A stretch of 64,000 nt of DNA from Scyliorhinus canicula (lineage: Eukaryota), in NCBI RefSeq assembly GCF_902713615.1, contig NC_052158.1:36819729-36883728 (forward strand), in the 5' to 3' direction. Every line of letters begins with the position of its first letter. Positions within the stretch are counted from its first letter, which is position 1. A program made the translations under genes and the position numbers. Under the pieces are notes generated by a model. It had not been told where the DNA came from. It ran no database searches and was given only the letters and a program-made list of their open reading frames with translations. Shown here in pieces: positions 1 through 64,000 of this stretch.

Positions 1-11869: not shown

Positions 11870-12290
11870 TACAATAAGCAAAATACTGCAGATGCTGGAA
11901 TCTCAGCACGTTTGGCAGCATTTGTCATGAGAAACAGAGTTAACATTTTGAGCCATTGACCCTATGGTGGATCTGAGAGGGAGAATGTGTCAGAGCAAAG
12001 AACTGTAACAAAAAGTAGCAACTTTATGAACAAACAACAGATGGCCTGGTGTGAGGGGGGAAAGAGGGTGATCTGCATTGGGGAAGAGGGTGATCAGCAT
12101 TGGGGAAATACATATGGAATATTAACCCCCCACAGCCCTTTCCTTTAAGATAAAGGAGAAAGTTCTAAATCTAAAGTTACCAAACTGGACATTGAGTCCA
12201 GAAGGCTGCAACATGCCCAATCAGAAGTTGAGATGCTGCCCCTCCAGCTTGCGACAGGCTTCATCAGAGCATTGCTGAAGGACAAGGACA
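11870..12290 (-). mobile_element. Old Penelope-like element 3' end
   Basis: Minus strand reads CRKLEGQHLNF*LGMLQPSGLNVQF, like the PLE GIY-YIG C-terminus; it is followed by the aatactgcagatgctgg terminal sequence. Confidence 0.55.
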
Positions 12291-12811
12291 GATATTGGCT
12301 GATCAGAGGGTGCCATAGATTAGCAAAAAGTAACCCAGACCTGCTCTATTTGGTTGAGCTGGAGGTTACCGACTGGAAAGATAAAGGAGTGTTGAGGCTA
12401 TTATTCATATGGATTACCAGGAGGCATTTGTAACAATTCCACAAAAGACATTATTTGCAAAAATGAGGGTATCCAGAAATGGAGTTATCTTTTTACCTTG
12501 GCATGAAAATAGCACAAGAGGTAAGAGATTGGAGATACCCTGTCTTCTGTTTGGTGGTTTGTGACTAGTGGTGCCTCCACAGACCCCTTATAAATGACTA
12601 TGTTGAGGAAATTGAATGTTATTTGCAGATGACACTATTAGGAGGGACAGTTGTGTGGAATGGTGTGGAAGGGGTAAAAACAAAAGGAATTTCTGTGGTG
12701 GAGGTGGACTCTAAAGATTTTGTGATGCACAGCCACAGAAGTAATGAGTATAGCAAAGAAATGAAAATTGTGCCCGAATGAGGTGTGAATCGCTACATAA
12801 GCGGGGGCAGG

Positions 12812-13162
12812 GGGCAGCAGGGTAGCATGGTGGTTAGCATAAATGCTTCACAGCTCCAGGGTCCCAGGTTCGATTCCCGGCTGGGTCACTGTCTGTGTGG
12901 AGTCTGCACGTCCTCCCCCTGTGTGCGTGGGTTTCCTCCGGGTGCTCCGGTTTCCTCCCACAGTCCAAAGATGTGCGGGTTAGGTGGATTGGCCATGCTA
13001 AATTGCCCGTAGTGTCCTAATAAAAGTAAGGTTAAGGGGGGGGTGTGTTGTTGGGTTACGGGTATAGGGTGGATACGTGGGTTTGAGTAGGGTGATCATG
13101 GCTCGGCACAACATTGAGGGCCGAAGGGCCTGTTCTGTGCTGTACTGTTCTATGTTCTATGT
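12812..13162 (+). mobile_element. HE1/V-SINE-like SINE
   Basis: Full head, core and (ttctatg)n tail, very similar to 7662-8002. Confidence 0.88.
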
Positions 13163-13229
13163 CTATAACACTGTCTTAATGTAATATGAAGGGATTTTTA
13201 AAAAGCAACATGACAAAAACAAAAAACAA

Positions 13230-13830
13230 ATTAAACAAGATGGAGGCAGAGGTTATGATCTGAAGCTGCTGAATCCAGAAAGCTGTGTTGAAAGTTGAGG
13301 TGTTTGTATTGAACTTCACTGGGACATCATAACAGGACATGGACAGAAAGGTGGAGAATTAAAATGGCAGGCAACCGGAAGGTCAGGTTTCATGGTGTTA
13401 TTTCGCACAGATGTTCCGTAAAGCAGTCACCCAGTCAGTTCAAACTCCCACTGTACAGGAGACCACATCGTAAACAGTGAATGCAGTAGACTACATTGAG
13501 GCGTATGTGTAAATCGTCTACTTGGATGGAATTTTTGGGCCCTTGCAGTGAGAAAAGAAGAGGCACGAGAGCAGGTGCTCATCTAAGCTTGCACAGAAAG
13601 GTGCCGTAGCTAGTGGTGGTGTTGGGTTGACTGAGGATTGGACTAGGGTGCCATGGTGCAAATGGTCTCTGATTTATGGAATGCTGCCCTTCATCCAGAG
13701 GGTTAGAATAAAAATGGGTTCAAGTTATGTTCCAGACGAACAGAATCTGTCTCGGGAGCTCATCTGGAGAACGGTATTGAATTCTGGCCTTGGAGGAAGA
13801 GCAGGTTGACCAGAATGAAACCACAACTAA
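13230..13830 (-). mobile_element. Old Penelope-like GIY-YIG remnant
   Basis: Frameshifted NVVYCIHCLRCGLLYSG..LGDCFTEHL..PDLPVACHFNSP. Confidence 0.55.
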
Positions 13831-14463
13831 AAGAATATGTGCGATGATAGGTTACATAAATTGACTTGTTATCACTTGATTTTGTGGATTAATGGAGGAA
13901 TCTGATCACAAGGTTTTAAGAATTCAATGCTTTAGACATGGAACAAGTGGACATAGCTTAAAATTATAGAACGGTTACAGCACAGTGGGAGGCCATTTGA
14001 CCTGCCGAGTTAATGCGAGCTCTCTGCAAGGGCTACTCAGAATTAAAACTAGGTTGTTGACTTTAAAGGCTGAAAAAGGGTATCAAGGTCATGTGGACTA
14101 AAGATCAACTCCAGATCGGACAGGGTCAAATCACGAAGCAGAGCAAGACCAGAGGGCCAAACGGTTCATTCCTGTTCTAATGTTGTTCTCTCTATGTCTC
14201 AGTTCAGTGAGCAGTCCCAAAAGTCGCGAAATTAGGTGAATTGGATGTTCTGAATTCGCCCTCTGTGTACCCAAATGTGGCGACTAGGGGCAGTAACTTC
14301 ATTGCAGTGTTAATGTAAGCCTACTTGTGACAATAAAGATTATTATTATGCCCCTCACTTTACCAACACTCCCACCATAACTGACCATTGTTTCTCACTC
14401 TCTTTCTCTCTCCTAGCAGGTTCTGAGAGGTTATGTGATCCCATTTGGCTTTGCAAAGATATA

Positions 14464-14646
14464 TTCTGGAGTTCTCTGGCCATCGGGATTCTCTTTTCCT
14501 GCTGGCAGCAAACCCCTGCTCGCGGGTTTCCTGGCAGCGCGGGGTGGCTTCAAGGGACATCCATTAACAAGGCAGTAAAGAGTCCCACTGCCAGCGAATG
14601 GTGTGCCACCGAGAAATACAAGACGGGGAAATCGGAGAATCTAGCC
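14464..14646. mobile_element. Harbinger-type MITE
   Basis: Imperfect termini ctggagttctct / ggagaatctagcc, related to the Harbinger termini at 5292 and 61382. Confidence 0.45.
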
Positions 14647-15884
14647 TATAGTTTATTCATGAAATATCTGCAAGAACATGACAAAAGCATTTCAACTGGC
14701 CCTCGCGGAAAGTGCAATGATATTTAAGTTTGCTGCATAGATCATGGTGCACTCCAGGGTGCTACAATACAATTGTGACATGTAATATTTACTGTATACA
14801 TTCAATGTGAATTTAAACCCTCAAGGGGGTTTACACATGTTCCCTCTCTGGGTGCACTATGGCTGAAGGGTCAGTGACCTTTCCCCAGTGCAATTTTGCA
14901 GCAGCTGCCCCAAGCTTTAGTGCATCCCTCAGCCCATCAAACTGGACTATGTAATGTGAGAGTGTCCAACTCATGGTCAAGGACAATTCTTTACACTGGC
15001 AAACGAACAAGGTTCAGGCAGCCCAAAGCGTACCTTTCGGCAAGTTGATCATCCTCCATTTACAGTAGATGACTTTATGTGCAACCCGGGAACAGCTGAT
15101 TGAAGGCCTGCATCACGGACCTGCTCGAGACGAATCTCGAGACAAACCACTGCGTCTCTCCACACCTTCTTTGCAAAGACACATTCAAGAAGGAGGTGGT
15201 CTCTTCCCCACCATAGCTACCTCAAAGACAATTTGTGTATAGGAACAATCCAACACGAGAGCCTCTCTTCCCACTTGCCATTCTATGTGTTCATTTGAAA
15301 TTTCTAGTGATGAGGCATTCTGCCAAAGGACTTTGAAAGTCTGATCAGGGAATCATCTGAGAGGATCCACCACAGGGCCTCAAGGATGTTATGTGCAGAC
15401 CACTGCCTAAGGGACTTGTGACAAAAGGGTGTTTTCGGCACAAATGTATCCACGAGTGACATGGGGTATGACACGGTCCAACTATTCAGAGTGGTCTGCA
15501 GCCGCATGGCCGGACCCATCCTTCGCAACACCAGGGACAGGTAGAAACTCAGCACATACTGCCACTTGGGTATTCACTTGGTGAGGGACTATGCACAGCT
15601 TGATGCAGCCACACACAAAAAGTGGCCATTAGGATGAGGGTGACGCTGGCTGTGGTTTTTCTCCATTATCCAGAGGACTGTACATTAACAGAGTCAATGT
15701 TTGGTCACCAGATAAAGCAGGTTTTGGTGTGTTGCCAATCGGCATCGGAGACGCCAATAATGTTGCTCTTTTTGATGAGTGGAATACTGTCACACAAGCG
15801 TCACCAATAACCATGCCAAATTAACTAGATACTGATGACAGTTATTAATGACGATATTGCTTTTCAGAGTCACCAGCTATCAAA

Positions 15885-17001
15885 TGATACCACCACAAGG
15901 TTTTACCGGATAGCGATCAAAGACCAAACAACCAGTTAGTCAGTTCAACTTCAACACACAAGAATTACTTCGACAGCAACATAAAACAGTTCAAGCTAAA
16001 TTACTCCTAACACTACAACAACCTATACTTACTTCAGGCACCCGGCTTTATGAAAATGAAATGAAATGGAACAAAATGAAAATCGCTTATTGTGGAACAA
16101 GGCCTTTGTGGCTGGGTCTGGAGAAGTGACTTCGTTTCATAGAATTATAGAATTTACAGTGCAGAAGGAGGCCATTCGGCCCATCGAGTCTGCACCGGCT
16201 CTTGGAAAGAGCACCCTACCCAAGCCCACACCTCCACTTTATCCCCATAACCCAGTAACCCTATCCAACACTAAGGGCAATTTTGGACACTTTGGGCAAT
16301 TTAGCATGGCCAATCCACCTAGCCTGCACATCTTTGGACTGTGGGAGGACACCGGAGCACCCGGAGGAAACCCACGCACACACGGGGAGAATGTGCAGAC
16401 TCCACACAGACAGTGACCCAAGCCGGGAATCGACCCTGGGACCCTGGAGCTGTGAAGCAATTGTGCTAACCACTATGCCACTGTGCTGCCCGTTTCTGCT
16501 GGGCTCATCCCGTCTGGTAGCGATCGTTGGTCTTGAACTTGTCTTCTGGTCGTGATGCTGCACTTGGTTTTAGGTGTAGGTCGGGGCCAAGAGAGACTGA
16601 ACACGTGGCAGTGTCTCTCTTTATCCTTCTGGGGTTTTGCGCTCCTTTGGGCGGTCCTTAACCGTTGGACCCAATAGTTCGGCAGGTTTCGATTACTGCC
16701 TTTAATTTGGGCCAATAAAGGGGCGGGTGCCTTGATGGCGGTGGGTGTCCTGAGCGGTCATTGACGTTGGCTTTTTGGGCTCCCTGAGCAAAGGGAGTGG
16801 CGCCGATGAGTCTGTTTCTGTGCTTGTTACCAGAGTACAGGTCTTTTGTTCTGGGGAAATGGGCCATTAGAATGCAGAGTAGCTGGTGGTTTCGATAGCA
16901 TCTAGTTGTCTGAGTCCTGGGTTGACCATATTTCCCATGGTCCTTTGCAGGTGGCCATATTTCCCAGGATCCTTTGTAAGTGGCCATCCCAGATGGCTAC
17001 A
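15885..17001 (-). mobile_element. Gypsy-like LTR inserted in the Tx1
   Basis: Begins TGTAGCCA on the minus strand at 17001, like the LTR at 54489, and ends ...ggtatCA. No TSD found. Interrupted by SINEs at ~16050-16491. Confidence 0.5.
16138..16491 (-). mobile_element. HE1/V-SINE-like SINE
   Basis: Reverse complement of a full head, core and tail. Confidence 0.85.
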
Positions 17002-17835
17002 GGTGATCACCACTTGCAGGAGTGAGGATTGAGCCAGGCCTGAGCTATGTACAGCAACACAGAGTGCCTCAGACTTGAACACCTAATTTGTCCCCAATGG
17101 AGAGGGAGCATCGCTCCCATATGGACAGTTTTTTTCTTGACCATAGGTCTTTGCTCCTTTTTCTAGTGCATTCCACAGTTCCTCCAAACCATAACCCCAG
17201 CATCTTTGGGCAGTCTAACCCTGCCAGCATGCCCTATTCCGAAAGAAAATGGTTTCACTCTTGCCATGATTTACCTTGGCTCATAAGGCCATTGAACTAG
17301 TCACAGATGTTGATCTGTCTGCGCACCGATAACAGATCCTGGCAGAATACGGTGACGATGTCTATGTAAATAGAAGCTTTGAACGTAGTGCCTCCACTGC
17401 CTGGCATAATCAATTCTTTTATACACGAAACCTTCCTCATTGTCTCAGGAAAGGGATCTATGCAACACATGGATAGAAAAAGGACAGTGGAGAGAAGGCA
17501 CCCTGTCTGTTTCCAGATTTGGTTGGAAAGTTTTTTGATTTCCACCCATTGAAAGATACTGCAGTACTGATGTTTGCATAGAGCAGTTGGATTCAATTGC
17601 AGATTCCCTCTCCAAATATTATTTTGGAGAGCATATCCAGCAAGTGGGTGTGCAATATTCTGTCAAAGGCCATCTCTGGCTCTGGGATGAGGCAGCTGTA
17701 GACTTCCTTGTCCCAGCCAAAGGAAATTGCCTTCATAAGTATTCCAAGGCTACTAGAGATCTTCTTGCTGGGTGCAACACAGGTCTGGTCATGGTGGTTC
17801 ACTAACTCTAGAGCAGAGTTGATTGGTGACGAGCT

Positions 17836-18128
17836 TGGGCAGAATTTTTAGTCTGTATTCAACAGTGAAATGGGTCGCCAATTTCCTCCCTTCTGAGTTG
17901 AGATGGGTGATTATACCTTTCCTCATGAATTCTGACATGCTGCTGGGAGAACAAAAATCTTGTATACTTCTAGCAGGTCTGGGCAGAATTTTTAGTCTGT
18001 ATTCAACAGTGAAATGGGTCGCCAATTTCCTCCCTTCTGAGTTGAGATGGGTGATTATACCTTTCCTCATGAATTCTGACATGCTGCTGGGAGAACAAAA
18101 ATCTTGTATACTTCTAGCAGGTCTGGGC
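17836..18128. repeat. 144-bp (48-codon) tandem duplication in the Tx1 RT
   Basis: gggc anchor at 17837, 17981 and 18125; ORF 17789-18310 repeats RPARSIQDF...RLKILP twice. Confidence 0.95.
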
Positions 18129-18524
18129 TGAACCATTCTCACAGGAATGAATACTTTGTTTCCAGGAGTTTTACTCTTCTTGAAGTACTCAAGAGTCTTA
18201 GTCAGTTTATCTCGAGTTAGCAGTTTGTCCAGACTCTCCAGCATAGACTCCATGATTGAGGACAGAACGGATTGGGAGACCCTGCTGTCCATGGACTTCA
18301 CATTATACAACCTGGTATTAAAATATCAGACTGTTGACTTCACTGAGCTGCCTTCTTACTTCAGATTGTAGAGCTCTTTCTATGTGCACCATTAGGAGGA
18401 GGAAGTCAAGCGCTTCTTATCCTGCGCAACGGAATGGATAATGACCGGAAAATGCTTTTGGAGGCCTCTGAGCAAGACTTTTGGCTCTTCACCCCTTGGG
18501 AAAGCCTTCTTGGCATTAAGTCCT

Positions 18525-19565
18525 ATTAGTTGGCCTAGTGGTTAGCGCTGCTGTCTCACAGCACCGGGGACACCGGTTCAATTATCGTCTTGGGTGACTG
18601 CTTGTGTGGAGTTTGCACTTTCTCTCAATGTCTGTTTGGGCTTCCTCTGGATGATCAGGTTTCCTCCCACAGTCCAAAATTGTGCGGCTAAGGTGGATTG
18701 GCCATGATAAATTTGACCTTCATACAGGTTAGGTGGGGCTGTGGTGTTAGGGCGGGGCAGTGGGCCTAGGTAGGGTGCTCTTTCAGTGCCGACTCAATGG
18801 ACTGAATGGTCTCCTTCCACACTGCAGGAATTCTAGGGTTCCATTGACTGCAGCCAGATTTAGCATGTTCTGCTGGAGACTGGACATTTCCCACTGTCTC
18901 GCACCCACCTTCTACTTTGAGGATCCACCTGTGAGGATTAAAATCCTCTTGATATTCTCCGTTGTTTACAGGAACTCAAAGATGGGTTCTTCAACATTTG
19001 TAATTCCCCTTGAACTATCAATGTGTTCTGGAGTCAATAGTTTCACATTCAGCTTCCATGTCCCCTTGTAAGTGACCGTCAGAGGGCAGCATGGTGCCGC
19101 AGTGGGTTAGCCCTGCTGGCTCACGGCGCCAAGGTCACAGGTTCGATCCCGGCTCTGTGTCACTGTCCATGTCGAGTTTGCGCATTCTCCCTTTGTCTGC
19201 GTGAGTTTTGTCCCCACAACCCAAAGATGTGCAGAGTAGGTGGATTGGCCACGCTAAATTGCCCCTTAATTGGAAAGAATTAATTGGGTACTCTAAAAAA
19301 AATTTTAAAAGTAAGTGACTGCCAGACAATAGGAGGCAGAGGCATCACATGGCACTCTGGTTAGCACTGCTGCCTATGGCGCTGAGGACCCAGGTTTGAA
19401 TACAGATCACACGGGTTACTGACCGTGTGGAATTTGCACATTCTCCCAGTGTCTGTGTGGGTTTCACCCCCACAACTCAAAAGGTGTGCAGGTTAGGTGG
19501 ATTGGCCACACTAAATTGCCCCTCAATTGGAAAACAAATAATTGGATACATTTAGTTAAAAAAGG
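18525..19565 (+). mobile_element. Three SINEs inserted in the Tx1 (~18525-18830, ~19083-19310, ~19340-19565)
   Basis: Each has gtggttag A-box-like, ggttc B-box-like and ggtggattggcca core motifs. Confidence 0.75.
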
Positions 19566-22026
19566 AGGCAGTGGTCAGTGAAGAACACCGACTTGATATT
19601 CACAGATCTGAATGCAACTCTTGGGATAGAAACAGTAAAACAATCCTGGAACAGATCGACCCGTTTGGCCGTAACCATGTTGCACTCAGGTGTGCAGGGT
19701 TGTTAAAGACATTGAGAAGGTGAAGATTTCCTTTCCAAAGCAGAATACCCAAGTCAAGGAACACAAGTCATTCCCTCCTGTCCAGATCAATGGCCCATGG
19801 TGCCACTGTTGCAAGCATTTCCCATTAGAGCTGAGGTGCGCACAATCCTGTGGAAACAGATCAGCTTTGACCTTAGCAAGACAATCCAAGGTTGCATTGT
19901 AGATTTAGCACTGCGCACATTACTGAACACATTCTTTATCACCATTTTAAAACATTTTAAAACATTTTGGTGCTTACTGGGTCTGTTATGTTTGACAGTT
20001 TAAGTTTTTTGGCCTGCTCCCCATACCCATAGTGTTCGCTCACTTGTGAAGGACTTCGGAAATCATCCTGGTCCATCTGGTTGAAATTGTTCTCCACCCG
20101 GGTGACATTGGGGGCAGGGGGGTGCGGCTTGCGAGAAGGGAAGTTTGAATTGTTCTTTTTTGTAGAAGGCTCTCCCCCTCGGGTGCGATGCTGTGCCCGG
20201 CTTCCCGGAGTTGGGGCGCACCCAGCACTTCACTGCTCCTGGCTTCCTGGAGCTGATCTTTTTCTGGTCTCCAATGTTTTGTTCAGATATCTCGCACTCC
20301 AGTTCCCTCAAGCTTTGTCACTTCTTCTGGTGCTACCCTTGCCCTCCTTTGTCTGAGGAGCAGTAGACCCTATCATCCAGGTGGGATGGCAGTTGCTTCC
20401 TTTCTGCTCATCAAGGTGATTTGATCCCTTTTTGGCTACTTCTTTTTGGTCTTCGTTACCTTCTGCCAATCCCTCAGTTGATTTTCTGCTGGGTCCTCCT
20501 CGGTCTGCTGAGAATGGAAAGTTTGGCAGGGGCAGTGCTGGCATTTGGCAATCTGCTGTCTCACTTCTTTCAATCCTATTTTCCCTCTATTTGTCCTCCT
20601 ATGTCCCATTCTGTTCACGGCACACCTTGGTGGGTCAAATTTACAAGACTGTTTGCCAGTTGTCAGACTCACCATTCTGTTGACTTGACCCTCCTTGGTT
20701 TTTGCTGCCTGTGCATGATTGAGGTGGTATGGGCAGCAGGTTCTGTAGAGATGGCAGCAGGTTCTGTAGAGATGACATGCCCCAGCACATAGGTTAGTCT
20801 GCTTGTAGTCCTGTGTCTGCTGTCCTTCCTGCTTGTCGCTGTTGGAAGTGGTATCGCTGTGGGGGGCCTCTACGTGACCAGATTTGCTGCAACAACAAAC
20901 TTTGGGTTGCCTGGAGTATACAAGTAGCTGTGGCTTTCCTCAAAGCAAAGCTTTCGGGAGGTTGGAGAGAAGCCTTGACCTGCCTTTTTCTGGTCCAAAT
21001 TCCAAAGGCGTGCTGATATCAAATGCAGTTTGCAGTCTCGTCAACCTGAAAATCACCATACACCACACCTCAGGTGAGAGAAACGTTTAAGAAGAAGTCG
21101 AGGCCTTCATGAGTAACCTTAGCCTGTACGGGAATTGAACCGGCACTGTTGGCCTCGCTCTGCATCACAAGCAGCCAACTGAGCTCAACCAGGCCCGATG
21201 AGAACATGGGGTTGGAGGGTTACCACATGGTCCACATGACAGCAGCTTCACCGTGAAGATTCGCAGGTGTAACAAGCAGCAACATTCTTGAAAGTCACAT
21301 CAAAATATCCGGTACTAGGGATGTCCTGCAGAGAGTAGATGCCAACAGCTCCCAATCCACAAAATTCCAAAAACAACCAAGAAGGCATGCGTGCAGCACC
21401 TACTGCCATCTTTCACCGTCACTGTAGCAATGTTACCTGCCCCTAGTTTGTGGCTTGACTGGTTGCAGCATTGAGTTTATTTTTATTCATGGGACATGGG
21501 CATCGCTGGCTGGGCCAGCATTTATTGCCCATCCCTAATTGCCCTTGAGCGGATGTTGAGCACTGAGGCCCCGACAAAGGGAACAAAAAAACCACAGAGC
21601 CTCAAAGATCGGAAAAGGTCGAAAGCTTCGCTGAAAGCCCCAGTAAAATAAATAAAACCAACAAAAAACACTTCCACACATGCAGTGGCAACTCCTACCC
21701 CCCCCCCCCCGCACCCCCCCAACCCCCGCACCCACCAGCCCTGCCCCCCCCCCCCCCGCCCTGCCGCGCTGCCCCCCGCCCCGCCCCCCCTAAAATAATT
21801 AGTTTACATTTCCATGTATTCGTAATTTAGATTTGAAAGACTGCCAGTAAAGACTGGAAGATTCCAGAAGATGGATCTTCGGAATGATGTATGTATCCAG
21901 GACAAAATGGGAAGCACAACTTTCCGCTGCCTTGCTGCACCATTCCACACCCTCCGTGTTAAGCATTTTCTTTGCTTTCCACTCAAGTTGGTCTCATTCT
22001 GCACGGTAGTATTTCTATGAATATAG

Positions 22027-22830
22027 ATATAGAACATACAGTGCAGAAGGAGGCCATTTGGCCCATCGAGTCTGCACTGACCAACTTAAGCTCTCACTTC
22101 CACCCTATCCCCATAACCCAATAACCCCTGTTAATCGTTCAGACACTGAGGGCAATTTAGCATGGCCAATCCACCTAACCTGCACGTCATTGGACTGTGG
22201 GAGGAAACCGGAGAACCCGGAGGAAACCCACGCAGACACAGGAGACGGTGCAGACTCCACACAGACAATGACCCAGCTGGGAATTGAACCTGGGACCCTG
22301 GCGTTGTGAAGCCACAGTGCTAGTCACTTGTGCTACGGTGCTGCCATTATCAATTTCTGAGAGTGGCCTGATCATTACATATATGGCAGTTTATGCGTTT
22401 CTATATTTATTGCAGGTTTGTTGTATTTGTAGTTTACTGCCTTTTTCTTTTAATTTTTGATCCTCCTATTCTGCCCTGCTTGTAGCTACTACTCGTCCCA
22501 GGAAACCTGCTGTCATGGGGTGGAACGGTGACATCGTGGTTAGCACTGTTCCTCACAGCGCCAATGACCCGTGTTAAATCCTGCCTTTTGGAGTTTGTGC
22601 ATTCTCCCCGTGTCTCATGGGTTTCCTCCGGGTGCTTTGGTTTCCTTTCACAGTCCAAAGATGTGCAAGTTAGGTGGATTGGCTATGCTAAATTGCCCCA
22701 TAATATCCAGGTTCTGGGTTAACGGAGATAGGGCGGGGTGGACGGGGAAGGTAAATCGGGAGAGTGCTCATTTGAAGGGTCGGTGCAGACTCGTTGGGCC
22801 GAATGGCCTCCTGTACTGTAGTGATTCTGG
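22027..22830. mobile_element. Divergent SINE pair (minus ~22027-22345; plus ~22505-22830)
   Basis: HE1-like core motifs on opposite strands. Confidence 0.75.
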
Positions 22831-24974
22831 TATTATGACGCTCTCTTGGCTCTTCTGCCATCCTCACAATCCACTGTAGCTCGTCTGGATCGCTCTGTGA
22901 TGTCTTGTCATGGGCTACACCTAGGTGAATCCCCTTTTCTTTTGCCCTATGGAAGAGACCTCTGTAGTTTTGCAGCTCTGATGAAACACCTAAATTTTGA
23001 CATTTTCTTTTCTGGATATCACTTATACAGAGTTCTTCTTGCGCTTGCCATTTCAAGTATCTCTTCATTGGTTGTACAAAATTTTGAGCGGCCTGGGTCA
23101 AGTAGATGGGAAGAACCTATTTACCTGAACAGAGATGTCAGTAACTAGAGGGCATTAAGGGATTGGTCTAAAAAAGTTTAGACTGGAGATTTGGACTTTT
23201 TTCTTTACCCAAGGTAAGTCGGGCTAGTGGAAGCAAAGAAAAATCTCATCTCATTTAAAAGGCACCTCAAGTGCCCAGTGCCATAAACTGCAAGACTACA
23301 TACCAAATGCTGGAAAGTGGGATTAGGCTGCATGGATCATTATTCGGTTGGAGTGGACACGATGGGTCAAGTGGCCCCTTTCCATGGGGTAAACATTCTA
23401 GGATTCCATGATTCATTTAATGGGATGTTTATGAAATTCTTTGGTGAATGCTGATGCAAAGTACTCATTTAGTACCTCGCCCATTTCCTGTGGCACCACG
23501 CATAGATTCTCTCCTCTGTCCTTGATTGGGCCAACCCTTTCCCTGGCTATCCTCTTGCTCTTTATATTCATAAAGAAAGCCTTGGGATTTTCCTTAATCT
23601 TCTTTGCCGATTACTGTTCATGACCCCTTTTAGCCTGCCTGACTGCTTGCTTAATTCCTTCCTATTTTCCTTATATTCTTCATGGGCTTCGTCTGTTCCC
23701 TTCTAGCCCTTTTCTTCTAGCTTCCTTTTTCTTTTTGACTAGGCTCACAATATCCCTTGTCATCAACGGTTCCTGAAACATGCCATGTTATCCTTCTTCC
23801 TCACAGGAACATGCCGGATCTGAATTCCTATCAACTGACATTTGAAAGCCTCCCACATGCCAGATGATGATTTACCCTCAAACATCCAGCCCCAACCTAG
23901 CTTTTTCAGTTCCCGCCGAATATTATTATAATTAGCCTTCCCCAATTTAGCACTTTCACCAAGGACTACTCGTATCTTTATCCAACAGTACCTTAAAACA
24001 CATTGAATTATGGTCACTGTTCCAGAAATGCTGCCCGACTGAAACTTCGACCACTGGCCAGGCTCATTCTTAAATAGCAGGTGAAGTATGTCCCCGTCCC
24101 AAGTTGGACTATCTACATATTGCTTCCAAAAGCCCTCCTGGATGCTCCTTACAAACTCTGCCCCATCCAAGCCCCTGGCAATAAGTGATTCCCAGTCAAT
24201 ATAGGGGAAGTTAAAATCACTCACCACAATAAACCTGTTGATTTACACCATTCCAAAATCTGCCTACATATCTGCTCCTCTATCTCCCGCTGGCTGTTAG
24301 AAGGCTTGTAGTAAACCCCCAACATTGTGACTTGACCCTTCCTATTCTTGAGCTCTACCCATATTGCCTTGTCACATGAGGACTCCGAGGTGACCTCCCA
24401 CAGTACAGCTGTGATATTCTCAACCAGTAGTTCAACTTCCCCAACCCTTTTACTTCCCCTTCTATCCTACCTGAAACATCTAAATACTGGAATGTTTAGC
24501 TGCCAATCATGTCCCTCCCTCAACCAAGTATATGTAGTGGCAACAACATCATAGTTCCAAGTACTAATCCAAGCTCTAAGTTCATCTGCTTTACCTGTTA
24601 TACTTCTCGCATTGAAATAAATGCACTTCAGACCACCAGTCCCACTGGGTTCAGCAACAACTTCCTGCCTCAGAGTCTTACTGGCCCTATTCTCTATTTC
24701 AGGCATTGTCAAAGTCGGGGACGCGATCCACAGGTGGGTCATGGGGGGGTGTTGAGAGGGTCACGGAGCAGTCAGTCGAGGCACCCCTGATCGCGCAAAT
24801 CCACGCACAACAACTGCAGCAGCTGCAGCAACTATGCCGGCTGCGAGCAGCCCCGAACATATTTTAAAAATGCGGCCGCACTGCGCATGCAAGCCCGATC
24901 ATCGGGGCGTGTGCGCAAAACTATGCGCATGAATGATTGGGCACGCATGCGCAGTGCAGTTGCATATTTTTTAT

Positions 24975-25130
24975 ATGGCTAAAAAGGTTGCTGTTGCTGC
25001 TGAAGAAAAAAAGGAAGAGCTGAAAGAGGAAGAATCTGAAGAGTCTGATGATGACATAGGCTTTGGCCTCTTTGATTAAACGTGCCATGCAAGAACATTG
25101 TTACAATTTGCAAAAAATAAATAAAAATTG
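24975..25130 (+). pseudogene. 3' fragment of an acidic ribosomal P-protein gene (RPLP1/RPLP2-like) with stop and 3'UTR
   Basis: 24975-25079 reads MAKKVAVAAEEKKEELKEEESEESDDDIGFGLFD*, the universal P-protein C-terminus (M>I). AATAAA at 25116. Confidence 0.9.
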
Positions 25131-25333
25131 AATATAAAAGCCGGCTGCTGCGGCTGAGGACCGCAAATTTGCGCAATTGGAGACGCAGAAGATTCGAAAA
25201 AAAATTCTTTGTAATCTTCCTGCCTGAGGGAGGCAGAGTGCATGTCACGGCCCCGAACATCGCCATCACGTGCTTTGGGAGTGATTGCGATTCTTCCATT
25301 CTATCAGCAGCAAACAAGGGTAAGAGAAAATGA

Positions 25334-25471
25334 TGGGTCGCGAAGGTCGGCCAGCATGGGTCGCGAAGGTCGGCTGGTGTGGGTCCCGAAGGTCGGCCGG
25401 CTTGGGTCCCGAAGGTTGGCCTGTGTGGGTCCCGAAGGTCGGCCGGCGTGGGTCCCGAAGGTCGGCCAGCT
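25334..25471. repeat. Six 23-bp subterminal repeats of the hAT MITE
   Basis: tgggtc(g/c)cgaaggtcggc + 4-5 variable nt, x6. Confidence 0.92.
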
Positions 25472-25779
25472 GGTAAAAATGGGTCCCCGGAAAAAAAGTT
25501 TGAAAAACACTGCTCTACTTCCCCCTCAATTATTTCACTTTCTGACTTTTTTCTCCAGTTCCCACCCCCCTGCCACACTAATTTAAACCATCCCGTGTGA
25601 CACTAGCAAACCTCGCAGCCAGGATATTTATGCCCCTCCAGTTTAGATGCAACCCATCCTTCTTGTACAGGTCCCACCTGCCCCAGAAGAGATCCCAATG
25701 GCCCACTCATTATAAATTCCAGCAGCACATCTAATATCTTTTAGTAACAAACAAGTCAATTGCTTTCTTATTGTGAAAT

Positions 25780-26340
25780 ATTATTCTTGACTTTGAAATA
25801 TTTATTGAATACAGTTCTTGGGTTAAATATTTCTTCTTTTGATCTTACTCCAGGTGTAAAACAGGATGCATTTCACCAATTTCTGCTTCAACAGTGTTTT
25901 TTTTCTGTTATGAGTTTCAAGGTCAATTTAACAGATATGTCATTCAGCTTACCGTTCTAAAATGATAGCACTCCATTGCTTTCGGTGTCTTAGGAAAACT
26001 AAAGAATAATGAATGTTGCACATCACTTTGAATATATTGATCATATTTCAGTTATCACTTCTATTTCTGTTTCTCAAAGTGCTTTTAGATGTTCTGTTGT
26101 TACTCTGTCTATGAGTTGAATTTTTCCTGTACTCCAATTTCAAATCATTCTTTTCCTCTGATATCATAATGTTTGGTTCATTATTTGCCTCTATAATCTT
26201 GAGGTGTCCCAGGATTTGGGTCATCATATTCTGCCCATCTTCTTGTCACTACATTGTCTTTAGACAATATTGTCCCATCTTTATCTTTTATGCACTTACT
26301 ATCCATTGTTGTCTCTTTATTTCTGTCCTGATTTGTCCCG
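25780..26340 (-). mobile_element. RTE-clade LINE fragment
   Basis: CIKDKDGTILSKDNVVTRRWAEY and KAMEC..FRTVS-like RT pieces. Confidence 0.55.
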
Positions 26341-27893
26341 CATAGAACCCATAGCTTCTTTCCAGCTCCAATAGAGTTTTTACAGCAGAGAAAGAGGCCC
26401 ATTGTGTCCACGCCAGCGATCAATCATCTATCTGCTCCAACCCTATTTTCAAACACTCAACCTATAGCTTTGTCTGCTGTGTCATTTTCAGTGCTAATTG
26501 AAAGACTTAAATGTTGCAAGGGTACCCGTCTCTATCACCTTTTCAGGCAGTGAGTTCCAAATCCCAAACACCCTCTGGGTGAAAAGGATTTTCCCTCACA
26601 TTCCCTCTAAATCTCCTCCCCCTTAGCATAAATCAATGCGGCCTGGTTATTGACCCCTCTGCTAAGAGGGAATATTCCATCCTATCTACCTTATCTATGG
26701 CCCCTCATACTTTTTACACTCAATCACTTAGCCTTCTCTTCTCCGTGGAAACAAATATTAGCTGTACAGTCTTTCTTGATAGCTGAAATGCTGCAGCCCA
26801 GGTAGCATCAGCATCATCTCTAGTGCAAACCCTTCCTTTAGTACGGTGAACAAACTGCAACTATGGCTGAACAAGCGGTTTATACAATTCCATCATAACC
26901 TCCTTGTTCTTATATTGTATACCTTGCTTAAAAAAGGCAAGTATTTCATAAGTTTTCTGAACAACATTATCTACCTGTCCTGATGTCTCCAATGACTTAC
27001 GGACATGTATACCAAGGTCCCTCTGAGCTTTGACAAAGAGTCATCCAGACTCTAAATGTTAGCTCCCTTCTCTCTCCACAGATGCTGTCAGACCTGCTGG
27101 GATTGTCCAGTGTTTTCTGTTTTTGTTTCAGATTCCAGCATCCACGGTAATTTCTGGTCCTCTGTACTTCCCAGGGTCCCACCACTCATTGTATGTTCCC
27201 TTGTAGTCCACCCAAGAGGCATAACCTCAAAGTTTCAGGGTTAAATTCAATTTGTCAATATTCTCCCCATCTAACCAGCCGATCTATATCATCCTGTAAT
27301 CTAAGGCTTTCCCCCTGGCTATTTACCACGCCACCAATTTTTGTGTCATCTGCAAATTTACTGATCATACTTCCTACATTTATGTCCATATCATTAATGT
27401 TCTCTTCAAAAATCAAGGGACCCAGCACCGATCACAGTGGAATACCACTGGACACAAACTTCCAGTCACAAACACAATCTTTGGCCATCACACTATGCCT
27501 CCTGCCACTAAGCCAATTTTGGATCCTTTGTGCCAAATTGCCCTGGATCTCATGACCTTTTACCTCATGACTCATCTCCCATGCAATACCTTGTCAAAAG
27601 CCTAACTGAAATCCATGTAGACTACATCAACTGCATTACCCTCATCTACACACCTCATCACATCCTCCAAAATATCATTCTAACATGATCAAGACGATCT
27701 CTCTTTGACAAAGCCATGCTGACTATCCTTGATTAATCCTTTTCTCTCTAAGTGGAGATTCATTCTGTCCCTCAGAATATTTTCCAATACTTTCACTGAA
27801 GTTAGACTCACTGGCCCGTAATTTACTTGTTTATCCCTTCTTGAATAATAATACCACATTAGCTATCCTTCAGTCCTCTGGCACCTCTCATAT

Positions 27894-27990
27894 GATGTGG
27901 AGATGCTGGCATTGCACTGCGGTGAGCACAGGAAGAAGTCTTACAACACCAGGTTAAAGTCCAACAGGTTTGTTTCAAACACTAGCTTTC
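27894..27990 (-). mobile_element. Short, older terminal-repeat fragment of the young PLE family
   Basis: tgatgtggagatg...aagaagtcttacaacaccaggttaaagtcc...cactagctttc matches 33463-33560 with substitutions and is truncated inside the hammerhead. Confidence 0.8.
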
Positions 27991-28590
27991 GTGTTAGACT
28001 TCTTACCTCTCATATGGCCAGGGAAGATTTGAAAATTGTCAGAATCTCTGCAATCCATGCCTCCCACAGCAGTCTTGAATACATTTCATTTACCCTGGGG
28101 ATTTATTCACTTAAGCCTGGTAAATCAATTAATATTTCTTCCCTCTCAAAGTTAATTTGTTCAAGTACTTCACAGTTCCCCTCCCTGATTTCTGTACCGC
28201 CATCATCCTTCTGCACAGCAAACACAGATGCAAAGTATTAATTTAAAACCTCACCTATGTCTTTCAACTCTGCAGGGGCTGTTTAGCTCACAGGGCTAAT
28301 CGCTGGCTTTGAAAGCAGACCAAGGCAAGCCAGCAGCACAGTTCAAATCCTGCAACAGCCTCCTGGAATGTGGCAACTAGGGGCTTTTCACAGTAACTTC
28401 ATTTGAAGCCTACTTGTGACAATAAGCGATTTTCACACAGATTGCTATATTGGTTCCTAATGGACCCGATCCTTTCCCTGGTCATGCTTTTGCCCTTAAT
28501 AGCCTTAAAAACACCTTTGGATTTGCCTTTATTTTACCACAGTAAGAAGTCTTACAACACCAGGTTAAAGTCCAACAGGTTTGTTTCAAA

Positions 28591-28625
28591 CACGAGCTTT
28601 CGGAGCACGGCTCCTTCTTCAGGTG
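28591..28625 (-). ncRNA. Minimal type-I hammerhead ribozyme in the PLE terminal repeat
   Basis: cac-CUGAAGA-a-GGAGC-cgu-GCUCC-GAAA-GCUC-gug: complete core, 5-bp stem II, palindromic AGCU in place of stem III. Confidence 0.8.
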
Positions 28626-28770
28626 AATGGAAAGGCTTGTTCCAGAAATGTTTATATAGACACAGTCAGAGATGCCCCGGAATGCGAGCACCTGCAGGCA
28701 ATCAAATCATCAAAGATGCAGAGAGAGAGGTAACTCCAGGTTAAAGAGGTGTGAATTGTCCCAAGCCAGT

Positions 28771-30741
28771 TCAGTCGGTAGGCCTCTGCAAGTCCAGGCT
28801 TGTTGGTGGGGGCCGAATGTAATGCGACATGAATCCCAGATCCCGGTTGAGTCCGCATTCATGCGTGCGGAACTTAGCTATAAGTTTTTGCTCAGCAATT
28901 TTGCGTTGTCGCGTCTCCTGAAGGCCTCCTTGTAGAATGCTGACCCGGAGATCAGAGGCTGAATGTCCTTGACTGCTGAAGTGTTCCCCAACTGGAAGGG
29001 AACAGTCCTGCCTGTTGATAGTCGCACGATGCCCGTTTATTCGTTGTCGCAGTGTCTGCATGGTCTCGCCAATGTACCACGCTTCGGGACATCCTTTCCT
29101 GCAGCGTATGAGGTAGACTACATTGGTCGAGTCGCACGAGTATGCGCCGCGTACCTGGTGGGTGGTGTTTCCACGTGTAATGGTGGTGTCCATGTCGATG
29201 ATCTGGCATGTCTTGCAGAGATTACCCTGGCAGGGTTTTGTGGTGTTGTGGTTGCTGTTCTGAAGGCTGGGTAATTTGCTGCAAACAATGGTTTGTTTGA
29301 GGTTGCGCGGTTGTTTGAAGGCCAGTAGTGGGGGTGTGGGGATGACCTTGGCAAGATGTCCATCCTCGCTGATGATGTGTTGGAGGCTGCGAAGAAGATG
29401 TCGTAGTTTCTCCGCCCCAGGAAAGTACTGGACGACGAAGGGTACTCTGTCAGTGGTGTCCCGTGTTTGTCTTCTGAGGAGGTCGGTGCGGTTTTTTGCT
29501 GTGGCGCGGTGGAACTGTCGATCAATGAGTCGAGCGCCATATCCCGTTCGTACGAGGGCATCTTTCAGCATCTGTAGGTGTCTGTTGCGCTCCTCCTTGT
29601 CTGAGCAGATCCTGTGTATACGGAGGGCTTGTCCATAGGGGATGGCTTCTTTAATGTGTTTCGGGTGAAAGCTGGAGAAGTGGAGCATCGTGAGATTATC
29701 TGTGGGCTTGCGGTAAAGCGAGGTGCTGAGGTGACCGTCCTTGATGGAGACGAGTGTGTCCAAGAATGGAACTGAATTTGGAGAATAGTCCATGGTGAGT
29801 TTGATGGTGGGATGGAACTTATTGATGTCATCGTGTAGTCGTTTCAGTGATGTCTCGCCGTGGGTCCAAAGGAAAAAAATGTCATCGATGTATCTGGTGT
29901 ATAGCATCGGTTGAAAGTCCTGTGTGGTGAGGAAGTCCTGTTCAAACTTGTGCATGAAGATGTTGGCATATTGAGGTGCAAATTTGGTCCCCATGGCTGT
30001 TCCATGCGTCTGGATGAAGAATTTGTTGTCGAAGGTGAAGACGTTGTGGTCTAGAATGAAACGGATGAGTTGCAGAATTGCGTCTGGAGATTGGCAGTTG
30101 TCGGTGTTGAGGACTGAGGCTGTTGCAGCAATGCCGTCGTCATGGGGGATGCTGGTGTAGAGTGCCGAGACATCCATTGTGACGAGGAATGTTCCTGGTT
30201 CAACTGGTCCATGGGTGCTGAGTTTCTGTAGGAAGTCCGTCGTGTCGCGACAGAAGCTGGGTGTACCTTGTACGATGGGTTTCAAGATGCCCTCGATGTG
30301 GCCAGAGAGGTTCTCACACAGGGTCCCATTGCCTGAAACGATAGGACGGCCTGGTGTGTTGGCCTTGTGTATTTTCGGGAGGCAGTAGAGATCTCCAATG
30401 CGGGGATTACGTGGGATGAGAGCACGTAGGGTGTTCTGAAGGTCTGGATCTAAGGTCTTGATCAGTCTGCTGAGTTGGCGGATGTGTTCCTTGGTTGGAT
30501 CTGCGGGTAACTGCCTGTAGTGTTCCTGGTTGTCGAGTTGTCGGTATACTTCTTTGCAGTAGTCTGTTCTGTTCAGTATGACGGTGGCCCCTCCTTTGTC
30601 TGCTGGTTTGATGACGATGTTGCGGTTGGTCTTGAGAGTGCGGATGGCGTTGCGTTGTGCTTGGGTGACGTTTGAGGCTGCCTTGTGATTGCGAGTGATG
30701 AATCTGGCATTGACATGACTTCTGACGGCTTGAGCATACAT
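28771..30741 (-). CDS. Penelope-like reverse transcriptase-GIY-YIG endonuclease (656 aa, N-terminally truncated)
   Basis: IKPADKGG, YCLPKIHK, GTAMG, RYIDDIF (RT); C..C..C linker; NVVYLIRC..C...WYIGET (GIY-YIG); GLNRD C-terminus. Confidence 0.93.
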   Translation of the reverse strand: MYAQAVRSHVNARFITRNHKAASNVTQAQRNAIRTLKTNRNIVIKPADKGGATVILNRTDYCKEVYRQLDNQEHYRQLPADPTKEHIRQLSRLIKTLDPDLQNTLRALIPRNPRIGDLYCLPKIHKANTPGRPIVSGNGTLCENLSGHIEGILKPIVQGTPSFCRDTTDFLQKLSTHGPVEPGTFLVTMDVSALYTSIPHDDGIAATASVLNTDNCQSPDAILQLIRFILDHNVFTFDNKFFIQTHGTAMGTKFAPQYANIFMHKFEQDFLTTQDFQPMLYTRYIDDIFFLWTHGETSLKRLHDDINKFHPTIKLTMDYSPNSVPFLDTLVSIKDGHLSTSLYRKPTDNLTMLHFSSFHPKHIKEAIPYGQALRIHRICSDKEERNRHLQMLKDALVRTGYGARLIDRQFHRATAKNRTDLLRRQTRDTTDRVPFVVQYFPGAEKLRHLLRSLQHIISEDGHLAKVIPTPPLLAFKQPRNLKQTIVCSKLPSLQNSNHNTTKPCQGNLCKTCQIIDMDTTITRGNTTHQVRGAYSCDSTNVVYLIRCRKGCPEAWYIGETMQTLRQRINGHRATINRQDCSLPVGEHFSSQGHSASDLRVSILQGGLQETRQRKIAEQKLIAKFRTHECGLNRDLGFMSHYIRPPPTSLDLQRPTD

Positions 30742-30815
30742 GTCGAGTCTAGGGCAGCGGCCCTATTTTACCAGTCAGTTTATTTTACCAGTCAGTGTTT
30801 TGTCTGCTCCCTCTT

Positions 30816-30990
30816 GAAATGAAATGAAAATCGCTTATTGTCACGAGTAGGCTTCAATGAAGTTACTGTGAAAAACCCCCAGTCGCCACATTCCGGCGCC
30901 TGTCCGGGGAGGCTGGTACGGGAATTGAACTGTGCTGCTGGCCTGCTTTAAAAACCAGCGATTTAGCCGAGTGAGCTAAACCAGCCCCTG
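30816..30990 (-). mobile_element. Short SINE ((atttc)n-tailed subfamily)
   Basis: rc of gggctggtttagctca..ggttcaattcccgtacc..aagcgattttcatttc. The same family occurs at ~28273, 38695, 41397, 41735, 43100 and 57784. Confidence 0.75.
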
Positions 30991-32249
30991 GTCACTCTCT
31001 TAATTAAGTAATCCACTGCACTTTCTTTGCTCCTCTGGGGCTTCCACTGTTTTCCCTTTTTTCCTTACCCAACCCTGGATATCCCTTGACATCAGGGTTC
31101 TCTGGATTTGCTACTCCCATCCTTGACCATTAAGGGGACTTGTTGGTCCTGTACTCTCGCCACTGTTTTTGAATGAATCCCATGGTTCTGACGTAAATTT
31201 TTCAACAAGTTGCTGCTCCCAGTCAACTTTCACCAGATCCTGTCTTATCCTATTAAAATTGGGCTTTGCCCAATTCAGAACTTTTATTTATGGTCCATCT
31301 TTGTCCCTTTTCATGACTACCGTAAATCCAAAATACCCGACACTGAAACTTCTCCACTTGACTAGCTTCATTCCCAAAAGCTAGGTCCAGCACCCCTCTC
31401 TTGTAGGACTTTCTACCTTTTGGCATAAAAAGCTCTCCTGGGTGCATTAAACATTTCGGCCCCCTCTAAGCCATTCAGACTTTGACTCTCCCAGTTAATA
31501 TTGCGGAAGTTGAAGTCCCCTATTCTTACACTATTATTTTTTGCATTTCTCTGAGTTTCCTACATATCTGCCCTTCTATCTCTCCCTGACTGTTTGGGGG
31601 GCAATGGTAGAGTTCCAGAAATGTTATTGCCCCCTTTTTGTTTCTATGTTCCATCCTTTTGGCCTCATTTGTGGAATCTATTAAGATATTATCCTTCCTT
31701 CCTGCAGTAATTGAATAGTGGATCAATTTTGAGACATCACCGCATCTTTTATACCCCGCCCCATCTTGCCTGATATTCTATACCCCGGCATACTGAGCTG
31801 TCAGCCCTGTCCCCCGCAACACGTATCTGTGATAGCAACAATCACATTCCAATGTGTTATCAACACCTTCAACCCATCTGCCTTACTCACAAGACTCCTT
31901 GCATTAAAATAAATGCCATCCAGCCTTGCCATATTCCTCCCTTTTGTCTTCACTTGTCTATCTTCACTGCCTTCCAGACTCATGTTTGTTTTTCTCTACC
32001 AGGTACAGCATCACCCTCTACTCTACCTCCACTCCATATCCCACCCCCTGCCAAATTAGTTTAATCCCATTTCCAACAGCTCTAGCAAAATTCCCCGCAA
32101 GGATGTTAGTTCAGTTCCAGTTCAGGTGAAATCCATCCAACTTTACAGGTCCCACCTTCCCCAGAAATGGACCCAGTGATACAGAAATCTAAAGCTGTCC
32201 CCCTACACCATCTCTTAAGCCACACATTCATAGAAACCCTATTGAGGAC

Positions 32250-32650
32250 TTGAGGGACTTGAGGCTGTTTTCATTAGAGAGAAGAAGGTTAAGAGGGGAC
32301 TTAATTGAGGCATACAAGATGATCAGAGGGTTAGATAGGGTGGACATCGAGAACCTTTTTCATCGGATGGTGATGTCCAGCACAAGGGGACATAGCTTTA
32401 AATTGAGGAGAGATAGATATAGGACAGATGTCAGAGGTAGGTTCTTTACTCAGAGAGTAGTAAGGGCGTGGAATGCCCTGCCTGCAACAGTAGTGGACTC
32501 GCCAACACTAAACGCATTCAAATGGTCATTGGATAGGCATATGGACGATAAGGGAATAGTGTAGAGGGACTTTAGAAGGGTTTCACAGGATGGTGCAACA
32601 TCGTGGGCCGAAGGGCCTGTACTGCGCTGTAATGTTCTATGTTCTATAGT
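32250..32650 (+). mobile_element. Young 5'-truncated CR1 3' end
   Basis: LRLFSLERRRLRGDLIEAYKMIRGLDRVD..GRFFTQRVVRAWNALP, then an atgttct tail. Confidence 0.85.
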
Positions 32651-33462
32651 GCAGAAGGAGGCTATTCGGCCCATCGACCCTCTGAAAGAGCACATTACCG
32701 CCCCTCCAAAAGAGCACCCTACCTAGACCCACTCTACCCCCATAACCCCACCTAACATTTGGACACTTGGGGGCAATTTAGCATGGCCAATCCACCTAAT
32801 AAGCACATCTTTGGAATGCGGAATGAGCAGTGGCTGTGAGACAGCAGTGCTAACCATTGTACCACCCTGCCCTCACCATTCATCTGCTCTGTCCTATTCC
32901 TTTTCACACAGGCACGTGGCACTAGGAGTGATCCTGTGATTACAACCTTTGAGGTCCTATTTTTGAATCGGCTATCTCGCTCCGTGACGTGTTGCAGGAC
33001 GTCATCCCTCTTTCTACCTATGTTGCTGTTACCAATGTGGACCACAACTTCTGTCAGTTAGCTCTCCCACTTCAGGATGCCTTGCAGCCATTCAGTGACA
33101 TCCTTGACCCTGACACCAGGGATGCAACACAGCATCCTGGAGCCATGCCTACTGCAACAGAAACACCCATCTGTACTCACTGTTGAGTCTCCTCACATTT
33201 TTGCTCGTGCACTGTTTCACCTCCCACCTTGCGGGAACCACCGACAGTGCCATGAACTTCAGCACACATCTCATTCTGCCAATATTCCTTACATGCATTA
33301 CTTTATTTTCAATGTCATCATAGACATATGTTTCTTTTCTTTCCCCTTTCCAGCATCATTGTATCTAATCTGTCAACTTTTCCTTTTTTTAAAAACAAAT
33401 TTTGCGAAGAGTGCTGTATTTTCCTTTCAATCTTTGCTGCTTTCCATGTGCTTTCTATTTTT

Positions 33463-34450
33463 GATGTGGAGATGCCGGCGTTGGACTGGGGTGAGCACAG
33501 TAAGAAGTCTTACAACACCAGGTTAAAGTCCAACAGGTTTGTTTCAAACACGAGCTTTCGGAGCACGGCTCCTTCTTCAGGTGAATGGAAAGGCTTGTTC
33601 CAGAAATGTTTATATAGACACAGTCAGAGATGCCCCGGAATGCGAGCACCTGCAGGCAATCAAATCATCAAAGATGCAGAGAGAGAGGTAACTCCAGGTT
33701 AAAGAGGTGTGAATTGTCCCAAGCCAGTTCAGTCGGTAGGCCTCTGCAAGTCCAGGCTTGTTGGTGGGGGCCGAATGTAATGCGACATGAATCCCAGATC
33801 CCGGTTGAGTCCGCATTCATGCGTGCGGAACTTAGCTATAAGTTTTTGCTCAGCAATTTTGCGTTGTCGCGTCTCCTGAAGGCCTCCTTGTAGAATGCTG
33901 ACCCGGAGATCAGAGGCTGAATGTCCTTGACTGCTGAAGTGTTCCCCAACTGGAAGGGAACAGTCCTGCCTGTTGATAGTCGCACGATGCCCGTTTATTC
34001 GTTGTCGCAGTGTCTGCATGGTCTCGCCAATGTACCACGCTTCGGGACATCCTTTCCTGCAGCGTATGAGGTAGACTACATTGGTCGAGTCGCACGAGTA
34101 TGCGCCGCGTACCTGGTGGGTGGTGTTTCCACGTGTAATGGTGGTGTCCATGTCGATGATCTGGCATGTCTTGCAGAGATTACCCTGGCAGGGTTTTGTG
34201 GTGTTGTGGTTGCTGTTCTGAAGGCTGGGTAATTTGCTGCAAACAATGGTTTGTTTGAGGTTGCGCGGTTGTTTGAAGGCCAGTAGTGGGGGTGTGGGGA
34301 TGACCTTGGCAAGATGTCCATCCTCGCTGATGATGTGTTGGAGGCTGCGAAGAAGATGTCGTAGTTTCTCCGCCCCAGGAAAGTACTGGACGACGAAGGG
34401 TACTCTGTCAGTGGTGTCCCGTTTAACCTGGTGTTGTAAGACTTCTTACT
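33463..34450 (-). mobile_element. Penelope-like element copy 2 with an inverted terminal segment
   Basis: 33498-34422 matches 28540-29464 (offset 4958; ORF-track translations identical). 34422-34450 is the reverse complement of the terminal repeat. TSD ctttctatttttg at 33451-33463 / 34449-34461. Confidence 0.93.
33549..33583 (-). ncRNA. Minimal hammerhead ribozyme, second copy
   Basis: Same sequence as 28591-28625. Confidence 0.8.
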
Positions 34451-34599
34451 TTCTATTTTTGTTCTTGGATCTCTGTTGTTATTTGAAATTATTTCATTAA
34501 CAATTTTTTCCCTTCATGATCATTCCTGCTTCTCGGCAAGATTTTGCATTGGAAGGAAATCCAGGTTCACAGCTTGGAATATTTTCAGTTGTTTCTCGG

Positions 34600-35010
34600 T
34601 CTGCAAGTCAGCTGCCGCCCATGACATCATTCGGCACAGGAATATGCGCTGATGTCATCGTCCGTCCGTCCCGGAGAGGTCGCGCGTGCGTCTTTCCGTA
34701 ACCGTGCGCCGTTGCCTTAGCAACAGCCCGTTTTCGGCGGTTGATGATCGGTGTTTTTGGGTGGGCTGGCGGCCGCCGTGCTGGGCCCTGGGGCAAGCTG
34801 CTGTGGGCGAGGCCGACTGAGGCAGGGCTGATTGGTTGGTAGCCGCCAGTTTTCTGGTCTGCGGCCCTTGGGTCTGACATCGTGCAGACCATCCGAACGA
34901 GGAACTCCTCGGGCTGCAGGTCCCTGTGGCGGCGGTAAACCCCATGACCCCGGGCTTTGTGAAGTCACTGACAGAGGGCGGTGACATGGGTGCCGTTGGC
35001 AACAACGGAG
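34600..35010. promoter_or_regulatory. CpG-rich promoter-like island with RFX X-box, CRE-like sites and CCAAT box
   Basis: Locally dense CpG. GTTGCCTTAGCAAC 34711-34724, TGACATCA 34622 / TGATGTCA 34650, CTGATTGGTT 34828. No similarity to the window's repeats was noticed. Confidence 0.5.
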
Positions 35011-35127
35011 GAACAGGAGAAGGGCCTTCAGCACCTCGACTGCCCTGCCATTTAATGGCTGATTTCTGATCCAACAGCATCCTCATGCCGAGGTCCCTTA
35101 TCTCTTAATCCCTGGTAAATATTCTCC

Positions 35128-35445
35128 CCATCTCGGTAGCACAGTGGTTAGCACAGTTACTTCACAGCTCATGGGCCTCAGGTTCGATTTCCAGCTTGGG
35201 TCACACTCTGTGCGGAGCCTGCATGTTCTCCCTGTGTTTGCTCCGGTTTCCTCCCACAGTCCAAAGATGTGCAGTTTAGGTGGCTTAGCCATGCTAAATT
35301 GTCCTCCGTGTCCAAAAAGGTTATGTGGGGTTACTGGGTCACGGGGGATGGGTTGGAAGTTGGGGATTAACGGGGTGCTCTTTCCAAGGGCCGGCGGAGA
35401 CTCGATGGGCCAAAAGGCCTCCTCCTGGACTGTACATTCTATGAT
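35128..35445 (+). mobile_element. HE1/V-SINE-like SINE
   Basis: ggtagcacagtggttagca head, ggttcgatt B-box, attctatg tail. Confidence 0.8.
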
Positions 35446-36679
35446 CTCAGAGTAAGGGGGAGAAAAGAACGGGATGGCAGTTACTGGTGGAGCCTGCTAC
35501 AGTTCCCTCTGAATTCCTACCCTCGCATTGTCTGGTATGCCAGCCAGGCTCAGTCGTGTGTTTTTTCCGGGTGCTCCGGTTTTTTTCCCACAATCCAAAG
35601 ATATGCAGGTTAGCGATGCTAAATTGATTATCGGTAGGATTATAGGGATAGAGTGGGCCTAGGTAGGGTGTTCTTTCAGTGTGTCGGTGCAGAATCATTG
35701 GGCCAAATGTTCTCTGCACTGTAGGGAATGTATAAAAATCAATGAATGATACAAGACAGCCTCTCAGCCTATTTTGCCTGTTCCAACTCTTTGGATGCAC
35801 AATCCAATTAGTCCGCACTACCCCATCCCAATAGCTCTGGAAACATTTCCCCTTCAGCTATTTTTCAGATTTCCTTACAAATTATGAATGTTCAATCTGC
35901 GCTTTCTGTCTTCAGTTAGTTAAAACCAAATCACAAGAAATCACTTTGTAAACAAAAAAAATCATCATCTCCCCAGGTTCTAGTATTTATCTGATTCACT
36001 TTTGGTCTTCAACTTGATTTTGGGAGATCCAGAAATCCGTGATTGCAAATTTATGCAAGGGAGCATGTGCAATTTCCCAGGCCTTGTTGTAAGATCTATT
36101 TCTCTTTTTCCAGGTTTTCACTTTTGATTATGTGAACTGACGGGGTTGACTCTAGAAATTCAGCTGCAGTTGTGACCTTGATAACATCTCCACATCAGTG
36201 TTTTGTCTTCCTGTTTTCCAGACACCAAAGAGTAAGTTTCTGTTAGTGTGATATATTTGCTAACTCCAAGTCTGGCAAAGTCTTGTTTTTGGCTAATTCC
36301 TAATTGTGTTCAAATTGCTTTATGGTCTCATTCCATCCTGGAAATTTGTGCAGCTTTACAAATCTCTTACCCATCTTCAAATTCCTTCATGGCCTTGTTT
36401 CTCCCCGTTTCTGCCATCTCCTCCAGCCTCACAACTCTCAGATCTTCGCATTCTTCCACTTTGTTTTGTTTCATTACCCAGATTTCCTTCACTTCACCAT
36501 TAGGTGCTGTATTTTACAGCTGGCCAGTGCTACATCTTGTTAATTTCTTCCCTATACCTCTTCATCTGGTATCACCCTACACAATAGTGTCAAAATCTGA
36601 TAAGTGCTTCTGTGAAATGCTTTGGGATGTTTGACAATGCTTTAAAAAGTGCGATTACAACTCGCTCGTGTGCCGGAAG

Positions 36680-37987
36680 TGTATTATGGGAGAGGCATTT
36701 TCAGAACCCCAAAATGTATCAATGAGGAGTTCAACCAACCTCCCCTTTCAATGTATTGTTGCTTTTGAAGCACATGGCTTGTTCTCCAGGTGTGGTATTA
36801 CAATTATGGACACGTGAGTTTTTAAACATAATGGAACGTTACTCCTCTCGCCCTGAATTCCACATATCACCACCTTTTCTGGCAACATTCTTCCCAAACC
36901 ACACAATTCTTCATCTCTTACCATTAAAGATTGACTGGCCCCTGTATCTCTTAAAATTGTGACTTCTTTACCTGCTCCTCCTGATACACATGAGTAAACT
37001 TTACCCACACAAGTAAATTCTTTAAAGACATCTGGCATCTTCTTAACAATTACTTCTTGAACAGGCTGTACAATCGTTTGTACCTCCTTCGCTTCCCTTG
37101 GGCTTTCCTTTACCACTCCAACAAATCCTACTATCTTATCCTGTTTTACCACATCAGCCTTCCCAGTGCTTTTCTTCAACCACCAACACTGTGACTTTAC
37201 ATGGCCTAGTTTATTACAGTGAAAACATTTGAAACTTTTCATCTCTTTTCCACCCTCCTGGATTTCATTTTTAATCTGAGGTACACTCTCTTTATTGTCT
37301 CCCATCAGATCACCTTCATCTTTACCACTTGAGTATTTCTCATGTCCCCAGTTTCTATCCCTCACTGGCTGAAACTGATGTCGGAAACCAATCTTTGATT
37401 TATGAACTAATTCATAATCATTGCCATTTCTGCTGCTAATCTCACAGTTTTAACCCTCTGTTCTTCCACATGAGTTCTCACTACATCAGGAATTGAATTT
37501 TTAAACTCCTGCAAAAGTATAATTTCTCTGAGAGCTTCATACGTTTGGTCTATTTTCAAAGCCATTATCCACCTATCAAAATTACTCTGTTTGAGCCTTT
37601 CAAACTCCATGTATGTTTGACCAAATTATTTCCTTAAATTTCTACAACACTAAATAATCCCTCAAAATGTTCCTTCAAACCTCCAAAATACTTCATCTTT
37701 AACAACAGAAACACATCAGGTTAAATACATTACTATTATGAGTTTGAATCACCCAAATTATTCAGAGATAGTCTTTCATGGCAGAGATCATAGCAGATCC
37801 AGCTCACTGCAAACACAGACACACCCAAGCTCTTTTTCTTCATGCAGCTCTCAGCAAACCAGCCAGGCACTTTTCAGCTGCTCTCTCAAACTGAAACTAA
37901 AAGCATCACTTAAGTAATATGAGCTGCTCTATTTCTTAAAGGCGCATTGCTTAAACATCCATTTCTTAAAGGTACCCTCACATGACA
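36680..37987 (-). mobile_element. Internally deleted Gypsy (Gmr1-like) element: LTR pieces plus gag/protease
   Basis: SCAN-like FDRWIMAL..LREIILLQEFKNSIPDVVRTHVEE (37407-37610), CCHC knuckle CFHCNKLGHVKSQC and protease ILRDTGASQS (36748-37365). TG start at 37987. A second gag-like relic lies at ~38000-38600. Confidence 0.75.
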
Positions 37988-39164
37988 CTCCCGAATGTGA
38001 CTGTTTCATTATGGTTCCTCCGTGAGTGGATAACTGAATCTTTTCTCACAGTCCTCACATTTCCACGGTTTCTCCGTGGTGCGGGTGTCCTTGTGTCTAT
38101 TTAGGCTGAACAATCCGTTGAAGCCCTGTCCACACAGAAAACACTTAACAGTTTGTTTGCCTGCTGTGAATGATGCAGTATTATTTCAGATTGTGTAAAT
38201 GATTTAAACTCTTTTTTCATAGTCAGTGCATTGGAACACTCTCACTCTATCCAATGTGTATGTCACAGTACTTTTTCAGTCACACACATGCTTGAAATCC
38301 ATTTTTCCCAAACGAAACAGTCTTGAATTTCTCCATCAACAATTTGCCCCTTCTTTAAAAGGAGTTTACAAAGGCCATTACAATTGCAGCATAGAAATTC
38401 AGAATGACAATTCTAGTTTCTCCAGAAAATTATTTCTCTCTTCTTTCTCCAAAGGGTAAATCCATGTCTATCACACTCTCTCCGTGTGTTAAAATCCAAA
38501 CTCATAATATCATCTTCAACAGTTGACTTTCAGTTGACTTTTGCCCACTTCAATTTTTCACTTGCCACTTTCTCTCAAATATGTGACCCCTGTGCTTGAT
38601 CTGCATGCATGAACCTCAACAGTAAGTGTTGAAGGGCTAATCTACTGTCCTCAGCTGATGAGTGTAACCAATCCAAATCTGACATCAAGAGAAACTCCTA
38701 GCTGGTTTAGCACAGTGGGCTAAATAGCTGGCTTGCAATGCAGAACAATGCCAGCAGCGCGGGTTCAATTCCCGTACCGGCATCACCGTAAAGGCGGCGG
38801 AATGTGGCGACTAATAAGCAATTACTATTATTAGCAGAAAGTCCAGGAAAACAAAATCCAAACAAATATTAAAATGTTTTGTTGAGAAAAGAAATTGCTG
38901 CTAACTTTTAAAAGATAACTTGTTGAACTGCAGTTCACACTGGCTCACCAGACTGACCAACTTGGGTTCCACCTCTCGCGAACTGCAATTGGTTGCGGAA
39001 CATGTTCTGTGGTTGGCCCTCCAGGCTCTTAACAATCTTCCTGATGGTTCACAGGACAATCGCTCATCACTCACCAAACTTTCCACCTGCATTTGAGGTT
39101 CAGATTAGGAGAACAAATTAGGCCATGAATCAGAGTTGGGGAAAAGCAAACTGGGGTAATAAAG

Positions 39165-39610
39165 ATGTCCAAAGATGTGCAGGTTAGGTGGAGTGGCTAT
39201 GCTAAATTGCCCCTTAGTCTCCAGGGTATAGTTACAGAGAGTGGTCCCACGTAGAGTTCTCTTTCCGAGGGTTGGTGCAGACACGATGGGCCGATGGCCT
39301 CCTTGTGGCACAATTGCTTCACAGCTCCAGGGTCCCAGGTTCGATTCCCGGCTTGGGTCACTGTCTGTGCTGAGTCTGCACATTCTCCCTGTGTGTGCGT
39401 GGGTTTCCTCCGCGTGCTCCGGTTTCCTCCCACAATCCAAAAGATGTGCAGGTTAGGTGGATTGACCATGGTAAATTGCCCTTAGTGTTAGGTGGGGTTA
39501 CTGGGTTATGGGGATAGGATGGAGGTGTGGACCTGGGTAGGGTGCTCTTTCCAAGAGCCAATGCAAACTCGATGGGCCGAATGGCCTCCTGCACTGTAAA
39601 TTCTATGATA
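39165..39610 (+). mobile_element. SINE 3' fragment followed by a near-full HE1-like SINE
   Basis: The core/tail occurs twice in tandem; the second copy has a ggttcgattccc B-box. Confidence 0.75.
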
Positions 39611-42600
39611 TGACATTTCCCTCACAATAACAGCAACATACCATTTGCCTTCCTTATCACTTGTATGCTTATTTTTTGTGATTCATGTACCAGGACACAG
39701 AATCCCTCTGTATCAAAGAATTATTAAATCTCTCCCATTTAAGAAATATACTGTTTTATCGGTCCTGTCAAATGGTCAAGTTAACAATTTTCCACATTAT
39801 ACCCCATCTGCCAAATGTTTGTCCGTTCACTTAACTTATCTATATCGCTTTGTAGACTAGACTCTTTATGTCCTCTTCACAACTAACATTTCTACATGTC
39901 TTTGTATCACCAGCAAATATTGCAGCCATGCACTCGATCCAATCATGCAAGCCATTGAAATAGATTGTGACATTTTTAAAATATAAATTTAGAGTACCAA
40001 TTATTTTTTTCCAATTAAGGGGCAATTTAGATGGCCAATCCACCTACCCTGCACATCTTTGGGTTGTGGGGGCGAAACCCATGCAAACTGGGATAATGTG
40101 CAAACTCCACCCAGAGCAGGGATCGAACCTGGGACCTCAGCACCGTGAGGCAGCAATGCTAACCACTGCACCAACATGCTGCCCAGTTTGTGACGTTTTG
40201 AGGTCAGCACTGATGCCTGTACCACACCCCTGGTCACATCTTGCCATCCTAAAATTGACCCGTTTATCCTTACACTCTCTTTCCTGTTAGCTGACCTATC
40301 TTTTATCGATGCTAATATATTACTCCCATACCATGGTTTTGCAGACTGACCTTTTATGTGGCACCTTGTGAAATGCCTTTTGGAAATCCAAGTACCACAG
40401 CTACAGGTTCCCTTTTATCCATGATGCTTGTTATTCCCTCAAAGAACTCCAATACTTTTGTCAACTACTATTTCCTTCTCACAAAACCATGTTGGCTCTG
40501 CCTGATTGCATAACGGTTTTCGAAGTGACCTGTTATAACCTGCTCCATTATAGATTTTAGCATTTTCCTCATTTCGAAAGATGGGGGTGGATCTTATTGA
40601 AGCTTACAGGATACAGAGGCCTGGATAGAGTGAACATGGAGGGGAGATTTACACTAGTAGGAAAAACTATAACCGGAGGGCACAGCCTCAGACTAAAGGG
40701 ACAATCCTTTAACACTGAGATGAGGAGGAATTTCTTCAGCCAGAGGTGGTGAATCTGTGGAACCCTTTGCGGCAGAAGGCTGTAGAGGCCAAATCACTGA
40801 GTATCTTTAAGACAGAGATAGATAGGTTATTGATTAATAAGTGGTTATGGGGAGAAGGCAGGAGAATGAAGATGAGGAAAATATCAGCTATGATTGAATG
40901 GTGGAGCAGATTTGATAGGCTAATGGCCCAATCTGCTGCTCTGTCTTATGGATGACAGATGTTTGCCTAACTTTTGGTCACCCCCAACCACAAATAAAGG
41001 AGTTACATTTGCTGTTTCCAATCTGATGGGACCGTTCCAGAATCTAGGAAATTTTGGAAAATTTAAACCAATGCATCAACCATCTCAGCAGCAACTTCAT
41101 TTAAGATTCTACGATGAAGTTCATCAGGACCTGGGGACTTGTCAGCCCCTAGTTTGAATGATTTTCTCAACAATCTTTCCCTCCTGGAACATACAGTGCA
41201 GAAGGAGGCCATTCGGCCCATCGAGTCTGCACCGACCCACCTAAGCCCTCACTTCCACCTGATCCCCGTAACCCAATAACCCCATCTCACCTCACTCTGT
41301 TTCAAGCCATGATGTAAATTTATTTCTGGGAGGTTGTTTGTGTCGTCTTCAGTGAGGACAGACACAAAATATTTGCTTTGTGCATCTCCCATTATCTGGG
41401 GCTAGTTTAGCACAGGGCTAAATCGTTGGCTTTGCAAACAGACCAAGCCAGGCCAGCAGCATGGTTAAAATTCCTGTACCAGCCTCCCCGAACAGGTGCC
41501 GGAATGTGGCGACGAGAGGCTGTTCACAGTAACTCCTTTTGAAGCCTACTTGTGATTTTCATTTCATTTCTTAATTTGCCATTAGCAACACCACAGAGAA
41601 ATCGAGAGATCCACTGCTCAGTTTAGTTTCAATTTTCCTTTATACAGATCTGTAGAAACTCTTGCTGTCTATTTTTATATTCTAGCTAGCTTTCTGTTTT
41701 AGTCTACTCACTGTTACTCTCTGCTTTCTGTCTTGAAACTAACTTGAAAAAAAAAATCGCTTATTGTCACGAGTAGGCTTCAATGAAGTTGCTGTGAAAA
41801 GCCCCTGGTCGCCACATTCCAGCGCCTGTATGGGGCGGTTGGTACGGGAATCGAACTGTGCTGCTGGCCTGCTTGGTCTGCTTTAAAAGACAGCGATTTA
41901 GCCCACTGAGCTAAACCAGCCACTTGCCATCAATTCTGCTATCTGACCCTCGACCCCACATTGTGCACTAATGAATATGGTTGGACAATGTGACGCATTA
42001 TCTGAAGCCTTTTGAAAGTCGGGGCACAATTTAACTAAATGAGGACAAAGTCCCAGAGCGAGTGCGTTTAGCCACTTGTTCCCTGGTGCTACAAACTGCG
42101 ACTCACATTTAATAAGGGACTTTGACGGAGAACGTGCAGCCGAGGCTGCAAAAAACCCCCATTTTGTACACTGAGGAGCTCCGCTCACTGGAAACCCTCA
42201 GTGTAGTAAGAAATCAAGACTCCTATTTTAAATGGCATCGTGATCCCTGAGGCCCCCAAAGCGATCCCTGACCCTCCCTCCACAAGACCCAACACACTTT
42301 CGGAGGTTCCCCGGCACCTGCAACACTCCACTGCACCAGCAGTGCCAGGATACAACCCACCTCTAAAGGCATGCACCTGGAACCTCTGATCCCCTGGGAG
42401 GCCCCCCACGGGTGCAGTTCCGTCTGGTTCCTGTTTCTGGAGAGCAAAGTTTCCAAGGTGAAGGAGACAGATCCCAGGCCTTGGGTAATTCGGGAATCTG
42501 CACAATAAAGTGAAACTAAATATCTTGCTTTAACACGCAGATTTGCGGAAAGGTGATCCCGCCTTCAATCTCGCGAGGTATTGCGAGCCGGGTAGATTGC

Positions 42601-42911
42601 TGGAGCGCGGTCTCCTGGCTATTATCGGCCACACTGCCGTGGCGAGCAGCCTTTTGAGTGCATCGTGGTCATTTGAATGAATCATTGCATTACCCTTGTC
42701 CTCTGACTGTTCTATCTTGAAATAATTCAATGAGATTGGTCAAGTAAGATTTGTCGGAGCGGAACAGTGGTTAGCACTGCTGCCTCACAGCGCCGAGGAC
42801 CTGTATTCGATCCTGGCCCCGGGCCACTGTCCGTGTGGAGTTTGAAAACTCTCCTCTTGTCTGCATGCGTCTCATCCTCACGATCCAAAGATGTTTGGGA
42901 TTGGCCACGCT

Positions 42912-45900
42912 GTCTTCCGGTGGTGGCTATGAGGGAGTAAGTCGCACATTTGGTGGCTCTCAAAGTCCGGTTGGACTTTTGAACCTTTTTCTCTGACATT
43001 TTTGTACTTTTGAGCGCTGGATCTGAAAGACATAGGCACTCAGGCACTGACTCCAGATATAGGTGTATGGAATTAAGAATCAGAAAGAAGTGGGAAAACT
43101 GAAATTGAAAATCGCTCATTGTCACAAGTAGGCTTCAAATGAAGTTACTGTAAAAAGCCCCTAGTCGCCACATTCCGGTGCATGTTTGGGGAGGCTGGTA
43201 TGGGAATTGAACTGTGCTGCTGGCCTGCCTTGGGCTGCTTTCAAAGCCAGCGATTTAGCTGTGCTAAACCAGCCCCAGTAAGGGCAGTGCAGAAGCTGCT
43301 GCTGAGGACAATATGGCCGATGTCCAACCCCGGTGCAGACAGCCCAGCCAACAATGGAGCATCTGCTGAATGTCATCCAAGAGGGCTTTACCGCGCTGAA
43401 ACGGGACAGTTTAGACCCGATTCAGAAATCAATCGGGTGCCTGGAGCACAGGCTGGATGCCCAGGATCGGACGATCCAGAAGCTGGAAAAGGTGCTGGAG
43501 GAGCAGGAGAAACACCAAACGGAGGTGGAGATGGAGAGGCTGAAAGACCAACAAAAAAGTCTTCTGGAAAAGGTGGAGAACCTGGAAAATAGGTCCTCTC
43601 GGCAGAATTTGAGAATCGTTGGTCTCCCAGAGGGGGCTGAGGGAGAGGCTGCCGCCGCGTATATGGCAGACATGTTCCAGAAGCTATTGGGGGATGATGT
43701 CTTCCCGTGCCCGTTGGAGGTGGACACGGCGCACAGAGCACTGGTGAGGCAGCCGCGAGTGCCCCCCCCCCCCCCCCCCCCCCCCGGTCGCCCCCAACCC
43801 CCACCTGAGCGATGTTGGTCAGATTCCACAGATTCCTGGACATGGAGTGGGAGCTACAGTGGACCAAGCGCACACGGAGCTGCTATTGGAATAATAATGT
43901 CTCGTGCATCTACAGGACCTGAGCGTGGAGGTGGCCAGGCAAGTCAAAGAGATTCTGTTGAAGAAGCAGGTGATGTTTGGGTTGCTATACCCCGCGCCCC
44001 TTTTGGTCACGCACGAGGACTGGCACCATTACTTTGAGGAGTCCGTGGACTCGATGGACTTCGCCAAGAGAGAAGGACTGGTGCCGAACTGAGGACTTTG
44101 TGGGCTTGAGTTTGAAAAGTCACAAAGCGATGTTTACATGTTTTTCTTGTGTTGTTTTTGCTTTTCTCTTCTGTACTCGAGCTTTCGCTGAAAAAGAGGG
44201 TAATTAAGTTATTTGGTGCTGGGGGCTTTTTGTGTTCTGATCGGGGTGGCTGGAAGTGCCTATTACTTATTTTGTTTTATTTGATTTGCACTCGCGTCGG
44301 GGTTTTCTTTGGGTTTTTTTCAGAGCAATTTCTCGAGGATGGCTGGTTTGGGGGTGGTGTTGATGGGCGGGTGGATGGGTCAGAGGGAACAATAGGTGGG
44401 AGACCTGTTGGCGTCGGAGTCGAGAGTCACCAGGCTAGCTGGGTGAGCTGGTCTACGGAAGCCAGGTGGCGGTGTGTACATAGCTAGTTTATGGCAGGGG
44501 TTAGGTTAGAGGGTGCTGTTGCTGGGGGGGGGGGGGGGGGGGGGGGGGGGAAGGGGGGGCGAAGGAGGTAGTTCTCTGCTGACGGGGGGGGGGAGAAGGG
44601 GGTAGTTCTCTGCTGACGAGGGGGGGTACTTGTGTTTGGTAACATGGAGAAGGTCGGAGGTGGGGGCTGCCAGGTGACGGGCCAGGGGAAACACGACACG
44701 GGCTAGGGGCGGCCCCAAGAAAGGAGCTGGCTGATCGGTGAGGCACGGTGCCCCTCAACCAGGCTCTTCACCTGGAACGTTAGAGGGTTAAACGGGCCTG
44801 TGAAAAGGGCACGTGTGTTCGTGCATCTGAGGGTGCTGAAGGCGGACGTAATAATACTTAAGGAGACTCATCTGAAAGTAGCTGACCAGGTTAGATTAAG
44901 GAAGGGCTAGATTAGCCAAGTCCTCCACTCGGGGCTGGACACTAAAATCAGGGGGGGTTGCGATTTTGCTTACTAAATGGGTGAAATTCGAGGTGGATAG
45001 CACAATTTCGGATGGGGGAACGCAGATTTGTCATGGTGAGTGGCAGCTTGAGGGGATGAGGGTAGTTTTGGTCAATGTATATGCCCCAAATTGGGACAAT
45101 GTGGTTTTTATTAAGAGACAGCTGGGGAAGATACCTGACCTGGACTCGCACAGGCTGATTATGGAAGATGATTTTAACACAGTCCTTGACCCCGGCCTAG
45201 ACCGGTTGTGTTCAAAAACGGGTAAGGTGCAGGCAATGGCAAAAGAGCTGAGGGGTTTTATGGAGCAAATTGGCGGGGGCTGATCCATGGAGGGCTAGTC
45301 GGCCGACAGGGAATGAGTTATCATTCTATTCACATGTTCATAAGGTGTATTCCCAAATTGATTTTTTTTCATCATGAGCAGGGATTTGCTGGCAGGGGTG
45401 ACAGACGTAGAATATTCGGCGATCGCTATTTCGGACCATGCTCCACACTGCGTTGATCTGCAGGTCTGCAAGGAAAGCTTTCAGCACCCTCAATGGAGGC
45501 GAGAGGTTGGTTTGTTGGCGGACGAGGCGGTGTGTGAGGTGGTGAGGAAATGTATGCAAAACTATCTGCAGGTCAATGACACAGGGGAAGTCTCAGCTGC
45601 AGTGCTTTGGGAGGCGCTGAAGGCAGTGGTGAGAGGGGAGCTGATCTCGATTAGAGCGCATAGGGACAGGACGGACCGGGTAGAAACGGACTGACTGGTA
45701 AAGGAGATCTTGCAGATAGACAGGAGATATGCGGAGACCCCGAGGGAAGAACTATTAAGGGTACGATGAAGGCTACATACTGAGTTTAGGGTGTTATCCA
45801 ATGGTAAGGCTGTGGATCAGCTTAGGAAGGCGAGGGGCGCGATTTACGAGCATGGGGAGGAAGCCAGTAGAATGCTGGCACAGCAACTGAGGAAGAGGGA

Positions 45901-48900
45901 GGCGGCCAGGAAATAGGGAAGGTAGTCGATGGAGGGGGGGGGAGACTCGAGGGGATCCGACAGGGCTGAACAAGGTGTTCAGGGACTTCTAGAGTAAGCT
46001 TTACACCTCGGAACCCCCTCCGGGGCCTGAGGGGATGAGGCGCTCTGGTTGAACTGACCTTCCCAAAAGTGGGTAGGGGGTTGGTAGACGGGCTAGGGGC
46101 CCCAATTGGGACCCAAGAAATATTGGGGGGCTTGAGGGCCAGGCAATTGGGTAAAGCCCCGGGGCTGGATGGGTATCTGGTGGAATTTGATAAAACGTTC
46201 TCTGAGATAGTGCGGCCGGTGCTGGTTAGGGTTTTTAATGAGGCAAGAAACAGAGGAGTTCTACCCCCGACGAAGTCACAGGCCACCATCTACCTGATAT
46301 TGAAACGGGACAAAGACCCAGAGGCATGTGGATCTTATAGGCCGATCTCTCTGCTCAATGTAGATGCTAAAATACTGGCCAAGCTCTTGGCTGCTAGGAT
46401 TGAGGACTGTGTGCCGAACGTTATTATGGAAGATCAAACCAGGTTCGTCAAGGGCAGGCAGTTGGTGGCCAACCTAAGAAGGCTGCTGAATGTGATCATG
46501 ATGCCCCCAGAGTGTAGGGAGGCAGAGGTAGTTGTGGCAATTGATGCCGAGAAGGCTTTCAATCGGGTTGAGTGGGACTACTTATGGGATGTGCTGGGAC
46601 GATTTGGGTCCGGGAGGGCCTTATCGACTGGGTCAGACTGTTGTACCAGGCTCCGGAGACTAGTGTAAGGATGAATAGGACGACGTCTGACTATTTTAGA
46701 CTGTACCAAGGGACAAGGCAGGGGTTCCCCCTCTCCCCACTGCTGTTTGCGCCAGCAATACATCCGCTGGCAATTGCTCTTGAGAGCTTCATGGGGCTGG
46801 AAGGGGCTGGTGCGTAGGGGCTGAAACACCATAGTTTCATTGTACACCGATGACCTGCTCTTATACATCACGGATCCAGTGGCTGGGATGTATGAAATCA
46901 TGGGAACGCTGAGGGAATTCAACCGATTTTCAGGGTATAAACTGAACACGGCAAAAAGTTAGTTATTTGTAGTCCAGGCGAAAGAACACGAGGGTCGGCT
47001 GAAGGGGCTGCCGTTTAGGTTAGTAGGGGACAGTTTTAAATACTTGGGCATACAGGTGGCGCGGGACAAGGGCCGGTAAGAACTAGGAGCAGGAGTAGGC
47101 CATCTGGCCCCTCGGGCCTGCTCCGCCATTCAATGAGATCATGGCTGATCTTTTGTGGACTCAGCTTCACTTTCTGGCCCGAACACCACAACCCTTAATC
47201 TCTTTATTCTTCAAAAAACTATCTATCTACTCTTAAAAACATTTAATGAAGGAGCCTCAACTGCTTCACCGGGCAAGGAATTCCATAGATTCACAACACT
47301 TTGGGTGAAGAAATTCCTCCTAAACTCAGTCCTAAATCTACTTCCCCTTACTTTGAGGCTATGCCCCCTAGTTCTGCTTTCACCTGCCAGTGGAAACAAC
47401 CTGCCCGCATCTATCCTATCTATTTCCGTCATAATTTTATCTGTTTCTATAAGATCCCCCCTCATCCTTCTAAATTCCAACGAGTACAGTCCCCAGTCTA
47501 CTCAACCTCTCCTTGTAATCCAACTCCATCAGCTCTGGGATTAACCTAGTGAATCTTCTCTGCACCCTCCAGCGCCAGTACGTCTGTTCTCAGGTAAGGA
47601 GACCAAAACTGAACACAATACTCCAGGTGTGGCCTCACTAACACCTTATACAATTGCAACATAACCTCCCTAGTCTTAAACTCCATCCCTCTAGCAATGA
47701 AGGACAAAATTCCATTTGCCTTCTTAATCACCTGTTGCACTTGTAAACCAACCTTCTGTGACTCATGCACTAGCACATTTTGTGTGGCACATTGTCAAAG
47801 ACTTTCTGGAAACCAGATATACGACATCCATTTGCTCCCCGTTATCTGACGCACTGGTAATGTCCTCACAAAATTCCACGAAATTAGTTAGTTGCACAAG
47901 TTGAAATTTTCTCGGTTGGTGGAGCAAATGAGGGTTGAGTTCTGGAGGTGGGATGCGCTCCCACTGACACTAGCGGGGAGAGTGCAGATGGTTAAAATGA
48001 CGATCGTCCCAAGATTCTTCTTCGTATTCCAGCGTCTCCCCATTTTCATTCCGCGGTCTATTTTCAAGAAGGTCAATGAAATGATTCTGGGATTTGTGTG
48101 GGCGGGAAAGTCCCCGCGGGTGAGGAGATTGATGCTCAAGAGGAACCGGGGAAAGGGGGGCTGACGCTGCCAAACTTTAGTAATTATTACTGGTCGGCCA
48201 ACATAGCTCTGATAAGGAAGTGGATGGTGGGTGCGGGGTCAGTTTGGGGGAGGATGCAGACCGCTTTGTGCAGGGGAACCAGTTTGGCAGCCCTGGTTAC
48301 GGCGTCCATGCCATTCCCGCTGGCAAGATACTCCACCAGCCCTCTTGTGGTGGCGACTTTGCAGATCTGGGGCCAATGGAAAAGGCATGTGGGGGAAGTG
48401 AGAGCATTAGTTTGGTCCCCAATTTGCGGCAATCACCGGTTCGCCCCGGGGAATATGGACGGTGGGTTCCGAACATGGCGGAGGGCTGGGATTGAGAGGA
48501 TGGGGGATCTGTTCTTGGAAGGGAGCTACCCGAGCATGAGGGCGCTAGAGAAGAAATTTGGGCTGGCGAGAGGGAATGTTTTCAGGTACTTGCAGGTGCG
48601 GGACTTTCTACGCAGACCGATCCCATCCTTCCCACGCCTGCCACTGAGGGGGATCCAGGACAGGGTAGTGTCTAATGAATGGGTGGGGGAGGGGAGGGTC
48701 TCAGATATATACAAAGAGCTCATGGGGGCAGAGGAGGTGCAGACCGAGGTGCTGAAGCCAAAGTGGGAAGAGGAGCTCGGAGGTGAGACAGAAGAGGGCT
48801 TATGGGCGGAGTCATTGAGCAGGGTAAACGCAACCGCAACATGCGCTCGGCCCAGCCTGATTCAATTCAAGGTCGTTCACCGGGCCCACATGACAGTGGC

Positions 48901-49512
48901 CCGGACGAGTAAATTCTTTGGATTGGAGGACAGGTGCGCCAGATGTTCGGGAGGACCAGCGAACCATGTGCACATGTTCTGGGCATGTCCAAAACTCAGG
49001 GGGTACTGGCAGGGATTCGCGGAAATTATGTCCCAGGTATTGCAAACCAGGATGGCGATGAGTCCAGAGGTGGCAATTTTTGGGGTTTCGGATGACCCGG
49101 AAGTCCAGGAGGACAGAGAGGCTGACATTTTGGCCTTTGCTTCCCTGGTAGCCCGGCGATGAATTCTGCTGGCATGGAAGGACACAAAGCCCCCGGAGTC
49201 GGAGGCCTGGCTATCGGATATGGCGAGCTTTCTCGGTCTGGAGAAAATGAAGTTCACTCTGAGAGGGTCACTGTCTGTTCGCTCGTAGGTGGCAACCATT
49301 TATCGACCTCTTTGCAGAAAATTAATCGTCAGCAGGTTTGGGGGGGGGGGGGGGCAGTTAGGGCAACGTAGATTCTGGGGGTAGTTAGGCGGGTCCATGT
49401 AGGAGGAGAGCTGGTTTTTGCACTATGTTGATTGCTCTTTGCACTCTGTTTTGTATTGTTGATGTTTACTATGCCAAAAATGCCTCAACAAAGTTGTTTA
49501 TCAAAATAAATC
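42912..49512 (+). mobile_element. Full-length degenerate L1-clade LINE with a 13-bp TSD
   Basis: 5'UTR cttccggtgg; ORF1 (43067 onward, SINE inside); EN TWNVRGLNGPVKR (~44770); RT KAPGLDG..YRPISLLNVDAKIL..DAEKAFNRVEW, YTDDLL; Cys-rich CARCSGGPANHVHMFWAC. TSD gattggccacgct 42899-42911 / gattggccacact 49513-49525. Confidence 0.88.
47078..47885 (-). mobile_element. CR1 3' fragment inserted into the L1 RT
   Basis: VRPHLEYCVQFWSPYL, RRNFFTQSVVNLWNSLP; the L1 reading resumes at ~47888. Confidence 0.88.
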
Positions 49513-50749
49513 GATTGGCCACACTAAAATTGCTCCTGAATGGAAACATAAAAAATAGAAGTAGGAGGAGACCATTCGGCCCTTCGAGCCTGCTCCGCTA
49601 TTCATTATGATCATGGCTGATCAAGTTCAATGCCCCGCTCCCTTTAGCTCAGAAGCTGATAAAAAAATATGTAAGATTTGCTCTGTTGAAACTCTTTACT
49701 ATAATTCATGGTTCTAGATTTGTTTCTACTTTTTCCCTGAGAACTTATTTCATTTATTTACCTTGCATTCATTTGACTTGTCGATAGTTCTATCTGCCAT
49801 CCTATGTATCGGTATAATGTTAGCCATTTGCTAGTCTCCTGGCACAATAGTTTTCTCTAATGAGTTACTAAATGTGTTTATCAATGTCTCTTCTCCAGTA
49901 TTTTAAAATGTTTGGATGCAATTTATGCAGGCCAGGGTTGGGGACACCATTAATTAGCCTGATGGTGCAGCGGCCATCCTACCCACCTGTTGCTGATTTC
50001 TCTTTCAGTTTTCACTGAGCCCATGTCACAAAGACACCTCCCTGAAGCCCCACAGCTAACCCTGTGAGTATGCTCACCTCAGTCCCCAGCAAATGAGCCT
50101 GTTGGATAGAGCGGTTTCTGGGTTGCAGGGAATTGTGGAATCTACATCGAAATTATTTAGCGGCTGTTGGTAAGTGTTTTATTGTAGGTTTACGGAAGAT
50201 TAACAACCCAAAATGTTTCTCCTTGACTTGCTGAGTATTTGCAGTGGAGCCGACACCTCATTCTTTGCAAGGGTATTTGATAGTTGGGGAGGGTTTAACT
50301 GGGCAAAGGTGTGGGAGCTGGCAGGTAATAATACCAGAGAGGTGTACAAAGGTGCATGTAATATTAGGAGAGACAGATATGACTAGACTAAGAAATACTG
50401 AGGCATTAGGTGCGTCCAGCACAAAGAGAAAAGTAGTAACATGTAAATTTTGGTTACTGTGCACGTATGTGAATGTGTCAAGTGTAGTAAATGAGATGGT
50501 TGAGTTGCGAGAGCAGATAGCCACATGATATTGTGACGAGAATGGAGATCTGGCTTAAAGAAGGACTGGAGTGGGTATTAAATATTCCTGGATGCAACGT
50601 GTTCAGGAAAGATAGGAAAGAAAGTGGCAAGCGTGGCAACATTGATTAATCAGAACATTGCAGAGCTGGAGAGAGATTATGTCCTGGAGGGGTCAAGACA
50701 GGATATATTTGGCTAGAGCAAAGGAACAAAAAGGTTGCAATCTCATTAC

Positions 50750-51725
50750 ATTCTTGGTTCAATTATGGACAAAAGAGCTGAATGCCAGAAGTGAGGCGAG
50801 AGTGACAGCATTTGACTGAGTATGGCATCAAGGAGTCCCAAGAAAAATTGGACTCAATAGAATAAGGGGGGAAACCCTCTACTGATTGGAGTCATATCTG
50901 GCACAAGGGACGATGGTTGTGGTGATTGGAGGTCAATCATCTCAACTCCAGGAGATCACTGCATGAGTTCCTTGGGGTAGCTCGACACCATCCAGAACAA
51001 AGTGACCTGCTTGATTGTTACCCCTCAAGCAATCATTCACTGCCTCCACCACCAATGGATAGTGGCAGTCATGTGTAACATTTACAAGATGCACTGCAGG
51101 AACTCAGCTAGGTTCCTTAAAAAGCACCTTCCAAATCCATGACCACTACCATCTAGGAGAAGAGCAGTAGATATCAGGGAACGTTATCACCTGGATTTTT
51201 CCTTCAATTCACTCACCATCCTGACGGAACCAAATAATCATCTTTATTATTGTCACAAGTAGGCTTATATTAACACTGCAATGAAGTTACTGTGAAAATC
51301 CGCGAGTCACCACACTCCAGCACCTGTTCGGGTACTTTGAGGGAGCATTCAGAATGTCCAATTCACCTAACAGCACGTCTTTCAGGACTTGTGGGAGGAA
51401 ACTGGAGCACCCAGAGGGAACCCACACAGACACAGGGAGAACGTGCAGACTATGCACAGACAGTGACCCAAGCCGGGAATCAAACCCGGATCCCTGGCGA
51501 TGTGAAGCAAGAGTGCTAACCACGGTGCTACCTGGCCGCTGTTCCTTCACTGTCGCTGGGTCAAAATTGTGGAATTCCCTGCCTTACAGCACTGTGGGTG
51601 TACCTGCACCTTGTACCACCTCTGTTCAAGAAAGGCAGCTCACCACCACCTTCTGAAGGGCAACTAGGGAGGGGCAATAAATGCTGGCCTTGACAGCGAT
51701 GCCGACATCCTGTAAGTGGTTTTTA
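50750..51725 (+). mobile_element. L2/Crack-like LINE 3' fragment with a minus-strand SINE at ~51232-51535
   Basis: Same family as 2030-3270 (ggttgtggtgattggaggtcaatc; taaatgctggcc tail). Confidence 0.65.
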
Positions 51726-52404
51726 AAATGACATAGGCCACCACCTAAGGGGAAAAATGTATAGAAAGAAGCTGAAGGCAATTGCAGAGAAGTGCAAGCA
51801 GTATAAATTAGTGATGAGGGAAAAAATTGTTGTATCGAAATTAATTTGAAATTAGTTTAAAAAAAAGTTATCTAATAAATGCGGAAGCTGTTGAACACTT
51901 CTGTATCAATTTGTATTTCACAGACAAGCTGTTTGGCTGAAGTTGTTAGCCACAGGAAGCATGTCTCAGGACACATTTCGCTGGTGATGGATAGAGAAAG
52001 GCTAAACTGCAGATGGTCTTCATGAAAAATAACAAGGTAACAATATATGGCTTTTTCAGAGATAGCAAGCTGTTTGGCATGAGACAGAGCTATCCAGAAT
52101 TGTTGATGCAGCAGACCATTTTTACATTGGAAAACAGGCTATAATTTAGAGGAATCAGACAAGCAGGTGGTTGATAGCATCCATACCTTGAGAGGAGCCA
52201 TTAAACAGCAGGTAGTATCCCGGGTGGGGGTGATTGATAGCCGCACACCAGATTTTGGACCACTGATATTAATAATTCCAAGAGAAAATACGTGTCTTTG
52301 TACTGATTCGATAGTTTAATTAAGCATGCGGACCTTTGATGTGATTGGTTAATTATTCTCCAATACTATGCATGATATAACCTTAATCGATAGTTCTAAT
52401 TGGG

Positions 52405-52730
52405 CATAGACGACTAATAGTAAAAATAATCTTTATTATTGTCAAAAGTAGGCTCACATCGACACTGCAATGAAGGTACTGTGAAAATCCCCGAGTCGCC
52501 ACACTCCAGCCCCTGTTCGGGTACAAGGGAGGAGAATGCAGAATGTCCAAATTACCCATCAGCACCTCTTTCTGGACTTGTGGGAGGAAACCGGAGGATG
52601 CAGAGGAAAGCCACACAGAGATGAGGAGAACATGTAGACTCCGAACAGGCAGTGACCCAAGCCAGGAATCAAAACTGGGACCCTGATGCTGTGATGCAAC
52701 AGTGCTAACCACTGTGCTTCCATGCCATCA
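52405..52730 (-). mobile_element. tRNA-derived SINE, (att)n-tailed subfamily
   Basis: Homologous to 10598-10945. Confidence 0.8.
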
Positions 52731-55367
52731 CCACAAGTAACAAATGTTTGGAAAATGCTAATTTCTTGTAATCGAAACTCAAGCATATCTTTCTGTGAAT
52801 CTGTGCTCCCAACTTGGAATAACACTAGCCCCTGCTGTAGCATTTTAATAAAGGCCTAGTTTTTAACTCCCAAGAGTCTTTGCCTGCCTTCTTATGAGGG
52901 GGAGAGTGAAGTATGCTTAAGTCAAATAGCTTGATACTTTTCCCCACTACAATAGTTATGGTGCACTTTAATTATCCCAATACAGTGTAAGGATTTGGAC
53001 TCTCTTGTACACCCTAGAGTAAGAAAATTCTTGTCAAGAAATATGGACCAATTTAGATTGCAAATTGCCAAGCTTTATTTGGACAATAAAGATTGATACT
53101 GAGCATCTCATTAGTTGAAGCATGGCATGATACATAATTTCAACTGTGTCAGTCTGTCTTTTCTGTGCATCCTGTCACCTCTGGGGTCTTGGTTCCTTGA
53201 ACCTGGTCGCTTGACTCATGACATCCATCTAAATTTTAGCTCAGTGAATTTAATTCAACAAACAATACAAATCCCTTTGGTGCTTTAAGACTTCATCTCC
53301 AACAGATCATTTTCCAACCCACAACTTCCCAGTCCACCAGGCTGGGTCCCATGTTCTGCTCCCTCCTCGGTCACTTCTGTGGCCGGGTCGTGAAGGAGGC
53401 CTGGTCGGGCCTCATCAGGTCGGGCCTGGTCTCCTGGTTGGGGGCCGGGTTGGGTGCTCTGGCGATTGGATTGTGCGGTCTGGGGGCTGGCGTCAGTAGC
53501 TAGGCCGGGTCAGGCCCTCTGACTTCCGGGTCTAATCGAAATCGGGTCTGATCATCAGGAATGCAGCTGGGTCGGATTGAGATGGTCAAAAGGGCCACTC
53601 AATGGGCCTCGGGAATCTTCAAACCTGCAAGGGAAGATAAAAGAGAAATGTTGGTGTTAGTGTTAGAATTAAATTTTTAAAGATTAGTACGGTTATAGGA
53701 GATGTAAAGAGGATCTGTTTGGTGAGCTCGCAGAGAGCCACCACGTTTCTGTGACATCTGGCTTGCTAGGCCATTTCAGAGGTCATTTATGTCTTTTAAG
53801 AGTTATCTGCTTTTAATGCTTTGGTACTTTGATCCTCTCCCCCCCCCCCCCCCCCCCCCCCCCCCAACCCCCCCAGCTCAAGGTTGTGTCTTCCCTCCTA
53901 ATTTCATCCAGATTATCTTTATCCCTTGCTCCAATTTCACACTGATGTACCTGCTCCCTCCCTCTAATTTTGCACTAAAGTACATGCTCCTTCCTTCCAG
54001 CTTCACACTGATACCACTCCCTCCACTTTCATAAGTACACTCCTCCATACTCCCTCCATAGGCAGCAGTGCTAACTACTGCGCCACCATGGCGCCCCTTT
54101 TTTGCCAGTTTCATGCAGGTATTCAGTCCCCTTCCGTCCTCTATTACATTGAGATGTTACTGCTGTCACTGGCTTTTGTTCTTTCCTTCCCATTTCTGTG
54201 ACTTTCTTCCTTGACATACTTTAATTGATTGAATGCCACTGGGTGCAATTCAGGGTTATCACCATACTTATGAAAACGAATGAATTTTCAGATGATGTTG
54301 CTGTGGAGCCATGCGTAGAGGAGAAGTAGCAGGAAGCATCTTTCAGGGACATCAATGGCAAGGGTAAAGGAACAGGAGTATCCATCACGGGCAATTCTCT
54401 GGACTACAGTTAAAGAGTGCACAATGGAACCTGGTCATTACAGCTCCCCACACCCGACACTTCCATTAACCGGTGGAGGATGGGAAGCTGTAGCCACCGA
54501 AGTTGGCCATTTCCCTGAATACAAAATGGAGGAACGCAAAGCATACAGGATAAAATGGACAATGTTTGCAGCCCCAGCAGGCTACACCTAGCAGGTGTGG
54601 ATTCTGCCTGCTAAGAAAGCAGACAGCACCGAAACGAATGTTCCGCATACTAATGAGGCAATAATGGGGATAATTAGTATGTTAATGGAACGATTCCAGA
54701 GACAATGGACACAATTGGGGAAGCAACTGCAACATTGTAAAGGATACCATACACTCAGGCACCAGCAAGGTTCGAAAACAAAGAGCCTGAAGGCCCGCCC
54801 AGTAGGTAAGGAACAGCCTCAGTATTGGGGGGATTCAAACATATCGATTGGGGAGAGACCCAATCGATTCCAAGCAGGAAAGGGAGTCTGCCCAAAGGGG
54901 CGTGGATCCCCTGGGACCTATAAAAGATAGGTCCCACACATGGTTCAGTTTTCTCCTCCACCCCTCCTCTCTCTTTGACTAGCACTCCTCCGTGGACCAG
55001 CACCTCGACCAGCTTTTGCCAAGAAGACCTTGAACAAGAGAGAGGAGAGGGTTCGGACAGCAGCCGCCAGCAAATAAGTGCCTCACAACGATCGCTACTA
55101 GAGATAGACACTCCTGACCCCTTTTAACTTATGCCAACCTGAAGTCTGCAGACCAGAGCAGAGCAAGAGGCCTTGTTTCCTGACCCGGCAGTTCCTTCGA
55201 GATAAGTATTAGTTTATTTAGCGGTCGGAATAAGTTTAATCCTTTTAGCATGTGTATGGGTAGTTATTATAATTGTATTATAATAAACTCAGTTGTTTGG
55301 ACTTACTAATTGGTGTATGGTTTTATTGCCTTGAACTTCACCTTGAACTTGTGGCGGTGTCTTAACG

Positions 55368-57613
55368 GGTGCTATGTCTTTTCGTCCAACGTCATTTCAT
55401 CCAACGACACTTCGTCCACGTCTTTTGGTCCAACGTCTTTTTGTCCGCCCGTCTTTTGGTCCAACGTCACTTCGTCCAATTATCCAATTACAAATTAACT
55501 CCGTATAAAACCATTCAATTGATAAAATGCAAGTACAATACAGCAAGTGAATTTAGTTGCTAAAATGCAAGTAATTGATAAAATGCAAGTAAAATGCAAG
55601 TTGAAAAATGCAGTTTAAAAATCTAAAAATGCAGTTAAAAAATCTAAAAGTTTACTAATAATTTTTTTTGTCTAAGACTTTTTGTAACTTGACTTTTTGT
55701 AACTTGTACCACTCCACTTCACTCCCCACATTAACTTTTTATGCAATAAAGGATTTTTATTACCGGTCCCTTTCCTTTAACGAGCCTCGTTAAAGGATAG
55801 TTATTATCGTTCTCTTTCCTTTAACGAGCCTCGTTAAAGGATAGATATTATCGTTCTCTTTCTTAATTCGCCCATCCCGAAATGGCAAAGTTCATTGTGT
55901 CAACGAAGAGTAAAAGGAAAGTAGCTGATGGAAATAACTATATCTACGATTTTTATTCGAGCAGTCCAAACCTAGGAAAAGAATACTGGAATTGTGAGAA
56001 AAGAAGGCTATGTTCAGTGCGGATTCACACGGTAACGGAAAACAATGAGCCGAAAATTATTTATTTCTCTAATGAGCACCTTCATCCAGCTGATGTTGAT
56101 TCGTTAAATGCTAGAAAAGCAGTTGCAGAAATAAAGCATGAAGCAGTGGAAAACATAGCAGCAAGTTCGCGTAGCATACTAGCGGCCAAGTTTATGCAGC
56201 TATCAGAAAATACCTGCTCTCAACTCCTTAGGTTGCCCGTCGTCTCAAGAAATATTCAAAGGTGCCGACAAAAAAAATTCTGGATTTCCCGCTAATCCAG
56301 CGGCTAGACACGGTTTTGAAATACCTGACAAATATTGTAGACTTCACAATGGCGAACAGTTTCTGAGATACGATTCGGGCGCCGAGGATCAACAGCGCTT
56401 ACTAGTATTCGCATCAGAAAGTGCTCTTCAGAATTTAGCATCATATCGTCATTGGGCATGCGATGGGACATTCAAGATTGTGCCACAACAGTGGTTTCAA
56501 CTGTTCTGCATTCATGTACAAGTTAAAGGAAGCAGTTTTCCACGGGTCTTTGCATTACTGCCGAATAAAAGAAAGCAGACATACGAATTATTCTTTGACC
56601 AATTGAAAATTATGCAACCTAATGCAGATCCGATTGATATCATGGCAGATTTCGAAGTTGCAGTTCACAAGGCAATTAATTCATCATTCCTTAATTCATC
56701 TGTCGTGGCATGTTTGTTTCATTTGAGCCAATCTGTGTTTCGAAAAATTACCGATTTAGGCCTCAAAGAAAAATACAATACAGACTCTGAATTCTGTCTT
56801 AAAATTCGATGTTTTTCAGCATTAGCTTTCCTCCCCGTTGAAGATGTCGAAGAGGCTTATGAAGATTTGATAGACGATGAAGAAATACCTGCTGAATTCA
56901 TCGTTTACTTCGACTTGACTTACATAGGCATTGTGAGAGGACGTGGTGCCAGACGGAGGAGTGAAACACCTACATTCCCGACAGCTGTATGGAATGTTAA
57001 TCAGCGTGTTCTACAAGATCTACCGAGAACAAATAATGCTGCTGAGGGGTTTCATTCTGCCATAAAGCGTTCGGCGGGTGGAGCTCATTTGAATATCTGG
57101 AGGTTAATCAAAACTCTGAAGGAAGAGGAAGGGTTCATAATAGACAAAAAGGCTCAAATTCTTCGGGGAGATCAGTCGACTTCATGTACGCGATATAAGA
57201 AAATAACTGAACGCCTCAAAAAATTGGTCGTTGAATATGATTCTACAACAAAAATTGATTTCTTGAGGAATGTTGCTTACAATTTACATCAATTTTAAGT
57301 AATTTTGGGAATTTGAAGTAATTAGTAAACTTTTAGATTTTTTTAACTGCATTTTTAGATTTTTAAACTGCATTTTTCAACTTTCATTTTACTTGCATTT
57401 TATCAATTACTTGCATTTTAGCAACTAAATTCACTTGCTGTATTGTACTTGCATTTTATCAATTAAATGGTTTTATACGGAGTTAATTTGTAATTGGATA
57501 ATTGGACGAAGTGACGTTGGACCAAAAGACGGGCGGACAAAAAGACGTTGGACCAAAAGACGTGGACGAAGTGTCGTTGGACGAAGTGACGTCGGACGAA
57601 AAGACGCGACACG
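55368..57613 (+). mobile_element. Mutator-superfamily (Phantom-like, FLYWCH+MULE) DNA transposon
   Basis: ~290-bp TIRs (55368-55659 / 57321-57613) with about 10 mismatches; 9-bp TSD gtcttaacg (55359-55367 / 57614-57622); transposase ORF between them. Confidence 0.92.
55882..57298 (+). pseudogene. FLYWCH-MULE transposase with one +1 frameshift in an A8 run (56270-56277); ~471 aa if repaired
   Basis: YIY..KEYWNC..C.VRIHT..H.H (FLYWCH). The shifted frame is open through HWACDGTFK, IMADFEVAV, CLFHLSQ, PRTNNAAEGFH (MULE DDE). Confidence 0.9.
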
Positions 57614-57783
57614 GTCTTAACGATACCTGGCGACTCCAGAGCTCAGTAAAGAAACAGAGCCAAATTGAGTGTTAAGCACACTCACCCAGAACGACCAACA
57701 AAGCGGTTGGAGGGGGAGGGTGTGGCTGACGATGACACAGGCTTCAGATAGGCTGAAAAAGGAGGAGGAAAGGTTGTGTGACT

Positions 57784-58460
57784 GTCTCACACGGGGAGCT
57801 GGTTTAGCTCATTGGGCTAAATAGCTGGCTTGCAAAGCAGGCCAGCAGCACGGTTCGATTCCCGTACCAGCCTCCCCGGACAGGCTCCGGAATGTGGCAA
57901 CTAGGGGCTTTTCACAGTAACTTCATTGAAGCCTACTCGTGACAATAAGCGATTTTCATTTTTCATTTCATTTCACTGGCATATTCGATGTGATTTGTGA
58001 CATTGATTTTGACAGTATGTAGTGCCAGGAAACTGCAAGGATTCAAACATGGATTTGCAGGAAAAGCAGGCAAGAATTTAGAAGATGGCAATATGTTCAA
58101 GGCGTTTGCAGGCCAATGGAAGGTTGGAGCTGGGGGTGTAGTTTGCGTGGATACAGAGATAAAGATTTTTATTTGAGGAGCGAGGTGATTACGTCATTTG
58201 GAAATGAGAGGGGAATATTACCTAAAGAAAGCTGACTGTATGGAGTTTGCACATTCTCCCCATGTCTGCGTGGGTTTCCTCCCCGAGTCCAAAGATGTGC
58301 AGGTCAGGTGGATTGGCCAGTGTAAATTCCCCATGAGTGTCCAAAATGTTAGGTGGGGTTATGAGAATAGGTGGTGGCGCAGGGCCTAGGTAGTGTACTC
58401 TTTCAGAGGGTCAGTGCAGACTTGATGGGCCGAATGGCCTCCTTCTGCATTGTAGAAATT
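57784..58460 (+). mobile_element. Two SINEs (~57784-57975 short subfamily; ~58225-58460 headless HE1-like)
   Basis: Family motifs as above. Confidence 0.7.
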
Positions 58461-59319
58461 GTATTATTATATGATTGAAAGACAACCATCAAGGAGACCA
58501 CATTTTGTGGTCAGATGCTCATAGGAAATAATGTCAAGGGAGCAGGAGAAGAGCCTCAAGACTGGATGAGCTTGGAGAGAGTAGGAGGGAAGATAGTACC
58601 TGTAAGTACCGCCAGCAATGTAAGGACACAGGCCTATACAAACGTTCAGCATTATGTTGCAGGAACACAGGCCTACACAACCCCCAAAACTGCAGTCAAA
58701 CTTCGAATTCCCCAACAGGGCTTTCTGAGCCCAAGGTCGCATATAGCCCCAGCATTATATTGTAATATGGTTATAGACTTGATAGGGATGTCACAGAGAA
58801 TCTATTTCCTCTCATGGAGGATTCCCAAAGAATTGGGTAGAAGCGACCTCTGTCAGTGAGTTCTCCATGTACCATTCGGAATCTGATGTGTAGGCATCCT
58901 GCATCTCAAGGTTGAGGGACTCGTCCGTCTCGCCGAGTGTCAACAGTGGGGTTACTGGGTTATGGGGATCAGTTGGAAGTCTAGGCTTAAATGGGGTGCT
59001 CTTTTCAAGTTGGAAGTCTAGGCTTAAACGGGGTGCTCTGAGGGCCGGTGTATGCTCGATGGCAGAATGGCCTCCTGCAGTGTAAATTCTGTGATTTTAT
59101 GATTCTATGATACTGAATCAGATCAAGCATGTTAGAATCAATTTTGATGGATACCATTACCTGCCACCTTTGCGAAACCCCATTCTGACTGAGTGGGGCA
59201 AGTCTTACAAGGACTTTATTTTTCTCACTGTCACAAACAGATCTTTTCAAAATCACATTTCCATGTTGTAACATTATTGGGACAATTACAGATTTATGAT
59301 GAGCGACGCTGTTCTGGTG

Positions 59320-61010
59320 TATCAGGAATTGGATTCGGATATTATTTATTGTCACGTGTACCAAGGTACTGTGAAAAATATATTTCTCTGAGCAGGTCAC
59401 CAGATCATTAAGTACATCAAAAGAAAATAAAAGAAAACAAAATACATAATAGGACAACACAAGGTACACAATGTAACTACATAACACGGGCAGCGGGGGA
59501 AACATACAAGGGTGTTGGATCAGGTCAGCCAACAAGAGGGTCGTGTAGGAGTCTGGTAACAGTGGGGAAGTGGCTGTTTTTGAGTCTGTGTGCGTTCAAA
59601 GACTTTTATATCTCTTGCCAGATGGATGATGTTGGAAGAGTGAATAAGCCGGGTGGGAAGGCTCTTTGACTTGCTCGCTTTCTCCAGGCAGCAGATGGTA
59701 TTGATGGAGTCAATGGTTGGGAGGCAGGTTTGTGTGATGGACTGGGCTGTGTTCACAACACTCCGGTTTCTTGCAGTCTTGGGCCAAGCAGTTGCCATAC
59801 CAGGCTGTGATGCAACCAGATGCTTTCTCTGGTGTATCTGTAAAAGTAGGTAAGAGTTAATGTGGACATGCCAAATTTCCTTAGTTCCCTGAGGATGTAT
59901 AGGCACTTTTGTGCTTTCTTGGTGGGTGGAGCAGGACAGATTTTTGGAGATGTCTACTCCTAGGAATTTGAAACTGCTAATCATCTCCACCTCGGCACCA
60001 TTGATGCTGACAAGGGTGTGTACAGTACTTTGTTTCCTGAAGTCAATCACCAGCTCTTTTGTTTTGCTGGCATTGAGGGATAGATTTTTGTCGCTGCATC
60101 ACTCCACTAGATTCTCTACCTCCCTACTGTATTCTGACTCATCGTTATTCGAGATCCGGCTCACTATGGTTGTATCGTCAGCAAACTTGTAGATTGAGTT
60201 GGAATCAAATTTTGCCACACAGTTGTGTGCGTTCAGGGAGCTATAGTAGGGGGTTCAGTACGCAGCTTTGCAGGGCCCCAGTATAGAGGACTATTGTGGA
60301 GCAGGTGTTGTTGTTTATTCTTACTGATATGGTCTGTGGGTCAGAAAGTCAAGGATCCAGTTGCAGAGTGGGATGCCAAGTCCTAGGTTTTGGAGCTTTG
60401 ATATGGGTTTGGCTGGGATTATGGTGTTGAAGGCGGAGGTGTAGTCAATAAATAGGATTCTAATGTGGGAGTCCTTGTTGTCGAAATGGTCTCAGGATGA
60501 ATGTAGGGTCAGGGAGATGGCACCTGTCATGGACCAGTTGCAGCGGTATGCGAATTGCAGTGGATTCTGGGAGTTTGGAGGTGCTACGCTTCAAGACCAA
60601 CCTCTCGAAGCACTTCATTATGACTGAAGTCAGGGCCACTGGTTGGTAGTCATTAAGGGCTTGTTGCCTGGTTCTTTTTTTGCACCGGTATGATTTTGGT
60701 CTTCTTGAAGTAGGTGAGAACCGTGGAGAGGGACACCTTAAAGATGTCCGTGAACACAGCTGGTCCAAGCAGGCTCTGATTGCGTGACCAGGGATCCCAT
60801 CTGGACCCGTCGCCTTTCGAGGATTCACTTTCAGGAAGGCTGATCTGACTTTGGAAACTGTGACGGTGGGTATGGGTGTGTTATGGGCTGCTGGGGCACC
60901 TGATAGTGGATCGTTGGTTTCCTGCTCAAACCGAGCATAGAGTGCATTGAGTTCATTGGGGAGGGGCACGCTGCTGGTGGAGATACTGCTCGGATTCACT
61001 TTGTAGCTTG
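59320..61010 (-). mobile_element. Rex1/Babar LINE, 5'-truncated
   Basis: ELNALYARFE..LKVNPRKATGPDGIP (60460-60999); IDFRKQ..SINGAEVEMISSFKFLG (59520-60050). Confidence 0.8.
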
Positions 61011-61381
61011 TTCATGCTAATTAACATGACTGGAAAAGAAGCTACAGAAAGTAGAACAAGGCACTAGTATTTAGGGACAAGCACACCCAGAGAGGGATTG
61101 TAGTTTTTTTCTAATTGTCGATTTAGAGGAGTGAAGATGTTGGACGCAGGTAAGACATTAATACAATTCCTCAATGTGTTCAGTTTTTGTTATCTTCACT
61201 GCTATCACAGCCACAATTTAAATGTTACTTCATACATGGTGTGTTCGCGTTCCATATAAATAGATATTCCAATTATTCCATTGGTTACTTTGAACCAAAT
61301 AATGTATGTTCTAAACATATAACCTCAGCTGAAACTCACAGTAAAATCTAGAACCTCGAGGGAGTTTAGGAACAATACATT

Positions 61382-64000
61382 GGGCGGAATTCTCTGTTCC
61401 AGAGACTAAGTACTGATGCCGGGACAAAATCGTGGGACATCAACGACAGCAAAATTGGCACCGATCTCAGAGCAATTCCACAACTGTTTATGGGCTAACA
61501 CCAGCACTACGTGGAACATGAGCAATTACAATGAGAAATGGAGTCGGGATTGACACTCGAAAGGCTGACAAACTGCAGATGCATAATATCACTGCACTCC
61601 CCATACGCACTGGGATGCAGGGTTTGTGGGCATAGGGGGGTGTTGGGATGGAGGGGTTGGTGGGGTGGAGGCTGGGGAGTGGGGTGTGGGGTTGGTGGTG
61701 TAGGGGCACCCATGTGGCCAATGTCACTCAGCACAAGCATTGGCCGCAGAGGGTGGTCAGTTGGGTGTACAGCAAGATAGCTTCCTTGTAGGACACGGAA
61801 ATGATGATCTGTCTGGGCAGCCCAGTCCCATGGCATGGTGAGTCCGACTGCATGGTCCATTCACTGGTCACCTCCTGTCACCCCGTGCTGCCCTACTGGG
61901 CCTGGCAGATGTTCCCCCTCCAGTCAGCCCTACCCGTGGCATATCCGTGGGCCCACAGTCGCAACTCTGCATGCACTACCTCCTCTCTCTCCCTCATCGG
62001 CCAGGGCACTTGTTTCCTAATTTTTGAAACCACAAGTGAAACTCATCATCGGTAATTCCTCCCGGCGGAGACAGATCATCATGGAAACCCCAGAGAATAC
62101 CAGGCCAGGCCCGCTAATGATACATGCACGGCATTTACTGTACCTGTGGACGAGAGTGAATTGGCGCTGCCGTTGAGGCACTGGAGGACGACATTCTGGT
62201 GTTTACCTGGCACTAGCCATGGTTTTGTTCTCACAATCCATTCGCCACCCAATTGCCTTTCCCGATTTCAGCATCGGCCAACGGAGAATCGCACCCATTC
62301 GACAGCAAAACTGGAGCCATATCTGGACCTATTCAGCGACTGCTAAGAGGCAAGCACCTGCGCCACCTGGAACACAATTGATTCCAATAAGAACTGGTGA
62401 CAGATTTGCGCGTGACACTCAGGATGCTGACAAGCTGCAGCCCAATATACACACGGCATTCCCCACTGACATCATCCCAGCCAACCAGATGGCCACAAGA
62501 CACGCGGCACCATGATTCACAGACTCCATGCCGGAGACCCTCCTGGAAGTGGTGAAGGAGAGGTAAGCCACCCTCTGTCCCAGTCTCGGAAGGAGGCTGC
62601 CAGCCACGGCCATTCGCAGTCACTGCCACCATCAACACCATCCGGACTGGCCTATATTGCAGGAAGAAACTGCAGGACCTCGTCAGGAGGGGCCAGGGTG
62701 AGTAGGCAGCGCTGTGGACCTGCACCAACCCCATCCAACACACCCGTAACCCTAGCCCACCACTCCACCCAAAGGGCAGCTGGATCCCCACCCTGCAGCA
62801 CATACCATCACCCATACAATGACCGGGTGCCTTGCTCACTGTGGGCACTGGCCACAGGCCCCTTGGCTGTATGTGTCGGACTGTCTCACACTGTTGGCCA
62901 CCCATAAACACCACAGCAGGAGAAAACTGGAGGGGAACCACCAAACCTGCAGCCCCTACCATGGCTGAGCAGAGGGCCCTGGATGTGGTTGGCGGCTCAG
63001 AGGAAAGGGGTTATTGGGATGGAGCTCTGCTGCTGGCGATGTAGTGAGACCCCACTTATTTGTGGCTCACCGTGACGTGTGTCAACCCGGATCAACACCA
63101 CCCTCACCTCCACATTATCCTCACCTACACACCATTCCCACCCTCACGCCTGCACCACCCTCACCACCACACCATTCTCACTCCCACACCATTATCACCC
63201 CCTCTCTCACTCTCACTCCCATCACCCCCACTCGCCCCCACGGCCCGAGGTCTAATCATGAGCATTGTCTTGTGTCTTGCAGGACCTCCTGGTAATGAGG
63301 TGGCTCCAACTGGTGTCCCCCACCCCCAGCCAGTGTCACAGCCTGAGACCATACCTCCCACCATGTGCCGGCCATGGACGAGGACAGCTGCATGGACAGG
63401 AGCCTTCGATGCGGGACTCAAGTTACCCTGAAGCTCGAGTCCAAGGATGACATAGTTTTCCTGACAGCTGTCTCCAATACCCTCCATCATCCCAGAAACA
63501 CTCACCTGGTTTGTGAATTTTAGTGAAGAGGCTCCTGGGACATTCTCTGACATGTAGCACACAGCTGCTCCGGTACTTCGGGTGGATGTAGGATCACCAA
63601 GGGCAGCACGGTAGCATTGTGGATAGCACAATTCCTTCACAGCTCCAGGGTCCCAGGTTCGATTCTGGCTTGGGTCACTGTCTGTGCGGAGTCTGCACAT
63701 CCTCCCCCTGTGTGCGTGGGTTTCCTCCGGGTGCTCCGGTTTCCTCCCACAGTCCAAAGATGTGCAAGTTAGGTGGATTTACCATGATAAATTGCCCTTA
63801 GTGTCCAAAATTGCCCTTAGTGTTGGGTGGGGTTACAGGGTTATGGGGATAGGGTGGAGGTGTTAACCTTGGGTAGGGTGCTCTTTCCAGGAGCCGGTGC
63901 AGACTCTATGGGCCGAATGGCCTCCTTCTGCACTGTAAATTCTATGAAATTCTATGAAATCTATGGATGGACGGTGGGCATGCCGTCCCCAGATACCAGC
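61382..64000 (+). mobile_element. PIF/Harbinger remnant with a degenerate Myb/SANT-like gene; runs off the window
   Basis: Terminus gggcggaattctc. From ~62488: MATRHAAP*FTDSMPETLLEVVKER..RTGLYCRKKLQDLVRRAR|gtgagt; later MAEQRALDVVGG. Confidence 0.6.
63601..63965 (+). mobile_element. HE1/V-SINE-like SINE inserted in the Harbinger remnant
   Basis: Full head, core and (aaattctatg)x3 tail. Confidence 0.88.

What the first reader, a model, noticed from the sequence alone, without database searches (positions are those of the whole stretch)
24700..25512. hAT MITE carrying the 3' end of an acidic ribosomal P-protein gene
Seen: between hAT-type TIRs and an 8-bp TSD lies AAEEKKEELKEEESEESDDDIGFGLFD*, followed by a short 3'UTR and AATAAA. 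The fragment is below the ORF-track cutoff. There is no long poly(A) or obvious TSD around it, and it interrupts one arm of the MITE's internal inverted repeat. Known: this C-terminus is the GTPase-factor and ribotoxin-binding motif of RPLP0/1/2. Inference: either Pack-type gene capture by a vertebrate hAT, or a truncated retrocopy landing in the MITE. If it is multicopy, the transposon is dispersing a host mRNA fragment. An upstream ATG gives a 34-aa ORF, probably fortuitous.
Basis: partly seen in the sequence, partly recalled or inferred. Interest (0 to 1): 0.7.

Follow-up and report, generated by a model that had tools for sequence, protein, structure and literature searches.

The report
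Shark transposon spreading captured messenger RNAs
In a shark genome, a small cut-and-paste transposon carries intron-free copies of three housekeeping genes, likely written into it by a LINE reverse transcriptase, and has scattered them widely (over a hundred places for the ribosomal protein P1 copy); the piece flagged here is a shortened, decaying member of that P1 set.

Summary
Window 24700-25512 is a non-autonomous hAT element carrying the last 145 bases of an RPLP1 mRNA. Most relatives carry a nearly complete, intron-free RPLP1 mRNA: all three introns of the parent gene are gone, it ends at the poly(A) site seen in RNA reads, and a 16-bp duplication of transposon sequence flanks it. Empty-site elements exist. 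The 3' junction occurs 123 times (about 185-210 estimated), with different 8-bp duplications and flanks. So one retroposition was multiplied by DNA transposition. The window copy belongs to a three-member deletion clade. The same family also carries spliced HNRNPU (poly(A), 13-bp duplication, same nick) and spliced HPRT1 fused in frame to a transposase remnant, each multicopy. All three cargoes evolve neutrally; the window copy was not seen in two RNA runs; the 34-aa ORF is fortuitous. Retrogene amplification by DNA transposons is known from bat Helitrons and a fungal hAT. Seven literature searches found no vertebrate cut-and-paste case, nor one hAT family with three mRNAs, two at one nick. 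Verdict: new variant of a known kind.

The parts
24700..25512 (+). Non-autonomous hAT element (813 bp), deletion derivative of the RPLP1-carrying subfamily
   Evidence: clade with L002 and L029, support 98/86; relatives retain hAT dimerisation-domain remnants
24692..24699 (.). Left 8-bp target-site duplication of the transposon
   Evidence: 7 of 8 identical to 25513-25520
25513..25520 (.). Right 8-bp target-site duplication
24700..24715 (+). Left terminal inverted repeat
   Evidence: 11 of 16 matches to the right end; same end in relatives
25497..25512 (-). Right terminal inverted repeat
   Evidence: many different flanks follow 25512 in DNA contigs and RNA reads (table 7)
24858..24977 (.). 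Central palindrome of the element (45-nt arms, 78% complementary)
24975..25079 (+). Fortuitous 34-aa ORF: start codon from transposon sequence, put in frame by the deletion
   Evidence: L002 has lost the stop codon and L029 the in-frame start
24990..24992 (+). Deletion junction (about 380 bp lost, 2-nt microhomology), shared with L002 and L029
24991..24999 (+). Last 9 bases of RPLP1 exon 3 (2 of them shared with transposon sequence)
   Evidence: parent exon ends
25000..25135 (+). RPLP1 exon 4: C-terminal coding part, stop 25077-25079, 3'UTR with polyadenylation signal 25116-25125, up to the poly(A) addition site
   Evidence: 38 RNA reads run into poly(A) after 25139
25136..25151 (+). Right copy of the 16-bp duplication made when the mRNA copy was inserted; it begins at an L1-endonuclease-type nick site
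   Evidence: both copies present in full-length relatives; single uninterrupted site in empty elements
25334..25471 (+). 23-bp subterminal tandem repeats of the element; array length varies widely between copies

Best explanation
A spliced, nearly full-length RPLP1 mRNA copy sits inside a non-autonomous hAT transposon family, likely inserted once by LINE target-primed reverse transcription, and cut-and-paste transposition then spread the loaded element to at least 123 places; the window copy is a later internal-deletion derivative that itself transposed. Shown: the spliced cargo, its ends at the mRNA ends, the 16-bp duplication, empty-site elements, independent 8-bp duplications and flanks, the shared deletion clade, and neutral decay. 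Inferred: that the enzyme was an L1-clade LINE, that the transposase came in trans from an autonomous relative, and that the cargo is a passenger without function. The same route likely loaded HNRNPU (same nick, poly(A), 13-bp duplication) and HPRT1 (spliced; its 3' end was later lost).
For: Parent gene with 4 exons at G000:C10:25867901-25875298; the family majority sequence matches all four exons contiguously at 96-100%. RNA reads put the poly(A) site at the insert's 3' end (38 reads) and the cap 5 bases before its 5' end (2796 reads). Of 69 distinct copies, 64 keep the 3' junction, 53 keep the 5' junction and none lacks both. The 3' junction pattern has 123 matches against 0 for the reversed control. 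It detects 34 of 51 sampled copies, giving about 185; DNA searches gave 207 and 208 first-look candidates, 40 scored each. 8-bp duplications match at 6 or more of 8 in 28 of 32 copies with both ends found (51 examined), against 5% of shuffled pairs; only 1 flank pair among 28 copies was similar. About 10 of 74 loci show the uninterrupted site, and two complete empty elements were read. Changes: 285 synonymous and 701 non-synonymous, against 298 and 685 expected under neutrality, p 0.33. An independent free-standing RPLP1 retrocopy with an A8 tail and its own duplication exists (L282), so mRNA retroposition works in this genome.
Against: The RPLP1 insert has no poly(A) tract beyond the A-run of the target site, which is weaker than a textbook retrocopy. 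The mobilising LINE was not identified, and no intact autonomous hAT was found (only remnants). Sampled copies are biased to best-scoring hits, so the divergence and open-frame counts (20 of 53 near-complete copies keep an open frame) are not genome-wide. Candidate counts are not confirmed copy numbers. HPRT1 has no recoverable duplication or tail.
Confidence: 0.88

Rival explanations
1. The transposon arm is a preferred landing site. A target-preferring LINE (Tx1-like), or breaks at the palindrome, repeatedly direct mRNA copies to this nick, so the family works as an mRNA trap rather than collecting rare accidents. This adds to the best explanation rather than replacing it.
For: RPLP1 and HNRNPU entered at the same nick with different duplication lengths, 16 and 13 bp. 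A third insert class (14 of 135 loci) ends at the same site. 24 of the first 30 unselected elements with that arm carry an mRNA. Only one free poly(A)-tailed RPLP1 copy was found among 2 hits. Tx1 families that target DNA transposons are known (PMC4494074, passages).
Against: No LINE 3' end was recognised at this site in the 74 loci inspected, whereas a site-specific LINE should mostly insert itself. The element has several similar A/T runs, so two hits at one is not rare by itself; the exact count of such sites was not done. High copy numbers reflect amplification, not number of events: there are only three events. Bat Helitrons collected four retrogenes without known targeting (PMC4224331).
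Confidence: 0.25
2. The transposon copied a retrocopy that already existed elsewhere in the genome, by template switching during gap repair (DNA-level capture).
For: A free full-length retrocopy exists (L282), and one element copy, L022, shares a distinctive 4-base variant with it. DNA-level capture is the usual route for Pack-TIRs (PMC8277862).
Against: The cargo ends exactly at the mRNA end with no donor flank. The duplicated 16 bp are transposon sequence. L282 has a deletion, a longer 5' end and a tail that the family lacks.
Confidence: 0.06
3. Pack-type capture of the genomic last exon of an acidic P-protein gene.
For: The window fragment alone is nearly coextensive with exon 4.
Against: The window copy keeps exon 3 bases, not the intron acceptor, before exon 4. 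Relatives carry all four exons without introns.
Confidence: 0.01
4. One-off processed pseudogene that landed in a dead element.
For: It crosses a splice junction.
Against: 123 identical junctions on many contigs; the window's own deletion form occurs at three sites with different 8-bp duplications.
Confidence: 0.01

Closest known systems
Helitron-amplified nested retrogenes of vespertilionid bats, e.g. HelibatN424 carrying RPLP0 (PMC4224331; passages and section 16 read)
   Same: mRNA retroposed into a DNA transposon, with TSD and empty sites, then amplified; even a stalk ribosomal protein mRNA, nearly full length
   Different: Rolling-circle element, not cut-and-paste; four cargoes total 118 copies and RPLP0 six copies, against at least 123 for RPLP1 alone here; no shared nick mentioned in the passages read
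hAT-carried histone H3 of Pseudocercospora fijiensis and relatives (PMC6710886; abstract and section 7 read)
   Same: hAT superfamily; spliced housekeeping coding sequence amplified to hundreds of inactive copies
   Different: Fungal; a complete hAT element; one cargo gene; decay by RIP; retroposition hallmarks (tail, duplication, empty site) not described in the section read
Animal Pack-TIRs, e.g. Pack-hAT-N8_XT and Ssk-FB4 (PMC8277862; passages read)
   Same: Host sequence between TIRs, multiple distinct TSDs, vertebrate hAT
   Different: DNA-level capture; only four multicopy cases in that survey (the frog example has three copies); intronless cargo was excluded by design; 'shark' does not occur in the main text
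Tx1-Mar and SINEU insertions into Mariner-N4_AMi; Tx1 into Tx1D (PMC4494074; passages read)
   Same: Retrotransposition machinery placing non-self RNA into a non-autonomous DNA transposon
   Different: There the LINE itself sits at the target and the cargo is snRNA-derived; here no LINE was seen at the site and the cargo is mRNA
Charlie/MER5-type hAT MITEs (recalled, not tested against a repeat library)
   Same: 8-bp TSD with central T-A (24 and 25 of 28), similar terminal motif, hAT dimerisation domain
   Different: Family assignment below the superfamily was not tested

Membership tests
hAT superfamily, non-autonomous element | 8-bp target-site duplication | tested here: met
   28 of 32 at 6 or more of 8, null 5%
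hAT superfamily, non-autonomous element | Short terminal inverted repeats | tested here: met
   16-bp imperfect repeats, 11 of 16 in the window, conserved across copies
hAT superfamily, non-autonomous element | Related to a hAT transposase-bearing element | tested here: met
   Dimer_Tnp_hAT in L190 and L186, E 1.2e-06 and 2.8e-05; same ends; no intact autonomous copy found
Processed retrocopy (LINE-mediated) | Introns absent relative to an intron-bearing parent | tested here: met
   RPLP1 3 of 3 junctions; HNRNPU 9 exon pieces contiguous in L181; HPRT1 exons 2-3-4 contiguous, exon 1 of the parent not located
Processed retrocopy (LINE-mediated) | Target-site duplication with a matching empty site | tested here: met
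   16 bp (RPLP1), 13 bp (HNRNPU), empty elements; not recoverable for HPRT1
Processed retrocopy (LINE-mediated) | Poly(A) tail at the mRNA 3' end | tested here: inconclusive
   RPLP1 ends at the poly(A) site but has no tail beyond the target A-run; HNRNPU copies keep about 8-9 A
Processed retrocopy (LINE-mediated) | Identity of the mobilising LINE | not tested
   RT-bearing LINE remnants are in the window but were not classified or linked
Pack-TIR / Pack-MULE in the strict sense | Cargo copied from genomic DNA (introns or flanks kept, no retroposition marks) | tested here: not met
Functional retrogene family | Purifying selection on the cargo | tested here: not met
   pooled ratios 1.07, 0.95, 0.92; p 0.33, 0.59, 0.59; single copies not tested
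Functional retrogene family | Copy-specific transcription | tested here: inconclusive
   Window copy not seen in 2 partly read RNA runs; depth falls about 180-fold and over 1000-fold at the two junctions in X21; few tissues; small RNA not examined
Target of a site-specific Tx1-type LINE | The LINE itself found repeatedly at the target site | tested here: not met
   none recognised among 74 loci; the sample is small

The most novel reading that the evidence does not exclude
This hAT family is an mRNA trap: its palindromic arm is a preferred target for LINE reverse transcription, so it repeatedly picks up host transcripts at one nick and multiplies them. That would make a two-element retro-plus-cut-and-paste gene duplication machine in sharks, which also built an in-frame HPRT1-transposase fusion in many copies.
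Probability: 0.25. Interest if true: 0.8.

Novelty: new variant of a known kind. Interest (0 to 1): 0.62.

Why it matters
It is a well-resolved vertebrate case of a cut-and-paste transposon multiplying retrocopies, with parent genes, empty sites and deletion derivatives all in hand. A survey of 100 animal genomes reported only four multicopy Pack-TIRs and excluded intronless cargo, so this route was invisible to it. One retroposition here yields over a hundred pseudogenes, which breaks the habit of reading retrocopy counts as LINE activity. The copies can also confound read mapping or qPCR on genomic DNA for RPLP1 and HPRT1 (both common reference genes, recalled) in a model shark group. If the shared nick reflects targeting, it makes LINE-DNA transposon interplay directly testable.

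Tried and rejected
A pattern meant to count empty sites (306 matches) also matches the left arm of every element, so it was not used as an empty count. Short 'empty' elements with a small repeat before the right end appear to be HNRNPU deletion remnants, not true empties. The first selection test (59 copies) merged distinct copies by a too-short key; it was redone with the same conclusion. The first guess at the HNRNPU parent by pattern found nothing; the parent was found by protein search and differs at one base in that stretch. No fourth mRNA cargo was recognised in the unexplained segments of the 68 of 135 loci with both ends; the other 67 were classified only against known cargoes. No RNA holder was listed by the run index, which is no evidence on expression. 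Orthology of the window insertion in organism B could not be read from short contigs. No earlier scan findings matched. PMC5753468, PMC11979771, PMC13320880 and bioRxiv 10.64898/2026.06.26.734816 were searched by term and the passages shown do not describe this family; their supplements and repeat libraries (Repbase, Dfam) were not seen and could already list it. Not done: the count of nick-like sites in empty elements, folding of the palindrome, and mapping of the nearby MHC gene.

Full report
Observation. The window holds, at 24700-25512, an 813-bp element with imperfect 16-bp terminal repeats (11 of 16) and an 8-bp flanking duplication matching at 7 of 8. Inside are a palindrome, an acidic P-protein C-terminus with stop and 3'UTR (Pfam Ribosomal_60s) and a 23-bp tandem array. 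There is no second copy in the window. The host is a shark: the best named match to one cargo is a Scyliorhinus protein at 91%; that the host is a catshark is inferred.

The family. Searching the own genome with the fragment gave 207 first-look candidates, 40 scored. Most relatives have about 380 more bases at the fragment's 5' side. Those bases are the rest of the mRNA: the majority sequence of 49 copies encodes a complete 109-aa protein, closest to P1 in the PDB. The parent gene has four exons on C10 with GT-AG introns, and the cargo joins all four without introns at 96-100% identity. Parent and majority coding sequence differ at 6 sites, 5 of them synonymous. RNA reads place the poly(A) site at the cargo's 3' end and the cap 5 bases upstream of its 5' end (I recognised the adapter in those loose ends from memory). 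A 16-bp stretch of transposon sequence is duplicated around the cargo, starting at a site of the L1-endonuclease consensus type (consensus recalled). Elements with the single uninterrupted site exist. Together these show insertion of an RNA-derived copy into the element. The weak point is the missing tail.

Amplification by transposition. The 3' junction occurs 123 times with at most one mismatch, against 0 for the control. The pattern detects 34 of 51 sampled copies, so about 185 copies are estimated, in line with 207 and 208 candidates. Of 51 loci, 32 had both ends, and 28 of these had 8-bp duplications matching at 6 or more positions, against 5% of shuffled pairs. Flanks were unrelated except one pair. 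The tree of 56 copies is largely star-like (3 of 53 inner branches well supported). Mean non-CpG divergence from the majority sequence is 3.9% (biased to close copies). DNA runs under a second organism label, from two studies, hold the family, including the bin with the RPLP1 3' end; orthology of single insertions was not shown.

The window copy. It shares its deletion breakpoint and several variants with L002 and L029. The three form a clade (98/86) and have different 8-bp duplications, so the deleted form transposed too. The deletion removed the left copy of the 16-bp duplication and put a transposon start codon in frame. That ORF is intact in only 1 of the 3, and the window copy has a private Met-to-Ile change in the terminal motif. 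In RNA run X21, 54 of 54 reads at 25110 carry the non-window base, and neither X21 (about 1% read) nor X22 (about 32% read) covers 24948-25055.

Two more cargoes. Loci fetched while looking for empty elements carried other genes. HNRNPU: 258 candidates, 40 scored; named; parent on C1. A long copy, L181, has nine exon pieces joined without introns. Short copies end at the gene's 3' end with about 8-9 A and are flanked by a 13-bp duplication starting at the same nick as RPLP1. 10 of 13 copies with both ends (20 examined) have matching 8-bp duplications. HPRT1: 360 candidates, 40 scored; named; parent on C17, exons 2-4 joined. It starts at the palindrome centre and runs by a short microhomology, in frame, into a hAT transposase remnant. 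12 of 19 copies with both ends (30 examined) have matching duplications, 3 of which share one duplication sequence and lie near each other on C1. Among the first 30 unselected elements with the right arm, 13 carry HNRNPU, 11 RPLP1, 4 another repeat fragment and 2 nothing.

Function. Pooled substitutions fit neutrality for all three cargoes (RPLP1 285/701 against 298/685; HPRT1 176/460 against 170/466; HNRNPU 61/144 against 57/148). 20 of 53 near-complete RPLP1 copies keep an open frame, which is raw material but not evidence of use. In four RNA runs laid at 88% likeness on a full copy, depth is high only over the cargo, the common variants are parent-type, and depth collapses at both junctions. 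A few hundred reads come from HNRNPU-remnant elements. The copies are best read as passengers.

Chance or targeting. Three captures in one family, two at one nick, suggest a preferred target, and Tx1 elements that target DNA transposons are known (PMC4494074). Against this: no LINE was seen at the site in 74 loci, the events number only three, and a free RPLP1 retrocopy shows background retroposition. I put targeting at 0.25.

Known and new. Bat Helitrons amplified four retrogenes, including RPLP0 (PMC4224331). A fungal hAT amplified a spliced histone H3 (PMC6710886). Animal Pack-TIRs are rarely multicopy, and that survey excluded intronless cargo (PMC8277862). Seven searches (listings, plus the passages cited) showed no report of this shark family or of a vertebrate cut-and-paste case. 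The library lacks most subscription journals and all repeat databases. Verdict: new variant of a known kind, interest 0.62.

Noticed in passing
L092, L094/L190, L186, L184, L109-L138: The N-terminal 110 residues of HPRT1 are fused in frame to the C-terminal part of a hAT transposase in a multicopy subfamily; 3 of 34 near-complete HPRT1 parts keep an open frame.
   Followed up: partly
L181, L182, L139-L158 and many of L191-L278: HNRNPU retrocopy at the same nick, with at least three amplified deletion derivatives: SPRY piece only, 5' piece plus 3'UTR, and a remnant of about 20 bases.
   Followed up: partly
L282:1040-1545 (G000:C21): Free-standing, cap-to-tail RPLP1 retrocopy with an A8 tail and its own duplication of about 10 bp, inside a LINE remnant.
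   Followed up: partly
L022 and L282: An element-borne copy and the free retrocopy share a 4-base variant absent from the parent and the family majority; gene conversion or an old parental allele is possible.
   Followed up: no
L205, L207, L213, L216, L089, L090, L107: A multicopy subfamily carries about 150 bp of an old LINE-like fragment (class recalled) plus an extended inverted arm, ending at the same site.
   Followed up: partly
L101, L242: Single elements with unidentified AT-rich sequence directly before the same site; possible further cargoes.
   Followed up: no
L113, L115, L117, L122 (C1, 188-190 Mb): Four HPRT1-type copies share the same left 8-bp flank, suggesting segmental duplication of one insertion.
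   Followed up: no
window 9531-9893 (-): MHC class I alpha-1 exon (Pfam MHC_I, E 3.5e-15); the element lies about 15 kb upstream on that strand; gene structure not mapped.
   Followed up: no
window 43306-49162 (+): Degraded LINE with an RT domain, L1/Tx1-like by recall; a candidate for the mobilising clade.
   Followed up: no
window 55867-57298 (+): MULE transposase domain ORF (E 3.5e-11).
   Followed up: no
window 28771-30762 and 33729-34445 (-): 663-aa RT ORF with a Penelope-like C-terminus (class recalled) and a second copy of its 3' part.
   Followed up: no
L009, L022, L025, L181: The 23-bp subterminal repeat has expanded into arrays of 0.6 to 1.9 kb in some copies, like a nascent minisatellite.
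   Followed up: no

What the first reader, a model, noticed from the sequence alone, without database searches (positions are those of the whole stretch)
55368..57613. Nearly intact Phantom-like MULE transposon in a shark genome: candidate recent invader
Seen: exact 9-bp TSD, ~290-bp TIRs about 96-97% identical, and a FLYWCH+MULE transposase broken only by one extra A in an A8 run. The element is AT-rich and intronless, unlike the decayed shark repeats around it. Known: FLYWCH-MULE (Phantom) elements are described mainly from invertebrates, protists and insect viruses, and young autonomous MULEs are unusual in vertebrates. Inference: a recent, possibly still active family, possibly horizontally acquired. 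The frameshift could be an assembly homopolymer error.
Basis: partly seen in the sequence, partly recalled or inferred. Interest (0 to 1): 0.72.

Follow-up and report, generated by a model that had tools for sequence, protein, structure and literature searches.

The report
Invertebrate-type Mutator transposon in a shark
A 2.2-kb cut-and-paste jumping gene of the Mutator type, complete except for one frameshift, sits in a shark chromosome; its nearest relatives are in octopus, prawn and open-ocean DNA, so it most likely entered the shark lineage by horizontal transfer, in a group (vertebrates) where such elements were doubted to exist.

Summary
Window 55368-57613 is a 2,246-bp DNA transposon with an exact 9-bp target-site duplication (GTCTTAACG) and about 293-bp terminal inverted repeats. 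It carries a FLYWCH + MULE transposase gene that matches its 470-474-aa relatives end to end. The gene is broken only by one extra A in the A8 run at 56270-56277.

The host is a shark: a neighbouring retroelement ORF is 91% identical to a Scyliorhinus torazame protein. The transposase has no vertebrate relative among 109 database hits. Its closest kin are a Tara Oceans metagenome contig (88% nucleotide identity), a decayed Octopus vulgaris copy (84%) and a Palaemon carinicauda copy (80%). The prawn copy shares the termini, the 15-nt subterminal repeats and a 9-bp duplication.

Synonymous divergence is 0.36 from octopus and 0.75 from prawn. The element is not CpG-depleted (observed/expected 1.12, against 0.42 in the rest of the window). 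Horizontal transfer and a fairly recent insertion are therefore well supported.

Current activity is not shown. This copy is frameshifted, and the read check (A7 versus A8, empty site) could not be run.

This scan had already found the same family on other DNA of this genome and reached the same reading. It is a new vertebrate member of a known kind (Phantom/Tm1-like MULE).

The parts
55359..55367 (.). Left copy of the 9-bp target-site duplication GTCTTAACG
   Evidence: Read directly; identical to 57614-57622.
55368..57613 (+). Whole transposon copy, 2,246 bp, starting GGTG and ending CACG
   Evidence: Bounded by the TSD and TIRs. The Palaemon copy has the same termini.
55368..55661 (+). Left terminal inverted repeat, about 293 nt: an asymmetric 8-nt tip, then the 15-nt repeat array, then an AT-rich inner part
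55376..55479 (+). Subterminal array of 6.9 tandem copies of the 15-nt unit GTCTTTTCGTCCAAC; inferred transposase binding sites
   Evidence: TRF. An 18-nt core occurs 3 times per end against 0.07 expected. The prawn has the same unit 5.9 times. The outer 115 nt are 86% identical to prawn and 80% to octopus, while the inner TIR cannot be aligned.
55747..55878 (+). Three 44-nt tandem repeats, each holding the palindrome CCTTTAACGAG-C-CTCGTTAAAGG, just upstream of the start codon; possible promoter or regulatory region
   Evidence: As single-stranded DNA it folds at -26.8 kcal/mol, z = -7.3. Partly conserved in the octopus copy.
55882..56295 (+). Transposase piece A (137 codons to the premature stop). 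The FLYWCH zinc finger is at residues 18-68 (55933-56085), with the W-x-C...C...H-x-H pattern intact
   Evidence: 80% identical to Octopus bimaculoides P0062.
56270..56277 (+). A8 homopolymer holding the +1 frameshift
   Evidence: Prawn and octopus each have one base fewer here. P0062 reads through in frame. Not checked in reads.
56279..57298 (+). Transposase piece B (339 codons plus stop). The MULE catalytic domain is at 56453-56731. Catalytic D62 is at 56462-56464, D124 at 56648-56650 and E256 at 57044-57046. The CxxH motif is C145/H148 and the conserved tryptophan is W238
   Evidence: AlphaFold2 pLDDT is 94.4. The best fold match is the IS256-family ISCth4 transposase.
57319..57613 (-). Right terminal inverted repeat, about 294 nt
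57502..57606 (-). Right subterminal array of 7.0 copies of the 15-nt unit
57614..57622 (.). Right copy of the 9-bp target-site duplication GTCTTAACG

Best explanation
This is one copy of a multi-copy family of cut-and-paste DNA transposons of the Mutator superfamily, of the FLYWCH-MULE type (Phantom/Tm1-like), inserted in a shark chromosome.

How it works (inferred from the family). A single intronless gene encodes a transposase of about 471 aa. Its N-terminal FLYWCH zinc finger most likely recognises the seven 15-nt repeats (GTCTTTTCGTCCAAC) in the outer roughly 105 nt of each inverted repeat. Its C-terminal DDE domain (D62, D124, E256 of piece B, plus CxxH and a conserved W) cuts the element out by double-strand breaks and joins the ends to a staggered cut in the target. 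That staggered cut leaves the 9-bp duplication.

What is shown for this copy. The anatomy is complete, and one extra A in an A8 run splits the gene. As assembled, the copy cannot make transposase, but it keeps both ends and could be moved in trans.

Origin. The family did not descend vertically in vertebrates. It entered the shark lineage by horizontal transfer from a lineage circulating in marine animals. The sampled kin are an open-ocean metagenome contig, octopuses and palaemonid prawns. This copy inserted fairly recently, on the order of millions of years ago rather than hundreds of millions.
For: Anatomy:
- TSD, TIRs and repeat arrays.
- FLYWCH and MULE domains above Pfam cutoffs.
- D62, D124, E126, C145, H148, W238 and N253 are invariant, and E256 is conserved in at least 90%, across 43 family members.
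- The AlphaFold2 model is confident (pLDDT 94.4). Its best PDB matches are the IS256-family ISCth4 transposase (E 3e-5), then Hermes and integrase cores.

Host:
- A Penelope-like RT ORF at 28774-30741 is 91% identical to a Scyliorhinus torazame protein and 85% to a Heptranchias perlo protein.

Foreign origin:
- Of 105 hits to piece B and 4 hits to piece A, none that carries a name is from a vertebrate. Most carry no name. Shark proteomes are in the same database.
- In the protein tree the shark sequence sits in a clade of 5 (SH-aLRT 99) with Palaemon and Octopus. That clade is nested in an 18-member clade (99) whose named members are palaemonid prawns. The tunicate elements lie elsewhere.
- Nucleotide identity is 87.8% to Tara contig L203, 83.9% to the Octopus vulgaris copy and 80.3% to the Palaemon copy. 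The outer TIRs are also conserved.
- Nei-Gojobori dS is 0.36 to octopus and 0.75 to prawn, with dN/dS 0.16-0.38.
- The prawn copy has its own 9-bp TSD (CTTCCAAAC), the same GGTG...CACG termini and the same 15-nt unit.

Recency:
- The arms differ at 5 substitutions and 1 indel in 285 nt.
- CpG observed/expected is 1.12 in the element against 0.42 (0.35-0.49 per 8 kb) in the rest of the window.

Not a one-sample artefact:
- 20 sequencing runs from 8 studies hold 57-62% of the element's 31-mers.

Mechanism from the literature:
- Muta1 transposase binds its ends and makes double-strand breaks with hairpins on the flanking DNA. It needs the DDE triad and a W residue, and it depends on a terminal motif and subterminal repeats (PMC5499845).
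- Tm1 elements have asymmetric terminal motifs, tandem 13-15-bp repeats in the TIRs, 9-bp TSDs and a FLYWCH + MULE transposase (PMC3169594).
Against: - No direct donor has been found: the nearest sampled relative is still 12% diverged.
- Host-gene dS was not computed here, so the dS argument relies on the general knowledge that vertebrate-mollusc and vertebrate-arthropod synonymous sites are saturated.
- Absence from other vertebrates rests on annotated protein sets, which often omit transposons.
- The organisms behind the sequencing runs are coded, so I cannot say whether the second organism is another shark.
- Binding of the FLYWCH finger to the 15-nt repeats is inferred, not shown.
- The age estimate assumes that the arms were identical at insertion, and it needs a shark mutation rate that I did not measure.
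Confidence: 0.85

Rival explanations
1. The frameshift is a homopolymer error of the assembly. The real copy has one A fewer, encodes an intact transposase of about 471 aa and may be autonomous.
For: The only lesion is a length change in an 8-base homopolymer. Everything else in the gene is intact and all conserved residues are present. Earlier first-stage notes of this scan report apparently intact copies elsewhere in the genome (not checked here).
Against: The copy has had time to mutate: the arms differ by 5 substitutions plus another A-run indel. Homopolymer slippage is also a common real mutation. No read evidence either way.
Confidence: 0.2
2. The element is foreign DNA (prey, parasite or laboratory contaminant) wrongly assembled into a shark scaffold.
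For: Its closest relatives are in octopus and prawn, which sharks eat. Its GC and CpG content differ from the flanks.
Against: An exact 9-bp TSD sits at precise TIR ends inside continuous shark sequence, with shark-type repeats on both sides. The copy is 12-20% diverged from every invertebrate copy. Runs from 8 studies hold near-identical sequence. Earlier notes report many copies on other pieces of this genome.
Confidence: 0.02
3. The family was inherited vertically from the common ancestor of bilaterians and lost in most lineages.
For: FLYWCH-MULE elements are widespread in animals, tunicates included.
Against: dS of 0.36-0.75 and 80-88% nucleotide identity, non-coding outer TIRs included, between phyla separated for more than 500 million years. 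The shark sequence is nested among prawn and octopus elements, not next to the tunicate ones. The element is not CpG-depleted in a CpG-depleted genome.
Confidence: 0.02
4. It is a domesticated, transposase-derived host gene rather than a mobile element.
For: FLYWCH-domain host genes derived from transposases exist in animals (PMC10027918, title and abstract only).
Against: It has both TIRs, a TSD, a frameshift and multi-copy status, and relatives with the same ends at unrelated sites in a prawn.
Confidence: 0.01

Closest known systems
Phantom family of Mutator-like elements (group 20 of Dupeyron et al. 2019, PMC6446971)
   Same: One ORF with an N-terminal FLYWCH finger and a MULE DDE domain, 8-10-bp TSD, TIRs within the reported 18-613-bp range, animal hosts including Crustacea and Tunicata, and suspected horizontal transfer.
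   Different: The host is a vertebrate. That paper found only limited evidence for MULEs in chordates and asks whether they are really absent from vertebrates. I did not place the shark protein in a tree with the canonical Phantom sequences.
Tm1 of root-knot nematodes (PMC3169594)
   Same: Composite TIRs with asymmetric outermost motifs followed by tandem 13-15-bp repeats, a 9-bp TSD without an evident target consensus, and a FLYWCH + MULE transposase of about 470-500 aa.
   Different: Different repeat unit and termini. There is no histone-hairpin variant here. Sequence relatedness to Tm1-A was not tested.
Muta1 of Aedes aegypti (PMC5499845, PMC5225508)
   Same: An animal MULE of the Phantom clade. 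It is the mechanistic model: binding to the ends, dependence on subterminal repeats and a terminal motif, a DDE triad plus a conserved W, and a 9-bp TSD.
   Different: Muta1 has been shown to be active in yeast and in vitro. Nothing has been assayed for the shark element, and this copy is frameshifted.
The same element family in Palaemon carinicauda (GCA_036898095.2, CM072482.1, about 3.61 Mb; locus L001) and Octopus vulgaris (OX597835.1; locus L002)
   Same: GGTG...CACG termini, the 15-nt unit, a 9-bp TSD (prawn), and colinear coding sequence at 80% (prawn) and 84% (octopus) nucleotide identity.
   Different: The inner TIR and 5' leader cannot be aligned. The prawn TIR is about 105 nt against about 293 nt. 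Both invertebrate copies are more damaged: the prawn copy has a stop and a 2-nt deletion, and the octopus copy has many stops and indels.
IS256-family transposase ISCth4 (PDB 6xgx, 6xg8)
   Same: Best structural match of the predicted catalytic domain. This fits the established kinship between the Mutator superfamily and IS256.
   Different: It is prokaryotic, shares 12-13% sequence identity and has no FLYWCH finger.

Membership tests
Mutator / MULE superfamily | Transposase with the MULE domain (PF10551) above the curated cutoff | tested here: met
   44 bits against a cutoff of 27.6, E 3.2e-11.
Mutator / MULE superfamily | Conserved D, D, E triad with a CxxH motif and a conserved W | tested here: met
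   D62, D124, C145, H148 and W238 are invariant, and E256 is conserved in at least 90%, in a 43-sequence alignment. The spacings are 62 and 132 residues.
Mutator / MULE superfamily | RNase H-like DDE fold related to IS256 transposases | tested here: met
   Model pLDDT 94.4. The top PDB matches are the ISCth4 transposase, then Hermes and integrase cores.
Mutator / MULE superfamily | Target-site duplication of 8-11 bp, typically 9 bp | tested here: met
   Exact 9-bp GTCTTAACG. The prawn relative also has 9 bp.
Mutator / MULE superfamily | Terminal inverted repeats, often long, with subterminal repeats | tested here: met
   About 293-nt TIRs with seven 15-nt units per end.
Mutator / MULE superfamily | Excision by double-strand breaks with a hairpin on the flanking DNA | not testable with these tools
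   Known for Muta1 (PMC5499845); needs biochemistry.
Phantom family | N-terminal FLYWCH zinc finger fused to the MULE domain | tested here: met
   PF04500, 35.3 bits against a cutoff of 23.6. The finger residues are present.
Phantom family | Falls in one clade with the canonical Phantom or Muta sequences | tested here: inconclusive
   My tree holds animal FLYWCH-MULE proteins, including Ciona, but no canonical Phantom, Muta1 or outgroup sequence.
Tm1-like composite-TIR elements | Asymmetric terminal motifs followed by tandem 13-15-bp repeats in the TIR, with a 9-bp TSD | tested here: met
   compared with the description in PMC3169594.
Horizontally transferred transposon | Element tree at odds with the host tree, and patchy distribution | tested here: met
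   Shark nested with prawn and octopus at support 99, tunicates elsewhere, and no vertebrate among the named hits.
Horizontally transferred transposon | Element dS far below host-gene dS for the same species pair | tested here: inconclusive
   Element dS is 0.36 (octopus) and 0.75 (prawn). Host-gene dS was not computed and is assumed saturated.
Autonomous, currently active element | Uninterrupted transposase ORF in this copy | tested here: not met
   A +1 frameshift in the A8 run as assembled. Not verified in reads.
Autonomous, currently active element | Insertion polymorphism or new insertions | not testable with these tools

The most novel reading that the evidence does not exclude
The family is still transposing in this shark: intact copies exist and insertions are polymorphic. 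That would make it the first demonstrably active Mutator-type transposon in a vertebrate. It would have been acquired from cephalopod- or crustacean-associated DNA, possibly along a predator-prey or parasite route. It could also serve as a natural vertebrate-adapted MULE for use as a genetic tool.
Probability: 0.25. Interest if true: 0.8.

Novelty: new member of a known kind. Interest (0 to 1): 0.6.

Why it matters
A 2019 survey of Mutator elements across eukaryotes found only limited evidence for them in chordates. [quoted passage not shown] A survey of 975 horizontal transposon transfers among 307 vertebrate genomes does not mention Mutator or sharks in its main text (PMC7070016).

A structurally complete, young FLYWCH-MULE in a shark answers that question positively for at least one vertebrate lineage. 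Its kin in octopus, prawn and open-ocean DNA document a transfer between phyla in the sea.

It also gives a concrete system for testing whether a Mutator transposase can work in a vertebrate germline that methylates CpG.

Tried and rejected
- **Read check.** A7 versus A8, depth and empty-site joints are therefore unknown. The local BLAST of the flanks left them out.
- **Read-through protein.** The transposase was never searched as one read-through protein; the two pieces were searched apart, as required.
- **Exact look-up.** The 137-aa product of piece A is not on record.
- **Viral contigs.** There is no relative, by single protein or by profile. A 14-nt TIR pattern gave only scattered matches, one or two per contig. 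No viral vector was found.
- **JGI metagenome contigs.** The single-protein scan found nothing. With the profile the best match is only 51% identical.
- **Solved structures by sequence.** No match.
- **Rfam on the whole window.** No match.
- **Cluster look-up of unnamed relatives.** No host names came back, apart from one member filed under an Aquifex MAG.
- **Big representative search.** Not used. Its library carries no names, so it could not say whether relatives are from vertebrates.
- **Other copies in the window.** None of the element. The flank sequence within about 180 nt of the insertion has no other copy in the window.
Full report
**1. The observation**

The 9-mer GTCTTAACG stands at 55359-55367 and again at 57614-57622, directly against the two ends of the element.

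The ends are inverted repeats. An ungapped core of 267 nt is 98% complementary. A gapped alignment carries the repeat to about 293 nt, with 9 mismatches and one A-run indel, which is 96.6%.

Five of the nine mismatches lie in the outermost 8 nt (GGTGCTAT against CGTGTCGC). The prawn and octopus relatives show the same left/right asymmetry. I therefore take it as a built-in feature, as in Tm1 elements (PMC3169594), and not as decay. Without those 8 nt the arms differ by 5 substitutions and 1 indel in 285 nt (98.2%).

Each end carries about seven tandem copies of the 15-nt unit GTCTTTTCGTCCAAC. An 18-nt core of that unit occurs six times in the window, all in the two ends, against 0.07 expected.

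**2. The gene**

- Frame A (55882-56295, 137 codons) holds a FLYWCH zinc finger.
- Frame B is open from 56183 and ends at 57298. It holds a MULE transposase domain.
- Both domains score above Pfam's curated cutoffs.

The two pieces align end to end with relatives of 470-474 aa, without further stops or gaps, so the gene is intronless.

In a three-way DNA alignment the prawn and the octopus copies each have exactly one base fewer inside the A8 run at 56270-56277. The Octopus bimaculoides protein P0062 reads RQKNSGFPANP across the site.

I searched the two pieces apart and did not search or build a joined protein.

In a 43-member alignment D62, D124, E126, C145, H148, W238 and N253 of piece B are invariant, and E256 is conserved in at least 90% of members. 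This gives the D-D-E triad, the CxxH motif and the tryptophan that matter in Muta1 (PMC5499845).

The AlphaFold2 model of piece B is confident (pLDDT 94.4, pTM 0.91). Its best matches among solved structures are the IS256-family ISCth4 transposase (E 3e-5), then Hermes and the retroviral integrase cores. That is the expected kinship for a Mutator transposase.

**3. The host**

A 656-aa reverse-transcriptase ORF at 28774-30741 (minus strand) is 91% identical to a Scyliorhinus torazame protein. It is 85% identical to one of Heptranchias perlo and 82% to one of Mustelus asterias.

The window is CpG-depleted (observed/expected 0.42), as vertebrate genomes are. The host is a shark.

The element is embedded in it:
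- A short interspersed repeat with at least nine other copies in the window lies 180 nt to its right.

**4. Relatives**

- The word search with piece B returned 105 proteins. None that carries a name is from a vertebrate, although shark proteomes are in the same database.
- The best hit is a Palaemon carinicauda protein at 77% identity. Octopus vulgaris and O. bimaculoides fragments follow at 68-70%, and then there is a gap down to 52%.
- Piece A found only four fragments: one from O. vulgaris and three from marine metagenomes.

I fetched the DNA of these relatives.

The prawn locus L001 holds a 2.15-kb element with these features:
- its own 9-bp TSD (CTTCCAAAC);
- the same GGTG...CACG termini;
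- the same 15-nt unit, 5.9 copies;
- 80.3% identity over the coding sequence;
- 86% identity over the outer 115 nt of the TIR.

The Octopus vulgaris locus L002 holds a decayed copy that is 83.9% identical over the coding sequence.

A Tara Oceans contig, L203 (ERZ908115), is an internally deleted copy. It is the closest DNA relative, at 87.8% over 687 nt.

The trees agree:
- In the protein tree the shark sits in a clade of five with Palaemon and Octopus (support 99). That clade is nested in an 18-member clade (support 99) whose named members are palaemonid prawns. The tunicate elements are elsewhere.
- A DNA tree splits the close group into (shark, octopus, L203) and (prawn, L205, L204), each at 100/99 support.

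Nei-Gojobori estimates are dS 0.36 and dN/dS 0.38 against the octopus pseudogene copy. Against the prawn copy they are dS 0.75 and dN/dS 0.16-0.18.

**5. Reading of the origin**

Vertebrates, molluscs and arthropods have been apart for more than 500 million years, and their neutral sites are saturated (general knowledge, not computed here). Four findings cannot be reconciled with vertical descent:
- synonymous distances of 0.36-0.75;
- conserved non-coding ends;
- a tree that nests a shark element among prawn and octopus elements;
- no vertebrate among the named relatives.

They fit horizontal transfer. Purifying selection along most of the path (dN/dS well below 1) fits lineages that stayed functional while moving between hosts.

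Neither prawn nor octopus is the donor, because the nearest sampled sequence is still 12% away.

I found no relative in viral contigs, so no vector can be named.

**6. Age and activity**

The arm-to-arm divergence is 1.75%. At a rate of 0.5-2.5e-9 per site per year this gives roughly 3 to 18 million years. That is my inference. No shark rate was measured here, and two of the five changes are CpG transitions, which run faster.

The element's CpG observed/expected is 1.12 (coding part 0.97), against 0.42 around it. A long residence in a methylated germline would have eroded this, so the copy is young in transposon terms.

Twenty runs from eight studies, under two coded organism labels, hold 57-62% of its 31-mers. 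This corresponds to about 1.6% difference if spread evenly. It is what one expects if contigs carry the family's majority sequence.

None of this shows present activity. As assembled, this copy cannot make transposase. The read check for A7 against A8, and for an empty allele, could not be run.

**7. Mechanism**

Shown here:
- the complete cis and trans anatomy;
- conservation of the catalytic residues;
- the fold;
- the fact that only the outer, repeat-bearing part of the TIR is conserved between phyla, while the inner AT-rich part and the 5' leader are not.

Inferred:
- The FLYWCH finger binds the 15-nt repeats.
- The DDE domain excises the element by double-strand breaks with hairpins on the flanking DNA and inserts it into a 9-bp staggered cut. 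This is as demonstrated for Muta1, where the subterminal repeats and the terminal motif affect transposition (PMC5499845).

Three 44-nt repeats, each with an 11-nt-arm palindrome, lie just upstream of the start codon. They fold far better than shuffled sequence (z = -7.3). They may be regulatory, and I leave that open.

**8. Comparison with what is known**

The element meets every sequence-level criterion of the Mutator superfamily and the FLYWCH + MULE architecture of Phantom. Its composite TIR matches the Tm1 description (PMC3169594).

I did not place it in a tree with the canonical Phantom sequences, so formal clade membership is open.

What is unusual is the host. Dupeyron et al. found only limited evidence for MULEs in chordates. 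They could not confirm the Repbase vertebrate entries and asked whether MULEs are really absent from vertebrates (PMC6446971). A survey of arthropod MULEs mentions Palaemon carinicauda among species with long TIRs, but it treats arthropods only (PMC13359780). My paper searches found no report of this element in sharks.

**9. Earlier notes of this scan**

The same family was already noted on other pieces of this genome. Three of those notes were followed up, with the same conclusion of prawn and octopus kin and horizontal transfer. I re-derived the prawn and octopus kinship independently. The statements that other copies are intact or transcribed were not tested here.

**10. Verdict**

This is a real, young, structurally complete but frameshifted copy of a horizontally acquired FLYWCH-MULE family in a shark. 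It is a new member of a known kind in an unexpected host. Whether the family is active remains open.

Noticed in passing
window 28771-30741 (minus strand): An uninterrupted 656-aa reverse-transcriptase ORF, 91% identical to a Scyliorhinus torazame protein. More distant relatives carry a GIY-YIG domain (PF01541), so it looks like a Penelope-like retroelement, possibly young.
   Followed up: partly
window 55747-55878: Three 44-nt tandem repeats inside the transposon's 5' leader, each with the palindrome CCTTTAACGAG-C-CTCGTTAAAGG. They fold strongly as single-stranded DNA (z = -7.3) and are partly conserved in the octopus copy. Function unknown.
   Followed up: partly
window 57795-57970: A short interspersed repeat with at least nine other copies in the window (74-91% identical), for example at 30815-30988 and 41745-41920.
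   Followed up: no
protein P0238 (RUM30838.1), same cluster as P0008: A member of this animal transposase family (51% identical to the shark piece B) is filed in NCBI as a protein of an Aquifex sp. metagenome-assembled genome. It is probably animal DNA binned into a bacterial MAG.
   Followed up: no
loci L203, L204, L205 (Tara Oceans metagenome contigs): Open-ocean metagenomes hold fragments of the same element family. L203 is closest to the shark and octopus copies (88% and 87%). L205 is 91% identical to the prawn copy. The hosts are unknown.
   Followed up: partly
Nothing is known about them, and no search tool was given them afterwards.
   Followed up: no
window 48098-49162 (plus strand): A 354-aa ORF with no Pfam match.
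   Followed up: no
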